Shown here in pieces: positions 1 to 64,000 of a stretch of DNA of 64,000 nt (positions within the stretch are counted from its first letter, which is position 1; every line of letters begins with the position of its first letter). Below the pieces are notes generated by a model. The model worked only from the letters and a program-made list of their open reading frames with translations, did not search any database and was not told where the DNA came from. The stretch is from positions 17,686 through 81,685 of the IMG/VR virus record IMGVR_UViG_3300025168_014097; one strand, given 5' to 3'. This DNA is from a virus. The translations under genes and the position numbers were made by a program.

Positions 1-1
1 A

Positions 2-691
2 ATACGCCTTGATCGCGTCATCTATATGATTATAGGTTCTAACAGAATTTAAGTTTCCATGTCGTACTTCATATATTCCATTTTTCTCTCCTTTTGCGAT
101 TTGACGTGCAAACGATGATACTGCAAATTCTTTTCCTCTTCTAGCTCCTTCATGACTAAACATTCGAGTAGTTATAATTTTCATTCCAAACGCTTTGTGA
201 TAATATTGAGACATTAAATCATGTCCTACTTTCGATATTGAATATGGATTAGCTGGTCGAATTGGATTATTTTCAGTTATTGGAATTTCATGTGGTTCTG
301 GATTACCATATACCTCACTTGTAGACACACTTATTATAACCGGATCCATTTCATTTGATTTTATTGATTCTAATAAATGAGTTGTTCCCAATACATTTGT
401 ATGCAATGTTACAATTGGATTTTTGAAGCTAGATTCTGGAAAACTTTGAGCTGCAAAGTGAAATACTTTATCCGGTTTGGATAGCTTAATCGCTCTATCA
501 ATACTAGCATAATCCATTAAATCGCCTCCATAAAGTACAACTCTCGGATTGTCGATTAGATGCTCTATATTTGTAGTATCTTCCATCCATCTTTTAAACC
601 CATAAATTTGATCATCTGTGTGTTCCAGAATATAGTCTGCCATATGGCTACCTACAAATCCTGTAATGCCTGTGATAAATATTTTACTCAT
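2..691 (-). CDS. gmd: GDP-mannose 4,6-dehydratase-like NDP-sugar dehydratase/reductase (3' end runs off the window)
   Basis: Not in the ORF track; translated by hand from ATG 691: MSKIFITGITGFVGSHMADY...FHFAAQSFP...STSEVYG...NPYSISKVGHD...TRMFSHEGARRG. Has the GxxGxxG and YxxxK motifs of extended SDRs and the AAQS motif typical of GMD. Confidence 0.8.
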   Translation of the reverse strand, partial: MSKIFITGITGFVGSHMADYILEHTDDQIYGFKRWMEDTTNIEHLIDNPRVVLYGGDLMDYASIDRAIKLSKPDKVFHFAAQSFPESSFKNPIVTLHTNVLGTTHLLESIKSNEMDPVIISVSTSEVYGNPEPHEIPITENNPIRPANPYSISKVGHDLMSQYYHKAFGMKIITTRMFSHEGARRGKEFAVSSFARQIAKGEKNGIYEVRHGNLNSVRTYNHIDDAIKAY

Positions 692-1166
692 TTTTATCTC
701 TTCCCCATAGAATTGGATTATTATGTGGCCATTTGAAATTCCACGATGGATCATTCCAATGTACAACAAATTGATTTTCTATATCATTATAAGAACCCTC
801 AAACGCTTGCTTGTAATGGAACGTGCATGTATCACTTAATACAAAATGACCATTTGCACAACCTGGAGGAACCAATACTTGTTTTCTATTAGCATCTGAT
901 AATACAAACCATTCTGATTCACCGTAGGTTTCTGACTCCTTACGACAATCAGCTACAACTAGATAGAATTCACCCTGCACACAATTGATCAGCTTCCATG
1001 TTTTATCATCACCGTGTAATCCTCGCAGTACATCTTTTTTAGAATGTGAAAACTTATCCAATCTCCAATTCAAATCTGGATAATCATCACTGGTCCACGT
1101 TGTGTATATGTCTCCACGAAAGTCTTCATGATGAGTTGGATTAAAAGTTTTTAGATCTTGAATCAT
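684..1166 (-). CDS. rmlC: dTDP-4-dehydrorhamnose 3,5-epimerase (RmlC cupin)
   Basis: DFRG, SHSKKDVLRGLH, KLINCVQGE, VPPGCANGH and WNDP motifs. Start placed at ATG 1166, which overlaps the upstream stop (ATGA). Confidence 0.85.
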   Translation of the reverse strand: MIQDLKTFNPTHHEDFRGDIYTTWTSDDYPDLNWRLDKFSHSKKDVLRGLHGDDKTWKLINCVQGEFYLVVADCRKESETYGESEWFVLSDANRKQVLVPPGCANGHFVLSDTCTFHYKQAFEGSYNDIENQFVVHWNDPSWNFKWPHNNPILWGRDKNE

Positions 1167-2071
1167 GCAACTACCTCTTCTGATACATTCTCCAGATACC
1201 ACTCAATGGTTTTACGGACACCTTCTTCAAAACTAGTTTGTGGTGTGAATCCATATTTTTTTGCTCGACTTGTATCTAATACTCTTCTCATATCACCTTC
1301 TGGTTTTTCTGGCGAATATTCAATAGTTCTATCAAAATAATTAGCTACTATTTCAGCCACAGCTTTGATTGATATACCATGTCCGCTAGCTAAGTTTACT
1401 GGTTCAGTAACTTTATTTTCTACCATATGAATCATTCCCTGAGCTACATCTTCTGAATAGATTAAATCTCTAACGGGTGCGCCAGTTCCCCAAACGTTTA
1501 GTATTTCATTCAAATGTCCTTTCTTAATTAAAGATGGAACAACCATTGAATGCTCACCAAAATTATCATGCGGTCCATATACATTTGCAGGTCTTACTAT
1601 TGATACTTTATTCCAATCGTTTTCAATTGCATATGCTTGTGCTTGCAATTCACCCATTCTCTTTGCCCAAGCTGGGAATGTATCATTTTTTGTAGGAAAT
1701 GTTTTCCACACATCATCTTCGGTTAATACTTCAGCTTGCTCATATACTCCAACAGAACTTGTATACAAATACCATTCTACTCCTGCATCTTTAGCAGCTT
1801 CCATCATATTAGTGTTAAACTGTAACATTGGTACAAAGTATCTTGCTGGTTTTTCTACAGCTGTTTGTGGACTACCTTTGATACCTGCTAGATGCATTAC
1901 GATATCCATTCCTTTACATATTTCTTGACATACACATCTTTCTCTTAGATCTGTTGGTAGGTCTGTTGGATATACACGTGCACCTTTTTCTTGTAACATT
2001 TTTACTAATGATTTTCCAATCATTCCGTTAGCACCCGTTACTAATATTTTTTTATCTTTTAAATTTATCAT
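1163..2071 (-). CDS. NAD-dependent NDP-sugar epimerase/reductase (GDP-fucose synthase-like)
   Basis: VTGANGMIG, HLAG, YTSSVGVY, RPANVYGPHDNF, VWGTGAPVRDLIYSED. The usual YxxxK reads PAWAK here. Confidence 0.8.
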   Translation of the reverse strand: MINLKDKKILVTGANGMIGKSLVKMLQEKGARVYPTDLPTDLRERCVCQEICKGMDIVMHLAGIKGSPQTAVEKPARYFVPMLQFNTNMMEAAKDAGVEWYLYTSSVGVYEQAEVLTEDDVWKTFPTKNDTFPAWAKRMGELQAQAYAIENDWNKVSIVRPANVYGPHDNFGEHSMVVPSLIKKGHLNEILNVWGTGAPVRDLIYSEDVAQGMIHMVENKVTEPVNLASGHGISIKAVAEIVANYFDRTIEYSPEKPEGDMRRVLDTSRAKKYGFTPQTSFEEGVRKTIEWYLENVSEEVVA

Positions 2072-2075
2072 ATCT

Positions 2076-2858
2076 TTACTCTACTACAAAATAAGAAACT
2101 CTTGATGCAAATTTATATCGTTTCAATGTTATATTATTCAATCCAAAAACTTCCATTAATGCTAATGTTTCACCTGGTGAATCTGGATCATTTAATTCAT
2201 CAAAAGCCACTACACTACCTTTTGTAAGTCGTGGTCTGATTGCTTCCAAACACTCCTTGGTAGGTTTATATAAATCAAAATCAAAATATGCTAATGATAT
2301 GATAGTCTCTGTATTGTCTTCTAGGTATTTATGTATTGTTTTAGTTGCATCACCTTTTACTAATTCAAATTTCTTAATATGTGATAAAGGATTATCATCC
2401 TCAATATTCTGGACTACTTTGGATAAGTATTTATCATAGTCATCTGTAAGTGCTAATCCTCCTTCAACCATCAGAGATGATTCGCCATCTTCTGGTGTAA
2501 TTTCTGGAAACCCTTCGAAGGTGTCAAATGCTACTATCTTTTTATGTCTATTGAAAGGTTCGTATATACCACGGAGGGCTGCAAATAATGCTGCATTGTG
2601 TCCCCATCTAGTCCCAAGATCCATCACAATACCATGTACATCAATTTGTTTTTGATATATGTGATTCATAAATAAAATCCTAGATAGATTTTTTGAATTT
2701 AAAAATAATCCTAGATTTGGTAGTACTTGTTCTTTCGGTATCGGACATTCTCTCAATAATTCGTATAATTCGAGTCGTTTCTTTGTTTCTAATTTATTCT
2801 CATACTCACCATAAAAAGGGTCTTGGCCGTTTGCATGCTTTGTGTTGTTGTCAGTCAT
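2076..2858 (-). CDS. TylF/MycF-like sugar O-methyltransferase
   Basis: DLGTRWG, FDTFEGFP, LVKGD, YFDFDLYKPT and FDE motifs of the TylF family. Confidence 0.75.
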   Translation of the reverse strand: MTDNNTKHANGQDPFYGEYENKLETKKRLELYELLRECPIPKEQVLPNLGLFLNSKNLSRILFMNHIYQKQIDVHGIVMDLGTRWGHNAALFAALRGIYEPFNRHKKIVAFDTFEGFPEITPEDGESSLMVEGGLALTDDYDKYLSKVVQNIEDDNPLSHIKKFELVKGDATKTIHKYLEDNTETIISLAYFDFDLYKPTKECLEAIRPRLTKGSVVAFDELNDPDSPGETLALMEVFGLNNITLKRYKFASRVSYFVVE

Positions 2859-2877
2859 TTTTATTCTCCTTTATTGT

Positions 2878-3981
2878 TTATTTTTCCCAAACTAGTGCTG
2901 GGATTTCTTTGTTCCATCCAAAAGCTATTACCCAAGCCCAAAATCTTAACCTACCTTCGATCAAATCAAATTGAGTATCGTTTACACGCTTGAGCCTGAT
3001 AGGCTTTAGGAATATTCCTTGTTCTATTTCTTCTGATAATTCTATTGGGGATGGCGTCATTCCCATTGCATTTTCTTTTGCTTCTTCTATTGTTTGATAT
3101 ACTTTACGATTGTAGTCATTAGAAACTCTAATCTGCTTTGTATCTATATTTCTTGTCGGTGTTACCAACTGTACTGACATTGATTCATAATCATGGTCTG
3201 TTAATTCTATATCAGCTGATTTTGCATTTTCCAATGCACGTGATGGTTTTGACGTATTTGGGATTACTATTACGTTTGGATCTTGTATCAACCACCTTAA
3301 AACTATTTGTCCTGGAGTACATTTATATTTCTCTGAAAGAGCATTTAGATATTCTGATTGGTATGATCCATTTGCCAACTTTCCTTGTGCTAATGGACTA
3401 TATGCGATGAGCTTGATATCATTATTTTCACAGAAGGGTAATATGTCCTTCTCTACTGACCGTTCAAAAAAATTATATTCTGCTTGTATGCAAGCTAAGT
3501 GATGACCTTCAGAAGTTAATGCAGTAACCGCATCTTGTGCTTCTGATAGTAGAAAATTACTGACACCTACATGTCTAACCTTCCCTTCCTTTACTAAAGT
3601 ATTCATTGCTCTCATCGTTTCACTAATTGGGAAATTTGGATTTGGCCAATGTACTTGGAATAGATCGATTCGGTCTGTTTGCAATCTTATAAGACTATCT
3701 TCAGCTGATTTTATAACACCTTCGTATGTAGTATCGTTTGGAGATACTTTACTTGCTAAAAATACTTTTTCTCTACCTATTTTTTTCAATGCAGATCCCA
3801 ATAAAGTTTCAGATAATCCATCTCCATATACTGGTGCAGTATCTATAAAATTTACACCATTATCTACAAAGCATGATAGTGTTAGGTCTAGATTCTTTCC
3901 ATCTTCCTTATCTGGTAGGTGGAATCCAGTACCAAAACCTATTGCAGAGACGCTATCCGATCCTAAGTTACGATAAATCAT
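2878..3981 (-). CDS. Aldo/keto reductase with C-terminal ParB/Srx-like segment
   Basis: IGFGT, FIDTAPVYG, LASKV, IDLFQVHWP, GVSNF, AYSPLAQG (AKR). C-terminal KPIRL...DLIEGRLRFWA...EIPALV resembles ParB-N. Confidence 0.85.
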   Translation of the reverse strand: MIYRNLGSDSVSAIGFGTGFHLPDKEDGKNLDLTLSCFVDNGVNFIDTAPVYGDGLSETLLGSALKKIGREKVFLASKVSPNDTTYEGVIKSAEDSLIRLQTDRIDLFQVHWPNPNFPISETMRAMNTLVKEGKVRHVGVSNFLLSEAQDAVTALTSEGHHLACIQAEYNFFERSVEKDILPFCENNDIKLIAYSPLAQGKLANGSYQSEYLNALSEKYKCTPGQIVLRWLIQDPNVIVIPNTSKPSRALENAKSADIELTDHDYESMSVQLVTPTRNIDTKQIRVSNDYNRKVYQTIEEAKENAMGMTPSPIELSEEIEQGIFLKPIRLKRVNDTQFDLIEGRLRFWAWVIAFGWNKEIPALVWEK

Positions 3982-4874
3982 TATATATCTCTAATCTTAG
4001 TAATTATTGAATCAACATCTATTCCATATTTTTGATGTAGCCATTTTCTATCTCCATACTCAAAATATTGTTTATCTTCCAATGCTATCCTTTTCAGTTT
4101 AATAGAGAGGTTATTGTCTGTGATGAACTCGCTGATTGCACTACCAATTCCACCAGTTATTGAATTTTCTTCAATGGTGATAATTTGTCGAGCGTGATAT
4201 ATTAATTGTTCTAAATTATTTGGTAATGGACTTATTCTAATTAAATCTATCAATCCATACTTTAATTCCTTTGCAACTTCTAATGCTACATGAGTCATGT
4301 ATCCAGTACTTATAATAACTGTATCATCAAATTCGCGTATTTCATTTGCAGCTTCACATCCATCCGTATACAATTCTGGGAATGTTCCTTTATCAATTCT
4401 TACATAAGCTGGTGATGAATTGTTATAAACTTTTTGTGCACAATCTTTAGCTGACTCAGCATCGGATGGGTTAAAAATTTTCATCTCAGGCATTACTCTC
4501 ATAACACCTATATCATGTATTGCATGATGAGTTGGTCCATCTTTGGAAAATGACAATCCTGCTCCACATCCTATTATAGTAACATCTAAATTCATACTAC
4601 ATATATTTGCTTTTATATGCTCATAACACCTCATTGTAATGAACGGAATTATAGAATACACGAATACTTTTTTTCCAGCTAACGCTAACCCAGTTGCTAT
4701 TAATACCATGTTTTGTTCTTGTACACCCACATTTATGAATTGGTCTGGAAAATCTTTTTTATATTTTCTAATACTGAACGCATCTGCATCCGCCGTTATG
4801 AATACTACGTTTTTATCTTTTGCTGCAATATCATATATTTCGTCGAAGAAAGCATCTCTAATATCTATACCCAT
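3981..4874 (-). CDS. Split transketolase, C-terminal (pyrimidine-binding) subunit
   Basis: FINVGVQEQNM, GLALAG, DGPTHHAIHD, YVRI, ITIEENSITGGIGS. Confidence 0.88.
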   Translation of the reverse strand: MGIDIRDAFFDEIYDIAAKDKNVVFITADADAFSIRKYKKDFPDQFINVGVQEQNMVLIATGLALAGKKVFVYSIIPFITMRCYEHIKANICSMNLDVTIIGCGAGLSFSKDGPTHHAIHDIGVMRVMPEMKIFNPSDAESAKDCAQKVYNNSSPAYVRIDKGTFPELYTDGCEAANEIREFDDTVIISTGYMTHVALEVAKELKYGLIDLIRISPLPNNLEQLIYHARQIITIEENSITGGIGSAISEFITDNNLSIKLKRIALEDKQYFEYGDRKWLHQKYGIDVDSIITKIRDI

Positions 4875-5686
4875 TTTAGAATCTCCTCTTTTAATTCTAC
4901 TTCAGCTAAATCAAATTCTTCATCTGTTGGAACAGAGTGGTGCCATTTTATTCCAGATTCCATAAATGAAACTCCTTTTCCTTTTACGGTGTCTGCTATA
5001 ATAACTGTTGGTTTATTTATTTTTAGATATCGGTGTTCTAAGCCATGACATATTGAATCGTGATTATGGCCGTCTATTGTTTCAACATTCCAACCACAAG
5101 CTGTAAATTTTTCTTCAAGATTATCATTTTCGATAAAATCTGTAACGGATAGTCTATTTCTATCAACAATCACAGTCAAGTTAGTTACATTTTTCTGAGC
5201 TGCAAACATGACGGACTCCCAAATGGATCCTTCTTCACATTCTCCATCTCCCACTAAAGAATACATGTGTTGATCTGGTTTTGCCATAGCTAATCCAGTT
5301 GCAATTCCAATCGCATGTCCGAGTGATCCAGTGTTTGTTTCTACTCCTGGTATATTAAAGTCTAATTGTCCACCATAAATACTACCATCAATTCCATACA
5401 TTGCTATTTCAGATTTAGATATGATTCCAAGATCAGCTAAGATTGCATATATTCCCAAACACGCGTGTCCTTTACCTACTATTAATCTATCCCTATCTTC
5501 CCAATCTGGATCGTTAACTCTGTAGCAAAATGCACTTGGTCCGTAGTACAAAGCTACTAATATATCCATACAAGAATATATTCCTCCAAAATGTCCGAGT
5601 CGAGCTTGTTTTATCATTTCCAAAACTTTTAATCTCATCTCAGCTGATTTTTTCTGCAAACTTCCTGTTGGATATAAATTATCCAT
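4865..5686 (-). CDS. Split transketolase, N-terminal (ThDP-binding) subunit
   Basis: GHFGG, RDRLIVGKGH, TGSLGH, GDGECEEGSIWE, DGH, TVKGKG, WHH. Confidence 0.88.
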   Translation of the reverse strand: MDNLYPTGSLQKKSAEMRLKVLEMIKQARLGHFGGIYSCMDILVALYYGPSAFCYRVNDPDWEDRDRLIVGKGHACLGIYAILADLGIISKSEIAMYGIDGSIYGGQLDFNIPGVETNTGSLGHAIGIATGLAMAKPDQHMYSLVGDGECEEGSIWESVMFAAQKNVTNLTVIVDRNRLSVTDFIENDNLEEKFTACGWNVETIDGHNHDSICHGLEHRYLKINKPTVIIADTVKGKGVSFMESGIKWHHSVPTDEEFDLAEVELKEEILKWV

Positions 5687-7341
5687 TATACATTTCCTCC
5701 AAAAGGTTCTATAATTTTTTGATTACAGTCACAAACAACTTCTACCAACATAGGTGTATTAGTTGAAAATATTTTTTTAAGATCCGATTCAATATTATTA
5801 TAATCTTCAATAATATAAAATGGCAACTCAAACGCTGCAGCTACTTTTTTAAAATTCAATACCGTATCATCATCTGTATATCTAGCACCAGTCATATCAT
5901 CTTGCGATTTTCGGATAGATGCGTATCCACCGTTATTTATTACAAATGTTTTTATGTTTAGATTGTTATACGATATAGTTCGCAACTCTTGTATATTCAA
6001 TTCAATTGAACCATCTCCTACAATAGTAATTACCTGAGAGTCTGGTTGAGTTGCGCTAGCTCCTATGGATAAAGGTACTGCTAATCCCATACTATAAAAA
6101 GCTCCAGAAGTTAAATCTCGCTGTCCTTGTTTTAGTTTAAGTGTTTGAGATACTGCATAATTAGAACTTCCCGCATCACTAACAAATACTGCATTTTCAG
6201 CTGCATACTTACTTACAGTTTGTAAAAAACGGTATGAGTTTATTGGATTTCCTATCTGCTCTGTAGTTACAATTGGATTGGATGTTTGATATTCTTTACA
6301 TGTATCTAACCATCCACTATATCGATTCCACTCAGTGGTTTTTTCAATCTCTGAATTCAGCTCAGTCATAAATAATTTCAAATCAACTTGTAATGGAATA
6401 TCAACTTTAAGACCTGGTTTTTTCATTTCAGTTTTATCAATATTTACCATTATTAGTTTTTTCACAGATTCAAAATAATTATACTCCGGACCTGCCTGTG
6501 CATGGGTTAGACTAGTTCCTAGAGCTAATACTAAATCACATTCCTTCATAATTTTAGATGATGATAAATTTCCTCTTATACCACCCATTCCAAAATAACA
6601 CTCATCTTCATCTGTTAGAATATCATTAGCTAATCTTGCAGATATTGCTGGAATTCTCAATTCGTTCAGTAAGAATCTTAACTCGTCAATACTATCAGAT
6701 GTTCTGACTCCTTGTCCAAATACAACCAAAGGTTTTTTACACTTACGCAGTTCAGTCAATACTTTTCCTATATTAATTTTTTTGCTTTTATGTTGATGTG
6801 GTTTAAATCCTTTTAAATTAGAGATATTGATTTCTTGTGATTGTACATCGAATGGAATATCTAACCAAACTGGTCCTGGTCTTCCTGTCGTTGCTTCGTG
6901 AATAGCTTTTTCTAAATGAAATCGAATATCATTTGGATCATCAACACGAACTGCATATTTTGTTATATTTTTTACATTGTCAATAATATTGAATCCTTGA
7001 ATACCAAATGTTCTAGCTTTATCTGATAACTGTTTAGTTCCTACTTGTCCTGATATTACGAGTACTGGTGCTGAGTCCACCCACGCTTCCGCTACACCAC
7101 TAATTGCATTCGTTCCACCAGGTCCGGTTGTTGCTATAACAACTCCTACATCATTCAAAAGTTTAGAATATGCAGAAGCCATTCCAACAGCTGCAGCTTC
7201 GTGTCTTGCACAAATATATCTCATACCTTTTTGATGAGCAAATGCATCATCTAAGTATATAGAACCAGTACCCGAAAGCATGAATACATTCTTTACTCCA
7301 TGATTATTTAAGAATTCAGCTATAAATTCTGATGCATTCAC
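5686..7341 (-). CDS. Acetolactate synthase-like ThDP enzyme (YerE-type carboligase candidate)
   Basis: RHEAAA, TTGPGGTN, ISGQV, GRPGPVWLDIPFD, MG, GDGS...NNGGY. Confidence 0.88.
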   Translation of the reverse strand: MNASEFIAEFLNNHGVKNVFMLSGTGSIYLDDAFAHQKGMRYICARHEAAAVGMASAYSKLLNDVGVVIATTGPGGTNAISGVAEAWVDSAPVLVISGQVGTKQLSDKARTFGIQGFNIIDNVKNITKYAVRVDDPNDIRFHLEKAIHEATTGRPGPVWLDIPFDVQSQEINISNLKGFKPHQHKSKKINIGKVLTELRKCKKPLVVFGQGVRTSDSIDELRFLLNELRIPAISARLANDILTDEDECYFGMGGIRGNLSSSKIMKECDLVLALGTSLTHAQAGPEYNYFESVKKLIMVNIDKTEMKKPGLKVDIPLQVDLKLFMTELNSEIEKTTEWNRYSGWLDTCKEYQTSNPIVTTEQIGNPINSYRFLQTVSKYAAENAVFVSDAGSSNYAVSQTLKLKQGQRDLTSGAFYSMGLAVPLSIGASATQPDSQVITIVGDGSIELNIQELRTISYNNLNIKTFVINNGGYASIRKSQDDMTGARYTDDDTVLNFKKVAAAFELPFYIIEDYNNIESDLKKIFSTNTPMLVEVVCDCNQKIIEPFGGNV

Positions 7342-8270
7342 TATTGGTCTCCTTTTGAAGTTCTTGGCGTCACACTATGTTTTGGCTCTGCTTTATTTTC
7401 TACTCTATCAGCTTCATATTTCCACTTCGAATCACCTAATAACTTTTCTAATTCATCTTCCTTGATTTCATAGAAATTTTCTGATGCTGGGAAAACTCCA
7501 CCTCTTACCTCATCTCTATATTGTTCTAACGATGATTTAATTAACTGTCCTGCTTCACAATATCTCTTTACAAATTTAGATTTAAAGTCCCAGAATAATC
7601 CTATTAAGTCATGCATGATTACCAATTGACCATCTACTTCATCACCTGCTCCAATACCGTAAACTGGTATATCCAATTCTTTAGCTATCATTGCAGCTGG
7701 TTCTTTTGGCATTGCTTCTAACAATAATGCTGAGCATCCTGCTTCTTGTAAAGCTATAGCTTGATTAAGTACAAGTTCAGCTTGGTCAGCTGTTTTACCT
7801 TGCACTCTATATCCACCCATTTTTGCTCTCGTATGAGGAGTCAATCCTAAATGACTCATAACCATAATCCCAGAATCGCATATAGCTTTAATTCTTTCTA
7901 CCATTGCTCCTTCCACTTTAACCATATCCATTCCCGCTTTTATAAATCTACCAGCGTTTTCTACTGCGCTTTCATTTGATATTTGATATGACATGTAAGG
8001 CATATCACCTATTAAAAATGCATCACTAGCACCTCTTGATACAGACTCTGCTGCTGATATCATTTGATCCATAGTTACTGGGATTGTTGTTTTATGACCT
8101 AATGTAGTCATCCCCAACGAATCACCAACTAGAATTACATCTACTCCTGCTCCATCTGCAATATATGCTTGTGGATAATCGTAAGCTGTTACAGCTACAG
8201 TTTTAATTCCTTCTCTTTTGTGCTTTCTCAACTTAATAATAGTTGTTTTTGTTTTGCTATCTGCTGCCAT
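7341..8270 (-). CDS. panB: Ketopantoate hydroxymethyltransferase (PanB) family
   Basis: TAYDY, LVGDSLGM, DMPYMSY, VKVEG, HLGLTP, GIGAG, DGQLVIMHDLIG. Confidence 0.9.
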   Translation of the reverse strand: MAADSKTKTTIIKLRKHKREGIKTVAVTAYDYPQAYIADGAGVDVILVGDSLGMTTLGHKTTIPVTMDQMISAAESVSRGASDAFLIGDMPYMSYQISNESAVENAGRFIKAGMDMVKVEGAMVERIKAICDSGIMVMSHLGLTPHTRAKMGGYRVQGKTADQAELVLNQAIALQEAGCSALLLEAMPKEPAAMIAKELDIPVYGIGAGDEVDGQLVIMHDLIGLFWDFKSKFVKRYCEAGQLIKSSLEQYRDEVRGGVFPASENFYEIKEDELEKLLGDSKWKYEADRVENKAEPKHSVTPRTSKGDQ

Positions 8271-8282
8271 GTTATTTCTCCT

Positions 8283-8813
8283 TTATTTATCGTTATAATG
8301 ATCACCATACTCTATTAGTAATGTCGATCCTTTCCTTTCATATGCCTTTTCAAATTCAGACACAATTTCTTTTGGTTCGTTTAATAGTACTATTTTTATT
8401 TCACCCAATATAGATTGCAATGCTTCTGTATAATCTATAGTGTGTTGGACGCCTCCGTTCAATGGAGTCGTAGACCCAATTGAAGTTCTTATGATTACTT
8501 TTGGTTTCCAATTATTCTCAGTCATTATTTGAAATTTATCTAAATGATTTACTAATTGATCCATTGCTCTCATTAGGAAATCAAACCGTGGATAGCAACT
8601 AATTGGCGTTAAACCTTCCAATGCCATACCAGTTGCTATACCCATTTGTACTTCTTCAAATACTGGCATTTCCAGTCTTTTATCTTCTGATACTGTACTT
8701 AATGTATTAAATATAGCATTGCCACTATACGATACTGATTGACCTAAAAAAATCGTATCATCTTTTTCAGCTAGCCATTCCATTGCTTTAATTATTTCGT
8801 CTTTATATTTCAT
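8283..8813 (-). CDS. Short 2-oxoacid dehydrogenase E1-beta-like subunit (pyrimidine-binding domain only)
   Basis: FLGQSV, EMPVFEEVQMGIATGMAL, DQLVNH, IIR, GVQH. Start placed at ATG 8813, behind a GGAG. Confidence 0.75.
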   Translation of the reverse strand: MKYKDEIIKAMEWLAEKDDTIFLGQSVSYSGNAIFNTLSTVSEDKRLEMPVFEEVQMGIATGMALEGLTPISCYPRFDFLMRAMDQLVNHLDKFQIMTENNWKPKVIIRTSIGSTTPLNGGVQHTIDYTEALQSILGEIKIVLLNEPKEIVSEFEKAYERKGSTLLIEYGDHYNDK

Positions 8814-8823
8814 AACATCTCTC

Positions 8824-9447
8824 CTAGAATAAAACCCAATTGCCAGTTCCGTGGTGTGGAAATACTCTATCATATTTATAATAAATTACATCCTCTGGAA
8901 CATCTCTTTTTACACCACCCCAAGTTTCGTCAGTTGGTGTGTTAGTACTCATATTATTATCTTCTACTACAAACTGTAATGGTAAATCAAAATTCTTTGC
9001 ATATTTATATGCTTCATAAAACAATCCACTTTCAAATGTCATATCACCAATGAAACACCAAGTCTTTCTATCACTTCCCATTTCTTTCTGAGCTTTAGCT
9101 GTACCTAATGCTATTGGAATAGTTCCTCCTACAATAGATGAAGTATACAGTTTTGGTTCTTTAGAATAAACACTCATACTTTTTCCACGAACAATTAGGT
9201 CCTTCAAGATTTCTTGATCGACACCGTGTAATAATGCGTGATAATGATTTCTCCAACTAGAGAATACCCAATCATCTGGGTGAACATATTGAAATATATC
9301 TATCAGATTATCTTCATTCCCTCCTGATAAATGAACAGGGCCTGGTATTTTTCCAGCTTCATATATTAATTTAATATCTTCCTCAAAATCTATGAGATCT
9401 TTTGCTGTTAAGTTAACATCTTTATGTTTTATCAATCCTGGCTTCAT
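8824..9447 (-). CDS. Short 2-oxoacid dehydrogenase E1-alpha-like subunit
   Basis: GPVHLSGGNE, WRNHYHAL, SIVGG, FIGD...FYEA, VVEDN. Confidence 0.8.
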   Translation of the reverse strand: MKPGLIKHKDVNLTAKDLIDFEEDIKLIYEAGKIPGPVHLSGGNEDNLIDIFQYVHPDDWVFSSWRNHYHALLHGVDQEILKDLIVRGKSMSVYSKEPKLYTSSIVGGTIPIALGTAKAQKEMGSDRKTWCFIGDMTFESGLFYEAYKYAKNFDLPLQFVVEDNNMSTNTPTDETWGGVKRDVPEDVIYYKYDRVFPHHGTGNWVLF

Positions 9448-10442
9448 GTTAAGTATCCCTCTTTATTTTTATTATACCATTCTATAGTTTTTTTGATTCC
9501 TTCATCAATATTAACTTCAGGCTTCCACCCTAACTCATCAAAAGCTTTTTGTGAATTAAGTGCTAATTTTGTATTAATGCTTGGCTTTGTCAAATCGTGA
9601 GTTATCGTCAGATTTTTTCCTGAGTGTTTTACTATTTTATTTACAATATCTTTTACCGAAATACTTGTACCATTTCCAACGTTATATAACTTGTATATAG
9701 ATTTTTGCAAATTTACAGCCTTATCAATAAAATTTACAACATCTGAAACATATAGTAGGTCTCGCTCAGTTGATCCATCTCCCCAAACTACCATTTCATC
9801 TCCTTCAGTTGCTTCCATTGCTTTTGTAATAGTTGCACCAAACATATGAGATTTTTCTAAATCGTATTTATCGTAAGGGCCGTAAGTGTTTGAATGACGT
9901 ATGACAGTATGTTTAGTTCTTCCTAATTTAGAGTAAAATTCACACATTTTTTCTACATAAACTTTTGTCCACCCAACTCCAAAATATGCATCAAATATAC
10001 CCTCATCTAATGAAAAATCCATCTCAGTTACTGGCGATCTTTCTGGATTGTACATTACTCCACAACTTAGAAATAAAAAGTGGCCAACATTATAATCATA
10101 ACATGCTCGTAACAATAATGAATTCATTACTGCATTGTCAGTAACATGTAGGTATGGCTTTTCTAATATATCCTTTGCTCCAGATGTATTTGCAGCTGCC
10201 ATAATTACAACATCGTATTGTGGTGTACGCTTAAATACATGATCTATTCCTGATTGTGTTGTTATATCACATGAGAGATGTTGTTGACCAGTTACACCTT
10301 TATATCTCCACGGTCTAGTATTACATACAGTCCATACATCATATTGCTCTGGCTTAGATTTATAATAATTGTAGATGTTCATTCCCATGAATCCAGTTGC
10401 ACCTACTATCAATACGCTAGTTTTATCTTGTTTTTTACTCAT
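9444..10442 (-). CDS. NAD-dependent NDP-sugar epimerase/reductase
   Basis: VGATGFMG, AANTSGA, NTYGPYD, VWGDGSTERDLLYVSD, YNVG. Confidence 0.82.
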   Translation of the reverse strand: MSKKQDKTSVLIVGATGFMGMNIYNYYKSKPEQYDVWTVCNTRPWRYKGVTGQQHLSCDITTQSGIDHVFKRTPQYDVVIMAAANTSGAKDILEKPYLHVTDNAVMNSLLLRACYDYNVGHFLFLSCGVMYNPERSPVTEMDFSLDEGIFDAYFGVGWTKVYVEKMCEFYSKLGRTKHTVIRHSNTYGPYDKYDLEKSHMFGATITKAMEATEGDEMVVWGDGSTERDLLYVSDVVNFIDKAVNLQKSIYKLYNVGNGTSISVKDIVNKIVKHSGKNLTITHDLTKPSINTKLALNSQKAFDELGWKPEVNIDEGIKKTIEWYNKNKEGYLT

Positions 10443-10467
10443 AACCTTTTCTTTTAATATTAATTGT

Positions 10468-10497
10468 AATATACGAAATTTATTTCAATTGTGCAAC
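10468..10497 (-). promoter_or_regulatory. Conserved phage early/middle promoter motif upstream of the sugar-biosynthesis operon
   Basis: Minus strand GTTGCAC-N17-TATATT, with TTTCG directly before TATATT. The same motif recurs 7-8 times at operon starts. Confidence 0.65.
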
Positions 10498-11265
10498 TTC
10501 CAAGCCATTTATTACACGTTGTACATCATCTTCTATTATGTTGTAATGTGCTGTGATTCCATCCGGTCTGGTTGGTGGTAATTCATCTCGCACGTGTTCT
10601 CCACCCATACATTTATGTGACAGTTGAATGTTAGGTTCAATAATTTCGAAATTATAACCTTTCGTTTTTGCTATATTATTCCAAACAGTCCATTTGGTAT
10701 CCGTAGATGCGTGAAACTCCATATAACCTTGGAGCTCTATAATTTTACTGTGGATAAATGGAATTGCAAGAAAGTCTTCAGTTGTAAACCCTTCCCCCGA
10801 AAATCCATTTACTCCATCTAAAAAAGTAGATTTTACGATACTCACTTTACCGCTATTGCTCTCCATTATACCTTCCCATCCAACCGTTTTCATAGTTACA
10901 TCATCGCTAAAAGGAAGTATGAATTCTCCTTCAGCTGCTGTAGCAAGTTCGTTCCACATCCTCCACAGATCTACATAACCTCCATACCTATCTCCTTTCA
11001 ATAACTTCATATCAAATACTTTATCGTATTTGTCTAATAAATGAAGATTGTCTAAAGTATTATGGTCATCATTATCAACACGTAAAATTATTTCTATCTT
11101 ATCTTTATGTTCTGTAGTATTGTAGATCGATTCTAATGATGGGATCAACCCTCCTTCTTGAGCAAATCCATCATTATGAAAAGTTGGTATCATTCTATTT
11201 CTTGTAGGCATGATTATAGATACCAACTTTTTATATTGGTTTGGTTTGATTGTAAATTCTTTCAT
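10480..11265 (-). CDS. Glycosyltransferase, GT-A fold (GT2-like)
   Basis: VSIIMPTRNR, EIILRVDNDD, WNELA..AEGEFILPFSDD. Confidence 0.75.
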   Translation of the reverse strand: MKEFTIKPNQYKKLVSIIMPTRNRMIPTFHNDGFAQEGGLIPSLESIYNTTEHKDKIEIILRVDNDDHNTLDNLHLLDKYDKVFDMKLLKGDRYGGYVDLWRMWNELATAAEGEFILPFSDDVTMKTVGWEGIMESNSGKVSIVKSTFLDGVNGFSGEGFTTEDFLAIPFIHSKIIELQGYMEFHASTDTKWTVWNNIAKTKGYNFEIIEPNIQLSHKCMGGEHVRDELPPTRPDGITAHYNIIEDDVQRVINGLEVAQLK

Positions 11266-11266
11266 A

Positions 11267-11965
11267 TTATATATCTACTTTTATCCATTTTAACCATCCT
11301 CGTATTTCTACTGTAAATTTTTCTTCAACATCAGCTGGTCTGAAATCCTTATCAGCATATTGTTGTCCTTCATGTAATATTTTTTCATTATTTTGGAAGT
11401 CTGTATCTGAATCTAGAGGTTTATTATCTTTATGGTGAAATGCATAAAACATTCCTTCATCATTTCTATGCCATTCTATATTTAATAACTCTTTTGCTCG
11501 AGTTCTCGTATCATCATCTTCCTTGCCCCATCCTATATACATAGAATTCAATCCTTTCATTTGATTCCAATGACTACGTGTTAAAATAAATACTCCTCCA
11601 GAATGATCACCAACATCTATGTGGAATTTTTGATATCCTAATGGAATATCCATCTTGCCTAAAGATTTATCATTTTCATCTAAGAATATAACATTTCTAA
11701 CTGGGTATGTTGGTTTATTGTCTATAACATCATATGATACATTGTCTGATGGCCAATGATCCACATCGTGAAATATAAGTACCTCACCCTGTGCTTGTTC
11801 TGCAGCTATATTATAGAGTGTATTCTTTCTAAACTTGTTAGCTCCTAACTGTTCTGATACAATAATCTCATACTCTGTATCTTTAAACTTTTCATGTAAT
11901 CGTGGTAATAACTTTTTAAGATGTTCTTCACGATCTCTGTATGTAATTATAATTGAATACTTCAT
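11267..11965 (-). CDS. Glycosyltransferase family 7 (galactosyltransferase-like)
   Basis: IIITYRDREEHL, FHDVD, GGV, GWGKEDDD. Confidence 0.85.
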   Translation of the reverse strand: MKYSIIITYRDREEHLKKLLPRLHEKFKDTEYEIIVSEQLGANKFRKNTLYNIAAEQAQGEVLIFHDVDHWPSDNVSYDVIDNKPTYPVRNVIFLDENDKSLGKMDIPLGYQKFHIDVGDHSGGVFILTRSHWNQMKGLNSMYIGWGKEDDDTRTRAKELLNIEWHRNDEGMFYAFHHKDNKPLDSDTDFQNNEKILHEGQQYADKDFRPADVEEKFTVEIRGWLKWIKVDI

Positions 11966-12837
11966 GATGAATACTTCTTTGTAAGTTTATCATACCATCC
12001 AGGCACTCGTTCATATTGATGTAGTATTGGAAATATATTTCCATCTTCATTCATTACATATCCATCATCATTCATAATAGGAGCTGGTTCAAGAATGGTG
12101 TCTCCTAATTTAGGTCTCGCCTCTATAAGTGCACCAATCTGTGCAGCCCAATATTCTTTCGTCCCTGCCCATTGAGTTCTATCCTTATATACTGTATTCA
12201 CTATCAGATTAAATGCTGGTTGATCTGAGTGCCATTGACCTACCGTCAGCAGGTATATATGGAGGCATAAATCGATTGCTGTATCTGCATTAGCTGCAAA
12301 GGAGCCCACATTAGATACCATCATATCGTTTGCAAGATTCATAAATGTAATATCTCCAAACGATTTTCTGAAATTGTCTCTGTTCCAAGGTTCATTCCAA
12401 TACTTCACACTTTCCGATGGTGAAATAATCTCTTTGGTCATATTATGATCTAACCATACAGTTGGATCATTCTGGAATATAATATCTCTCACGTCTGTAT
12501 GTATTATGCGATTGAATGTTCTTCCTTCTGATCTAAATTGGCATAGGAGCTGCCACATGTGAAAAAATCGTACATTATGTACTAGTAGATGTGCATTGGA
12601 TGCATTTACTTGACTGCTGTTTGTTATGAAGTTATCTACGACTTGCCCTTTTGCATCTGTCGTTATTTCATATACTTCTATATCATTCTCACGGAGCTCA
12701 TCTATAAGTGCTTTATTAGAGTTATAAGATACCAATATCTTGTCTCCTTTAAATCCACACTGATTAACTGAATTTACCCAATTTTGTATTTGATCGAATT
12801 GATAATCTCCAATCGCTCCTATTATTAAATCCTTCAT
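11962..12837 (-). CDS. Putative GT-A nucleotide-sugar transferase
   Basis: RF...HTDVRDIIFQNDP, NVG, DQPAFN, HQYER; sits among glycosyltransferases. Confidence 0.65.
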   Translation of the reverse strand: MKDLIIGAIGDYQFDQIQNWVNSVNQCGFKGDKILVSYNSNKALIDELRENDIEVYEITTDAKGQVVDNFITNSSQVNASNAHLLVHNVRFFHMWQLLCQFRSEGRTFNRIIHTDVRDIIFQNDPTVWLDHNMTKEIISPSESVKYWNEPWNRDNFRKSFGDITFMNLANDMMVSNVGSFAANADTAIDLCLHIYLLTVGQWHSDQPAFNLIVNTVYKDRTQWAGTKEYWAAQIGALIEARPKLGDTILEPAPIMNDDGYVMNEDGNIFPILHQYERVPGWYDKLTKKYSS

Positions 12838-13460
12838 TATATTCCTCTATAGAATTCGTTTTGTGCTTCTTGTTTTGTTATTGATTTATGGTGTTGTATG
12901 GCGTATTTTGCATCGAATGGTAATCTACCGAATGCCTCATATCCATCTAACCGTTCGTGTACTGGTTGTATCCATTTTATGATTCCATTATTTTTATATA
13001 TCCGCATTTGAGCATCTGGCCAGTTAATCCAATTTTTATCATTTACCTGCCAGTTCCACTTCTCTACATGCTCATCAGTGATTCCTTCTACTGTATTCAC
13101 TCTTGGCATCCAGATTGCATCAACTTCATCATTCATCTTTATTATATCAGGTAATATACGAATTAAATCTAAGGGAAGCAACTCATCCGCATCTAAATTC
13201 ACAATCCAATCTCCTGAGCATTTGCTTGTTAAAAAATTCTTCTGTGCTGCAAAGTCTTTATTGAGTGGATGAGTATACCATTTGAAATGGTTGTTACTTC
13301 GCGCATATGAATCACATATGAATTGAACTTTTTTTGTATGAGTCGTTTCATCTAAGACTACGACTACTTCGTCTGAAGTTCTAATATTTTCTAGCGATGT
13401 TAATAGTTCGTTGAGTTCTCTAGCTTCATTACATGCTAGTATTGCATAACTAATTTTCAT
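12837..13460 (-). CDS. Glycosyltransferase family 2
   Basis: ISYAILACNE, DFAAQKN, WIVNLDADE, WPDAQMR, VHE. Confidence 0.85.
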   Translation of the reverse strand: MKISYAILACNEARELNELLTSLENIRTSDEVVVVLDETTHTKKVQFICDSYARSNNHFKWYTHPLNKDFAAQKNFLTSKCSGDWIVNLDADELLPLDLIRILPDIIKMNDEVDAIWMPRVNTVEGITDEHVEKWNWQVNDKNWINWPDAQMRIYKNNGIIKWIQPVHERLDGYEAFGRLPFDAKYAIQHHKSITKQEAQNEFYRGI

Positions 13461-13466
13461 AACGTA

Positions 13467-14030
13467 TTATTCCTTAGGCGGTTTTGGTGGTGCGGTAAAA
13501 TCCATTTTATATTGTATATCTGTAAAATTATACTGTACTACGTGACATCCTTTAATTCTATCTATATCGTAACTTCGATAATTTTCAACAAGTGCTTTTA
13601 TACCTTTAATCCTGTCCCATTTAGCAAGTCCGTTCATCCCTGGAATATCTATGATTGGTATGAGGTTCCTGGCTACTCGAGTGACTGTTGGTTCTGGATG
13701 TTTGGGTTGTACTCGGGCTCCTATTTTAGGACCTGCCCACTGAACATCATAAGGCCTTGCTGCGAATATTAGGAATTGAGTTGGGGTAATTTTTTCCAAG
13801 TCTATTCCCCACATATAGAATCCACGTGAATCAACATCATCTCCTCCTCCAGCTTGTCTTCCAAAATAAGGATCCGATACCCATAATAATCTTTTAACGT
13901 TTCTCGGTCCTTTTGGAGACTTTCCACTCCTATGATACGAACTTTGATACATGAATTCAACAATCATTCCTGCTTCTACCTTCATCTTACTTATCGGAAA
14001 CTTTACCTTTGTATGTACGGCTGGATGCAT
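13467..14030 (-). CDS. Hypothetical protein
   Basis: 187-aa ORF packed tightly between its neighbours; no motif recognised. Confidence 0.6.
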   Translation of the reverse strand: MHPAVHTKVKFPISKMKVEAGMIVEFMYQSSYHRSGKSPKGPRNVKRLLWVSDPYFGRQAGGGDDVDSRGFYMWGIDLEKITPTQFLIFAARPYDVQWAGPKIGARVQPKHPEPTVTRVARNLIPIIDIPGMNGLAKWDRIKGIKALVENYRSYDIDRIKGCHVVQYNFTDIQYKMDFTAPPKPPKE

Positions 14031-14031
14031 A

Positions 14032-14499
14032 TTATTTTGTTTCTTCGATTACTAGGCCTAAATTAGCTATTGCATCTGCAAATTGCCAACTTTCATATGC
14101 TATACTATTTTCCATATCAAGTCTATTAGTATAGAATTTTCCGTCTTGACCTTCAATTGGCCATTTTTGTTGTTCTTCTTCTGGAATTTCTATCTCAGGA
14201 GCAAATCTATACCCCCACTGATCCTTACTTGTTCCATCAGGAAAAACTATACCTTTTTCTGGAATTTGTATTACTGATGGGATCCAAACTATTCCTCGTG
14301 CCTCATCTTCAACTGCCAAATCTGTAATTAATTGTGGAGCATCTCTTAGCACATTTTCAATTGCTTCTGATCCTATTTTGTAATGTTCATTTGACGCATA
14401 CCCACAATCAAATGACATATATGCGTCGCCTTCTTCAAGTCTTTCGTGGAAGCAATTACCTAATCCATCCACCGGACATGTTATTTTTGTTCTAGACAT
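14032..14499 (-). CDS. Hypothetical protein with N-terminal Cys motif
   Basis: 155-aa ORF (CP..C...CG) with a GGAG RBS, in operon context. Confidence 0.65.
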   Translation of the reverse strand: MSRTKITCPVDGLGNCFHERLEEGDAYMSFDCGYASNEHYKIGSEAIENVLRDAPQLITDLAVEDEARGIVWIPSVIQIPEKGIVFPDGTSKDQWGYRFAPEIEIPEEEQQKWPIEGQDGKFYTNRLDMENSIAYESWQFADAIANLGLVIEETK

Positions 14500-14501
14500 T
14501 A

Positions 14502-15806
14502 TTATTCTCCCGCTTTTTGTAAGGTTGGTAACTCAATTGAATCAAATGATGGTAACGTCATTGGTATTTCCGATGCTGGTTTTGGAACATACTTTTCAAC
14601 TAGTTGTGTGAACTTATCATTCATCACATCCATACTGCCATTTTTTGTTATATAATGACGTTGACGTCTTCCCAAATCTTTAATATTTTTATATTTATTA
14701 AATGCATCTTGCATTGCTTTTTTAGCAAATTTATAGTTTGCATAAAACCAAGATGATTCTTTCAATATAACCTTATCCCAGACTGCACTTTCATGAACTG
14801 GAGTTACACTACCGACGAGTCTAACTGAATGTTTTAGAAAGTCCTTGTGTCCGGACCACCACGTTGATATGATTGGCTTTCCACTTGTACTGAATTCTGC
14901 TAATGGTCGCCCATACCCCTCTCCGTGAGTAAATGATACCATAGTTTTTACCTTTGGATGATTGTATAGTGAGTTTACTTCTGAATCTGTTAGTTCACCA
15001 TGAATAAGATAAATCTTTGGTGGATTATCAAATCTATCAGTGATATCTTTAATCTTAGCTTTCATTTGCTCTCTATCAATTATACTGAAGGTTGCATGTG
15101 ATGTTTTTAGAATCATTGCAGGTTGTTTTGATTTACCATCAAACGCACTACAAAATGTTTCAATACATCCTCCGATATCTTTCCTGTCGTGGGTATGACC
15201 TCCTGATAGCCAATGACCCATTTGTAAGAAGCAGAAATCTTCTGGTATTACATCAAGCATTTCTTGAATAGATGTATCTATAGTATTTTTAGAATCGTGC
15301 TTAGTTATGGCAAAATAAGTATCTAGATCCACTCCTTCTAACAAAACTTCTATTGGTTTTTGTAACTGTAGTTTTGCGACCTCATTCCCATTATCCATTT
15401 TGGAATATACAGTCTCTATCAAAGTTTGCTTAGAATGGTGGGAAGGTACAATTATTAGATCCATTCTATTACATCCATCTAACCATTCATTATGTACTAA
15501 TGTAGTTTCCATACCAGCTGTTATTCCTATATTGTAATTCCCTAACGGTTGAAATTCGTTTGGTACTGATAGTTGTACAAATACGTCTGGTTTTGGAAGA
15601 CTACCTGCTTGTGGGTTATGTATTAAATTAGTGATATCACTATCACCTTCTCCTAATGCATTCATTGGAGTGTTTCCCCACCTTAAGCTAATTACCTTTA
15701 TATCAAATTTATCCATTGCAATTAAACTTCTTACAAGATCTCTTGCATGATCACCATATCCTGATCTAGTTGCTATTGGTCCTTGAAATACTAAAAATGG
15801 TCTCAT
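14502..15806 (-). CDS. Glycosyltransferase, GT-B fold (GT4-like)
   Basis: TRSGYG, RKD, HGEGYGRPLAE...GKPII..WSGHKDF. Confidence 0.82.
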   Translation of the reverse strand: MRPFLVFQGPIATRSGYGDHARDLVRSLIAMDKFDIKVISLRWGNTPMNALGEGDSDITNLIHNPQAGSLPKPDVFVQLSVPNEFQPLGNYNIGITAGMETTLVHNEWLDGCNRMDLIIVPSHHSKQTLIETVYSKMDNGNEVAKLQLQKPIEVLLEGVDLDTYFAITKHDSKNTIDTSIQEMLDVIPEDFCFLQMGHWLSGGHTHDRKDIGGCIETFCSAFDGKSKQPAMILKTSHATFSIIDREQMKAKIKDITDRFDNPPKIYLIHGELTDSEVNSLYNHPKVKTMVSFTHGEGYGRPLAEFSTSGKPIISTWWSGHKDFLKHSVRLVGSVTPVHESAVWDKVILKESSWFYANYKFAKKAMQDAFNKYKNIKDLGRRQRHYITKNGSMDVMNDKFTQLVEKYVPKPASEIPMTLPSFDSIELPTLQKAGE

Positions 15807-17293
15807 TGTTTATCTCCTAATATACTGTCAAAAATTATCCCAGATGGGTACTTTGGTGTTGGTGTTGACATATCTAACATTGCAAATTTTGGTCTAGGTT
15901 TCCACACATCTAACGTTGTTTCAACTGCATTTATAAAGTCATTGCACATATCTTCTGATTTGAATCCAGTTGCCATAGCCCACGTTCGACCTGCCATACC
16001 TCTACGATTCCGTTCGTCTGGTCCTAACTTATATACTTCCACCATTTTCTTTGCAATATCTTTTACACTTGCTCTACTATCATAAATGTATGGTGTTTGT
16101 GGCGATCCTTGTAGATTTATTTGTGGGAATACTGGAAATGCCCATTCACCATGCTTTTTATGCTTTCCATTACTATTCGACGGCCAGGTGTCTGTATAAT
16201 CAGTTTCCTTGATCAACGAGCCATCCTCTTTTACAAAACCGCATTGGTCTTGTAATCCACCAGTTACGTTTACAAGTACTGGAGTTCCTGACATTATAGT
16301 CTCCATGCAACTTAATCCAAATCCTTCTGCTGAACTTGTATTAATTCCACAATCTGATATATTATAAAAATAGTTTAATGTTCTTGAATCTATCTTTGCT
16401 GTAGAGAATCCGACTTTATAATCAGCACAGAGTGCTTTAGCTACTGCTGGAAGATCAGTACCATTTGGATCTACTGTATCCGTGTGTAAAAGGAATAAGC
16501 ACTTATCTGCTTGTTCTTTTGGAAGTGTATCACAGAAAAGTCTATATGCTAACATAGCGTCTGATACCATTTTCCTTCTGATATTTCTACTGTTAAACGT
16601 AAATATCATTTCTGCATCTATATTATCTCCAAGCAATTCTACTTTAAAGTTTTGCATATCATTCCACTCTGGGTGGTCATCAGCTATCGGATAATATTCA
16701 CTTGGATTGATACCATGAGGTACGTAGAATAAATCTTTTCCTTCTACTCTAGGTTTTCGTTGACAGACGTGTTTGTTAATATTATACGTTTGCTTTGAGA
16801 TAGCCATAATAAAATCACACGACTCATATGCATTTTCATTCCAATGAGGAAATGGAAGATCATCCCATATATTTAGATATCCTAAAGGTATAGTTTGTCT
16901 GATTTCATGTTCCATTTGATATAACCATTCCCAAAATCTAGGATCCGTAAAGTGAATAATTACATCTGGTTTTTCTTGGTTTATGACATGTCTTAATAGA
17001 TCTGGATTGCCATATCCATCAGTTGGATATATTTTGCAATATGCATTTTGAACCCCAGTTTCTTTTACAAGATCTTGAGATATATCCACTAGCTTTCCTC
17101 CATCTGGATGTTTGATTGCTCCTCCTATTTGAACCCAATCATATTTATGACACGTACCTTTTACTGTATTACGAGATACTGTTCCCACACCTGAGTGCAT
17201 TCTCATATCATCTGATAATAGTAAAATTTTCTTTTTTGCTTGAATAGGCTGATTATGTACCATTGAATTAGTTGGTAAATTTTGAATTTCCAT
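15803..17293 (-). CDS. Glycosyltransferase, GT-B fold (GT4-like)
   Basis: SDD..HSGVG, VPHGI, RNIRRK, SSAEGFGLSCME...GTP..TGGLQDQ. Confidence 0.85.
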   Translation of the reverse strand: MEIQNLPTNSMVHNQPIQAKKKILLLSDDMRMHSGVGTVSRNTVKGTCHKYDWVQIGGAIKHPDGGKLVDISQDLVKETGVQNAYCKIYPTDGYGNPDLLRHVINQEKPDVIIHFTDPRFWEWLYQMEHEIRQTIPLGYLNIWDDLPFPHWNENAYESCDFIMAISKQTYNINKHVCQRKPRVEGKDLFYVPHGINPSEYYPIADDHPEWNDMQNFKVELLGDNIDAEMIFTFNSRNIRRKMVSDAMLAYRLFCDTLPKEQADKCLFLLHTDTVDPNGTDLPAVAKALCADYKVGFSTAKIDSRTLNYFYNISDCGINTSSAEGFGLSCMETIMSGTPVLVNVTGGLQDQCGFVKEDGSLIKETDYTDTWPSNSNGKHKKHGEWAFPVFPQINLQGSPQTPYIYDSRASVKDIAKKMVEVYKLGPDERNRRGMAGRTWAMATGFKSEDMCNDFINAVETTLDVWKPRPKFAMLDMSTPTPKYPSGIIFDSILGDKQ

Positions 17294-17315
17294 ATATTAT
17301 AACCCTTTTTTTTAT

Positions 17316-17504
17316 TTATAAGTTTCGTCCTAAGGTCTCCACCCTATTTATTTTCTTTCTAAACGATTCCTCATTAACATATAAGTATATCGATCGATTA
17401 ACTAATTTTTGTAAATTTATATCTGTTTCTAGACAAGTTTTTTTGAAATCTTTACGCAGTCCTTCTTTAATTTTGACTGACGTGAGTCGTATTTCTTCCG
17501 GCAT
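17316..17504 (-). CDS. Small ribbon-helix-helix-like DNA-binding protein
   Basis: LTSVKI strand followed by two helices (FKKTC...LQKLVNRSIYLY). Start placed at ATG 17504, behind GGGAG. Confidence 0.5.
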   Translation of the reverse strand: MPEEIRLTSVKIKEGLRKDFKKTCLETDINLQKLVNRSIYLYVNEESFRKKINRVETLGRNL

Positions 17505-17548
17505 AACTGTTCTCCCTTTATATATACATATATACGAGTCGTACAAAA

Positions 17549-17947
17549 CTAACTAATTATTACAACTTTTTTCTTATATTTTTTAGCTTCACTTATCGTA
17601 TGATTAGTTTCTTTACCATCCTCTCCATTTGGAGTAAATATTATCATTACATCACAGTATTTTGCTAGCATAGTGTTTCTCGTAAAGAAGTTTCCTGGGT
17701 TGTATGTCTTATTATAATAATTTTCATGTAATGCTGAATATAAATTTTTTGGAGTGTGAGATGGATTGAACTCTAAGTATTCACATCCTAACTCTAACGC
17801 ATATTTCTTTGCATATTTATCCGCTCCTTGTTTGCATCCACTAGATGCTATTAATAAAGATTCACACTCATTCTTCAATTTATATATACATTCTTTTATC
17901 TTACGTTTATTTTCGTAATTGCGACTACCTACAATACCAACCTTCAT
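17549..17947 (-). CDS. SLOG/DprA-like nucleotide-binding protein
   Basis: MKVGIVGSR, SGCKQGAD, RN..LAKYCD, T.HTI..AKK..KKV. Confidence 0.7.
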   Translation of the reverse strand: MKVGIVGSRNYENKRKIKECIYKLKNECESLLIASSGCKQGADKYAKKYALELGCEYLEFNPSHTPKNLYSALHENYYNKTYNPGNFFTRNTMLAKYCDVMIIFTPNGEDGKETNHTISEAKKYKKKVVIIS

Positions 17948-18171
17948 AATTTTATCACCAATTTACCTTCATTCGGTGAATAACGTTCCAGTACTTCTAA
18001 GTTATATTCATCTAGTACTTCACATACTAGCTCTTTCATTCTATCACTATATCCAGTTACTATTTCAAATCTTTGCACTGGTTTGTCTGCTAGAATAATA
18101 TCATTGATAAATTTATCTACGATATCATATACATCTCTATGTCGTATTCCATGTAGATCTAATTTATTCAA
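17944..18171 (-). CDS. Stand-alone Smr-like domain protein
   Basis: LDLHG, IVTG and NEG motifs typical of Smr domains. Confidence 0.6.
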   Translation of the reverse strand: MNKLDLHGIRHRDVYDIVDKFINDIILADKPVQRFEIVTGYSDRMKELVCEVLDEYNLEVLERYSPNEGKLVIKL

Positions 18172-19063
18172 CTACTCTCTCCTTTGATGGACATAAGTCT
18201 GGTCGAGTCTTGAAGTCACAGTATTTACAATTTTTATTATTCTTTCCTTTGACTGCAATGTAATCACGATCCGTATTATGCGATCCATCTACATTGAAAG
18301 CAGATCTAACAAACTCATCTACCGAGCTATTAATCTTATTCATGGTAGGCTTACCTGCAGCTGGATTAAATATTTGTACTCTCTTTTGTGGAAAGTCCAT
18401 GTTTTCATATAGCTTGCGTTTTACAATAAAATATTCCACTCTGATATTATCTAATGGTACGTTGAACTGCTTTGCATAATACGATTTATATAATACCAAC
18501 TGAGCAGTTTTAGTCGAATCAGCTTTCTGATACTTATTCCATCCCATTGTACTAGTTTTGATATCAATGATCTTATAAGTATTATCTCTAGTATCTTTAA
18601 TAATCAAATCAATATAACCTCTGAACTTCACATTCTGATTTACACTCATAGGAACAAGTAATGGTACCTCTACACCAATGAGTTCATGATTCTTTTTCTG
18701 GAAGTATTCTCCTCGTTTACTCAATACATAATCTAATATCAGAATACCATGTTCGTAGAATTCACCCATTTCAGCTGCATTAGTAAATTTAGGATCTTGT
18801 CCCATAGCACATGCTTTGCGATATTCTTTAGCCATCATCTTTTTCAAGATTTCATGCCAGTCTTCCTTATTAGCAGCTACTGCTGATTCTTCATACATAA
18901 TAGTAAGATACGATTGTAGAGTTTCGTGGAACGCACTACCGAATAATGTATGTATTGATTGTGTATATACAGATAACTTATCTACATAGTTAAGCTTCCA
19001 CTGACGTGGACAGTTAGCATACTGAGTATACTGTGAGTATGATATTTTATTTCCAGTCGCCAT
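18164..19063 (-). CDS. PD-(D/E)XK exonuclease (Cas4/RecB-like, probable Fe-S)
   Basis: SYSQ...CP, GSAFHE, GYIDL, IIDIKT, QLVLY, C-terminal CKYCDF...CP. Confidence 0.82.
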   Translation of the reverse strand: MATGNKISYSQYTQYANCPRQWKLNYVDKLSVYTQSIHTLFGSAFHETLQSYLTIMYEESAVAANKEDWHEILKKMMAKEYRKACAMGQDPKFTNAAEMGEFYEHGILILDYVLSKRGEYFQKKNHELIGVEVPLLVPMSVNQNVKFRGYIDLIIKDTRDNTYKIIDIKTSTMGWNKYQKADSTKTAQLVLYKSYYAKQFNVPLDNIRVEYFIVKRKLYENMDFPQKRVQIFNPAAGKPTMNKINSSVDEFVRSAFNVDGSHNTDRDYIAVKGKNNKNCKYCDFKTRPDLCPSKERVVE

Positions 19064-19385
19064 TGATTACTATTTGTGATATTATTCCATATATTGATAG
19101 ATCCTGAAACGTATCTTTTACAGATTCAGTTGTTACTTTTGCATCTTGCTTCAACAGTACTAATTGCTTTAATCTTTGAATCTTATCATTCATTCTAAAC
19201 CATAATCCTGTTAATGCAACATGTACTTCTTGCTCAGTCTCTAAATTAGATCCTACTGATATATTACCTTTACCATAATCCATCATCTTACTGGCAAACA
19301 ATTCATATTGTTCTGCATGTATCTGTTCATATGCTTTTGCAATGTCTGGATACTTAGCTTTCAACTCGTCTCTACTATTCGTCAT
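19047..19385 (-). CDS. DUF1599 / nucleotide-modification-associated domain 1 protein
   Basis: K..DYG..N, R.NDK..RL, ESV.DT..DL..YGII pattern. Confidence 0.7.
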   Translation of the reverse strand: MTNSRDELKAKYPDIAKAYEQIHAEQYELFASKMMDYGKGNISVGSNLETEQEVHVALTGLWFRMNDKIQRLKQLVLLKQDAKVTTESVKDTFQDLSIYGIISQIVINGDWK

Positions 19386-19825
19386 TTCTTTATCTTTATT
19401 AGTTTTTTAATCAGCTTACGGTCCATGCCGTAAGTCTCAAGTATATTAGATATATACAATATCCCCCTTTTTTCTCGAAAAAGCAACAATAAATACGATT
19501 TTATTTCAGTTTTTCCTACTTCAAAATGTCGTGATAAATACTCAAGTAATTCGGGATTATATTTGTCAGCTTTTGCAGCCTTTACATACTTGCTAAACAT
19601 TTTCTTCTTTGGAAGAATGCTAGAATACAATTTATACAATTGCTTCTTATCTGTAATATTTAGTGATTGGACTTCGTTTACTATCTCAAGTAAATCAGAG
19701 TTCATAGAGAGCCATCTACTTACCATAAACGAACTCCATGACTTCCAATCACTTTCTGAGTAACTAGTAGCTGGAAGTTTGTTTACAGTTATATTATTGA
19801 TGTGCTCAATTATGCTTTTACTCAT
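19382..19825 (-). CDS. Clamp loader small subunit (T4 gp62-like)
   Basis: FMVSRWLSM...LEIVNEVQ...Y..ILPKKKMFSKY pattern, near the clamp loader ATPase. Start placed at ATG 19825. Confidence 0.65.
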   Translation of the reverse strand: MSKSIIEHINNITVNKLPATSYSESDWKSWSSFMVSRWLSMNSDLLEIVNEVQSLNITDKKQLYKLYSSILPKKKMFSKYVKAAKADKYNPELLEYLSRHFEVGKTEIKSYLLLLFREKRGILYISNILETYGMDRKLIKKLIKIKK

Positions 19826-20090
19826 CTGATGATGTTGGCATCTTCGGAATAAATTCTTCATTCACCCACTTACATGATGAGCATTCAAATACTTGCATTG
19901 GTGCTAGTGTTGGTTTCCCCGATGGTGATAACGACGCTGGAAGTTTCTTGAACATTGATGCTGGTGTGAATGTTGGATTCTCACACTTTTCACATATGAC
20001 ATCTTCTAGTGTATTTGGATCAATACTGATTGGTGTTGGTTCAGAGTTCTTCGGTCCTGAATTCCTTCCTCTATTGTTTACTACTTTCAT
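19818..20090 (-). CDS. Zinc-ribbon hypothetical protein
   Basis: Two CxxC pairs (CEKC, CSSC). Confidence 0.6.
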   Translation of the reverse strand: MKVVNNRGRNSGPKNSEPTPISIDPNTLEDVICEKCENPTFTPASMFKKLPASLSPSGKPTLAPMQVFECSSCKWVNEEFIPKMPTSSDE

Positions 20091-21004
20091 TTTACAGTCT
20101 CTTTTAGCTTTACTAATAAGGCCATGATATTAATTTCTTTATCAACTACCATAGCATCTTTATATTGTGCTTCTGCTATATACATTATAGCTTCTGCTGT
20201 TTGTGTTGTGTATTCATCAGTATTATCGTATAAGAATCTATATACATCTGTAAAATCTGTCGATTTACTGTCTACAACAATTTGTCTCATTTTTGATATA
20301 TTTTCATTGGCTTGGATTGATTTTAATAAATCGTTCATCCAATCAGCTTGAAGCATTGACGTCTCATCAATGACTAATCTACCATCTACTATCTGTCTTT
20401 GCAAACCGTTAATAGCTCTACGTATATCTGGATAAGTGGATTGTACAATTTGAACCAATGCTTGTGCGTATCCAGGTCCATTTCCAACTAATTCTTCATC
20501 ACATATATGCTTTAATCGTATTGCAACTTCTTTTCTTGATGGTGGAGTAATTCCAAATACCTGACATCTACTTTGTATAGGATCAATGATCTTTTCAACG
20601 TAGTTACAAGTAAGAATGAATCTAGTAGTCTTACTGAACGTCTCCATTAAGTTTCGTAATGCTGCTTGTGCATTTGGAGTCAGATAATCTGCTTCATCTA
20701 GAATTACAACCTTTAAAGGACTGAATCCCATTGAGCTTGCAAAATCTCTAATCTTAGTTCTGACCGTATCAACATTGTTTTCATCAGATGCATTAATGTA
20801 CATATGATCACATTCAATATTGTTAACTACGATCTTACCAAGAGTGGTTTTACCAGTTCCAGCTTTCCCATATAATAACAAATGGGGAATATCCCCACTT
20901 GCTATATATGATTGTACCTTTGAAACTATTGCTTCAGATCCAATATACCCTTCCAATGTGTCAGGTCTATACTTTTCTACCCAAAGTGTATTTTCTATAT
21001 TCAT
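20087..21004 (-). CDS. Clamp loader AAA+ subunit (RFC / T4 gp44-like)
   Basis: LWVEKYRP, GKAGTGKTT, INASDE, ILDEAD, QSRC, PDIRRAIN. Confidence 0.93.
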   Translation of the reverse strand: MNIENTLWVEKYRPDTLEGYIGSEAIVSKVQSYIASGDIPHLLLYGKAGTGKTTLGKIVVNNIECDHMYINASDENNVDTVRTKIRDFASSMGFSPLKVVILDEADYLTPNAQAALRNLMETFSKTTRFILTCNYVEKIIDPIQSRCQVFGITPPSRKEVAIRLKHICDEELVGNGPGYAQALVQIVQSTYPDIRRAINGLQRQIVDGRLVIDETSMLQADWMNDLLKSIQANENISKMRQIVVDSKSTDFTDVYRFLYDNTDEYTTQTAEAIMYIAEAQYKDAMVVDKEINIMALLVKLKETVK

Positions 21005-21010
21005 ATTATA

Positions 21011-21040
21011 AATATACGAAATTTATTTGGATTCTGCAAC
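21011..21040 (-). promoter_or_regulatory. Conserved phage early/middle promoter motif upstream of the clamp loader
   Basis: GTTGCAG-N17-TATATT, preceded by TTTCG. Confidence 0.65.
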
Positions 21041-21247
21041 TTTTTTATCGGTATTTATTAGTGATTTTAATGCTTCTAATTTACCATCAGATGTTGCAAT
21101 TGCATCTAGCAATTTATCCATTTCACCAACGACGTCAGGATGTTCTCCTACACCTACTGGATGTTGTAGATAAGTATTTAGATTAGCTACTGCCACAGCT
21201 CTGTCTGCTTCACATTTTTTTACTATTGCGTTTACATATATTTCCAT
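21023..21247 (-). CDS. Small hypothetical phage protein
   Basis: 74 aa containing PVGVGEHPD; packed after groEL. Confidence 0.65.
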   Translation of the reverse strand: MEIYVNAIVKKCEADRAVAVANLNTYLQHPVGVGEHPDVVGEMDKLLDAIATSDGKLEALKSLINTDKKVAESK

Positions 21248-21254
21248 AATCTCT

Positions 21255-23193
<1,939 letters not shown>

Positions 23194-23205
23194 AACTACT
23201 CTCCT

Positions 23206-23937
23206 TTAATTGTTTTGTGTTTGTACTAAATAATAAACAGACTTATAGTCTGGGCCTTCTATTGTTACTCTAGCTAATCCGTCAGGACTAACCTCCATTA
23301 ATCCTGAAGTCATATCTCTATTGGCTAGTAATATTTCCTTCATATGATCTGCTGAAAAAGAAATATATTCTAAATCAGGTACTTCTGTATTTGCGTTTGT
23401 TACATCAAATATAATCTTATTAGTCGCCATCGAGTCTGAGTGACCTATAATTACTTGCAATTTGTCTCCGAAATCATTTGCTACTACTGTGAAATTTGTT
23501 TCTTCAGATAAAGCTGCTTTTGCTCTGATAAATCTAGACACAAAGTCTCCATCTACTGTAATAGTTGTAGTGAATTCTGGTATCTGTTTAAGTTTTGGAG
23601 CTTTTGGTATTATCGATTCTTCTGATAGAATGTACTCTAACATTGTAGTACTGTCAGTCATCCCTATTGAATAATTGCGACCTTCTTGATGATTTACCAA
23701 TACGTTAATATCAGTATCTAATACGCTAATAAGTTTTTTGAGTTGTGATGTTGTGTATATACAATAATCACCTTCTGTGAATCCGATGCCCTTATACTTA
23801 ACGTTTCCTAATAACGTCTTGTCATCAGATATAAAGTTTGTGCGCATCTCTTCTTTAGATACATTCCACTTTACAGATTCGACACCACCTCCTAATGAGT
23901 ATTTGTCTATAAAACCATTTAATTTTTGTTTGTCCAT
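23206..23937 (-). CDS. DNA sliding clamp (T4 gp45-like)
   Basis: 243 aa beta-rich protein with a C-terminal VS.DGL....Y.SVYYL pattern, located between PolB and the clamp loader. Confidence 0.7.
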   Translation of the reverse strand: MDKQKLNGFIDKYSLGGGVESVKWNVSKEEMRTNFISDDKTLLGNVKYKGIGFTEGDYCIYTTSQLKKLISVLDTDINVLVNHQEGRNYSIGMTDSTTMLEYILSEESIIPKAPKLKQIPEFTTTITVDGDFVSRFIRAKAALSEETNFTVVANDFGDKLQVIIGHSDSMATNKIIFDVTNANTEVPDLEYISFSADHMKEILLANRDMTSGLMEVSPDGLARVTIEGPDYKSVYYLVQTQNN

Positions 23938-23978
23938 ATAATAACCTTTATTTTTTCTATATATAAATATATATTAAG

Positions 23979-26492
23979 TTAACTAAAATCGAAAAATTTC
24001 CGTATCATTTTCGTATTTTTTGCTGGTAATTTACCCCACTTCAATGCAGTGTAAAAAGCCGATAATTTATTTTCTAAATCTGACTGAAAGTGTCTATTAT
24101 AGTCGATATATTTTTCTATATATTGAACTATCTCAATCGGATCGTCATATCCCTTCATTGCTAAACTGTCATATCCATAAGGATTCTGTTTCAAGTATAC
24201 CCATTTAATTTTATCACTACTCCGAATCTCACCTAAATGCGTCTGCTTGAGTGCTGTGATCATATCATTGTACGAAATGGCTGCTTTGACATGTGCTGGG
24301 CATCCTTTACGAGTTGCTGTTCGTGTAGACCCATCAAATTCCAACTTATACTTTTGAATATTCTTTACACCCGTCGGCTTAGCTACATCTAGTATAGGAA
24401 GAGTTTCTATCTCATCTCGAAAGTCTAATACTTTATTATCAACATACTCTTGTGTTTTATTTTGTAGAATATCTTGCAATACTCCTGCCATAAAAGTTCT
24501 AAGTGCAGCTGGAAAGTTTGATCGTACAACATCAATACCCTTGACATCTAATTTATCTACTGGGTGTCCCTCAACGTTAATGATCCATTGAGCATATCGT
24601 TTCTTAGCTATCCATATTCCCGCCTTTGCAATAGTCTCTTGTTTAATGTCAAATCTGTGATCGTCTATATTAAACAATTTCTTAGCCATAACATCATATG
24701 TTTTATTCATATGATCTTGAACATCTTTTGCAATGATAAGAATCTTCTCAGACATTATTTTATCGTCTGTTATATCAACGTTGGGATACCGCTTCTTAAC
24801 AAGTGGAAGAGCTGAGAAGAATACTGAGTCGGTATCTGTATAGATGCAATGTTCCTTAACTTCTTCTAACTCTTTGCTATAATACTGATCACCTATTTTA
24901 GCTGTGGTCTTAATTACAGTTTGTCCTGTAGTGGTTACAGCTTCTGCGTTGTCCAAGTCAAAGAATCTAAACGATGCTAAACCTAATACCCCATACATTG
25001 AGTTCAATAGGATCTTTTGAGTATATTGCTTTTGATCGTAGAATTCAGCCTTGACCGTATCACCTTCTTTCTCATACTTCTTACGTAGGTTTTTATACTC
25101 AACTCTTTCTTCAAACCACGTATTCAAAATAGATGGAACAAGTCCAGGTCGCGACTTATCAAACATAACACCATTAGCAGCTACTGAGTAATTCTTTTCT
25201 TCAATGAATTCTTTATACTCAGCCATATGCATTTTCTTATTAGTTTTACCTAACTGAACCGTAAAGTTTCTATCTTTATCCTTATTGAACGCATCTTGAT
25301 CCCAATCAATTACCTTTCCCATTTTAGTTTCAGGACTGATATTGAGTGACATAATAATAGAAGGATATAGGGATGTTAAATCTAAATCGTATATCCACTC
25401 ATACCTACCAGGGTTTGGTACCTTAACAAATGCTCCAGTAAACTTACCTTCCCGCTTACGCTTTTCCGGTTTATTCTTTGTTACGATTCCTAGTCTATTA
25501 CAATATGTAAGAATTGCTCCTTCGAGATAATTAGATGTAATATGGATATACTCATATCGTACATGACCCTTATGACATATTGCTCTAGTCAGATCTAAGA
25601 ATTTTAACTTATCATCTAACCGCTTTACGATCTCAACATCATTTAAGTTATACTCAATATACTTATCAATATCCTTTTCGAATAAATCATCTAGAGTTCC
25701 ATCATACTCAATCTTCCCCAATCCAACTTCAGTCTGTCCTATTGCGTCTAGTCTATACGATGATCTTTCACCAATAGTATATTTACGATATAATGGTAGG
25801 TAATCTAAACAAGACACTCCTTCTATATAATAGCGATCTAAATGCTCTCTATAGTTTACCTTTCCAATGGGACTCAATGAGTTTGCATAATCATCACCCA
25901 ATACAGTTTTTATTCTATTGTAAAGATACGGTACATCAAATCCTTCAATGTTCCATCCAGTGAGAATCGTTGGATCTAATTCTACATACTTCTCTAGAAA
26001 TTTGTATAGAAGTTCTCCTTCAGTTTTACATATTACTACTTCACAATTGTCTTTAGATACACTCTTTACACGATCCTTTTCATCTAATACGAAAACTCCA
26101 TACTTATCTATCGATCGTTCATACCAAGCTATTGCTGTAATCTTATTTACTGGATCTCTCCAATCAGGGAAGCCTTGAAGTATTTCAGTCTCAATATCAA
26201 AGAACACTTCTCTATGATTTGTAGATGGAAAGTCTGAGTCTCCATACTCATGAATCAATGCTTTAGTTTCCATTGGAACATCATATTCATATAGTTTACC
26301 CGATCGTTCATCTTCTTCCGACCATCGTTTAACAACTCGTACAGTTTTACCATCAATAGCTTTCCTCTGACCTCTTGGATCTTTGAGGTAAGCATATCGA
26401 TACTTACTTATCGGGTTCTTGATATGACCTAACTCGTCATCCCAAATATGAACCGTACGAGTTTTGTAATCTACATAAATATTTTGATACAT
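23979..26492 (-). CDS. Family B DNA polymerase with 3'-5' exonuclease
   Basis: FFDIET, GWNIEGFD, YNLND, DLTSLYPS, KILLNSMYG, YTDTDS, KKRY. Confidence 0.96.
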   Translation of the reverse strand: MYQNIYVDYKTRTVHIWDDELGHIKNPISKYRYAYLKDPRGQRKAIDGKTVRVVKRWSEEDERSGKLYEYDVPMETKALIHEYGDSDFPSTNHREVFFDIETEILQGFPDWRDPVNKITAIAWYERSIDKYGVFVLDEKDRVKSVSKDNCEVVICKTEGELLYKFLEKYVELDPTILTGWNIEGFDVPYLYNRIKTVLGDDYANSLSPIGKVNYREHLDRYYIEGVSCLDYLPLYRKYTIGERSSYRLDAIGQTEVGLGKIEYDGTLDDLFEKDIDKYIEYNLNDVEIVKRLDDKLKFLDLTRAICHKGHVRYEYIHITSNYLEGAILTYCNRLGIVTKNKPEKRKREGKFTGAFVKVPNPGRYEWIYDLDLTSLYPSIIMSLNISPETKMGKVIDWDQDAFNKDKDRNFTVQLGKTNKKMHMAEYKEFIEEKNYSVAANGVMFDKSRPGLVPSILNTWFEERVEYKNLRKKYEKEGDTVKAEFYDQKQYTQKILLNSMYGVLGLASFRFFDLDNAEAVTTTGQTVIKTTAKIGDQYYSKELEEVKEHCIYTDTDSVFFSALPLVKKRYPNVDITDDKIMSEKILIIAKDVQDHMNKTYDVMAKKLFNIDDHRFDIKQETIAKAGIWIAKKRYAQWIINVEGHPVDKLDVKGIDVVRSNFPAALRTFMAGVLQDILQNKTQEYVDNKVLDFRDEIETLPILDVAKPTGVKNIQKYKLEFDGSTRTATRKGCPAHVKAAISYNDMITALKQTHLGEIRSSDKIKWVYLKQNPYGYDSLAMKGYDDPIEIVQYIEKYIDYNRHFQSDLENKLSAFYTALKWGKLPAKNTKMIRKFFDFS

Positions 26493-26496
26493 ATAT

Positions 26497-26652
26497 CTAA
26501 ACTAATTCTTCAATTATTCCTACAATTTCACTAACAATTAATACTCCCATTGCTATCGTTAAATCGAAAGGTAATAATATATACCCTAGTATTCTTATTC
26601 CTGATTTTACAAAACTAATTGTCTGATGCATTTTTGCGTCTGGTTGTTTCAT
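26497..26652 (-). CDS. Small hydrophobic hypothetical protein
   Basis: MKQPDAKMHQTISFVKSGIRILGY...EIVGIIEELV; fills the gap before polB. Confidence 0.55.
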   Translation of the reverse strand: MKQPDAKMHQTISFVKSGIRILGYILLPFDLTIAMGVLIVSEIVGIIEELV

Positions 26653-26653
26653 T

Positions 26654-27499
26654 TTACTTCTCCAATATATTGCGCATCCAATTAATATTTGCATTAATCA
26701 TTTTTTCTACCGACATTTGTTTATTGTCAATACTATGCTTCTTAGCTGTTCTCTGAATATGAAAGTCCACCTCTAATTCTGACTTACCGTTCTTCAATCC
26801 AGTTGTACTATCATCTAATAATACACCATTGATCCCATGCCAAAAAGGTGAAGAGCTATCATTCGTGTCCATAACACCTAAAGCTCTCTGTGTGATCAAT
26901 TCTCTTGGTCCATCGCCCAATCCTAAATAGTGATGGGAAAGATCTTTTCTTTGAGATACTAATCCTTCTCTACACATATAAGCAGTTGCAAAAATTCTAT
27001 TAGCTGCTATATCGTTCGTACCAGTCAACCCACAAAATGCATTAGGCATTCCTAATATAGACATTCCCATAACTTTTACTTCTGGAAGCTCTGCTAATCT
27101 TTTATAGCATTCTAACCATCCTTTATAGTTTCCCGTCTCTGATTGTGGTACTGCCATTATTTCATAGTCTTCATCCTTAGCCATTTCAATAAAAGCAACT
27201 GTGGAGTCGTATGTTACACTCCAAGGCTCGAATGGATAATCTGGCGCTACTACATAAGTTGGCTTCACACCACTGTCTGCAATTAACTTCATTAGTGGTT
27301 CTGGATCTAAACTCTTTTTAAATTCAAATGCACCATTATCACATATGATGGTATCACCTCTATCAGCTTTTTCTCTATAATAAGCTGCGTATTGTTTATC
27401 TTTTAATAAATGTGCTAATATCAAGTGAAAATCAGCATCTTCCGGTATAAGGTCTAAATACTCTACTGGAGCTATGTAACCAAATTTAGTTTTTTTCAT
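26654..27499 (-). CDS. dpdA: TGT-fold guanine transglycosylase, DpdA-like (possibly DpdA3 type)
   Basis: TIM-barrel strand motifs IICDNGAFE, VVAPD, MAVPQ, HHYLG and DTNDSS match the TGT/DpdA D-S/N-G, PD, VxQ, HxLG and DS pattern. The gene sits in a folE/queE/queD cluster. Confidence 0.62.
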   Translation of the reverse strand: MKKTKFGYIAPVEYLDLIPEDADFHLILAHLLKDKQYAAYYREKADRGDTIICDNGAFEFKKSLDPEPLMKLIADSGVKPTYVVAPDYPFEPWSVTYDSTVAFIEMAKDEDYEIMAVPQSETGNYKGWLECYKRLAELPEVKVMGMSILGMPNAFCGLTGTNDIAANRIFATAYMCREGLVSQRKDLSHHYLGLGDGPRELITQRALGVMDTNDSSSPFWHGINGVLLDDSTTGLKNGKSELEVDFHIQRTAKKHSIDNKQMSVEKMINANINWMRNILEK

Positions 27500-27947
27500 A
27501 TTTTTTCTTTTCCATATATTGTTTAACTTCTTGTAATCCTAATTCATTATCTTTAAGTAAATATTCTTCAAATGTATTTCGATCAAATTCAATATCCTTT
27601 GAATCTCCTCTACTACAAAATCGTTCAAAACACATATCTAAAGGTGTATTCATCCAAATCATTTCTGCTTCTGGATATGCTGATACAATCTCTACTTGTC
27701 TTGGCCCACTTATTACTACTCCTTTTTTCTTAGTAGTTCGTCTAAGTTCTCCAATCTGATAGATAATTTGTGTAGATATCTCTGGATGACCTTGTAGTTT
27801 ATCTCGCTTATTTGTATCTAATATTCCTCTGACTATGTCTGAGATTTCTATAAGATCATAATCTAAATCATCTGATAGTAATCTAGCTTCATAAGTTTTT
27901 CCGCTACAGATTGTTCCTGCGACAAATATTATATGATCTCTATACAT
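27486..27947 (-). CDS. P-loop nucleoside monophosphate kinase-like protein
   Basis: IFVAGTICSGKT, ISDIVR, VISGPR, CFERFCSRG lid motif. Start placed at ATG 27947. Confidence 0.72.
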   Translation of the reverse strand: MYRDHIIFVAGTICSGKTYEARLLSDDLDYDLIEISDIVRGILDTNKRDKLQGHPEISTQIIYQIGELRRTTKKKGVVISGPRQVEIVSAYPEAEMIWMNTPLDMCFERFCSRGDSKDIEFDRNTFEEYLLKDNELGLQEVKQYMEKKKYEKN

Positions 27948-28287
27948 AGACCTCTGCACCATTCTCGTTATCCTCAAATACGGAGACGTATACGCATTTG
28001 AATTCTTTTAATATTTCTTCAGCTAACATTTCACAGGACTTAGCTCCGAACTCATGTGTCCTGGATTGTAGATTATAATATGTATGTCCTAACCATTGTT
28101 CAATATCTCTCTTGAACATGATAAACTCTACATCTCTATCATCATGATTAACTTGTTTCTTAGCAGTGATAAACCATTTATGTCTATGCATACTTGATAA
28201 GAATCCTACTTCTGGGACTATTGATTGAGCATCTGGCCAATTATGTAATCCTTCTATTTCTAACTTTACTATTACGTTTGTCTTCAT
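27940..28287 (-). CDS. dpdL: Second QueD-like T-fold protein, DpdL-like (7-carboxy-7-deazaguanine decarboxylase candidate)
   Basis: EGLHNW, FLSSMHRHKW, DRDVEF, SCEMLA, VFEDNENGA: a T-fold layout with an LxxxHRH motif in place of QueD's CxxxHGH. The DpdL assignment rests on my recollection of that family's motif. Confidence 0.58.
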   Translation of the reverse strand: MKTNVIVKLEIEGLHNWPDAQSIVPEVGFLSSMHRHKWFITAKKQVNHDDRDVEFIMFKRDIEQWLGHTYYNLQSRTHEFGAKSCEMLAEEILKEFKCVYVSVFEDNENGAEVYV

Positions 28288-28296
28288 ATTACTCTT

Positions 28297-28325
28297 AATA
28301 TACGATTTTTTATTCGATCTAGCTA
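28297..28325 (-). promoter_or_regulatory. Degenerate copy of the early/middle promoter motif
   Basis: AATCGTATATT with a weak upstream TAGCTA at the same 17-nt spacing. Confidence 0.4.
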
Positions 28326-28841
28326 CTAAACCTTTAGAAACTTTTTATATGCACTTGACATTCTATCAAAAAATTTAGTTTTAAGAATAGCAGAATGAGC
28401 TTTATTAAGCTCTTCTCTATCTGCTATATTTATTAAAAATGTTGGTGCAAATGATCTGGGGTTGTATCCATCTATCTCAGTAACTTCATCGTTAGGATTA
28501 AAGCATATGATTTTATATTGTGGATATCTATTCTTTTTAAGTAGTTTGTTTAGAAAACTCTGATAGGATCTAGTTTCATTAGATGATAATTCACCTGAGT
28601 TTACTAGAGCAAATAAAGCTGACTTGTACTTACTTTTATGAAAAACCTCAACACGTTCTATAAACGTTTCAATATTTGGATCAAATACATCTATCATCAT
28701 TAGATCTTTATCTAATTCAGTACCAACAAATGGACAGACCGGCATATTTCCATATTCAGGACGTTTTTGTTTTATGATAAAGTCGAGATAACCCCTAACT
28801 CTCTTTTTTAGAGTTGTATATGGACATCCTGACTTTTTCAT
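28326..28841 (-). CDS. Hypothetical protein (DUF1415-like CPF motif)
   Basis: PVCPF and FNP motifs; lies inside the modification cluster. Confidence 0.55.
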   Translation of the reverse strand: MKKSGCPYTTLKKRVRGYLDFIIKQKRPEYGNMPVCPFVGTELDKDLMMIDVFDPNIETFIERVEVFHKSKYKSALFALVNSGELSSNETRSYQSFLNKLLKKNRYPQYKIICFNPNDEVTEIDGYNPRSFAPTFLINIADREELNKAHSAILKTKFFDRMSSAYKKFLKV

Positions 28842-28844
28842 ATC

Positions 28845-29339
28845 TTACTTAACGTCTTTATCTTTTTGCCACTGACCATCATATAATTCTGCAGAATTGT
28901 TCTCAAACATAATAATTTGAGCTAACCGTGCACCTTTTTCCAATACAACTGATTTGGTAAGTGTCATTACACCACCCATCTGATCCACTTCAAATCCTGG
29001 ATCATACACACCACTTGTTACAGTTCCACCCATTCTAAGAATAGATGATCTCTGACGGATGAATGCAGTTGTCTTATCATCTAGCTTACATCCTTGTTCA
29101 AACGTAACACTATAAATCCCTGGATGTAGTACCCACACATTCCGTTCATCACCTTCTGATTTTTCTACAGTTGATAATGTAACATCATCATATTTATCCA
29201 ACATAGTAGCATCTGAGAATAACATTCCACCTCTGATAGCTTTTACATCTACTACGGTTAGATCATAACCTACTTGAGCTTTTTTTCCTTTACCATTTGT
29301 GGTAAGCATTTGCTCAACTTGATTTGCATTTAATAACAT
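28845..29339 (-). CDS. Trimeric dUTPase/dCTP deaminase family protein
   Basis: GYDL, RSS..RMG, GVYDPGF, GARLAQ, YDGQWQ. Confidence 0.82.
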   Translation of the reverse strand: MLLNANQVEQMLTTNGKGKKAQVGYDLTVVDVKAIRGGMLFSDATMLDKYDDVTLSTVEKSEGDERNVWVLHPGIYSVTFEQGCKLDDKTTAFIRQRSSILRMGGTVTSGVYDPGFEVDQMGGVMTLTKSVVLEKGARLAQIIMFENNSAELYDGQWQKDKDVK

Positions 29340-29340
29340 A

Positions 29341-29490
29341 TTATATCTCGAATCCTAAATTCAATACCATAAGCCTAAATTTACTCCCATACCACTTTAC
29401 TTCTAATACAGTGAAGGTTCCAATTCTACATTCTAAATAATACTTTTCTTTTTTGTTTCCAGCATCAAAGCCGTTTATCCAATTTACCAT
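29341..29490 (-). CDS. Small hypothetical protein (49 aa)
   Basis: Below the ORF-track cutoff: MVNWINGFDAGNKKEKYYLECRIGTFTVLEVKWYGSKFRLMVLNLGFEI. Has a GGAG RBS and fills the gap exactly. Confidence 0.6.
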   Translation of the reverse strand: MVNWINGFDAGNKKEKYYLECRIGTFTVLEVKWYGSKFRLMVLNLGFEI

Positions 29491-29492
29491 TT

Positions 29493-30032
29493 TTATTCTC
29501 CGTTTTCTAATTTGTAAATAGCAGGAAGATTTCTACTTAATCCATTGTCGTCTAATCCATAACCAACGACCCACTCGTCGTTAATTTCAAATCCGTAAAC
29601 ATCCATTGGATGATCTCCACCTTTTCTTTTTAATAATGTTACTATCTTGATACTATTTGGTAATTGTGAACTGAGATGTAAATATACCTCTTTCATTGTT
29701 TCACCCGTATCAATTATATCTTCTATAATATACACATTTTTTCCCTGAATAGCAACTTCTATATCTTTTAATATTTTAACTCCTCCTGAGTTATCCTTTC
29801 CTTCATATGACTTAGCTCTTATAAAATCTATTTCACACAATCCGTGGTATTGTTTTACCAAGTCACTGAAGAACATAAATGCTCCATTTAATACGCATAT
29901 AAATACCGGTGGTGAGGATGCATTTCTTTTATCTTCAACTTGTTCTATCATTTGAGCCATCTCTACAATCCTTGATTGTATCTGGTCGTGTGTTATCATT
30001 TGTTCCATACTAAATATCTTTTCTTGTTTCAT
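29493..30032 (-). CDS. hpt: Hypoxanthine-guanine phosphoribosyltransferase
   Basis: ICVLNGAFMFFSDL, KSY, PRPP-binding IIEDIIDTGET, WVVGYGLD, RNLP. Start placed at ATG 30032. Confidence 0.9.
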   Translation of the reverse strand: MKQEKIFSMEQMITHDQIQSRIVEMAQMIEQVEDKRNASSPPVFICVLNGAFMFFSDLVKQYHGLCEIDFIRAKSYEGKDNSGGVKILKDIEVAIQGKNVYIIEDIIDTGETMKEVYLHLSSQLPNSIKIVTLLKRKGGDHPMDVYGFEINDEWVVGYGLDDNGLSRNLPAIYKLENGE

Positions 30033-30033
30033 G

Positions 30034-30498
30034 TTATTCTTTATATATCGCTGAATTATTGCCATTTTCCATAAACTCTACACTTGAGATTTTAACACGG
30101 CCATCAGTTTCTAGTTGTACAAACTTGTTTAGTTTATTAAACACATACTCTGCAAACTTCTCTGCTCCAGTAGCTTCAACTTCTCTTAACTGTATAACTC
30201 CTAGATCAGATAATGATTGAAACATTAATGCTTCTGGATCATCTTTAGCTATAACGACTGTATGATCAAACATATAGTCCATCCATGCTTTTGGTTGCAT
30301 ACCATCTATAAGATTTTTAGCTCTCTTCATGCCTCCGAAGTCCCATACCCAATTTTTATGATCCAACTCTCCTTCAAATACTACCTTGAATGATACAGCG
30401 TATCCATGTAAATATTTACAATGAGTTTCTACTGCTTTCCATTGTCTAAAGCAGCAAGTGAATCCACTGAATAGTTTGGTTGATTGATATTTTGCCAT
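30034..30498 (-). CDS. queD: 6-carboxy-5,6,7,8-tetrahydropterin synthase
   Basis: HCKYLHGY, WVWDFG, FDHT, GAEKFA, VEFMENGNNSA. Start placed at ATG 30498. Confidence 0.88.
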   Translation of the reverse strand: MAKYQSTKLFSGFTCCFRQWKAVETHCKYLHGYAVSFKVVFEGELDHKNWVWDFGGMKRAKNLIDGMQPKAWMDYMFDHTVVIAKDDPEALMFQSLSDLGVIQLREVEATGAEKFAEYVFNKLNKFVQLETDGRVKISSVEFMENGNNSAIYKE

Positions 30499-30505
30499 AT
30501 TGTAT

Positions 30506-30664
30506 TTACCCTTTATTGTTTTGTTTATCATATTGATGTATAGCTATTCTTAACTTTGTAATTAAATCTTTTACATCATCTGGATCTAGTGTTATTGCGC
30601 AACATGTATCCTCAATATGATCTTCTAGTTCTTTTACAATAGCATATATTTCTTTTACAGTCAT
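30506..30664 (-). CDS. Small hypothetical protein (52 aa)
   Basis: Below the ORF-track cutoff: MTVKEIYAIVKELEDHIEDTCCAITLDPDD... Its start overlaps the queE stop (TAATG). Confidence 0.55.
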   Translation of the reverse strand: MTVKEIYAIVKELEDHIEDTCCAITLDPDDVKDLITKLRIAIHQYDKQNNKG

Positions 30665-31437
30665 TATACACCACGTTCTATGTCATATGCTATAATATGA
30701 TCTCTCCCAGTCATATTATATCCATGTTCTGCTACCATTTCGAATACTAAAGGATACATCTGAATTAACGTTTCTCTCGTATCTCCTGCAGGCATTATAT
30801 AAGTCTTATCTTTCGGAATATCTAATTCAATCCTATACGCTTCAATTTCTGCAAGATTTTCATCTGTTCCATCCCATACTGGCTTGAAATGGTAATCTTT
30901 GTGAAATGACATCATTTGTTTTATTGCTTCCGTATTTTGTCTTTTTCTGTTATGTGTATCTATAAATCTTTGGTCAATAACTTTCCCAGCTGGAGTAATA
31001 GCTCCAACAACAGGAACGGAATTACTAAACTTAGGACTAAGACTAATAAGATCAATAGGATAATCGGTTTCAACAAAAGCAGATCCTTCAGTTTCAATAG
31101 TAATAATAATATTTCTTTCATAAGCAAAGTGTGTTAACTCATTAACCAACGCTGGGTGCATTGTTGGTGATCCACCAGTTAACATCATTTCTTTTACTTG
31201 TGGATTCTCGTCATATATTTTGACTATATCATTAAAGGTAAATGTACCTTTTTCTGGATGTATGGAGGTATACCATGAGTCGCACCATCCTCCTTCACCA
31301 AAGTAGCAACGGTGAGTACAACCAGTAGTTCTAACTGCAATTGTTGGTCTTCCAAACCTACTTCCTTCGGATTGAACACACCTATATACTTCTAGTATAG
31401 GTAATACCTTATCGTAATCTAAAATTCGTTTATTCAC
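30664..31437 (-). CDS. queE: 7-carboxy-7-deazaguanine synthase (radical SAM)
   Basis: VQSEG, VRTTGCTHRC...WCDS, LTGGSP, TIETEG, SLSPK. Confidence 0.9.
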   Translation of the reverse strand: MNKRILDYDKVLPILEVYRCVQSEGSRFGRPTIAVRTTGCTHRCYFGEGGWCDSWYTSIHPEKGTFTFNDIVKIYDENPQVKEMMLTGGSPTMHPALVNELTHFAYERNIIITIETEGSAFVETDYPIDLISLSPKFSNSVPVVGAITPAGKVIDQRFIDTHNRKRQNTEAIKQMMSFHKDYHFKPVWDGTDENLAEIEAYRIELDIPKDKTYIMPAGDTRETLIQMYPLVFEMVAEHGYNMTGRDHIIAYDIERGV

Positions 31438-32078
31438 TATGCCAATCTACTTTGATCTATTAGATTAAAAAATTCTGCCCTTGTAATATCAGCTTCGATA
31501 AATCTTCCAGACATTTGAGATGTTTTCATAACACTATCATGTTTAATACCTCTACACTTAACACAATTATGTTGTGATTCAATAACTACTGCAACTCCTC
31601 TATGTCCTTCACACAATTTTTCAACGTGATCGTGAATTTGCTTCGTCAATGATTCTTGAATATTTGGTCTTCTTGAATAAAAGTCAACTATACGGTTCAA
31701 CTTACTTAACCCAACTACCATATCAGTCTTCTCTTTTCCTGGGATGTAAGCTACATGAGCTACTCCTGAGAATGTAAGATTATGATGTGCACACATACTC
31801 ATTACCGGTATTCTTGTTTGGCATATTAGTCCCGTATAACCTTCATCGTTTGGGAATGCAGTAATAACTGGTTCAGCTCCTATCGATCCTGCGATCAGGT
31901 CATTTACCCATGCTTTTGCAACTCTTTGTGGAGTTCGATCACTATGCTTGTCGGCTTTCCAATCAAATCCTAATGCTTCTAAAAATTGACCGTAATGTAC
32001 TGCAGCTTGTTCAATCATTAAAGCTTTCTCAGCTTCTGTTCTTGGCATATTGCCATTCGCTTTTTTTAATAAATCCAT
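31437..32078 (-). CDS. folE: GTP cyclohydrolase I
   Basis: [34 protein letters not shown]. Confidence 0.95.
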
Positions 32079-32111
32079 AACCTTTTCTTTTCTTTATTAT
32101 TATATTACTTA

Positions 32112-32141
32112 AATATAAGAAATATAATTCGTTTATACAAC
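32112..32141 (-). promoter_or_regulatory. Conserved early/middle promoter motif upstream of folE
   Basis: GTTGTAT-N17-TATATT, preceded by TTTCT. Confidence 0.6.
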
Positions 32142-32155
32142 AGTTTCTACTTTTT

Positions 32156-32350
32156 TTATTTGATCCATTCTTCTAGTTCAGTTGGTGTTGGCCATGTTAA
32201 AGCTTTTTGACACTTATCACACACCCATCTTGTATCACTTACCTTTACAGTCTTTATCGTTTGATTTTTGTGCCTGCACTTGTTTTGATAGTCCTCTATT
32301 TCCTTCTCGATTTGCTTCAACCGTTTGGTCATATCGTTCATGTTTATCAT
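32156..32350 (-). CDS. Small zinc-ribbon hypothetical protein
   Basis: Coiled coil followed by C.H...WVCDKC. Start uncertain. Confidence 0.5.
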   Translation of the reverse strand: MINMNDMTKRLKQIEKEIEDYQNKCRHKNQTIKTVKVSDTRWVCDKCQKALTWPTPTELEEWIK

Positions 32351-32412
32351 GAGATCTCTCCGTAGTGTTACGTAACATTTCCTCATAATATAACCGTTCA
32401 ATCCAATCTTCT

Positions 32413-34272
32413 TTATACAATCTCACAAGAACCTCCTGCGCAGGCTAGTTCACCTTTAAGATCAGTTTCATCTTTTTCTTCTACAATATTAGATAAGTCT
32501 ATTTCAGTTAACGACTTTAACATTTCGTTATATTTTTCTTCTGTGATATCTTCGAATGGTGCTTGTGTATATGTTCCACCATTATAAGGTAGTACTGATA
32601 AACCATTATAGTGTTTTCTATTTTCCCACATCCATTCACCCGCATATTCCCACTCATTGTCTCTTAACGAAACGGTTGCAGACACGTTATGTGTATTAGA
32701 TCCATTCCTATGTCCTGGAGACACCCATTCTTGAGCTACCTTCTTTACTCGTTCTAATAACTGGAATGGAGATTCAGTTCGCAATATTGAACCTTCTGGT
32801 GATTTCTGTGGTATTTGAATTACAGCTGTATCGTGTGGACTGAAGTATTCGTCTTCAACTAGCTCTGGATGGTGTTCGTTGAGATATTTATACATTGATT
32901 CATTTTTACCAACTCTAATTCTTCTGATATAATAATCGTTGTGCCATGCGTGGATACCTGATGATGTACCTAATGTCAATGAGGTAGTTCCTGCAGGCTT
33001 GACTGTTGTACATCTTGCTGATTGCTTAATTCCTATAAGTTTTGCAACTCTAGCATTTTCCTTCTTAACAATTTTTGCAGCTGATTTCATATCATATCCT
33101 AATACTACACCCGAGCCAATACCTGTCATTGATATTCCTATCAATGCATCTTTTTCAGTAGTATCTTGCCATACCTCTCTTAAATAGTGAAAGTTTGTAT
33201 ATCCTGCTTGAAGAGTTCCAATAAATGCAGCTGACTTTACCCTTGCTTCAAAATCTTCTTGTGATTCTATATCACTAGCATTTACTTCACATAGATTACA
33301 AAATTGATACGGTCGTAAAGCTATTTCACAGCAAGGATTAGTTCCCCAGTCTTTATCATTGTTAAGATATATACCAGGTTCTCCTGCTCCAGACAACTCT
33401 ACTCTTTTCCAAAGATCCATGAAAAATTCTTTAGTTATTTTGTGTCTCATTAAACATGCTGAGTTATTTGCTCTACCCCTCTGTGGATTCAATTCCCACC
33501 AATTACCACTTTTACAACCGATCATTTCATTATCATCAGCGCTAAATAAACTAATAAGAGCAGCTCTTCTTATTCCTCCTGCTAATACAGCATCTGCAAT
33601 GTGGCAAACTATATCGTGGACTTCAATTGTCGATAATTTATCTCCCGATTCTTTTTCCTTCAACATTCCATCAATCTTAACCAAACATTCTTTTAATGGT
33701 TGAGGTCCTGGTGCTTTACCACCCGATGTTACAAGTCTTGCACCTTTTGGTCTAATATCAGAATAATCAAATTCAACACGACTTCCACCACCATTCATGT
33801 ATGATTTCATAAGAACTTTTACTGCGTCTGCCCATCCTTCAATACTATCACTAATCAAATATCTTTTCTTCCTTTTAGGATATGGTTTTTGAATTACTGA
33901 GAGTTGACTTACATGATGTTTCTGCACTGAATACCCCACTCCCGTTCCACCTAGCAATAAGAACATGCATTCACTGAATGATTCAATTGAATCGATTGGA
34001 AGATATGCACAGTTATATACTCTATTAGGTGATATCTCAATTGGCTTACCTGCAAATTGCATAGATCTCATAGATGGTAATATCTTTTTATCATATACCA
34101 TTTTATACACTTCTTCAATATCAGCTTTGAGTGCTGGGTATTTTTTTTGATGCATTTGCATATTACGCGTTACTAATTCTTCCCATGTCTCTCTTCTATT
34201 CAGTTCTGGCACGTACTTTGCATACTTCATATAGACAGTAATGTCTGATAGAATTTTGTTTGAAATTTCCAT
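32413..34272 (-). CDS. nrdJ: Class II (adenosylcobalamin-dependent) ribonucleotide reductase, RTPR-like
   Basis: RRETW, YNCA, GGTGVG, GGIRRAA, NPCCEI, CNL, TTVKPAGT, C-terminal CAGGSC. No beta subunit gene nearby. Confidence 0.9.
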   Translation of the reverse strand: MEISNKILSDITVYMKYAKYVPELNRRETWEELVTRNMQMHQKKYPALKADIEEVYKMVYDKKILPSMRSMQFAGKPIEISPNRVYNCAYLPIDSIESFSECMFLLLGGTGVGYSVQKHHVSQLSVIQKPYPKRKKRYLISDSIEGWADAVKVLMKSYMNGGGSRVEFDYSDIRPKGARLVTSGGKAPGPQPLKECLVKIDGMLKEKESGDKLSTIEVHDIVCHIADAVLAGGIRRAALISLFSADDNEMIGCKSGNWWELNPQRGRANNSACLMRHKITKEFFMDLWKRVELSGAGEPGIYLNNDKDWGTNPCCEIALRPYQFCNLCEVNASDIESQEDFEARVKSAAFIGTLQAGYTNFHYLREVWQDTTEKDALIGISMTGIGSGVVLGYDMKSAAKIVKKENARVAKLIGIKQSARCTTVKPAGTTSLTLGTSSGIHAWHNDYYIRRIRVGKNESMYKYLNEHHPELVEDEYFSPHDTAVIQIPQKSPEGSILRTESPFQLLERVKKVAQEWVSPGHRNGSNTHNVSATVSLRDNEWEYAGEWMWENRKHYNGLSVLPYNGGTYTQAPFEDITEEKYNEMLKSLTEIDLSNIVEEKDETDLKGELACAGGSCEIV

Positions 34273-34359
34273 TATAATCTTCCTCTATTTTCTTTTGATC
34301 CTGTTGTGTCGGTATAAATGTTGTGTATATAATAATTATGTGTATATATGTATATAGCT

Positions 34360-35718
34360 CTATCCATCAGCCGGTTTATCTTTTAATTCCATGAATTTAT
34401 TGGCCAACCTTTTTCTCATAAATTCTGCCCCTCCATCCATTTGTTTCTGCGTGTCTTGTCCTGCAGCTGAAGCTCCTTCGTATATGTGAATTTGTCCATT
34501 TGATGTGTTCATTTTAGATGGTAATGTTATTCCATCTGGTCCAAATCTATTTTTAATAACATGCCACCTTCCAGTACCTGCTATCTTGTCTTCTACTTTT
34601 CTTGATAGTGATATTACAAAGTCTGCGGTCATAATTTTTGAATACGACTCTGCAATCTTTTCTGCTCCAATAACATCTTCTTCCAATGCTGATCTATTTG
34701 CTTGAGATGCAGTCCAAACTGGTATTTCATATTCTCCTGCCATACCTCTTAGATCTTCATATATGTTTCCAAGCTCATGTCTCACTTCCTTACCATTACC
34801 CCTTAATAGATCAGCATAATCTACAACAACTAAATCTGGCTTGAATCCTTGTATCGTGCATTTGTCTATATGTGCGCGTATTGTATTTACAGTCGCACCT
34901 TTAGTTGGAAAATACTTTACTATCAATTGGCCTTTTAGTTTCTTTACTCGCTTTTCAACATCTTCTTGGTGAAACTTCAAATTCTGAGCTGGGATACCAG
35001 TGAATACAGAGTCGAATCTTAACCCAACATATGCTTGATTTAATTCTAATGTATAATGAACTACAGTCTTACCATTCTTTACAGCATTTGCAGCTACATT
35101 AACTAATCCCCACGATTTACCAATTCCAGCTGGTGCTACAAATACTCCTAGTTCTCCTGCTCCCAATCCTCCATCAGCCATATCATCTATTACTTCCCAT
35201 CCTGTTTTTACAGTCTTACGTAAACTTTCTACATATCGGTCATTAATATCAACATTATAATCATGGCCAATATCTTTATCACCACCTGCTTTCATTGCTT
35301 CATCAATTATAGATTTGATACCATCATAATTTCCAAATTGCAACATTTCTACCGAACTTGTTATTGCTTGTTTTATTTTTTGATTCTTGCAGAACTTGAT
35401 AGTTTCATCTTTAATAAAATCTAAATCTTCAGCTTCAAAATTACGTACAGCATCTTTAAGATTTTGTACAATTTCAGTTTTAAGTACATCACTACTAACA
35501 TTCTCTAATTTTACTTTCATCACTTCTAATGTTGGTTGTGATTTGAAGTCGTTGTAATATTCGGTGATTGTATTCATCATCCATTTATTAGCTTCCGATT
35601 CAAAATATTCAGGATCTAGAATATCCATGATCTGTTGCAAGAATGGTTTATCCTTGAATAAGCAAGCCATCAATTTAGATTGAAAGCTATATCCATATTT
35701 TAAGAATGTATCTGACAT
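34360..35718 (-). CDS. Replicative helicase (DnaB / T4 gp41-like)
   Basis: APAGIGKS, YTLE, VVDYADLL, WTASQANR, KNRFG. Confidence 0.93.
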   Translation of the reverse strand: MSDTFLKYGYSFQSKLMACLFKDKPFLQQIMDILDPEYFESEANKWMMNTITEYYNDFKSQPTLEVMKVKLENVSSDVLKTEIVQNLKDAVRNFEAEDLDFIKDETIKFCKNQKIKQAITSSVEMLQFGNYDGIKSIIDEAMKAGGDKDIGHDYNVDINDRYVESLRKTVKTGWEVIDDMADGGLGAGELGVFVAPAGIGKSWGLVNVAANAVKNGKTVVHYTLELNQAYVGLRFDSVFTGIPAQNLKFHQEDVEKRVKKLKGQLIVKYFPTKGATVNTIRAHIDKCTIQGFKPDLVVVDYADLLRGNGKEVRHELGNIYEDLRGMAGEYEIPVWTASQANRSALEEDVIGAEKIAESYSKIMTADFVISLSRKVEDKIAGTGRWHVIKNRFGPDGITLPSKMNTSNGQIHIYEGASAAGQDTQKQMDGGAEFMRKRLANKFMELKDKPADG

Positions 35719-35726
35719 ATGCTTCT

Positions 35727-35756
35727 AATATAAGAAAAATATTTGTAGTATGCAAC
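35727..35756 (-). promoter_or_regulatory. Conserved early/middle promoter motif upstream of the helicase
   Basis: GTTGCAT-N17-TATATT. Confidence 0.62.
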
Positions 35757-36787
35757 TAAACTAATGAAAAAGCATGTAGGGGCATAAAAACTTCTTTTAG
35801 CCAAAATTCATGATTTCTAATAGCCGTGTTCATCTTATCTTCAACCAACATTAATTGAAACTTCGGTTTATTCAAAGATGGTACTGGGTTGTGTACAATA
35901 TTTCTGATTGTTTCTTTTGCTCGTCCTGATATATCTACATCGTGGAGTTGCATAAGTTTGTGATTTAATTCTAGTAGATCGTAGTTCTCATTAATTGCAT
36001 TCAACATTTTTATTTTACTGTCTGCTGATAATTGAATGAGATCATCGATTGTAACTTTTTGTTCTTCTGATAGTTCTGGTACTCGTTTGAGTAATGACTT
36101 CAAACCCACTCCAGGTATTCCTGGAATATTGTCGGACTTATCACCACTTAAAACTCTATACATTAAATAATTTGGAGCTGATATTCCATATTCTTCTAAG
36201 ATATCATCTGCAAAGTACATTTTCTTTTTTGTTGGACTCCATACACCTATTCTATCATCTATTAACTGTAAAAAGTCTTTATCTGATGACATAATAAAAT
36301 GTCTTGATTCCGGAAGCACTTGCTGCGTTATATATGCAATTGCATCATCTGCTTCTATGTTATCGATCGACATGCAACTTACTGGTAACGTGTCCAAGTA
36401 GTTTATCAATCTTCCTAGTTGCATTTTCATATTCTCTTGCTGATCCGTTAACGATCCAGATTCATATGCTCTATTTAATTTTTGAGTGGGTTTTCTGTTT
36501 CCCTTATAAGCTGGAAATACTTTACGTCTTCTTGACGACCCACCTTTCCCATCAAAGCAAATAATCACTCTGGTAGGTTTGATCCTTTTAATTGCAGCTC
36601 CTATAGACATTAGAAATCCACTAATGCCACCCACGTGAATTCCATCATCATTTGTTGCTGGTGAAACTGACCATGATCTGATGAAGGTATTGAGGCCGTC
36701 AATAACTAATACCCTATCATTGATATTGCTACCAACAGCCTCATTTTCCTTTAACGAATCCAATATTGAAAAATATTTGTTCTTCAT
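35756..36787 (-). CDS. 5'-3' exonuclease / flap endonuclease (T4 RNase H-like)
   Basis: IDGLN, FDG, YKGNR, EADD, SSDKDFLQL, GDKSDNIPGIPGVG. Confidence 0.92.
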   Translation of the reverse strand: MKNKYFSILDSLKENEAVGSNINDRVLVIDGLNTFIRSWSVSPATNDDGIHVGGISGFLMSIGAAIKRIKPTRVIICFDGKGGSSRRRKVFPAYKGNRKPTQKLNRAYESGSLTDQQENMKMQLGRLINYLDTLPVSCMSIDNIEADDAIAYITQQVLPESRHFIMSSDKDFLQLIDDRIGVWSPTKKKMYFADDILEEYGISAPNYLMYRVLSGDKSDNIPGIPGVGLKSLLKRVPELSEEQKVTIDDLIQLSADSKIKMLNAINENYDLLELNHKLMQLHDVDISGRAKETIRNIVHNPVPSLNKPKFQLMLVEDKMNTAIRNHEFWLKEVFMPLHAFSLV

Positions 36788-36799
36788 AACCTTTATTCT

Positions 36800-37930
36800 T
36801 TATCCTTCTGGTACTGGTTCGCTACTTAGATCAATATCATCTACTCCTAATTTGTCAGTTTTGTATTTCATAATACTAACCTCACACATTTTTTCATAGA
36901 TTTGATTTTTTAGATCTTCATCTTTCTCAAGTAATTCTTTCCAATCCTTAGATAGGAATTTATGAACTTCTCCAGTGTCTGTATCTGTATATCCATACCA
37001 CGCACCTGATTGCGTAACTAACTTGTGGTTTTTCAATACATTTAACCATCCACCTAAATCATCCACACCACTTTCAAATAGAATTTCAAACTCAGCTTTT
37101 CTCAAAGGAGGTCCCATTCTATTCTTAACTACTTGAGCACTTGTTTTCATTCCAACTACTACATCCTGCTTGTCAACTTTCGTTTTCAATTGTCCCATAG
37201 ATTTCAATCTAAGTCTACAGCTAGAGTGAAACCCTACTGCTTTACCACCCGATGTTGTCCATGGATCACCAAACATTACTCCCAACTTCTGACGGAGCTG
37301 GTTTGTGAATACTAGACAAATTCGTTGTCTACCAATCATTTGAGTAACTTTTCTCATTGCTTTTGACAGAATGATAGCTTTTGAAGTTGCCCAACCGTCT
37401 TTCTCATAATCCGCTTCCATTTCTACTTTAGTAGATGCTCCAGCTAACGAATCTACAACGATTGTTACCAATCTGTCTTTACTAGACTCCCTAACTTTGT
37501 TTATGATGTTTTCAATTGACTCAAAAATGTCTTCAATTGTTTCCAACTGTACATATAACATCTTTGATACATCCATACCGATAGCACGTAAGAACTCTTC
37601 GTTCATTGCATTCTCAGTATCTATGTAAACTGCTAAGCCACCTTTCTTTTGAGTATTAGCCAATAGGTGAGCTGCAAGTAATGATTTACCTGAAGCTTCT
37701 AGACCAGTTATTTCGGTAATTCTACCAACTGGTATTCCACCATGAGGTCTATTTGCAATAGCTAGATCAAGCGTAGATGATCCAGTTGATATCCATTCAG
37801 TCAAATCTGTTGGTGTATCTTCCGATCCATCTAGAAAATGTGCTACTTTGTAATCTTTGAATTGTTTATTCAACGATGCTGCCAGCACCGTAGCCAGTTC
37901 GTCCCTGACTCCTGCTTTATCTTTTGCCAT
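36800..37930 (-). CDS. recA: RecA/UvsX recombinase
   Basis: STGS..LD, GRITEITGLEASGKS, IDTE, VDS, NQLR, TSGG, KNRM.PP. Confidence 0.93.
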   Translation of the reverse strand: MAKDKAGVRDELATVLAASLNKQFKDYKVAHFLDGSEDTPTDLTEWISTGSSTLDLAIANRPHGGIPVGRITEITGLEASGKSLLAAHLLANTQKKGGLAVYIDTENAMNEEFLRAIGMDVSKMLYVQLETIEDIFESIENIINKVRESSKDRLVTIVVDSLAGASTKVEMEADYEKDGWATSKAIILSKAMRKVTQMIGRQRICLVFTNQLRQKLGVMFGDPWTTSGGKAVGFHSSCRLRLKSMGQLKTKVDKQDVVVGMKTSAQVVKNRMGPPLRKAEFEILFESGVDDLGGWLNVLKNHKLVTQSGAWYGYTDTDTGEVHKFLSKDWKELLEKDEDLKNQIYEKMCEVSIMKYKTDKLGVDDIDLSSEPVPEG

Positions 37931-37940
37931 AACTTACCTC

Positions 37941-38711
37941 TTACTTAAATAATTCATCAAATGCGTCATTGACGTCATCTACTTTTTTGGTAGATGATTG
38001 TGCATTTGTTTGAGTTGATGCTGCTCCGGTTGGTCCTGCAGGAGTTTCATCACCTGATCCTGGTTCTAACCATTCAGCTAATGCTTGCTTCAAGTCATCA
38101 TAAGATACTTCTTTAAATATCTCAGTAATGTTCTTTTGCTCATTCATTATTTTGTTTGCCACATCTTTGTTGTCAGTAGCAGCTGTTTGGTTGGGCTTCA
38201 CGCGGATTGTAGTTTGAGGGAAGTTCTTTCCAGTTTCTTCTTTTGTCATGAATTCAACTGTAATGTCTCTTCCTGCTTGTAAATCTGTGATATCACCATA
38301 ATCTGGATCAGCAATAAAACTTAATAGTTCTTGGTAAACAGTTTTACCAAATCCCCATAATTTTACACCTTCTGATTCCTGTCCTCTTACTAATACCGGT
38401 ACATAAGTTCTCAATGTTGGATCAAGCTTTCTTGCCATTTGCCAATCATCTTTATTACCGGTAGCTTTCAATTGTTCTGCAAATTCCACTACTGGATCTG
38501 CTTTACCAAAAGTTACTGGTGATACATAGTTCTTCTGTCCTAAGTTGTAATGAAAGTACATTTCCCTAAAAGGGTTATCTTTATCATACTGATAAGGTAC
38601 TATTCTGATTTGTTGTTTGCCTGGTTCAGGCTTCCACAGATTTGAAGTTCTGTTGGTTTGGGATTGCAAGTTATTTAATTTCTTGCGGATTGCGTCTAAG
38701 TCAATAGCCAT
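37941..38711 (-). CDS. Single-stranded DNA-binding protein (gp32-like)
   Basis: LWKP..G..IRIVP, FHY, LWGFGKTVY, DYGDITD...GRD and acidic tail DAFDELFK; next to recA. Confidence 0.82.
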   Translation of the reverse strand: MAIDLDAIRKKLNNLQSQTNRTSNLWKPEPGKQQIRIVPYQYDKDNPFREMYFHYNLGQKNYVSPVTFGKADPVVEFAEQLKATGNKDDWQMARKLDPTLRTYVPVLVRGQESEGVKLWGFGKTVYQELLSFIADPDYGDITDLQAGRDITVEFMTKEETGKNFPQTTIRVKPNQTAATDNKDVANKIMNEQKNITEIFKEVSYDDLKQALAEWLEPGSGDETPAGPTGAASTQTNAQSSTKKVDDVNDAFDELFK

Positions 38712-38797
38712 TTTTTAATCTCCGTTTGTTAATTAGTTAATAAAATTATTTGTCATTAGTTACCTATATAAATAGGCTTCTAAAATGATTTACATTA

Positions 38798-38827
38798 AAT
38801 ATACAAAATAAAATTTGTATTTGCAAC
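38798..38827 (-). promoter_or_regulatory. Conserved early/middle promoter motif upstream of ssb
   Basis: GTTGCAA-N17-TATATT. Confidence 0.62.
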
Positions 38828-39172
38828 TTATTTCCAGATTATTTGTATGCCAACTAAAATTAAGGCTAGTAATAAGGAAACGAGTGTTTTTGTGTTGATA
38901 CCCTCATTCATATAGACACTCGTCAATACTGCGAATGATGATATACCGGTTGCAAATCCTATAAATCTTCCAGGCCATAGTGACCCGTTAAAGTATCCGA
39001 CTACATAGGTTGTTGCTATAATAAATGCGTATGATATAGGAACGGCAAATATACATGCCATTGCAAATGGGTGATCTTTGGCCCACTTCCAAACGAATTG
39101 ACCGTTTGTTTGATACCAGATTAGTGTTTGCCCAAAGAAGAATAATAATATTCCGAATAATAATTTTACCAT
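38828..39172 (-). CDS. Small membrane protein with about 4 TM helices (DMT/SMR-like size)
   Basis: 114 aa with four hydrophobic stretches. Confidence 0.65.
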   Translation of the reverse strand: MVKLLFGILLFFFGQTLIWYQTNGQFVWKWAKDHPFAMACIFAVPISYAFIIATTYVVGYFNGSLWPGRFIGFATGISSFAVLTSVYMNEGINTKTLVSLLLALILVGIQIIWK

Positions 39173-39197
39173 AGTCTTTACCTTTTTATTTAGACTA

Positions 39198-39227
39198 AAT
39201 ATACGAAATTATTTTGGAGTATGCAAC
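39198..39227 (-). promoter_or_regulatory. Conserved early/middle promoter motif
   Basis: GTTGCAT-N17-TATATT, preceded by TTTCG. Confidence 0.65.
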
Positions 39228-39230
39228 TAT

Positions 39231-39632
39231 TTAGTTGTTTTTTTTGATATAGATTACGTCTTCGATCTCAGTATTAATTTTTCGAAGTCCATCATCATTT
39301 GTAACAAGCATTGTATTTTTATAGTTATCCCAATCTATCTGATATGATGTATCCAATACACCATTGTTTAATAGTTTGATGAGATTGTTTAATGCATTTA
39401 TAGTATATAATGTGTTTGTATTTTTCTTACGGTGAAGTGATATAGTATTATCCATTATTGTAAAGTCGCCTGATGCATCGATATTATACGTGCACATTAG
39501 ATCATTTGCACTTCCCGCTTCTCTCAATATAAATATTTTATTATACAGTACTGTGTATGTCTGTATGATAATATCTACCGTTTCAGTTAAGTGTGGTTTT
39601 TGCGTGAATGTACATAGTAGTTGAGTCCTCAT
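39231..39632 (-). CDS. Hypothetical phage protein
   Basis: 133 aa; QLLCTFT, HRKKNTNTLYTINALN. Confidence 0.7.
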   Translation of the reverse strand: MRTQLLCTFTQKPHLTETVDIIIQTYTVLYNKIFILREAGSANDLMCTYNIDASGDFTIMDNTISLHRKKNTNTLYTINALNNLIKLLNNGVLDTSYQIDWDNYKNTMLVTNDDGLRKINTEIEDVIYIKKNN

Positions 39633-39635
39633 ATC

Positions 39636-41411
39636 TTACTCTATCAAGCTTTGGAGTTTATGGTTCACAGGATACGGTCCTAATAGTTTTGTTCCTTCCA
39701 TTATCATTGTTAGTTTTGAACTGCTGTTAGTTCCAGTTCTTAATAGTGTATAATACTTTTGATTATCCTTTGTAAGTTCAGATAATACCCAACATGTAAT
39801 TGTATAGTATGTTTTCTTAGGAGAAGGTTCAGCTTTTACAGCTAACATTTTGAAATCGATTTCATTCTCACTCAACCGTTTTTCAACTGCATCTGCTGTA
39901 CCTAGATATGTATATGGAGTTTTACCAAATGCACCATATACTTTCCATACAGGTAATTTTGTTCCACCAAATAACATCTCCGCTGTTAGATCGCTAATAA
40001 TTCCTTTCATCTTGCTTACATCAGATACTAAATCAATTATCAATTGAGCTGTTGCTATATTTGCAATTAATGATAATACTGTGGTACTTCCTGGATGTTT
40101 ATCATTCGACAGTTTTATATTTTTTACGGGCTTTACTTTTTTGAATGTTCCTATTGCGTATTTATTAGATTTTACTTTTTTATTTAGAGTATCTATATAT
40201 CCATTTACATTTTTAATCGCTTGCATTGGATTTTTTGCAACCTCATCAATTTCAGCTTCTAGTTTTCCTGATATTGTACCTTCTTTTATTGTATATCCTG
40301 ATAGTAGAGCTGATACCGCTGATGGTGGAATAGATTGTCCGTTTTGCAATCCTCCTAGGAATTTATTTCTAAAAGAAGAAATTGCGGAATTGAACTTATT
40401 CTTTATAGTATTAAATGATTTAGTCGCAAAAGCTTTTATATTATCAAGAAAACCTTCTGTGAGTACTTCATATACCAAGCCTTCATTTGTAGTAGGCTTT
40501 TCGCCTTTTAGAATACTAGTTGCATCTCCAGTCGATATTCCAAGATCATATACACCCCTGAGACTTTTCGTAACTTTACCCATTTGTGCACCTGATGCTG
40601 ATTTCTTTAGTGAAACTTGCCAATACTTGATACTATCTCCAACTTTCACATATCCATCAGTTGTTCCTTCTATAGCATTACTTTCATCTGCGATTGCTGC
40701 TAGTAATGCACTTTTTGATACATTGGATATCACACAGTCTGCAGTATTAGCTTTAGAACCTTTTCTTGTTAGTCCTCTAGTTTTTTCTGCAGTGTAGAAG
40801 TCTCTAATTCCTGCATGGATGAAGTGCTTTGCCGAACCTCCTACCACCTTACTACAATATATGCTCATTCCTTTTGCAAGTGCACAGCATAATGCTATAT
40901 CTTGCATACTATTTTCATGGAATTCTAGGTTTGTTGAGTCGAATGTTGGTAGTGTAAAATTACCGATAATTGATGTTCCTGATCCATCCCAATCACCTGA
41001 GCCAAACTTTAACTGTTTTAGTGCAGTTGTTGTTATCTTGATAACATTTTTACATTGAGCGATATAATCTTCTACATCCTTTTGCTTTTTAACTTTTATT
41101 TTCTTAAATACTGATGGGAGATTCAATAAAGGATCTATTGCACTGGTAGAGATACCACCAATGCCAATACAAGCTGCAGTTTCCATCATTGCTGTATTTA
41201 ACGAAGCATCCCTCTTACTTTCAAATATGTGACCTTTTCCCGATAAAGAGCTTATAGCATTTTCAATTAATTGGGTTGAATATTTTTTAGATACCAATAC
41301 TTCACGTAATATTGCAAGATCTTTTGCGTTATATGGTTTATCAGCATATCCGTGTGGATGTGTGTAAAACCAATCTTCTATTACATCATCAATTAGGTAG
41401 TTTAAGTTCAT
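39636..41411 (-). CDS. Large hypothetical protein, possible PD-(D/E)XK-fold nuclease / internal head protein
   Basis: 591 aa, Lys-rich; contains TADCVI...WQVSLKK. Start placed at ATG 41411. Confidence 0.6.
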   Translation of the reverse strand: MNLNYLIDDVIEDWFYTHPHGYADKPYNAKDLAILREVLVSKKYSTQLIENAISSLSGKGHIFESKRDASLNTAMMETAACIGIGGISTSAIDPLLNLPSVFKKIKVKKQKDVEDYIAQCKNVIKITTTALKQLKFGSGDWDGSGTSIIGNFTLPTFDSTNLEFHENSMQDIALCCALAKGMSIYCSKVVGGSAKHFIHAGIRDFYTAEKTRGLTRKGSKANTADCVISNVSKSALLAAIADESNAIEGTTDGYVKVGDSIKYWQVSLKKSASGAQMGKVTKSLRGVYDLGISTGDATSILKGEKPTTNEGLVYEVLTEGFLDNIKAFATKSFNTIKNKFNSAISSFRNKFLGGLQNGQSIPPSAVSALLSGYTIKEGTISGKLEAEIDEVAKNPMQAIKNVNGYIDTLNKKVKSNKYAIGTFKKVKPVKNIKLSNDKHPGSTTVLSLIANIATAQLIIDLVSDVSKMKGIISDLTAEMLFGGTKLPVWKVYGAFGKTPYTYLGTADAVEKRLSENEIDFKMLAVKAEPSPKKTYYTITCWVLSELTKDNQKYYTLLRTGTNSSSKLTMIMEGTKLLGPYPVNHKLQSLIE

Positions 41412-42705
41412 GTTCAATGTCCATCATATTATTGTAATTATACCCATGTTTCACCTTTACTGGAAACTTGATGGTGTTTATTACGTCTTTTATAAATATC
41501 TCTTTGTCGGACAAATCAAAGTCAAATAAGAAGGAATCGTACGTATATAGTACAAGTTTTGATTGATACTTCTGCATAACCCCGTAAATCTCCGATAAAA
41601 TCGAAATATTACTCTCTGTTTCAAGTGATTGGATGTAATAATTAAACAATTTCTGTGGTGTCATGTTATTTAACACATGTTTATACATCGGTCTCTTAAA
41701 TAAGTATGTAGGAATGTACTTTTCCGCGTTAAATTGATGCCATAACTCTTTTATTAGCTTATCTACTTTTGCAAAGAACTCTATCTGCAGGAATTCTTTT
41801 GGTACTCCACCATAAAGTATTCTAAAACTTATCTCCTTAGACTCCTTATACTCTTTCTTAGTTAGAGTCTGCTTATCAAAATACTGTCTACCAAGATACT
41901 CGTGTATAGATCCATCTGGTAGTTCGTAATCGAGAACATCAGCTATCAATCTCAAGTGATAAGCATCGAAATCCATCTCTATGAGTTTACCATTTGGAAA
42001 CCTACTTATAAATCTTTCTCGAGAACCATCTTCTTTGTTAAGTGCGGCATAGTTTATGCTCTGGAATCTGTTTGAGGGTCTTCCAGTCGTTGTATATGGG
42101 TTATACTGTGTGTATTCGAAGCCATCTTTTGTATACAATCCCTGTTTTTCTATTTCATGTAATAATGGAATAGTTATATTATTATATTTATCAAAATATT
42201 CTTGGTTAATAACCGTTTCAGGATCTTTGGAAATAAAATCATAATTAGATCTAACACGGTCTATAGATGATGCTCTCTCAACGTGTTTAGTTATTGGAAT
42301 AATTAAATTTGTATCTTTACGATTCCAAAACTTAGATGTAAAAAAATCATGAGCTGTAGTACTCGTTTCATCTATAGGTATAATTTGTCCGTAATTTATC
42401 CACTCCACCATATTCATATCAATCAATTCAATAGTTGGTAACATAAAATACATCAGACTTTTCTTGTCTATTGTATTTAATTTTTTACCACTTAGCTTTG
42501 TATTGACTTGTTCTAAAGTAGCTGTCCAAACAGCTTCTGGGTGGTTCATGGGAATTACATGAATTTCATTCATATTGAAAAAAATCAACATACTCAATGA
42601 ATTATACATTGGATGATCCGTATCATTACAATATATGGGGATTATTACGGAATAATCCGGAATATCAAATTCCATTAGTGATTCATGTGATTCTATTATA
42701 TTCAT
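41389..42705 (-). CDS. Short, divergent family A DNA polymerase
   Basis: TTGRPSN, motif A DFDAYHLRL, motif B KEISFRILYG, NYYIQS, motif C YTYDSF. Confidence 0.8.
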   Translation of the reverse strand: MNIIESHESLMEFDIPDYSVIIPIYCNDTDHPMYNSLSMLIFFNMNEIHVIPMNHPEAVWTATLEQVNTKLSGKKLNTIDKKSLMYFMLPTIELIDMNMVEWINYGQIIPIDETSTTAHDFFTSKFWNRKDTNLIIPITKHVERASSIDRVRSNYDFISKDPETVINQEYFDKYNNITIPLLHEIEKQGLYTKDGFEYTQYNPYTTTGRPSNRFQSINYAALNKEDGSRERFISRFPNGKLIEMDFDAYHLRLIADVLDYELPDGSIHEYLGRQYFDKQTLTKKEYKESKEISFRILYGGVPKEFLQIEFFAKVDKLIKELWHQFNAEKYIPTYLFKRPMYKHVLNNMTPQKLFNYYIQSLETESNISILSEIYGVMQKYQSKLVLYTYDSFLFDFDLSDKEIFIKDVINTIKFPVKVKHGYNYNNMMDIEHELKLPN

Positions 42706-42722
42706 AACCTAAATTTTTATCT

Positions 42723-42752
42723 AATATACGAAATTATATTCGAATACGCAAC
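42723..42752 (-). promoter_or_regulatory. Conserved early/middle promoter motif upstream of the PolA-like gene
   Basis: GTTGCGT-N17-TATATT, preceded by TTTCG. Confidence 0.65.
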
Positions 42753-43564
42753 TAATAGCCGCCTGAGCTTCCACCTGAGCTTCCACCTGAGCTTCCACCT
42801 GAGTTATAGCTAGAGTCTCCAGAAGATGTATCAGTTCCACCAGCTGGTGGTGTGATAACTGGAGAATCTCCAGTTGAATTATCCATCATATCAGAATCTT
42901 TCATCATAGTTCCATCCGGCATCCGGTGCATGCCATCTTCCATTTCCATTGGATGTGGCTTCCAAGCTTTACACCAATAATTTTTCCGAATCCATACATC
43001 CCCCCAATTAGTACATTTTCCCGCGATGTTGAAATGGCAATTTGAGCACTTTTGAAATCCACTAGATCCTGGTGCATATGCTGCAGGTAGAGATCTTGGT
43101 ATTGGTGTGTTATCATCATATTTTCTTCCAGGAATATCAGGTAGTACATCCGGTTCCAGTAAAGCAAATAATGTAAATGATCTAACTACCTTTATAATTT
43201 TTGGATTATCCTTAGCTACTCGAGCTACGTTTTTACGATTTACTGTGTCAACACCTTTTTTATGGATAATTCCATTAAGATGTCTGTCGAATCGTGGGCC
43301 TTTCAACTTCCACGTGATTTTTACAACCTTCCATAGGTACGGACTTATTCCTTCTGTAGCACTTGCTGATGTGTCAAATTGTTTTTGGTCTATTTCAACT
43401 ACAACATTACCAAGTTCACTTATTGCAAAGTATCTATCGAATTTACCATTCTTATATTGTTGTCCTGTTGGTATTGGACTTATAGCTTTTGGTGAAGAAA
43501 ATACTGTATGGTCTTTCAAATTAGGGTCTTCTCTCACCAGTTTATCATAGATATAGTCAGCCAT
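42752..43564 (-). CDS. Hypothetical protein with HiPIP-like Cys motif and Gly/Ser tail
   Basis: QKCSNCHF...KC...YWCKAW, then HRMPDGTMM, then SGGS repeats. Start overlaps the hub gene stop. Confidence 0.65.
   Translation of the reverse strand: MADYIYDKLVREDPNLKDHTVFSSPKAISPIPTGQQYKNGKFDRYFAISELGNVVVEIDQKQFDTSASATEGISPYLWKVVKITWKLKGPRFDRHLNGIIHKKGVDTVNRKNVARVAKDNPKIIKVVRSFTLFALLEPDVLPDIPGRKYDDNTPIPRSLPAAYAPGSSGFQKCSNCHFNIAGKCTNWGDVWIRKNYWCKAWKPHPMEMEDGMHRMPDGTMMKDSDMMDNSTGDSPVITPPAGGTDTSSGDSSYNSGGSSGGSSGGSSGGY
42762..42803. repeat. 12-bp tandem repeat (CCTGAGCTTCCA) x3.5 encoding SGGS
   Basis: Read directly from the sequence. Confidence 0.9.
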
Positions 43565-46500
43565 TAGCTTTCTCCTCCAATTCCTTCAGTATCGGTTGTA
43601 TTATTAGCATATGTTTTATTTTCTGGTAAGTCTACTCCTTCTTTCTTCCAACTAATTGGATCTCTTGTAAATGAAAGTTCTGAAGGTGACTTCTTATCGA
43701 GTTGATTTGGATCGAATCTTCCACCTCCCGATCCTATTTTATATACACTCATATCTATTGGACGTCTACGCATTATAGATTCTACCGTTGTTTTCCATCC
43801 AGAAGTTGTAATGGAATGTTTTACGTTAGTAACTTGAAAGCATACTGTATCCTTATACCGTGCAGGTAAGTGAGTTGATAATAATGCATGACCGTAATGA
43901 ATTCCACTTATTCCATCCAATTCAAAACTCATCTTAACTGGTACTATATTATGATCTAATAATGCATTATCTCCTACATTCGCATTAGCTTTATCATTTA
44001 GTATAGTTTCTAACAATCTACCAGCATTTGATACATGTTCTTCAGTAAGATTATCATGTATATGATATGTTAATAAATGCACAAGTCCTTGAACCCTTCC
44101 TTTTACATCTTTAGGGATTATGAACGTATTATCATCAGCTGTGGGTTCTGCGTTTGATATGGGTACTTGTATATTTTCGTGAGCTAAATCCACAAACATA
44201 TTTCCCAACTCATATAACTTGTTTGGAACCGTCCCATCATCAAAAGCAGTATTATTACCATACAAAGCCATTACAGCCATTGCGTTTGGTATTTTACTCT
44301 GCAGAGAATATCCAGTCACTATGCTGTTCATTCGTTGAACTGGGAATTGAGCTACTACATCTACATGTGAGTTTGCATAATTAGCATCTATAATCTTAGT
44401 AGTTCCCGAATCTCCTTCTCCATCTATTTGAAATTTGAAATTCCAAATATTTCCACATGATTGTGACATTCCATCCAATACCTTTTGCATTGCATCTTTT
44501 ATTGTTGTTGCATTTTTAAAACACTTATTTATAAAGTTTGTATTTATAAGTATATGTGGAAGGAATCCATACGTTCTTTCGGTCTTATCTTGATCAGTAA
44601 ATAATTTAAAACTTTGAAGTCCCTCAAGTTTCTCGTTTCCTGCTGCATCGGAGATAAATTCAACTTGATTTTGAGTTTGATCGTCAAAGGAGACAACTTG
44701 AGATACACCAGTTTGGCCTGGTAGTATACATATTCTTGGATCTGTTGATGCTAGATATTGATGATTACATATTTTTGTAGGCAAGCTAACTAATTGATAC
44801 ATTTCACTTGGAAATGGCGTATCCGGTTCTTCTGGAGCTGTTGAGTAAAAATAAGCTGCTAGATTTTGAGAGCTGTTTTTGAATCCAAAATGATGGCCGT
44901 ATTGTTCTACTCCTGATGCAGCTTCTTCTTTTGATTCTCCAGAAGCTTGGACGGTTTCATCTACTAACTCCTTTTCTCTTCCTTCTATATCTATAGGCTG
45001 TATTCCTACTGCTGAAGAATCTGGAAGAGGGGCTCCCTCTTCTATTGTAAGTCTAGTTTCCGAATCGTTATATTCATTCACTAATGTTTGGAATGCCTCT
45101 GCACTTAGTTTTTTACCTGCGGAATCAGAAGCTTCTGGGATTCTATTAGGCGGTCCTGCTAGTAGATGGTCTCCACTATCAAACCTAGTATATTTTACTC
45201 CTTCTGGGGATTGTAGTGATATATTATCATTTACTATCTGTTCTAGTACGCTAAATGGTATGAATACGTCTCCATCTGTAATCTTTCTGAATTCTTCGTA
45301 TATTTTATATGCATCTGAAAATGCTATTCCTTTGGCTAGTGCGCCTGACTGTTTTGATTGTTGTAATTGACCTTTGAAGCTTGCCTTATTATCTGCGATT
45401 GTTTGTACAAATGCAAAGTTACCAGATGAATCCAATTTCTGGTAGTGTCCCCACATTGGCATAGGATAATCTACCACACGTGGTGTACTAGACTTTAATA
45501 TGGTTGATTTGAGTGTTCGAATTTGATTACCTGATCCAATTCCACTATTATTTTCTTTATAACCACCATATATTCCATAAGGACCTCCTGATGAAGGTGC
45601 TAGTGGGTTTTGAGCACCAGTGCCTGACCCCAGTTTTCCAGCATCTATTCCAGAATGTTGTCGTAACGCGACCTCATTGTCTAATGCAAGGTGTATAACA
45701 CCAAAATGTCTACTAACGTCTCCTGCTGTGAATTTGTGAGGGAATCCAAATGATTTATCACCATCATTACCACCTTTACCTACCACTGCATCTAGCCCCG
45801 CCCAAACTGATATTGCAGTTGAACCGGCTCCAGGTTTGTATTTGGTGAAGTAATGTGGACCTTTACTAGTACCAGACATAGCTTTGACAATATCTGATGC
45901 ACCTGGAATCTTATTGTTATTATTCTCTTTGATAAATGCATGAAATTCTTCTAATCCTTTGCCAAATCCAAGTATTGATTCTCCTTGGGGGTGTCGTTTA
46001 CAAGCTATCCGCATGGCATATCCGAATGCAGATAGAGGATTTCCTGCTGATAAAAATTTTGGCATAGTATCTGGTACAGTATACTTTTGATGACCCATTC
46101 CTTTTGATCCTTTGGTAATGATGTATTCTTTTGAGACTACAGACATCATAGGATTAATGTAATCATCTGGACTAACACCATTACCACCAGTAAAAGCATT
46201 TCCATGATAAGTATAAGTGGGATCAGTAGCCCCCACTGGTATATATACCGTTGCATAATGATTGTAGAATGCATCCATTAGATTGTTTTCATTCATATAT
46301 TTGAAATTATTTGTAACGGGATCATCTAATGATTGGGCCCAATTCTTATCCTCACCTACTCCTTTACCAAAAGGATGATATGCTCCAAATAATAAACTAT
46401 AATTTCCAACAGTTGGTCTGTAAAGCATATCGAACCCAGGCGAACCCCCTGAAGACACACCTCTATCTCCAAAACTCATTGGTTTAGGTGCATGTCCACC

Positions 46501-48126
46501 AGAACTACTATTATTATCACGATAATTCTTTACTACCATGGCAAATTTTTGAGATTCCGTAGCTGTACCAAAACCATTATAACTCATTGGTTGACCGATA
46601 TATTTACCGGCATCCATATAAGACCCATTCCCAGCTATCGATTTTAAACCATTAGGTTCGACTCTAGCTTTCCCCATTACTCCTGTTACATAATCAGGTG
46701 CTGGGTTTCCTTTTTTACCACTTCCATAGCTATTTTTCTTGATAGCCGGAAATACAACGGTAGCTACATAATTTGCAATTGTATCTTGAATTATATTATT
46801 AGCTTGCTGTGCTACTATAGATGCTTTTTTATCTCCTTGTATCATTGAATTTTGAGCTCTATCTTTAAGTGCTCTTCTTTCGTCAGTAGCTTGTGATGCT
46901 TTATATGTATAATAAAATCTAGGGAAAGGTTTATTTTCATTGTGTACATTATCCCCTGAAATTGTATCCGTGTATCCAGGTATAGCTTTTCCGTTAATGG
47001 AATCTCCTAATGCTGCATGGAATGATGGATAGTAATTATTAGCCGTTGTTCCTAGATTATTTTTTAAGTACTCTTGAGCTTTGTTTCCGTGCGCATCAAA
47101 CGATTCTCCTCTTTTATCACGTGTAGATGTTTTTTTATTTTTGATTTGATAAAAGGCTTCGTTAGTAGAACCGTCTGGGGCTGATAATTTTTTTATGGAT
47201 TCCAAAAGTGGAGCGTGGGCTGACTGAACTTGTGTGCCTAACATAGCTTCACCACGCGATCTTAAAGAAACGTTACAACTGAAGGATCCATTTTCCTTTG
47301 CTGACCAGTTATAATTTGTTATTGTTGCGATTGCACCTTCATAAGAGAATTTATTAGCTTTCGCTTTCTCTAACAGTTCTTGGTGGAGATTTGTTACATT
47401 TTTTAGTTTATCACCTTGTGACAAATCAATTAAGGTACTAGTAATATCAGATCCTGCTGTATTTACCGACCATCCCCATTCAAGTAATACTGTTATACCT
47501 GGTGACATGTATAATGATTCAATCATTTGTAATTGTGCAAAATCGTGACATTCTATTTCTAAGTCGATTTTCTTTAAAGATCCTAATGTTCCAACATTTT
47601 CTACAGTAACACTTTTGATACCTGGCATTGGAACTCCCGTACGTGAATTTTCATCATTATATGCAGAAGTTTTATAACCCGTCAGTTTATCTTGAAGATG
47701 ACCGTCATATCCAGTATTATAGAATGAAAAATCATCCATCATGTTAGTCCAACCATCCTGCATTTCTGTTGGAATTGAATTGTTTTGATTTTGCATCCCA
47801 CCATATAAAACATTTTTTAATCTATGATAGTGTTTGTTGGGATCTGATTGAACGCCATCAGGAACTTCTTCCCGTGCAGTAACAAGTTTATTATTTATTG
47901 CATCGTTATATGCAGTTACAAATTCTTGCGTATATGAATCTCGAACAACTGCGAATGAAGCTGCTCGTACAAATGGTGTTCTACCATATGCCCACTGTAG
48001 ACCCTTATCGCTTTGCATTTTTGATAGATCAACACGAGATGCTTCAGCTGAGTTTCCTAGTAGTTTACTACGTTTCTCTAACTCATCTATAACAGCCGTA
48101 GGGATTGGTGTTAGAAATAATGCCAT
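43564..48126 (-). CDS. Large baseplate hub-like tail protein (1520 aa)
   Basis: Follows the LysM gene in the tail operon. N-terminal PGIKSV...LYMSPGITVLLEWGW and C-terminal FELDGISG...FQVTNVKHSI..GWKT resemble gp27/gpD-type hubs. Confidence 0.6.
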   Translation of the reverse strand: MALFLTPIPTAVIDELEKRSKLLGNSAEASRVDLSKMQSDKGLQWAYGRTPFVRAASFAVVRDSYTQEFVTAYNDAINNKLVTAREEVPDGVQSDPNKHYHRLKNVLYGGMQNQNNSIPTEMQDGWTNMMDDFSFYNTGYDGHLQDKLTGYKTSAYNDENSRTGVPMPGIKSVTVENVGTLGSLKKIDLEIECHDFAQLQMIESLYMSPGITVLLEWGWSVNTAGSDITSTLIDLSQGDKLKNVTNLHQELLEKAKANKFSYEGAIATITNYNWSAKENGSFSCNVSLRSRGEAMLGTQVQSAHAPLLESIKKLSAPDGSTNEAFYQIKNKKTSTRDKRGESFDAHGNKAQEYLKNNLGTTANNYYPSFHAALGDSINGKAIPGYTDTISGDNVHNENKPFPRFYYTYKASQATDERRALKDRAQNSMIQGDKKASIVAQQANNIIQDTIANYVATVVFPAIKKNSYGSGKKGNPAPDYVTGVMGKARVEPNGLKSIAGNGSYMDAGKYIGQPMSYNGFGTATESQKFAMVVKNYRDNNSSSGGHAPKPMSFGDRGVSSGGSPGFDMLYRPTVGNYSLLFGAYHPFGKGVGEDKNWAQSLDDPVTNNFKYMNENNLMDAFYNHYATVYIPVGATDPTYTYHGNAFTGGNGVSPDDYINPMMSVVSKEYIITKGSKGMGHQKYTVPDTMPKFLSAGNPLSAFGYAMRIACKRHPQGESILGFGKGLEEFHAFIKENNNNKIPGASDIVKAMSGTSKGPHYFTKYKPGAGSTAISVWAGLDAVVGKGGNDGDKSFGFPHKFTAGDVSRHFGVIHLALDNEVALRQHSGIDAGKLGSGTGAQNPLAPSSGGPYGIYGGYKENNSGIGSGNQIRTLKSTILKSSTPRVVDYPMPMWGHYQKLDSSGNFAFVQTIADNKASFKGQLQQSKQSGALAKGIAFSDAYKIYEEFRKITDGDVFIPFSVLEQIVNDNISLQSPEGVKYTRFDSGDHLLAGPPNRIPEASDSAGKKLSAEAFQTLVNEYNDSETRLTIEEGAPLPDSSAVGIQPIDIEGREKELVDETVQASGESKEEAASGVEQYGHHFGFKNSSQNLAAYFYSTAPEEPDTPFPSEMYQLVSLPTKICNHQYLASTDPRICILPGQTGVSQVVSFDDQTQNQVEFISDAAGNEKLEGLQSFKLFTDQDKTERTYGFLPHILINTNFINKCFKNATTIKDAMQKVLDGMSQSCGNIWNFKFQIDGEGDSGTTKIIDANYANSHVDVVAQFPVQRMNSIVTGYSLQSKIPNAMAVMALYGNNTAFDDGTVPNKLYELGNMFVDLAHENIQVPISNAEPTADDNTFIIPKDVKGRVQGLVHLLTYHIHDNLTEEHVSNAGRLLETILNDKANANVGDNALLDHNIVPVKMSFELDGISGIHYGHALLSTHLPARYKDTVCFQVTNVKHSITTSGWKTTVESIMRRRPIDMSVYKIGSGGGRFDPNQLDKKSPSELSFTRDPISWKKEGVDLPENKTYANNTTDTEGIGGES

Positions 48127-48130
48127 AACC

Positions 48131-48433
48131 TTATCTTTCTTGATTTAATTGTTTTAGAGCTGAATTAATGCTCGCTAAATCCATTGGTATTCTTATTTGA
48201 GATCCTGGTTTTACGAACAATGTTCCTCCAGTAATATTATTAGATTGTGCTATCACCCACCATAATTTTGCATCTTTGTAATATTGATCAGCTAGTGTAT
48301 CAAGACGTTGTCCGTCTCTCACTACTACATACAAATCTGATGATTTTGGAATTATTGGTGGATACAAAGTCTGTCCTTGTATTCGATTATTATCCTTTTT
48401 GATAATTGGTTTATTGAAATCATATCTATTCAT
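48131..48433 (-). CDS. LysM-domain baseplate protein (gp53 / P2 gpX-like)
   Basis: VRDGQRLDTLADQYY....WWVIAQSN...PGSQIRIP. Confidence 0.82.
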   Translation of the reverse strand: MNRYDFNKPIIKKDNNRIQGQTLYPPIIPKSSDLYVVVRDGQRLDTLADQYYKDAKLWWVIAQSNNITGGTLFVKPGSQIRIPMDLASINSALKQLNQER

Positions 48434-51400
48434 TAGAATTTACCTCCTGCTATTCCAGTTAAAAATTTTCCAGCTCCTGATTTTGCAAAAGCTCCTGCTG
48501 CTCCTCCAAGGCCTAGGCCTCCCATCAATCGATCCATTGCTGATTTCTTAGGAAGTCCCGTTTCTCCATGGATCCAAGAACCATCTGGATTAATAGCTCC
48601 AAACATATCACCACCTACTTTTCTATTAGCTGATGCCATTGATGTGAAGCCTAGAGTTATATCTACAACGTGTGGTAGTTGTGCTACCTGTTTTCCTTTT
48701 GTATCAATACTTTTGTTCAGCAATGTTCCCTTTGCTAGATCTTTTACCTTATTCAATCCCGTGTTAAGTGCACCTTGTATTCCACCCGACTTAAATGAGT
48801 CTAATAATTGACCTCCAACTCCATCAGCAGCTGAACCATATCTTTCATCTTCTAGATTAATTTCCCACGGTGATGAAGTGTCTACTGTGATATTAATAGA
48901 ATCAAAAAATCCAGGTTCGTCGTTGAACCAATCTCCCAATGTTAATCCTACCACTGGTCCTATCATTTGCCCTGAAGGACTTACATGAGGATAACATAAA
49001 CTAGATAAGTAATTTATTTTTGTCCACATCATCTGAACATCATATCGCGATAATGCAGCTACTTTAAGATTAAAGCTTAGTTTTCTATCCGAAGCTCCTT
49101 CATATAAATATAAATTACTTGGTCTTCCAATATATTTCACTCCTGTCCAAGATGCACCGAGTGAATCGTTTATAGCTGTTATATACGATCTGAATCTTAG
49201 CATTTTACCTCCAATTGGATCTTTAATATAGAATTTTATTAAATCTCCATAATCCTTTTCAAAAGATTCTATATTAGTCCCGCTAATCGTTTGCTGTGTA
49301 ATTGCATCACCTCCATATGGAGCTACTTTTGAAGTAGGTTGTCTATAATCTCTACGCATTAATCCAGGTTTACCTTGATTATACGATCCTCCTCTTGCAA
49401 ATAAATTATTTACTGGATAATTTGCTATAGTAGCTTCACCATAGAATCCTGCTAATGGATCGTTTATTAATGCTCTAAAATCTACATGCATCATTGAGCC
49501 TGCACTCGCCATTGCTCCTGCTACCATAAGTCCTGGATATCCTAATACCGAGTAGTATTTGTTTGATGTTGAATTTCCATTAGAGATCATATTAGTTACC
49601 TCAGGGAACCATCCATCTGCTATAGAGCTTCCACCAGCTGCAATTCCAAAATGCTCAAGTCCTTTATGTAGACCTCTATTTCCTTGTAGGGTATAGCTAT
49701 TATGAGTTTCCCAAACTCTATAATTTTTGCCTCCCTTCCGTTTCATCATTTTCTTTAATTCATCCACTCCCATTTTAGCTGAGGATATATTTCTTCCTGC
49801 TAGCATTGGGAATGCACTTTCCGCCCACGATTCTACTTCACCACTCCTTATGCTTTTTGCAACAAAATCTCCATATCGTTCACCGATCGGGAGTATACTT
49901 GCATCGTAGTTTGTTTGAATTTCTAGTGGTTTGCTTCCTAAAGGTACTCCATATTCAGCTGCTCCATTACCGTATAATTTAGGTAGATCGTCTCTTACTG
50001 CTTGTGAGATTGTAGGATTTGATACGGTAGTATCCATTCCATATGCACCTAAGCGGTGGATATACACACCTCCTGCAGTACGTGACAATTGAGCTTGTAA
50101 TTCTTCACTAATAAATTCCAAATTATTACTAGCATTTGTTTGAAGATAGTTTATAGGATTAGTTTGATTAGTCGTAAATTGTTTTAGAACTCCTGGTGTT
50201 AGATGATTATTTTCATCATATGCTATTGCAGTAGAATCTCCAACATTTGCATCACCTGGTGTAGAGTCCGTACCAAATGCTGATTGATAAATTCCTATAT
50301 GACTATATTGAGCACCTAATCCTGGATGTGTATACGCTTCTCCTTCAATTCCTATATAATTAGATCCCTCTTCTCCTCCTGCTGAGAAATTTTGCATCAT
50401 ATTCGGTGAAAATGAAAATATTCCATCTTCTATTTGAGTTTCTAACGAAATTGCTTCTTCTATGAGTGTTGGATCCAATATTCCAATTTGCTCATATGTC
50501 TTTCCTCCAAATAATGAAGTACTTATTACTTGACTATTATCTAAAGTTGATTGATCGAATGAGTTTTTTATACCAGTTATCGTAACCGTACTAATTGGTG
50601 TAAGAGTATCTTGCCCGTCTACTACAAATGTTTGTACCATATCCAATCCTGCTTTTGATGAGTCATTTTGAAATAAGGTATCTATGTTCCCAGTATGCAA
50701 TCCAGTTATTGTAACATCAGCATATGGTGAAGTTGTAGATGATGGTACCGTAAATGTCTGTCCTTGATTTGATAGTATTGCATTTGTAATTATATCATAT
50801 CCAAAATTAAATACTACTGAATTGGAGTCAGTTGAATTGAAAGGTATTGTATAATTAGCCGGAATTGGAACTAGTCCATCCATATATGTGTCTGGTTGTG
50901 TTTCTGGAGCTCCTAAAATATTTGATAATGAGTATTGCGTTACTCCGTCCGGATCTACATATCCTATTAAGCCGTTAATATACGATGTATCATATAAATT
51001 TTTAACCACATCAAATAATTCAGTAGTAGGATCTATCAAATATGATATTCCTCGCAATGGTTGGTCGATTGAAGGAATAGATAAGCTATATGCTAGATCA
51101 CTTTCAGTTACATGATCGTGTATAATAGTATTACCAACTTCAATTCCATCTACCGTCAATGTATCTACTGTATCTACTGCACTTCGTCGTGTTCCATGTC
51201 CCATATTACCGTTTAATATTGAATATTCCGGTAAAGGAAAGAATTTTGGAGTAGGTTGCAAGGATGTTATGTTACTATACATGCTATTTGCAGTACTAGG
51301 AATACGTCCATTGTAATCTAAGAATGTGTTAGCTTCATTTATGCTAACCAATCCAGGGACTCCGAATGAATCCATTACTACCGTTTTACCATATTGGAAT

Positions 51401-52035
51401 ATGGCTGGGCCTTCTTCATCTGGATTTTGGATTCCAAATGTTGTCGTATTTTTTATCTCTATGATGCTTGGAAGATTATTACCATTTGTATCTATTTTTG
51501 CATGGCGGCCTTCTAATATCGATTCTATTGGTTCTACATTGCTTGTTTCAAATCTACCCTTCAATACGGATATAAGTGGATCTATACCACTTACTGTGAA
51601 CCTCCCCGTTGGATCTAAGTCCGGGATAACTACAGTAGAACTATCATTTCTACCTTGAGGATTTGTTTGTTGTGGATCAACCGTACTAGTTTCATTGTTG
51701 CCGGAAGTTGGTACTTCAGTTACTTTTACTGGGCTTGATTCAAACCTTCCTTCCAATTGTGTCTTAGTTATATCTACAGATGCTAATCGTACTAACCGTG
51801 ATTCAAAATTATCTGTATATCTTTTATGTGTGTCGGGTTGATCAAAATTTGTTGGAATTATTGGATTACCGGCTACATCGTTTTGTATCTCTGGACGTTT
51901 GTACGTTTCCAGCTTTCCATGAACGTCTAAATCGGACATAGTTCTATCTGGTTGTTGAAACCTTCCCGTTGGTTTAGGTGGATCTTTCTTTTTGAAATAA
52001 TCCGATAAATCTGATGTTAAGTTTTTTAATGCCAT
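48433..52035 (-). CDS. Tail tube initiator-like protein with very long N-terminal extension
   Basis: C-terminal FRSYITAINDS..ASW...YIGR....Y.G..RKLSFNL...P...LTLGD. Lies between the tape measure and LysM genes. Confidence 0.6.
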   Translation of the reverse strand: MALKNLTSDLSDYFKKKDPPKPTGRFQQPDRTMSDLDVHGKLETYKRPEIQNDVAGNPIIPTNFDQPDTHKRYTDNFESRLVRLASVDITKTQLEGRFESSPVKVTEVPTSGNNETSTVDPQQTNPQGRNDSSTVVIPDLDPTGRFTVSGIDPLISVLKGRFETSNVEPIESILEGRHAKIDTNGNNLPSIIEIKNTTTFGIQNPDEEGPAIFQYGKTVVMDSFGVPGLVSINEANTFLDYNGRIPSTANSMYSNITSLQPTPKFFPLPEYSILNGNMGHGTRRSAVDTVDTLTVDGIEVGNTIIHDHVTESDLAYSLSIPSIDQPLRGISYLIDPTTELFDVVKNLYDTSYINGLIGYVDPDGVTQYSLSNILGAPETQPDTYMDGLVPIPANYTIPFNSTDSNSVVFNFGYDIITNAILSNQGQTFTVPSSTTSPYADVTITGLHTGNIDTLFQNDSSKAGLDMVQTFVVDGQDTLTPISTVTITGIKNSFDQSTLDNSQVISTSLFGGKTYEQIGILDPTLIEEAISLETQIEDGIFSFSPNMMQNFSAGGEEGSNYIGIEGEAYTHPGLGAQYSHIGIYQSAFGTDSTPGDANVGDSTAIAYDENNHLTPGVLKQFTTNQTNPINYLQTNASNNLEFISEELQAQLSRTAGGVYIHRLGAYGMDTTVSNPTISQAVRDDLPKLYGNGAAEYGVPLGSKPLEIQTNYDASILPIGERYGDFVAKSIRSGEVESWAESAFPMLAGRNISSAKMGVDELKKMMKRKGGKNYRVWETHNSYTLQGNRGLHKGLEHFGIAAGGSSIADGWFPEVTNMISNGNSTSNKYYSVLGYPGLMVAGAMASAGSMMHVDFRALINDPLAGFYGEATIANYPVNNLFARGGSYNQGKPGLMRRDYRQPTSKVAPYGGDAITQQTISGTNIESFEKDYGDLIKFYIKDPIGGKMLRFRSYITAINDSLGASWTGVKYIGRPSNLYLYEGASDRKLSFNLKVAALSRYDVQMMWTKINYLSSLCYPHVSPSGQMIGPVVGLTLGDWFNDEPGFFDSINITVDTSSPWEINLEDERYGSAADGVGGQLLDSFKSGGIQGALNTGLNKVKDLAKGTLLNKSIDTKGKQVAQLPHVVDITLGFTSMASANRKVGGDMFGAINPDGSWIHGETGLPKKSAMDRLMGGLGLGGAAGAFAKSGAGKFLTGIAGGKF
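51487..51750 (-). repeat. Degenerate 48-bp / 16-aa protein repeat (GR-F/N-E/D-T/S-S...), about 5.5 units
   Basis: GRFESSPVKVTEVPTS / GNNETSTVDPQQTNPQ / GRNDSSTVVIPDLDPT / GRFTVSGIDPLISVLK / GRFETSNVEPIESILE / GRHAK, with an exact 16-residue period. Confidence 0.75.
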
Positions 52036-52044
52036 TTATTATTC

Positions 52045-54093
52045 TTACTGTACGTAGCTTTTTGACATTGATAATGCCTCGCCAACTAAACGTCCATCTA
52101 ATTTTACTTCACCTGGTTGAGCTAGTAAACTTGCTATATTATTTAATGCAGTTAGAATAGCTTGGTTACTTTCACTTCCTCCACGTCCTAATGCTTGATC
52201 TAGTTTAGTTCCTCCTATTACTAAATCGTCTTTTCGGAACCGTCTCGTTCTACCTCCTCGTGATATGAAATCTGCATCAACTTGATCACTTCTTCCTCCA
52301 GTTCTTTCTGATTCTGTGGTAGTCACGTCTCTATACACTATCCCAGCATCGATAGCTAATGAAGCTGCAGAACCTACTCCAGGAGCCACTATATTAGCTA
52401 GGTTTGCAAGTCCTGAAGCTATCTCCATTCCAGCTCCTACATAATCACCTTTAGAAAATCTTGAGACTGCGAACCCAAAACTTACTAGTGAACCAATAAT
52501 AGGTAGCTTTTTGAATACTTTTAGAAATTTTGGTCCCCATTTACCAACTGCAGTTGAAGCTTTTGTAAACATAGCTGATATTGTTTGGCCAAATAAGGGT
52601 TTGATCTTAGTAAAGATACTTCCAATATTTGTCAACATATTTTTGGCTATAGTTGAGAATATTCCACCCAATTGCTGATGCATTGCTGTTGCTTTGTCAA
52701 TCACCCATTTCATCGCGCTTCCTATTCCTCTAATAGCACCAGTAATAAGACTGGTTTTTTCTTCAGCCGCTTCAGCTTCTTTACCTCCGAGTACACCCAT
52801 AAGCCATTTAGCAGCATCTATCACGTAGGGCAATACTTCTTTTCCAAATTTTACAAACTTTTTTACCAATTCTGTTATTTGCTTTTTACCTTTATCGGAT
52901 GAGATCCACGCCATAAACTCCTCAGCTGGTCCTCTCATTATTTCTGCTAAGATTTTTCCCATCTGATGCATACGATCGTTAAGTGCTTCCATAGTGGTTG
53001 CAATCATTTTAACACCTTTCGCTTGATCCATTTGGGTATTTCTCATATCATCAGCACGTTTTTCTTCTAAATCTTTTTCCTTATCTTTTACTCCTAGAGA
53101 TTTTTTCAATTCAACTAGTCCCATACCAGTTGCAGCTGCTAATGATTTCTGTTGAATAACGTTCATCTTGTTGAATTCACCAATACCACCTACTTGTGAC
53201 AGCATTTCTTTTGCTGCTCCAACTGTATCACCTTGTAAAGCAAGGCCTCTTGCTTTGTCAAAATTTAATGTCTTACCAGTAAGAATCTGAGCTTCCATTT
53301 CCTTTTCAATACTAGATTCAAAATCTAATAAACTGTCTGCTACCTTTGCCGTTGCGGATAGAGATAGACCTAAACGTCTAGCTTCTATTGTCGCCTTTAC
53401 TAATTCTTCTGGATTAGATCCAAGATATCCCGAAACATCATCTGTTATATTTGCTAGATCATCCATTACTAAATTAATTGGCACACCAGCCGCGTTTGAT
53501 AAATCTTTTGCAAAGTTCTGTGCTTGTATTGCTGTATCTTCCGTTGCGCCTTGTGTTAGCATCATAGTAGATAGGATTTTAGCTGAAGTATCTTTACCAA
53601 TTCCCGCACCTAATGAGAATCTAGTTATGTGATCAGCTGATTTTCCAGTTGCGTAATCTACATTACCCATTGCATTATGCAGTCCAGTAACAGTTTGTAT
53701 ACTACCATCTATTCCTTCACCAAACATTCTATACCTTTCATGTAGCTGGCTGACTGTTTTTGATGTTTCTTTAAGGTTAGAGCCCATCAATCCAGTGGCT
53801 CGAGCTGTTGCAGTTGCTCTTACTTCAGACTCAGTTAAATACTTTAACGATAATGCAAATAAACCAACCATCCCTTTCAATGGATTCATTATACCACCAA
53901 CCACTGCGGCTCCTACAGCTGCAAGTTTGGTACCAATCTCTCCAGTTTGCTCTGCAATATTTTTAGTCGTGTTTGCAACGTCAGACATTCTTTTTCCAAT
54001 GTTATTTTTAACAGAGGAACCAGCTTGTTTCACCGCTCCTGCAAATTTCTTTGTTCCAGAAATTGCTTGTTGAAATTTTGATTTTATTTCCAT
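52045..54093 (-). CDS. Tape measure protein
   Basis: Ala/Gly/Lys-rich helical protein with LLDFESSIEKEMEA..LTGK.LN and C-terminal LDGRLVG; follows the tube and chaperone genes. Confidence 0.78.
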   Translation of the reverse strand: MEIKSKFQQAISGTKKFAGAVKQAGSSVKNNIGKRMSDVANTTKNIAEQTGEIGTKLAAVGAAVVGGIMNPLKGMVGLFALSLKYLTESEVRATATARATGLMGSNLKETSKTVSQLHERYRMFGEGIDGSIQTVTGLHNAMGNVDYATGKSADHITRFSLGAGIGKDTSAKILSTMMLTQGATEDTAIQAQNFAKDLSNAAGVPINLVMDDLANITDDVSGYLGSNPEELVKATIEARRLGLSLSATAKVADSLLDFESSIEKEMEAQILTGKTLNFDKARGLALQGDTVGAAKEMLSQVGGIGEFNKMNVIQQKSLAAATGMGLVELKKSLGVKDKEKDLEEKRADDMRNTQMDQAKGVKMIATTMEALNDRMHQMGKILAEIMRGPAEEFMAWISSDKGKKQITELVKKFVKFGKEVLPYVIDAAKWLMGVLGGKEAEAAEEKTSLITGAIRGIGSAMKWVIDKATAMHQQLGGIFSTIAKNMLTNIGSIFTKIKPLFGQTISAMFTKASTAVGKWGPKFLKVFKKLPIIGSLVSFGFAVSRFSKGDYVGAGMEIASGLANLANIVAPGVGSAASLAIDAGIVYRDVTTTESERTGGRSDQVDADFISRGGRTRRFRKDDLVIGGTKLDQALGRGGSESNQAILTALNNIASLLAQPGEVKLDGRLVGEALSMSKSYVQ

Positions 54094-54111
54094 GTATAGT
54101 CTCCGTGCGTA

Positions 54112-54120
54112 TATAAATAT
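54112..54120 (-). promoter_or_regulatory. Putative late promoter motif ATATTTATA upstream of the tape measure gene
   Basis: The same 9-mer occurs in gaps upstream of several structural genes. Confidence 0.5.
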
Positions 54121-54136
54121 CGAGGAGATGGAATAA

Positions 54137-54431
54137 TTACCTTCTGGTTACCTTAGGATTAATCGTTATATTTTTTGATGGTTTAATATCCGGTCGTTGA
54201 ATTGCGTTTGAAGTTTGTTGATTTTTTGCAAAGTTTTTATTTTCATTATTGAACTTTTCTTGATCATCATTCTGTCTATCAATCGCTTCATTTACTAATT
54301 GAATGTAGTTTCGTCGCATCCATATAGGCATATGATATACTTCATTATGAGTAAATCCTTTTCCATGATACGTTAAATCAAAAATTTGTTGAAATAAGTG
54401 TTTTCTGTAGCTAAGACTTAGGCCAAAAAAA
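54137..54431 (-). CDS. Tail assembly chaperone C-terminal extension (gpT / gp51-like), probably reached by frameshift
   Basis: FFGLSLSYRKHLFQQIFDLTYHGKGFTHNEVYHMPIWMRRNY. No well-placed start codon; overlaps the upstream gene at a GGG-T7 run. Confidence 0.65.
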
Positions 54432-55238
54432 CCCGGCGGTGATCGGGAAATCCGACACCTCCTCATAATCACATTTATCACATTCAAAATCAAACGTCAT
54501 ATCACTGTCCGGTGTAATCGATTTTATTTCTGTTCTGAAAGCTTGGGAATCTCTTGATAGAAATTCATTATCAACAAAATTTTCTATATATGATTGCTCA
54601 TCATTTCCATCAACCTGTGTGATGCAACATTTCATTCTAGTTGTCAACTCTGGATCTATCCCCGATCTTTTTGTTTTCTTTTTTGCCAATTTCAATAAGT
54701 CATCAACTTTACGTTCTAATCCATGCGTCATCAATTGGTATTGAATTGTTCGCTTAGATGCAGGTAATGTCATTTCGAATCGTTGAGTTCCTTTGGTATG
54801 TTTATCGAATGCTAATTCTTTATCTTCTACTTCTGATAAGTTTAGAACTTGATGTGATTTTGCACCACAACTTGGGCATGTAGTTTCAAACGGATAATCT
54901 GATCCATACGCTAGAATACGTCCAGCTATCATTAACGCGTTTTTATCACCTATCAGCAAATCATTATAATTGATTTTAGATACTATAATAGACTGCATAA
55001 ATTTATCTACTACAGTTCCTTGCTTAATGAGATTTTGCGATGTTAGTATATCCTCTTCTTTAGCAGTTGGATATTTTATTTCTAACATTCCCGATGATAA
55101 CGGTCCTTCTGGATCGTAAAAATACCCTTTACTTGGTAGTTCTATTGTTTCTGTTGGGAATTTGTAATCATCCGATTGGATTGATTCTGCTACGAGTTTT
55201 AATTTTAACTCATCATCTGATAGTTTGTTCTGTGCCAT
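54411..55238 (-). CDS. Tail/baseplate assembly chaperone (gp26 / gpG-like)
   Basis: ELPSKGYFY, TAKEEDIL, GD...R..AYG, two CxxC pairs, ends FFWP. Lies between the tube and tape measure genes. Confidence 0.75.
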   Translation of the reverse strand: MAQNKLSDDELKLKLVAESIQSDDYKFPTETIELPSKGYFYDPEGPLSSGMLEIKYPTAKEEDILTSQNLIKQGTVVDKFMQSIIVSKINYNDLLIGDKNALMIAGRILAYGSDYPFETTCPSCGAKSHQVLNLSEVEDKELAFDKHTKGTQRFEMTLPASKRTIQYQLMTHGLERKVDDLLKLAKKKTKRSGIDPELTTRMKCCITQVDGNDEQSYIENFVDNEFLSRDSQAFRTEIKSITPDSDMTFDFECDKCDYEEVSDFPITAGFFWPKS

Positions 55239-55287
55239 AACTTTTTCTCCTTAATTAATTGGTCTATATATACATATGTATGCAAAC

Positions 55288-55320
55288 AGAAAAATGCCCA
55301 AAAATATGGGCATCTTTTCT
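55288..55320 (-). terminator. Rho-independent terminator after the tail tube gene
   Basis: ATGCCCA/TGGGCAT stem followed by TTTTCTGTTT on the minus strand. Confidence 0.7.
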
Positions 55321-55338
55321 TTATTATATATTTTACTA

Positions 55339-55827
55339 TTAGAATTGTAAGATTGCGTAGTCGTATTTCAGTGTTAATGAGATTGCCATTGGATCTTGTG
55401 TCGACCAATCCATTTCACCAAATCCTGCTTCACCAATGTAAGCTCCTTTTAACGTCCATTCTTCTACCTTATCACCTACTGGTCCTAACATATTGAAAGT
55501 TACATCTTTCTTATAAAAATCTGAGTATCCTGCTCTACCCGTAACAGATTCATGGTGTAGTCTAACCCATTCCATAACAGCTTGAGCTGCTGATGGTACA
55601 ACTGGATCGTATAATTCTACCGTTACATCCGACCACGTCGCTTTACCTTTGATTTTTCTTTGTACATTGATGTGATCTAATACGATCTCTTCAAATGTTA
55701 CTGTAGGTCTTGACGCTTTTCTTACAAGATAAGCTGGGATACCTTCAATAAACATAATGAATCTATTCGCAACCTTTGGTTCAAAGGGTGTAAAGAATAT
55801 TTCATTTGAGTCTAATAATTGTGCCAT
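55339..55827 (-). CDS. Tail tube protein (gp19-like)
   Basis: FEPK..NRF, KGKATW, LYDP, VMEW, YKKD, EEWTLKGA, LTLKYD; directly follows the sheath gene. Confidence 0.88.
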   Translation of the reverse strand: MAQLLDSNEIFFTPFEPKVANRFIMFIEGIPAYLVRKASRPTVTFEEIVLDHINVQRKIKGKATWSDVTVELYDPVVPSAAQAVMEWVRLHHESVTGRAGYSDFYKKDVTFNMLGPVGDKVEEWTLKGAYIGEAGFGEMDWSTQDPMAISLTLKYDYAILQF

Positions 55828-55845
55828 CTAAGTTCTCCTCTTTAA

Positions 55846-55854
55846 TATAAATAT
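55846..55854 (-). promoter_or_regulatory. Putative late promoter motif ATATTTATA upstream of the tube gene
   Basis: The motif is followed by a GAGGAG RBS and the ATG. Confidence 0.5.
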
Positions 55855-55869
55855 CTATCTTCCCTAGTT

Positions 55870-58473
55870 TTACTCAGGAAAAGTAGCTCCTGTTGGTAAT
55901 ACTGTGAAGTCTAATACAATAAATTCTGCTGTTCTTGTTGGTTGAATCATTATATTACCTACTAATTTGTTTCTATCTACTACATCTGGTGTGTTGTTAG
56001 TTTCATCCATTACTACTTTAAATGCATGTAATCCACTTCTTTGTTGTACACTTTCTAAATATGGATTAACTGTACCTAAGAATCTATTTCTCGTTGCTGC
56101 AGTGTTTTGCTCAAACACTAAGAATCTTGAAGTCGATGCAATGAATTTCTTCAACGCTATTAATAATCGTCTTACGTTAATTCTATCAAGAGCTGATCTT
56201 TTCTTCTGTAAAGTCTTTTGACCCCATACACATACTCCTTGATTAGGGAATGTTGCTATTGGGTTTACTCTACCTTCATATAAAGTATCTCTCTCACCGT
56301 GAGTCAGTCTTGTAGTTGCTTCAGTAATTGCTGTTAATAATCCTCTATTAAGACCAGCTGGTGCGAACCATGGTTCTCCACCGCCTGAATCATTTCCTGC
56401 AAATACACTTGGCATGATAGCTGATGGAGGTAATGGTGTTACTACATTATTTACCGCATCATTATACATTAACCATGGGAAGTAAGTACCTGCGTAGCTT
56501 GAATCGTAATTACCTGCATCTGTTACTGCATCTGATATTGCAGTTGATACTACTTGCGATGGTGAATCATCGTATTTTGCTACATCAAATATTAAGAAAC
56601 AATCACCTCTCTGTTCAGTCTTATTGATTGCATGTGTAATTGTTGCAGAAGCATTGTCAGATATTATTCCTGGCAGTGTCAATAAGTTGATATCATACTC
56701 GTCTTGATTTGATAGAGCATTAATTGCTTTTTTATATGCTTTTGTTCCTTCTGAAGTTGAATCGGTAAAGTCCATTCCAAATGTATTTGTTGTTGTCATG
56801 CTTTTACCAGTTAGAGCAACTTGTGCAGGGTGTTTTCCATCTTGACCGCCTTGGAAAGGAACCATAAATCTTCTTTGAAGTTGATGTGAAGTAGTTCCCA
56901 TCGAGATCAATGTTGCGTTGTCTGCTACAGTACCCGTTAATACATCTGATGCTGATACATGACCAAACATATTTGATAAATTAAAGAGTGTATTTGCTCC
57001 TACACTACTATCAGTTGATGGTGTTGGTGTAAGATAATTTACATTATCCGTTGTTGCAAAATCAAAGTTAAATCCGTAGAATACTCCTGGTTCATAAATA
57101 CCTACAGATTCTTCTTGCACTGATGTGTAAGAAGCTGATGGCATAAATCCAGATGTAGATGGAATTGCTTGTAAAAGTGGCATAAATCCAAATGGAGCGT
57201 CTGATGCTGGAATTCCTTGGTTTTTAACTGCATCTGATACCTCAACTCTGATATATCTAGATACATTTGGATAAGTGTTTACACCTATCACCTTACCTTC
57301 TGCGTTTATTTTATAATATCTATCACCAAGCCTTCTTGCAATATAATTTGTATCTCTTGGGTCTAATGTCAATCCAGTATGCTCTTCTACTACATTAGCA
57401 CTGTTATCATCTGTTGCATCGTATGTGTATGGTGAATCAAACGGTAATCCTGATTGCTTGATTGTTCTTATTTGTAAGTCGAATGTTGGATATTTTGTAT
57501 CTGTTCCACCATTCTCCGCTTTCATATTTAGAACAGCTACTTTCATCTCATAGTTTGTAGTTTCGCCATGACCTAAGTGATGTAATTTGAATAGATTTGT
57601 TCCTGCTGATCCCGTATATTGGTTTGTTATCCATGGAGTTGAAGAGCCTTTATATCCATCTGCGTATAAGTGATCTATACCACGTATTACTTTAAAAGTT
57701 GAAGCTTTTACTTGAGTTTCAGCTGTGAATGTTTTGTTGTAATATTTCACAAAAGCTTCTTTTGTAGAATTAGGGCTTGTACCTAATACTGTATCAATTG
57801 AATTATTATCTGAAGCTAGTAGAGAAGCTGATATTCCGAATGTCATTCCAGCTGCTCCTACCGTTCCATCACCTGATCCCGATACCTTAGCTGCAATTGC
57901 ATTTCCTGCAGCTGTATTACCAGATCCGGTTAAATGAAGTACAAAATTACTGAATGAAGCTGATGGAGTATTTCTATCAATTGCTTGTTTGTTAGCTGAT
58001 AACACCGCGTCTGATACTTCTACATAAGATGCTGATAAATTCAGTTCTTTGCTTGCAAGCTCATGTTCCGTTGGATATAATACTGCAACTACATTTTGTT
58101 TTTGACCATTACTTGTAAATGTATCAGATGTGGCAGCTGCCGATGCTACTGGAGTAGTGTTTGTTAGTTGTAATACTAACGGGCTCGTTACAGTTATATC
58201 TGCTGAGCTCAATACTCTTACAACAGTCATTACATTACCACCCTGCTCGAAGTATTCTCTTACAGTGTGTGGAACGTATGTTGTTGGGTTTCTTTCTAAT
58301 CCACCAAATTTTGATTCAAATTCAATATATGATGTTACTTGTGTAGGCCAGAATGCTGGGCCTTTTTGGGTTGTACCTATTACTGCTGCACCTATTTCTG
58401 CGACACCTTGCGGTATAAACGAAAGGTCCTTTTCTCGTGTGAATACACCAGGACTTACAATTCTTTCAGCCAT
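55870..58473 (-). CDS. Contractile tail sheath protein (gp18-like)
   Basis: SPGVFTREKD, KGP, PWFAPAGLNRG, WGQKTL, RINVRRLL, FEQN, PTRTAEFI. Confidence 0.95.
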   Translation of the reverse strand: MAERIVSPGVFTREKDLSFIPQGVAEIGAAVIGTTQKGPAFWPTQVTSYIEFESKFGGLERNPTTYVPHTVREYFEQGGNVMTVVRVLSSADITVTSPLVLQLTNTTPVASAAATSDTFTSNGQKQNVVAVLYPTEHELASKELNLSASYVEVSDAVLSANKQAIDRNTPSASFSNFVLHLTGSGNTAAGNAIAAKVSGSGDGTVGAAGMTFGISASLLASDNNSIDTVLGTSPNSTKEAFVKYYNKTFTAETQVKASTFKVIRGIDHLYADGYKGSSTPWITNQYTGSAGTNLFKLHHLGHGETTNYEMKVAVLNMKAENGGTDTKYPTFDLQIRTIKQSGLPFDSPYTYDATDDNSANVVEEHTGLTLDPRDTNYIARRLGDRYYKINAEGKVIGVNTYPNVSRYIRVEVSDAVKNQGIPASDAPFGFMPLLQAIPSTSGFMPSASYTSVQEESVGIYEPGVFYGFNFDFATTDNVNYLTPTPSTDSSVGANTLFNLSNMFGHVSASDVLTGTVADNATLISMGTTSHQLQRRFMVPFQGGQDGKHPAQVALTGKSMTTTNTFGMDFTDSTSEGTKAYKKAINALSNQDEYDINLLTLPGIISDNASATITHAINKTEQRGDCFLIFDVAKYDDSPSQVVSTAISDAVTDAGNYDSSYAGTYFPWLMYNDAVNNVVTPLPPSAIMPSVFAGNDSGGGEPWFAPAGLNRGLLTAITEATTRLTHGERDTLYEGRVNPIATFPNQGVCVWGQKTLQKKRSALDRINVRRLLIALKKFIASTSRFLVFEQNTAATRNRFLGTVNPYLESVQQRSGLHAFKVVMDETNNTPDVVDRNKLVGNIMIQPTRTAEFIVLDFTVLPTGATFPE

Positions 58474-58522
58474 GTTTTTTACTCCTCTAAATTATCGATA
58501 GTTATATGGGTTGTTGACCGCA

Positions 58523-58531
58523 TATAAATAT
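58523..58531 (-). promoter_or_regulatory. Putative late promoter motif ATATTTATA upstream of the sheath gene
   Basis: Same 9-mer, in an intergenic gap. Confidence 0.5.
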
Positions 58532-58552
58532 GCAGAAGTAAATCAAAACATA

Positions 58553-58840
58553 TTATTTTGCAGCTTGCGTTGGAGTAAATACACCGGTTTCTATATTAAC
58601 GTTACCTGCACCGTATTTAGTGTTTAAATCTGACACAAATTTCTTTTCTTCTGACTGAGTTGATTCATAATCTACAGTTAGTTCATCTTTACTTTGTGCT
58701 AATCTATCCATTGCTTGTTCTAATAATAGTCGATCTACTTCCAGTTGCCCCATCTTTGCTGTGATGGTTTGGTATTTTGTTTGTAAATCTTTAATCTTTG
58801 CTAATTCTTCCGAATCAAATTTTTTTTCTTCTGCGCTCAT
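58553..58840 (-). CDS. Small coiled-coil hypothetical protein
   Basis: 95 aa with a heptad pattern, ending KYGAGNVNIETGVF; GGAG RBS. Confidence 0.7.
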   Translation of the reverse strand: MSAEEKKFDSEELAKIKDLQTKYQTITAKMGQLEVDRLLLEQAMDRLAQSKDELTVDYESTQSEEKKFVSDLNTKYGAGNVNIETGVFTPTQAAK

Positions 58841-58914
58841 CTTATAACTCCTTTATTATAGTGTTTTATTCTTATTGTATATACATATATAACTGATAGG
58901 CCAAACAACGAATC

Positions 58915-59808
58915 TTATTCAGAATTTGTCGGAGGACTTTCTTCAATTTCTATCAATTGCCCATCTCGCATTACTGCTGACTTAGTATTGAATACTGTCT
59001 GAGTTGGTCCAAACGTTTTTACATTTTGATTTGCTAATTCTTTATTCATGGTATCAGTAATTATGTATCCTTCCATACTAATAGTAAATGACGATCTTAC
59101 TAATCTATCTGCTTCTGCTTCTAATTCCGTTTCTGATGAAAATTCTTCAACCATTGCTCTAAATTTAAACTTCTCAGCGTCTCCCCAATATGCGTTTTCT
59201 GCATAGTTGATGGACTCAACTATTTTATTCATCTGTTCAACATATTCTGTCCATATAATACAATCATATGTTAAAGTAACAAAGTCTGGTATTACTACGT
59301 TATAATTTTCAGTGCTCGGTTTTATATCATTCATTACTGAGAAATTATCATATCTATTTCTATTGTTGTATTGTTTTTGGAAAGTATAATGAAAGTGAGG
59401 ATTATTTGCATCTAACTTATTGGACAAGTTTCTATTCTTTGCTACTGAAGTTCTTCTATATACTATTGATGGTATTTGCAATTTGCCTTGTTTATCTCTA
59501 AGATAACCATTTTGTTGTATAGATTGCCACCTTTCCGGTGATCCATATATCATTGGAACCTTTACAATCTCATCTCCATCATCAACAGTCGGTCGGATAA
59601 CATTATCAAAATAATATTGAACGCATTCATCAATATCATACAAACCAAGATAATAATTCTTAACCTTATCATCCCGCTTGACTTGATGACCACGGTCAGT
59701 AGATACTATACCAGTATTAACATTTGCTAAGTCTGGAGTTCCTCCTTTTGCTTTGGGGATGTTGAATGCTGCGTCTGCAAGATTTCTATTTTGATCATAT
59801 TCAGCCAT
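58915..59808 (-). CDS. Tail sheath stabilizer / tail terminator (gp15-like)
   Basis: KVPMIYGSPERW, P...Y, PDFVTLTY...WT...QMNKIVE; lies between the neck and sheath genes. Confidence 0.7.
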   Translation of the reverse strand: MAEYDQNRNLADAAFNIPKAKGGTPDLANVNTGIVSTDRGHQVKRDDKVKNYYLGLYDIDECVQYYFDNVIRPTVDDGDEIVKVPMIYGSPERWQSIQQNGYLRDKQGKLQIPSIVYRRTSVAKNRNLSNKLDANNPHFHYTFQKQYNNRNRYDNFSVMNDIKPSTENYNVVIPDFVTLTYDCIIWTEYVEQMNKIVESINYAENAYWGDAEKFKFRAMVEEFSSETELEAEADRLVRSSFTISMEGYIITDTMNKELANQNVKTFGPTQTVFNTKSAVMRDGQLIEIEESPPTNSE

Positions 59809-60413
59809 TATATCCCTCTAACACCCAAACCTTTGGTTACTCGTTCAAATCCGTTACGTATTTCTTCTATTTTCAACTTACTCCTTCTTGATTGGTGTGT
59901 ATTTACTATTATTGATAAACTCGATCCAAATACTTCTTGGTATCCACCTATTTGGAATGGCGTTCCATATGCAGGATCTCCTACTACCATATCTCCAATA
60001 TCTTTATCTTCTTTTGCTGTGGTGGTCTTATCATGTTTACCCATAAAATATTGATTTTCCGTCACACCATCTACTTCCCAATATTTTTCATCCCAAGCTA
60101 TTACATCACCTACCTCTAATACTACATCAGCTATCGTTTCTAACTCATATTTTAAAAATGCAAATGTTGCTGTCTGATTCATATCAGGTCCAAATTCGTC
60201 TGAACTCCAAGCTTGATCCTCGTGGGTAATTAAACTTGCAACTCTTACACCTGGTTTGTATATTTTATTTATAGCTTCTCCGTATAGATTAGCTTTAGTG
60301 TCATATAACGATATTTTAAATATATCAATAGTAGTATCTACGATATTGTTCAACAACTCTCTGTTGACAGATCGTACAAGTGCTACATCTCTATCTCCTC
60401 CAAATAATGCCAT
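59808..60413 (-). CDS. Neck protein / head closure (gp14-like)
   Basis: NLYGEA, FG, EVGDVI.W...YWEV; follows the gp13-like gene. Confidence 0.68.
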   Translation of the reverse strand: MALFGGDRDVALVRSVNRELLNNIVDTTIDIFKISLYDTKANLYGEAINKIYKPGVRVASLITHEDQAWSSDEFGPDMNQTATFAFLKYELETIADVVLEVGDVIAWDEKYWEVDGVTENQYFMGKHDKTTTAKEDKDIGDMVVGDPAYGTPFQIGGYQEVFGSSLSIIVNTHQSRRSKLKIEEIRNGFERVTKGLGVRGI

Positions 60414-60417
60414 CTAT

Positions 60418-61572
60418 TTACCCCATGTATATGTGTAGTGGAACTCTGTTAAGTTGCTCTTGTTGAAATTCAGATATTTCTTTTTCACGTTCCATTAAAT
60501 TTCGCTTTGATGCTAATTCTAAATCTTCTCTAAGTTGTGTAACCAATTCTGCTTTTTCAGTAGCTGCTTCAGATCTGAGTGTATCTCCATCTAAAGTAGT
60601 TTCAGCTCCTGGAATTGGTATTGATCCATACTTACTTCTAATAGTCCCTAATAATTCCTTTGCACCCGCTAATGTATATTTTCTAATCCACTGTTTTCCC
60701 GCATCGTTTATTGAACTATACGTTAATGCATTATATGGTATATCGCTAAAATCACTTACAGAATTTGTATCAGATAAATGTGGTTTTCTAGCAGCCGTTT
60801 TAATATAATGAAAGTGCATCGTGTAAGTCTGTTGTGGTGATGGAAATATTTTTAGTTTATTATTTACTAATTCGAATGAATATGCTGACTTTCTTATATG
60901 ATCGTTGAATTCAATTGCTTGGATTCTTAATAGGTCTGCGTACATTGGCATCATCATGAAAGACGTCCCAGGTGACATTTCTCCCCAACCAAATCCATCT
61001 AACATATGTTGCGATCCTGCTCCTGTTCCTACATATGGATCAAAAAATCTTGATATTGCTGGGTCTTGTTGGTGAAATATTCTTTTTATTTCTATACCAT
61101 CAGTTCCTGGCGTTCCTGACTCATATGTTGTTACTGATGCATCTTCAAGATCGTACACTTGATTGCCACTTGTTACAGCGATAGATCCACTAAAATAATC
61201 TACATTACCACCTACACCTGCTTCTGTACCATATCCTTGTGATAATTCAATCACTCTAGCTAAAGATGGTGTAACATTTTTGCCCGACAATTCTGTCGAT
61301 GTCGCAGATCCTCGCATTTGTAGTAAATTATCTTTAATATTGAGAAAGTTTATCTGTGCTCCATATTCTGATACTGCTTCTTCAAAACATGCAAACAACC
61401 CATCTGTATTAAGTTCTATATCTACTATAGGATATCCCAATCTCTTGCAACACCACTTTGCAGTACTCGGTGCTTCTTGTTGAAATTCGCTATCAGAATC
61501 GTATAAACCAAAAGGTGTACTTGATCCACTTGTGAACGTTGCCGTTCCATCCCATATTTTTGCAGTTGCCAT
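60418..61572 (-). CDS. Neck protein / head-tail adaptor (gp13-like)
   Basis: RLGYPIVDIEL, WIRKYTLA.AKE.LG.IRSKY, TLDG..L.SEA. Confidence 0.8.
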   Translation of the reverse strand: MATAKIWDGTATFTSGSSTPFGLYDSDSEFQQEAPSTAKWCCKRLGYPIVDIELNTDGLFACFEEAVSEYGAQINFLNIKDNLLQMRGSATSTELSGKNVTPSLARVIELSQGYGTEAGVGGNVDYFSGSIAVTSGNQVYDLEDASVTTYESGTPGTDGIEIKRIFHQQDPAISRFFDPYVGTGAGSQHMLDGFGWGEMSPGTSFMMMPMYADLLRIQAIEFNDHIRKSAYSFELVNNKLKIFPSPQQTYTMHFHYIKTAARKPHLSDTNSVSDFSDIPYNALTYSSINDAGKQWIRKYTLAGAKELLGTIRSKYGSIPIPGAETTLDGDTLRSEAATEKAELVTQLREDLELASKRNLMEREKEISEFQQEQLNRVPLHIYMG

Positions 61573-61602
61573 ATAATTCCCTTTAGAGTCTAGTTGTGTA
61601 TA

Positions 61603-61611
61603 TATAAATAT
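61603..61611 (-). promoter_or_regulatory. Putative late promoter motif ATATTTATA upstream of the neck operon
   Basis: Same 9-mer, in an intergenic gap. Confidence 0.5.
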
Positions 61612-62289
61612 CTATGATATGCCCTTTTCAGTATATTTTGGAATCAAATTATCTAAGATTGGATGTCTATGGTTTTCTAACAATCTAATTGTGTGTAAGC
61701 CTTCTACATTTCGTATTTTTGATAGGAATGCTAGTCCACTATCCATCTGACGTTTCAAATCCACTTGATCGCTATCTCCACAAAACATCATTCTACTTCC
61801 TTTACCGATACGCTGTACTATCATGAAGGTTTGTTGGTTGTCTAAGTTTTGACATTCATCTACAATTACACAAGTATTTAAGAATGTCCTACCTCTCATG
61901 TAGGATACGGGTACAATTTCAATTTGTCCGTCTTGTACCATCTTATCTACCCGTTCTTTTCTAAGTAATTGGTACATATTGGAGTATATTGGGGCTACCC
62001 ATGGATCCATTTTTTCTTTTATGTTGCCTGGTAGATGTCCTATATCTTCTTTGGATATAGTTGGTCGAGTTATTACTATTTTGGTTATGTCTTTTTCAAG
62101 TAATTGATGTAATGCTATTTGACATGCTAGTAATGTTTTTCCTGATCCTGCTTTGCCAATAATTGTTGAAATTGTGTTTTGATAAATCTCCGTTTTTGCT
62201 TTTTTTTGTTCTTCATTGAGTGATAGTAGAAATCTGTAACCTTTTTTGTTGTTTTTTGGACGATCGTTTGCGAATCTGTACTTTGCCAT
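61612..62289 (-). CDS. phoH: PhoH-family ATPase
   Basis: Q..., GKAGSGKT, ITRP, GHLPG...EK, YMRGRT, DECQN, RIG, GD..QVD, RH. Confidence 0.93.
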   Translation of the reverse strand: MAKYRFANDRPKNNKKGYRFLLSLNEEQKKAKTEIYQNTISTIIGKAGSGKTLLACQIALHQLLEKDITKIVITRPTISKEDIGHLPGNIKEKMDPWVAPIYSNMYQLLRKERVDKMVQDGQIEIVPVSYMRGRTFLNTCVIVDECQNLDNQQTFMIVQRIGKGSRMMFCGDSDQVDLKRQMDSGLAFLSKIRNVEGLHTIRLLENHRHPILDNLIPKYTEKGIS

Positions 62290-62372
62290 ATGAACTCTCC
62301 TATTATTTGGGTTTAGGATTACAAGGATTAATATCCTTTAGAATAAATATCAAAATATACGTATATACAAAC

Positions 62373-62400
62373 AAAAAAAAGACCCGCACTAGGCGGGTCT
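62373..62400 (-). terminator. Rho-independent terminator after the major capsid gene
   Basis: AGACCCGC/GCGGGTCT stem followed by a T8 run on the minus strand. Confidence 0.85.
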
Positions 62401-62432
62401 CTTAATATTAATCAATTATCAATAGTTAACTA

Positions 62433-63998
62433 TTAAATAGTATCTAAACCTTTAATTGCTACAGTACCATAAAATTCTGGTCTAACGATCTTCTTCGCAT
62501 AACGCGTCATTACACCTTTTCTCGGAGTAAAGTTTTTCGGATCGTAAACTAGAGGAGTCATAATCAATGGAACATAAGGAGCGTAAACCGCACCAGTTTC
62601 CAAGAATTGTCCACCTCTGAAGCCCATTAATATTTGGTTTTCTAACATGTAAGGGTTTTTGTAAACTTGGTATCTTGAATTAAGAGCACCAACTTTTTGA
62701 ACACCCATTGCAAAGTCTGATTTGTTTCCATCAGTATCAGCAGCATATCCTGGAATTGATTCTAGAATAGTTGCAACTTTTGGAGAACATACTAGGAAGT
62801 TTGCACCACCACGCATAGTTTTTTGGTGAATTTGGTTAGAAACTTTTTGTATTTTCGTACCTAAAGTTTGGAACCAAGTTCCTTGGTTGTAAGCTTGACC
62901 TGCAACAGCATCTGCAGTAACTGCAGTGAATGTATTAGTTCCAGCGTTGTAAGTTTCACCAATTTGAGCTGACCAGTAATCTTTCGTTAAAGCATTTCTG
63001 AATAACATGTCTAAGATCTCTAAGTCAATTTCCATAGAAACGTACTCAGATAACATAGAAGTTAATTCAGCTTCTGCATCGATAGAATGGTAAGCGTTAA
63101 GATCTTGAGCGAACTCAGGAGTCCAAACAGCTTTCAGTTTTCTAGTCTTAGCAACGATTGCTTCACTTCTTAACTGAACATCTATTTCTGGAATACCTAA
63201 ATCAGTTTCAGAGGTTGCATGAGTTCCACCTTGAGTTTGCTCAAAGTCACCTCTTGTTACATCTGTTGGAGCTTTGTGATATTCAACGTTAAATTCCGTA
63301 TCACCACCACTTAAAGAACCAGATAAAACAAACTGTACACAGTCGTTAGTACCAGTTGGAGCACCACCAGTTGTGTTTGTTAACTTAGTAAATTGTGGGA
63401 AGAAAGCACGTATTTCAGCTGCAGTTGCAGTTTTTGGAACAAATGCTCTAACACCTTCCTTATCAAACCCAGTTAAGTCAGATGCTAATACTCTAACTAC
63501 TTTAATTGCTTGGTCACCAGTCGCGCCTGCTGTTGAAAGGTATGAAGCAGAGAAATCAGAATCAAAATTAATTACATCATCATTCATTAGTGTTGCACCT
63601 AAAGCTGATCCAGAGAATAATTGTGGAACAGTTGAAACTGCCACAGTTGCTTCTTTAGTACCAAGTGTACCTGTATCAACTGAAACATTGTTGATAGAGA
63701 ATCCATACGCGCCTGCACCATATAGTCCACCAGTTGGGTCACCAGATTGGTCAGTTACACCGTGTAAAGTACCCGCTTGAGTTTGAGTTGTGTCGTTCAA
63801 CGTGAACGCACCGTTTAGTGCACCACCTGCTACCGATCCACCATATTTAAAATCTAACCAGAAAACTAGACCTGATGGTAAGTTCATTGGTTGTACGCTT
63901 ACAAAATCCTTTGCAGCGATTTCAGCGAATATTCTTCTAACCAACGGTAGAGCAACGCCCGACCATTCTTCGTAACCAGAAGCACCTGCGCCTCTGCC
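62433..63998 (-). CDS. Major capsid protein (T4 gp23-like), 5' end outside the window
   Basis: LPLVRR, VQPM..PSGL.F, AKTRKLKAVWTPEFAQDL..H..DAEAEL, EIDLEI, YAPYVPL, TRY. The frame stays open to the window end (…GYEEWSGVALPL). Confidence 0.95.
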   Translation of the reverse strand, partial: GRGAGASGYEEWSGVALPLVRRIFAEIAAKDFVSVQPMNLPSGLVFWLDFKYGGSVAGGALNGAFTLNDTTQTQAGTLHGVTDQSGDPTGGLYGAGAYGFSINNVSVDTGTLGTKEATVAVSTVPQLFSGSALGATLMNDDVINFDSDFSASYLSTAGATGDQAIKVVRVLASDLTGFDKEGVRAFVPKTATAAEIRAFFPQFTKLTNTTGGAPTGTNDCVQFVLSGSLSGGDTEFNVEYHKAPTDVTRGDFEQTQGGTHATSETDLGIPEIDVQLRSEAIVAKTRKLKAVWTPEFAQDLNAYHSIDAEAELTSMLSEYVSMEIDLEILDMLFRNALTKDYWSAQIGETYNAGTNTFTAVTADAVAGQAYNQGTWFQTLGTKIQKVSNQIHQKTMRGGANFLVCSPKVATILESIPGYAADTDGNKSDFAMGVQKVGALNSRYQVYKNPYMLENQILMGFRGGQFLETGAVYAPYVPLIMTPLVYDPKNFTPRKGVMTRYAKKIVRPEFYGTVAIKGLDTI

Positions 63999-64000
63999 AC

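Follow-up and report, generated by a model that had tools for sequence, protein, structure and literature searches.

The window analysed here is a 64,000-nt stretch of IMG/VR virus record IMGVR_UViG_3300025168_014097; its source phage was described as marine. Positions 26654-34272 hold a gene cluster bounded by a class II ribonucleotide reductase (RNR) and a family B DNA polymerase (PolB), with all genes, the two flanking ones included, on the minus strand. Annotation was based on profile searches against Pfam, PHROGs and NCBIfam, and confirmed every gene that a sequence-only reading had listed between nrdJ and polB, in the order from RNR to PolB: FolE, QueE, QueD, Hpt, a dUTPase-fold NTPase, DpdL, a P-loop kinase and DpdA3. 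The class II (B12) RNR (32413-34272) matches PF02867 and PF21995; its nearest model is RTPR (NTP reductase), and it scores 267.7 bits against TIGR02505, under the cut-off of 340. FolE, GTP cyclohydrolase I (31437-32078), matches PF01227 with 155 bits and the NCBIfam FolE models with 145-156 bits, under their equivalog cut-offs. QueE, the radical-SAM 7-carboxy-7-deazaguanine synthase (30664-31437), matches phrog_2076 (E 1.3e-45) and, under the cut-off, TIGR03365 (E 5e-15), and QueD (CPH4 synthase; 30034-30531), a CxxxHGY variant, matches phrog_2389 (E 2.4e-37). They are followed by Hpt, a hypoxanthine-guanine phosphoribosyltransferase (29493-30065; TIGR01203, 153 bits, cut-off 150), the dUTPase-fold (DCD-like) NTPase (28845-29339; PF22769 DCD, 49.8 bits), and DpdL, a QueD-like T-fold protein with an LxxxHRH motif (27940-28287; phrog_17812, E 6e-25). 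The P-loop NMP-kinase-like protein (27486-27977; AAA_18, 31.7 bits, cut-off 29.4) is encoded by a frame that shares 38 nt with DpdL and 14 nt with DpdA3. DpdA3, a minimal TGT-like transglycosylase (26654-27499), was matched by tblastn to DpdA3 (gp042) of Cellulophaga phage phiST (E 3e-12), and PolB (23979-26492) matches PF00136 (151 bits) and PF03104 (76 bits).

Four further small or unknown open reading frames, missing from the sequence-only reading, are located in the cluster. The 81-aa frame (32156-32401) has only sub-threshold Pfam matches, and its homologues occur in two loci, the window and a 94%-identical contig (L005). The 52-aa frame (30506-30664) has a homologue in no other DpdA3 locus and may not be a gene. 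For the 171-aa frame (28326-28841), Pfam, PHROG and NCBIfam gave no match of note, Atlas feature neighbours (0.94-0.96) provided a DUF1415/DUF6875-like lead, and a homologue was found neither in L005 nor in any other DpdA3 locus; it is probably an accessory insertion rather than a core gene. The 65-aa frame (26497-26694) is conserved in 9 loci and unrelated to phiST gp043. The absence of queC and queF, already observed in the window, extends to the whole 81,685-base contig, where no Pfam match to QueC, QueF or canonical TGT was found; as this contig is ~42% complete (CheckV), the absence of QueC and QueF holds for the contig rather than for the whole phage. The gene set is repeated in L005 and was found, in varying order, in dozens of IMG/VR loci, and thus its arrangement is not due to chance.

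Together, FolE, QueD and QueE are predicted to convert GTP to the free base CDG, with FolE as the first step, and DpdL, a proposed CDG decarboxylase, would yield 7-deazaguanine. By homology, the cluster is a relative of that of phiST, which supports the earlier assignment of a DpdA-type cluster leading from CDG to 7-deazaguanine without QueC. Both loci lack QueC and have FolE, QueD (CxxxHGY) and QueE, then DpdL, the AAA_18 kinase and DpdA3 in the same order, with DpdA3 directly before a DNA polymerase. The DpdL proteins share 38% identity (E 4e-24), and the HGY motif is present in 36 of 55 QueD matches from DpdA3 loci, phiST among them. The window kinase, which also has a weak match to an archaeal (d)CMP kinase model, is 28% identical to phiST CGPG_00066 (E 4e-15); homologues of this protein, stated in passages of PMC10516641 to have none in other deazaguanine phages, were detected in 16 DpdA3 loci, window and phiST counted. 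In contrast, the DpdA3 proteins are only 26% identical, the polymerase is PolB in the window and Pol III alpha in phiST, the NTPase is of the dUTPase fold in the window and MazG-type in phiST, and the window additionally encodes a canonical Hpt, the DUF1415-like frame and the class II RNR.

The neighbourhood of DpdA3 was surveyed in 84 loci and across 42 DpdA3 lineages, 38 of which have at least 3 kb on both flanks; since lineages share ancestry, the counts are not of independent events. Within 3 kb, the gene most often found is the DCD-like dUTPase-fold gene (31 of 42 lineages), ahead of DpdL (24), QueD (18) and QueE (17). MazG-type enzymes take its place in phiST and immuto_2-6A, and an HD domain does so in CP220. 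Among the 38 well-flanked lineages, 31 have an NTPase within 3 kb of DpdA3, and 26 have one within 1 kb. Aligned to 4xjc, the window protein has no Glu at the catalytic position of dCTP deaminase. The DpdA3-linked NTPases, including that of the window, form their own 34-row clade apart from canonical dUTPases; in two loci (L061 and L065), the NTPase near DpdA3 is a canonical dUTPase. Aeromonas phage Ahp1 and Vibrio phage D479 encode a canonical dUTPase elsewhere in the genome, and the DpdA3-linked genes are extra copies. Judging from gene context, the window NTPase is proposed to be a dNTP pyrophosphatase that clears dGTP.

The linkage of the kinase to dpdA and dpdL, a co-occurrence check set beforehand, was borne out with kinase profiles trained on DpdA3 loci: a kinase is found within 100 bp of DpdA3 in 13 of 38 lineages and within 3 kb in 22, with none in the remaining 16. 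An NTPase or a kinase is present within 3 kb in 34 lineages, both in 19, and neither in 4. Five unrelated kinase types adjoin DpdA3: AAA_18, AAA_28, AAA_33 (in CP220), T4 DNMK and DUF3310/T7 gp1.7, the 98-aa DUF3310 proteins being putative kinases only. Even beside DpdA3 proteins that are 71-74% identical, the same slot holds DUF3310, DNMK or nothing; the kinases are thus a case of non-orthologous replacement in place. A DpdA3-DUF3310 fusion occurs in Rhizobium phage RHph_I1_18 and in 4 of 9 long family representatives, an AAA_28 kinase is fused to dUTPase in L065, and an HD domain to AAA_33 in CP220. Besides its linked gene, Ahp1 carries a canonical gp1-type DNMK elsewhere in the genome (168 bits). 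T7 gp1.7, which is linked to DUF3310, phosphorylates dGMP and dTMP (PMC10700055, PMC11897194), and by analogy its dGMP activity may hint at the substrate of the DpdA3-linked kinases.

Each of the three phages for which complete modification has been reported carries an NTPase-kinase-DpdA3 trio. In phiST DNA, no dG peak was detectable and 302,000 dDG per 10^6 nt were measured (Cui et al. 2023, PMC10516641), and complete G replacement was also reported for CP220 and immuto_2-6A (PMC10516641). The trio comprises MazG, the AAA_18 kinase and DpdA3 in phiST; HD-AAA_33, DpdA3 and AAA_28, placed between the tail sheath and tail tube genes, in CP220; and a PRA-PH/MazG-type enzyme, DpdA3 and AAA_28, plus a phosphoribosyltransferase (PRT), in immuto_2-6A. 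As in the window, DpdA3 has a nucleotide phosphohydrolase and either one or two small kinases as neighbours in the latter two phages, whereas their enzyme types, end products and tailoring genes (QueC, QueF, DpdN) are different. For comparison, modification reaches 27% of dG in phage 9g (PMC6884629) and <0.1% of G with bacterial DpdA (PMC10516641). Among 17 DpdA1 (9g-like) control loci, which represent one phage subfamily, none has a kinase of the DpdA3-linked types, a DCD-like gene or a PRT, and none of these lies beside the 9g DpdA itself; one locus has a MazG match, 4.5 kb away. The same run recovered QueD, QueE and FolE in 17/17 loci and QueC in 16/17, the CDG-pathway genes being companions of post-replicative DpdA systems as well.

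DpdA3 shares its superfamily and catalytic Asp motifs with the post-replicative DpdA1 of 9g and DpdA/DpdB of Salmonella Montevideo. Residues D54, N55 and D214 are invariant in 42/42 sequences, hhalign aligned both Asp motifs with E. coli Tgt and 9g DpdA, and the base-stacking Phe of TGT/DpdA is retained; these catalytic residues do not discriminate between DNA and nucleotide substrates. The tail after the nucleophile Asp is 40-84 residues long (191 in the DUF3310 fusion) and no Cys is conserved across the DpdA3 alignment, indicating that DpdA3 is without the Zn site and the large Ins8 of the DNA-acting bacterial DpdA (PMC10164549), and it also lacks the DpdB ATPase of that system. DpdA3 and DpdL alone produced no dDG in E. 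coli (PMC10516641).

The reading that we favour, with a probability we put at about one half, is that the window cluster is of the phiST type, serving to replace dG completely with 2'-deoxy-7-deazaguanosine, and that the exchange takes place on nucleotides. As read from gene context, the dUTPase-fold NTPase would hydrolyse dGTP to dGMP, both clearing the canonical nucleotide and supplying the acceptor. DpdA3 would then exchange guanine for 7-deazaguanine on a free deoxynucleotide, most likely dGMP, the dedicated kinase would make the diphosphate, a cellular NDP kinase would make 7-deaza-dGTP, and PolB, the presumed user, would polymerise it. Hpt (or Gpt) would convert the released guanine to GMP and hence to GTP for FolE, so that in a closed loop each displaced guanine would become the next deaza base. 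Synthesis of hydroxymethylcytosine in T4 involves dCTPase, dCMP hydroxymethylase and dNMP kinase. There, as in the PurZ route (PMC12783734) of the Z-genome with DatZ/MazZ, an NTPase depletes the canonical dNTP, and a kinase refills the pool from a monophosphate that another enzyme has made anew; the likeness is one of logic only, without homology, and the middle enzyme proposed here is a TGT-fold base exchanger instead of a hydroxymethylase or synthase. This T4-like route is favoured because of the NTPase and kinase linkage, the kinase swaps, the fusions and the 0/17 DpdA1 controls. The extra gene copies, the trio in the completely modified phages, the reduced shape of DpdA3 and the lack of dDG in E. 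coli with DpdA3 and DpdL alone also speak for it. If true, the swap is made before replication, contrary to the published view of modification in finished DNA. New here are the DpdA3-linked NTPase, the kinase swapping and the fusions across 42 lineages; dDG in phiST was already known.

According to that published view, which we consider possible but distinctly less probable, DpdA3 is a very efficient DNA transglycosylase exchanging G once the phage DNA has been completed; the NTPase, kinase, PRT and RNR would belong to the usual nucleotide supply of the replication module, and the PRT may recycle excised guanine. Cui et al. (PMC10516641) call the modification post-replicative because a DpdA homologue is present, and the conserved Asp pair and Phe agree with this, as do the superfamily members characterised in passages of PMC10164549 and PMC10516641, all acting on polynucleotides. 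[quoted passage not shown] However, the view accounts neither for fusions of DpdA3 with a kinase nor for unrelated kinases replacing one another in the same slot. It also gives no reason for a further NTPase or kinase in phages that have canonical ones, for a trio standing alone amid the tail genes of CP220, or for the lack of such kinases, a DCD-like NTPase and a PRT at DpdA1 loci, and a dGTP-destroying enzyme would counter making G-DNA first. Alternatively, the small P-loop proteins could be DpdB-like ATPases, not kinases, that give DpdA3 access to the bases of duplex DNA, given that bacterial DpdA requires the ATPase DpdB for preQ0 insertion (PMC10164549) and that the AAA_18 and AAA_28 matches are generic P-loop matches near the cut-offs. 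We regard this as improbable: these proteins of 150-200 aa match NMP or deoxynucleoside kinase models best, their slot is also taken by T4 DNMK and the P-loop-free DUF3310, and the NTPase is left unexplained.

The sequence-only reading had also proposed a pre-replicative nucleotide route; the kinase and NTPase linkage to DpdA3 supports its principle, and the data do not support its entry step, HPRT acting on the deaza base ahead of the RNR. In this scheme, HPRT would attach phosphoribose to 7-deazaguanine (or CDG), and the product would go to the diphosphate through the kinase, be reduced by the class II RNR and enter DNA through PolB, with only an auxiliary or proofreading function for DpdA3. 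The four genes concerned stand next to one another in the window, and 30 of 84 DpdA3 loci (14 of 38 well-flanked lineages) encode a purine PRT. Nevertheless, we judge this explanation very improbable. The DNA of phiST is fully dDG although its 18.8-kb locus yielded no PRT; the linked kinases include deoxynucleotide kinase types (T4 DNMK, T7 gp1.7-type), and the universally present DpdA3 is left without a role. The PRTs belong to two ordinary 6-oxopurine families: the Hpt type (window, L005 and L011) and short PRTs, of which 7/7 tested match the xanthine PRT model best, under its cut-off. In HGPRTs, residue five of the PRPP loop, an Asp, acts on the purine N7, missing from the deaza base; this position is conserved in solved HGPRTs, and the Asp is kept in 28/28 distinct PRT sequences. 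Among solved structures, the window Hpt is closest to HG(X)PRTs (E 2e-34), in an alignment that takes in the PRPP loop and the C-terminal hood, and we read this Hpt as guanine salvage. The earlier alternative of guanine recycling fits the PRT but not the kinase, which travels with DpdA3 and not with the PRT. Only 15 of 84 loci have an RNR within 10 kb of DpdA3, and the class II RNR flanking the cluster probably serves general dNTP supply.

The cluster under study lies on an IMG/VR virus contig of 81,685 bases with an estimated completeness of ~42% (CheckV), and every gene in the region is located on the minus strand. From its upstream end, the cluster comprises a class II ribonucleotide reductase (RNR; 32413-34272), an 81-aa ORF, FolE (31437-32078), QueE (30664-31437), a 52-aa ORF, QueD (30034-30531), a canonical Hpt phosphoribosyltransferase (29493-30065), a dUTPase-fold, DCD-like protein (28845-29339), a 171-aa ORF (28326-28841), the 115-aa T-fold protein DpdL (27940-28287), a 163-aa P-loop kinase-like protein (27486-27977), the 281-aa DpdA3 (26654-27499), a 65-aa ORF and the polymerase PolB (23979-26492). 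The gene list of the sequence-only reading was correct, and only the four ORFs were missing from it. The cluster end is tightly packed, with overlaps of 38 nt between the DpdL and kinase genes and 14 nt between the kinase and DpdA3 genes. The RNR matches the Pfam barrel and B12-insertion domains above their cut-offs and TIGR02505 with 267.7 bits (cut-off 340); its best model is RTPR, the monomeric NTP-reductase, and the NrdJ diphosphate-reductase models score lower. Across the whole contig, no Pfam matches were found for QueC, QueF, canonical TGT or NDK. A scan for promoters and terminators returned 54 sites against 55.6 expected from shuffles, showing no enrichment, and gave no terminator on the minus strand.

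Megablast of the region against phage records yielded no match, and the closest isolate by PolB is Microcystis phage Mel-JY01 with only 44% identity; the phage evidently has no close cultured relative. The 171-aa ORF was left out of the pathway because it has no homologue in any related locus, including the 94%-identical relative L005; the Atlas feature neighbours of this ORF, which lies between DpdL and the DCD-like gene, include DUF1415/DUF6875 clusters (score 0.94). The 65-aa ORF was considered as a relative of gp043 of Cellulophaga phage phiST and rejected, the two sequences being unrelated. Genes for GroEL (546 aa) and GroES (102 aa) are located directly downstream of PolB (21255-23193, minus strand), and GroES/GroEL likewise directly follow the polymerase in phage immuto_2-6A. 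A 438-aa ORF at 41389-42705 (minus strand) has no sequence match to solved structures at E <=0.01.

Gene order is the same in phiST, whose locus runs from QueD through QueE, FolE, a MazG-like NTPase, a 115-aa protein and an AAA_18 ATPase to gp042 and the polymerase; in this phage, a DEDDh exonuclease directly precedes QueD. The DNA of phiST was reported to give no dG peak and 302,000 dDG per 10^6 nucleotides (Cui et al. 2023, PMC10516641). In the same report, the 115-aa protein was named DpdL and proposed as a CDG decarboxylase with an LxxxHRHxF motif, gp042 was named DpdA3, with an HHpred probability of 98.8% to the TGT family, insertion of deazaguanine was concluded to be post-replicative, the ATPase CGPG_00066 was described as having no homologues in other deazaguanine phages, and E. 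coli carrying DpdA3 and DpdL was described as producing no dDG (PMC10516641). The window T-fold protein belongs to the DpdL group: it is QueD-like, and CxxxHGH is replaced by LxxxHRH, a motif present in 47 of 50 DpdL matches; in the window protein, the Phe of the published motif is shifted one position later. Because DpdL and the kinase are 38% and 28% identical to their phiST counterparts and the CxxxHGY variant of QueD is common to both phages, the window cluster is, judging by these proteins, a new, diverged member of the phiST type, and its predicted product is dDG.

The window DpdA3 matches phiST gp042 (CGPG_00065) over 98% of the query (tblastn, E 3e-12), and a profile of 42 family members, including the window protein, matches CPT_0056 of phage CP220 (E 1.4e-44). 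Together with this homology to both described DpdA3 proteins, the company of FolE, QueD and QueE, in a phage without other DpdA types and with no Pfam TGT match in the contig, places the window protein in the DpdA3 subfamily. DpdA3 forms a large family: a profile of 26 sequences recovered 1,436 clusters at 50% identity with E <=1e-10, and 3,140 with E <=0.001. In the 42 dereplicated members, D54, N55, R168, H190, L192, G193 and D214 are invariant, and F58 and D87 are each kept in 41. Thus, the superfamily Asp set of general acid/base, base-recognition and nucleophile residues is present (D54 42/42, D87 41/42, D214 42/42); the roles of these catalytic residues were described for Salmonella DpdA (PMC10164549). 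The relationship to TGT, a TIM-barrel family, is invisible to Pfam, NCBIfam and PDB sequence searches (HMMER for Pfam and PDB): none of the 42 members matched Pfam TGT or DpdA, and the PDB profile search gave no TGT among its matches. Only the motif alignments by hhalign reveal it, together with an Atlas feature neighbour, a cluster in which 17% of the members carry Pfam DpdA (score 0.96). The hhalign comparisons with E. coli Tgt (probability 17%, E 0.0014) and 9g DpdA1 (probability 6%, E 0.006) are weak, each having a single-sequence target; in both, the D-N-G-A-F-E and D-S-S-S motifs (D54, D214) fall on two catalytic Asp motifs. The bacterial enzyme from Salmonella has a Zn site and a large insertion, Ins8 (PMC10164549). 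Since only 40-84 residues follow the nucleophile D214 (191 in a DUF3310 fusion) and the 42-member alignment contains no conserved Cys column, DpdA3 has neither the structural Zn site nor this C-terminal insertion, features that serve the TGT/DpdA superfamily on polynucleotides.

The DCD-like protein, hereafter the NTPase, scores 25.4 bits with the dUTPase model PF00692 against 49.8 for DCD and keeps the dUTPase-family motifs. In a phylogenetic tree, it falls into a 34-row clade of linked NTPases separated by a long branch (SH-aLRT 100) from seven canonical dUTPases, including second copies in two of the collected DpdA3 loci, L011 and L013. The DCD-like gene coexists with a canonical dUTPase in these loci and in Aeromonas phage Ahp1 and Vibrio phage D479; this coexistence and the separate clade led us to reject a plain dUTPase identity. 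A dCTP deaminase (Dcd) identity does not hold either: the alignment to 4xjc has Gly at the deaminase Glu position, which we take to be the catalytic residue, and the score with TIGR02274, 30.8 bits, stays below the cut-off of 92.8. The kinase matches AAA_18 with 31.7 bits (Pfam cut-off 29.4), as a P-loop NMP-kinase-like protein, and a sequence search found no solved relative.

The genomic association of these genes with DpdA3 was analyzed in 79 IMG/VR loci and four phage records. The IMG/VR loci were collected by an alignment-based scan, which was needed because a single-protein scan had yielded only one 94% relative. Iterated profile searches of the ORFs started from the window proteins and from recurrent neighbours, and Pfam was used to name representatives of the neighbour families. 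Dereplication of DpdA3 at 70% identity resulted in 42 lineages; in 38 of them, the flanking sequence extends for 3 kb or more on each side. Of these 38, 31 have an NTPase (DCD-like or MazG) within 3 kb of DpdA3, 26 of them within 1 kb; a kinase lies within 3 kb in 22, and in 13 of these it is no more than 100 bp away, counts in which lineages share ancestry and the kinase profiles were themselves built from DpdA3 loci. The co-occurrence of a kinase with dpdA, raised by the sequence-only reading, was thereby recovered; 16 of the 38 lineages have no kinase within 3 kb. The kinases within this distance comprise nine of the AAA_18 type, six AAA_28, four DNMK and three DUF3310 short proteins, the last counted as putative kinases; the DUF3310 domain has been associated with nucleotide phosphorylation by T7 gp1.7, a protein reported to act as a kinase on dTMP and dGMP (PMC10700055, PMC11897194). 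At least one of the two genes lies within 3 kb in 34 lineages, both in 19 and neither in four; a purine phosphoribosyltransferase (PRT) is encoded at the locus of 14. With all 42 lineages counted, the DCD-like gene heads the neighbours within 3 kb (31), followed by DpdL (24), QueD (18), QueE (17) and FolE (13, plus 9 FolE2), and a 28-row clade of the DpdA3 tree (support 100/99) has the DCD-like gene adjoining DpdA3 throughout. As a control, the same profiles were applied to 17 IMG/VR loci around 9g-type DpdA1, all from one phage subfamily: QueD, QueE and FolE were present in 17/17 and QueC in 16/17, the kinase, the DCD-like gene and the PRT in 0/17, and a single MazG was located 4.5 kb away. 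The annotated 9g genome agrees with this picture. Two further families recur in the DpdA3 loci: a ~153-aa family without a Pfam match directly upstream of DpdL (nine loci, five lineages; e.g. L056 8335-8796), and a ~208-aa RNase_T/DEDD exonuclease within 3 kb of DpdA3 in 11/42 lineages (e.g. L031 12647-13273).

Individual genomes extend these counts. Kinases unrelated to one another share one position: after DpdA3 proteins that are 71-74% identical, the same slot holds DUF3310, a T4-type DNMK or nothing. DpdA3 is fused to DUF3310 in Rhizobium phage RHph_I1_18 (EVB91_073), and among 153 family representatives, nine have at least 320 aa, of which four carry a C-terminal DUF3310 (local profile). 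An AAA_28 kinase-dUTPase fusion lies 535 bp from DpdA3 in locus L065, and in CPT_0055 of CP220 an HD phosphohydrolase is joined to an AAA_33 kinase. The canonical dUTPases of Ahp1 (85 bits) and D479 (63 bits) are encoded elsewhere in the genome, and the divergent DNMK adjoining DpdA3 in Ahp1 is accompanied by a second, canonical gp1-type enzyme (168 bits); the DpdA3-linked NTPase and kinase genes are, by this comparison, extra copies. The CP220 trio (HD-kinase, DpdA3 and AAA_28 kinase) stands isolated between the tail sheath and tail tube genes. The trio is present in all three phages reported as completely modified, namely phiST, CP220 and immuto_2-6A, the last with a PRA-PH/MazG-type NTPase, DpdA3, DpdN, an AAA_28 kinase and a PRT. 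A small P-loop protein is also encoded directly upstream of DpdA3 in Bacillus phage BSTP10 and Chryseobacterium phage MA9V-3. The CP220 location and the DpdA1 control led us to reject general replication-module synteny as the whole explanation; the linkage exceeds it because of these, the slot swaps, fusions and extra copies, and the trio in fully modified phages.

This gene context suggests a route to 7-deaza-dGTP in which an NTPase, a base swap by DpdA3 and a kinase act in turn, a mechanism to which we give an even chance. Homology shows FolE, QueD and QueE as the predicted enzymes for conversion of GTP to CDG, from which 7-deazaguanine would be formed by DpdL, the published candidate. The linked NTPase would hydrolyze dGTP to dGMP, DpdA3 would convert dGMP and 7-deazaguanine to 7-deaza-dGMP and guanine, and the dedicated kinase would phosphorylate 7-deaza-dGMP; the next phosphorylation would fall to a cellular NDP kinase, none being found in the contig. 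PolB would then polymerise 7-deaza-dGTP, a nucleotide that common polymerases are well established to accept. The scheme mirrors that of T4 hydroxymethylcytosine synthesis. It also mirrors the logic of the Z-genome route as described in PMC12783734, and acceptance of 7-deaza-dGTP by common polymerases is also reported in PMC6884629. This scheme explains why replacement is complete, why reconstitution with two genes failed and why free ADG nucleoside has been reported from cells infected with CP220 (cited in PMC10516641). DpdA3 would then be a deoxynucleotide:7-deazaguanine transglycosylase rather than a DNA transglycosylase, and the first nucleotide-acting enzyme of the TGT superfamily; modification would be pre-replicative in every fully substituted deazaguanine genome (phiST, CP220, immuto_2-6A and the window phage), and the purine PRTs would close a guanine-to-deazaguanine loop. 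We regard this set of proposals as evenly balanced between true and false.

The sequence-only reading had assigned the entry step to HPRT, which would act on the free deaza base and be followed by the kinase and RNR. The window Hpt is indeed a true Hpt, with TIGR01203 at 153 bits (equivalog cut-off 150) and a conserved PRPP loop and hood (alignments to 4qri and 1hgx). This type is found in the window, L005 and L011; the remaining 25 distinct PRTs are short proteins (~130-165 aa, with one of 222 aa), and for all seven short PRTs tested the best match is the xanthine PRT (Gpt) model, below cut-off in each case. The fifth-position Asp of the PRPP loop is kept in all 28 distinct PRTs and is conserved also in solved HG(X)PRTs. 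In HGPRTs this Asp acts on the purine N7, an atom missing from 7-deazaguanine. Since the phiST locus, in addition, yielded no PRT, the PRT is read as guanine salvage: the guanine freed at each swap would be returned via GMP to GTP, the precursor of the next deaza base. These PRT results and the locus survey led us to reject action of HPRT on the deaza base as the principal path; we consider a route through HPRT, kinase and RNR highly improbable. A salvage PRT does not discriminate between the remaining schemes, as it would be useful in pre-replicative and post-replicative modification alike.

The published view of post-replicative action by DpdA3 fits the precedent of the superfamily; the fusions, paralogues, CP220 island and DpdA1 control do not fit it, and we consider it possible but rather doubtful. 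An idea prompted by PMC10164549, that the P-loop proteins have a DpdB-like ATPase role, appears highly improbable.

Since 2019, it has been an open question how some phages fully replace guanine by a 7-deazaguanine. In that year, a route through modified dGTP was suggested for Campylobacter phages (PMC6884629); it was set aside in 2023, according to PMC10516641, on the discovery of DpdA3. With the gene context described here, the question is raised again, now with a concrete and directly testable scheme of three enzymes. In the literature searched, we found no published proposal of a nucleotide-level role for DpdA3; as far as searched, the linkage of kinase, NTPase and PRT, the fusions and the scheme of NTPase, DpdA3 and kinase are apparently unpublished, and the supplementary gene tables of Cui et al. 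may list such neighbours. If true, the route through a DpdA3 base swap would change the function assigned to the branch of 1,436 clusters, represent a fourth logic for natural synthesis of non-canonical dNTPs, explain the lack of dDG when DpdA3 and DpdL alone were expressed and provide enzymatic access to analogues of 7-deaza-dGTP. In the deposited records of Bacillus phages BSTP5/8/10/12 and BSP7, DpdA3-like genes are annotated as "polynucleotide kinase", "NadR" or "integrase", or as hypothetical. In BSTP10 (L085 5899-6687) and its relatives, the DpdA3-like gene is flanked by the genes for a P-loop protein and DNA polymerase I and belongs to a cluster that also contains Gat-QueC.
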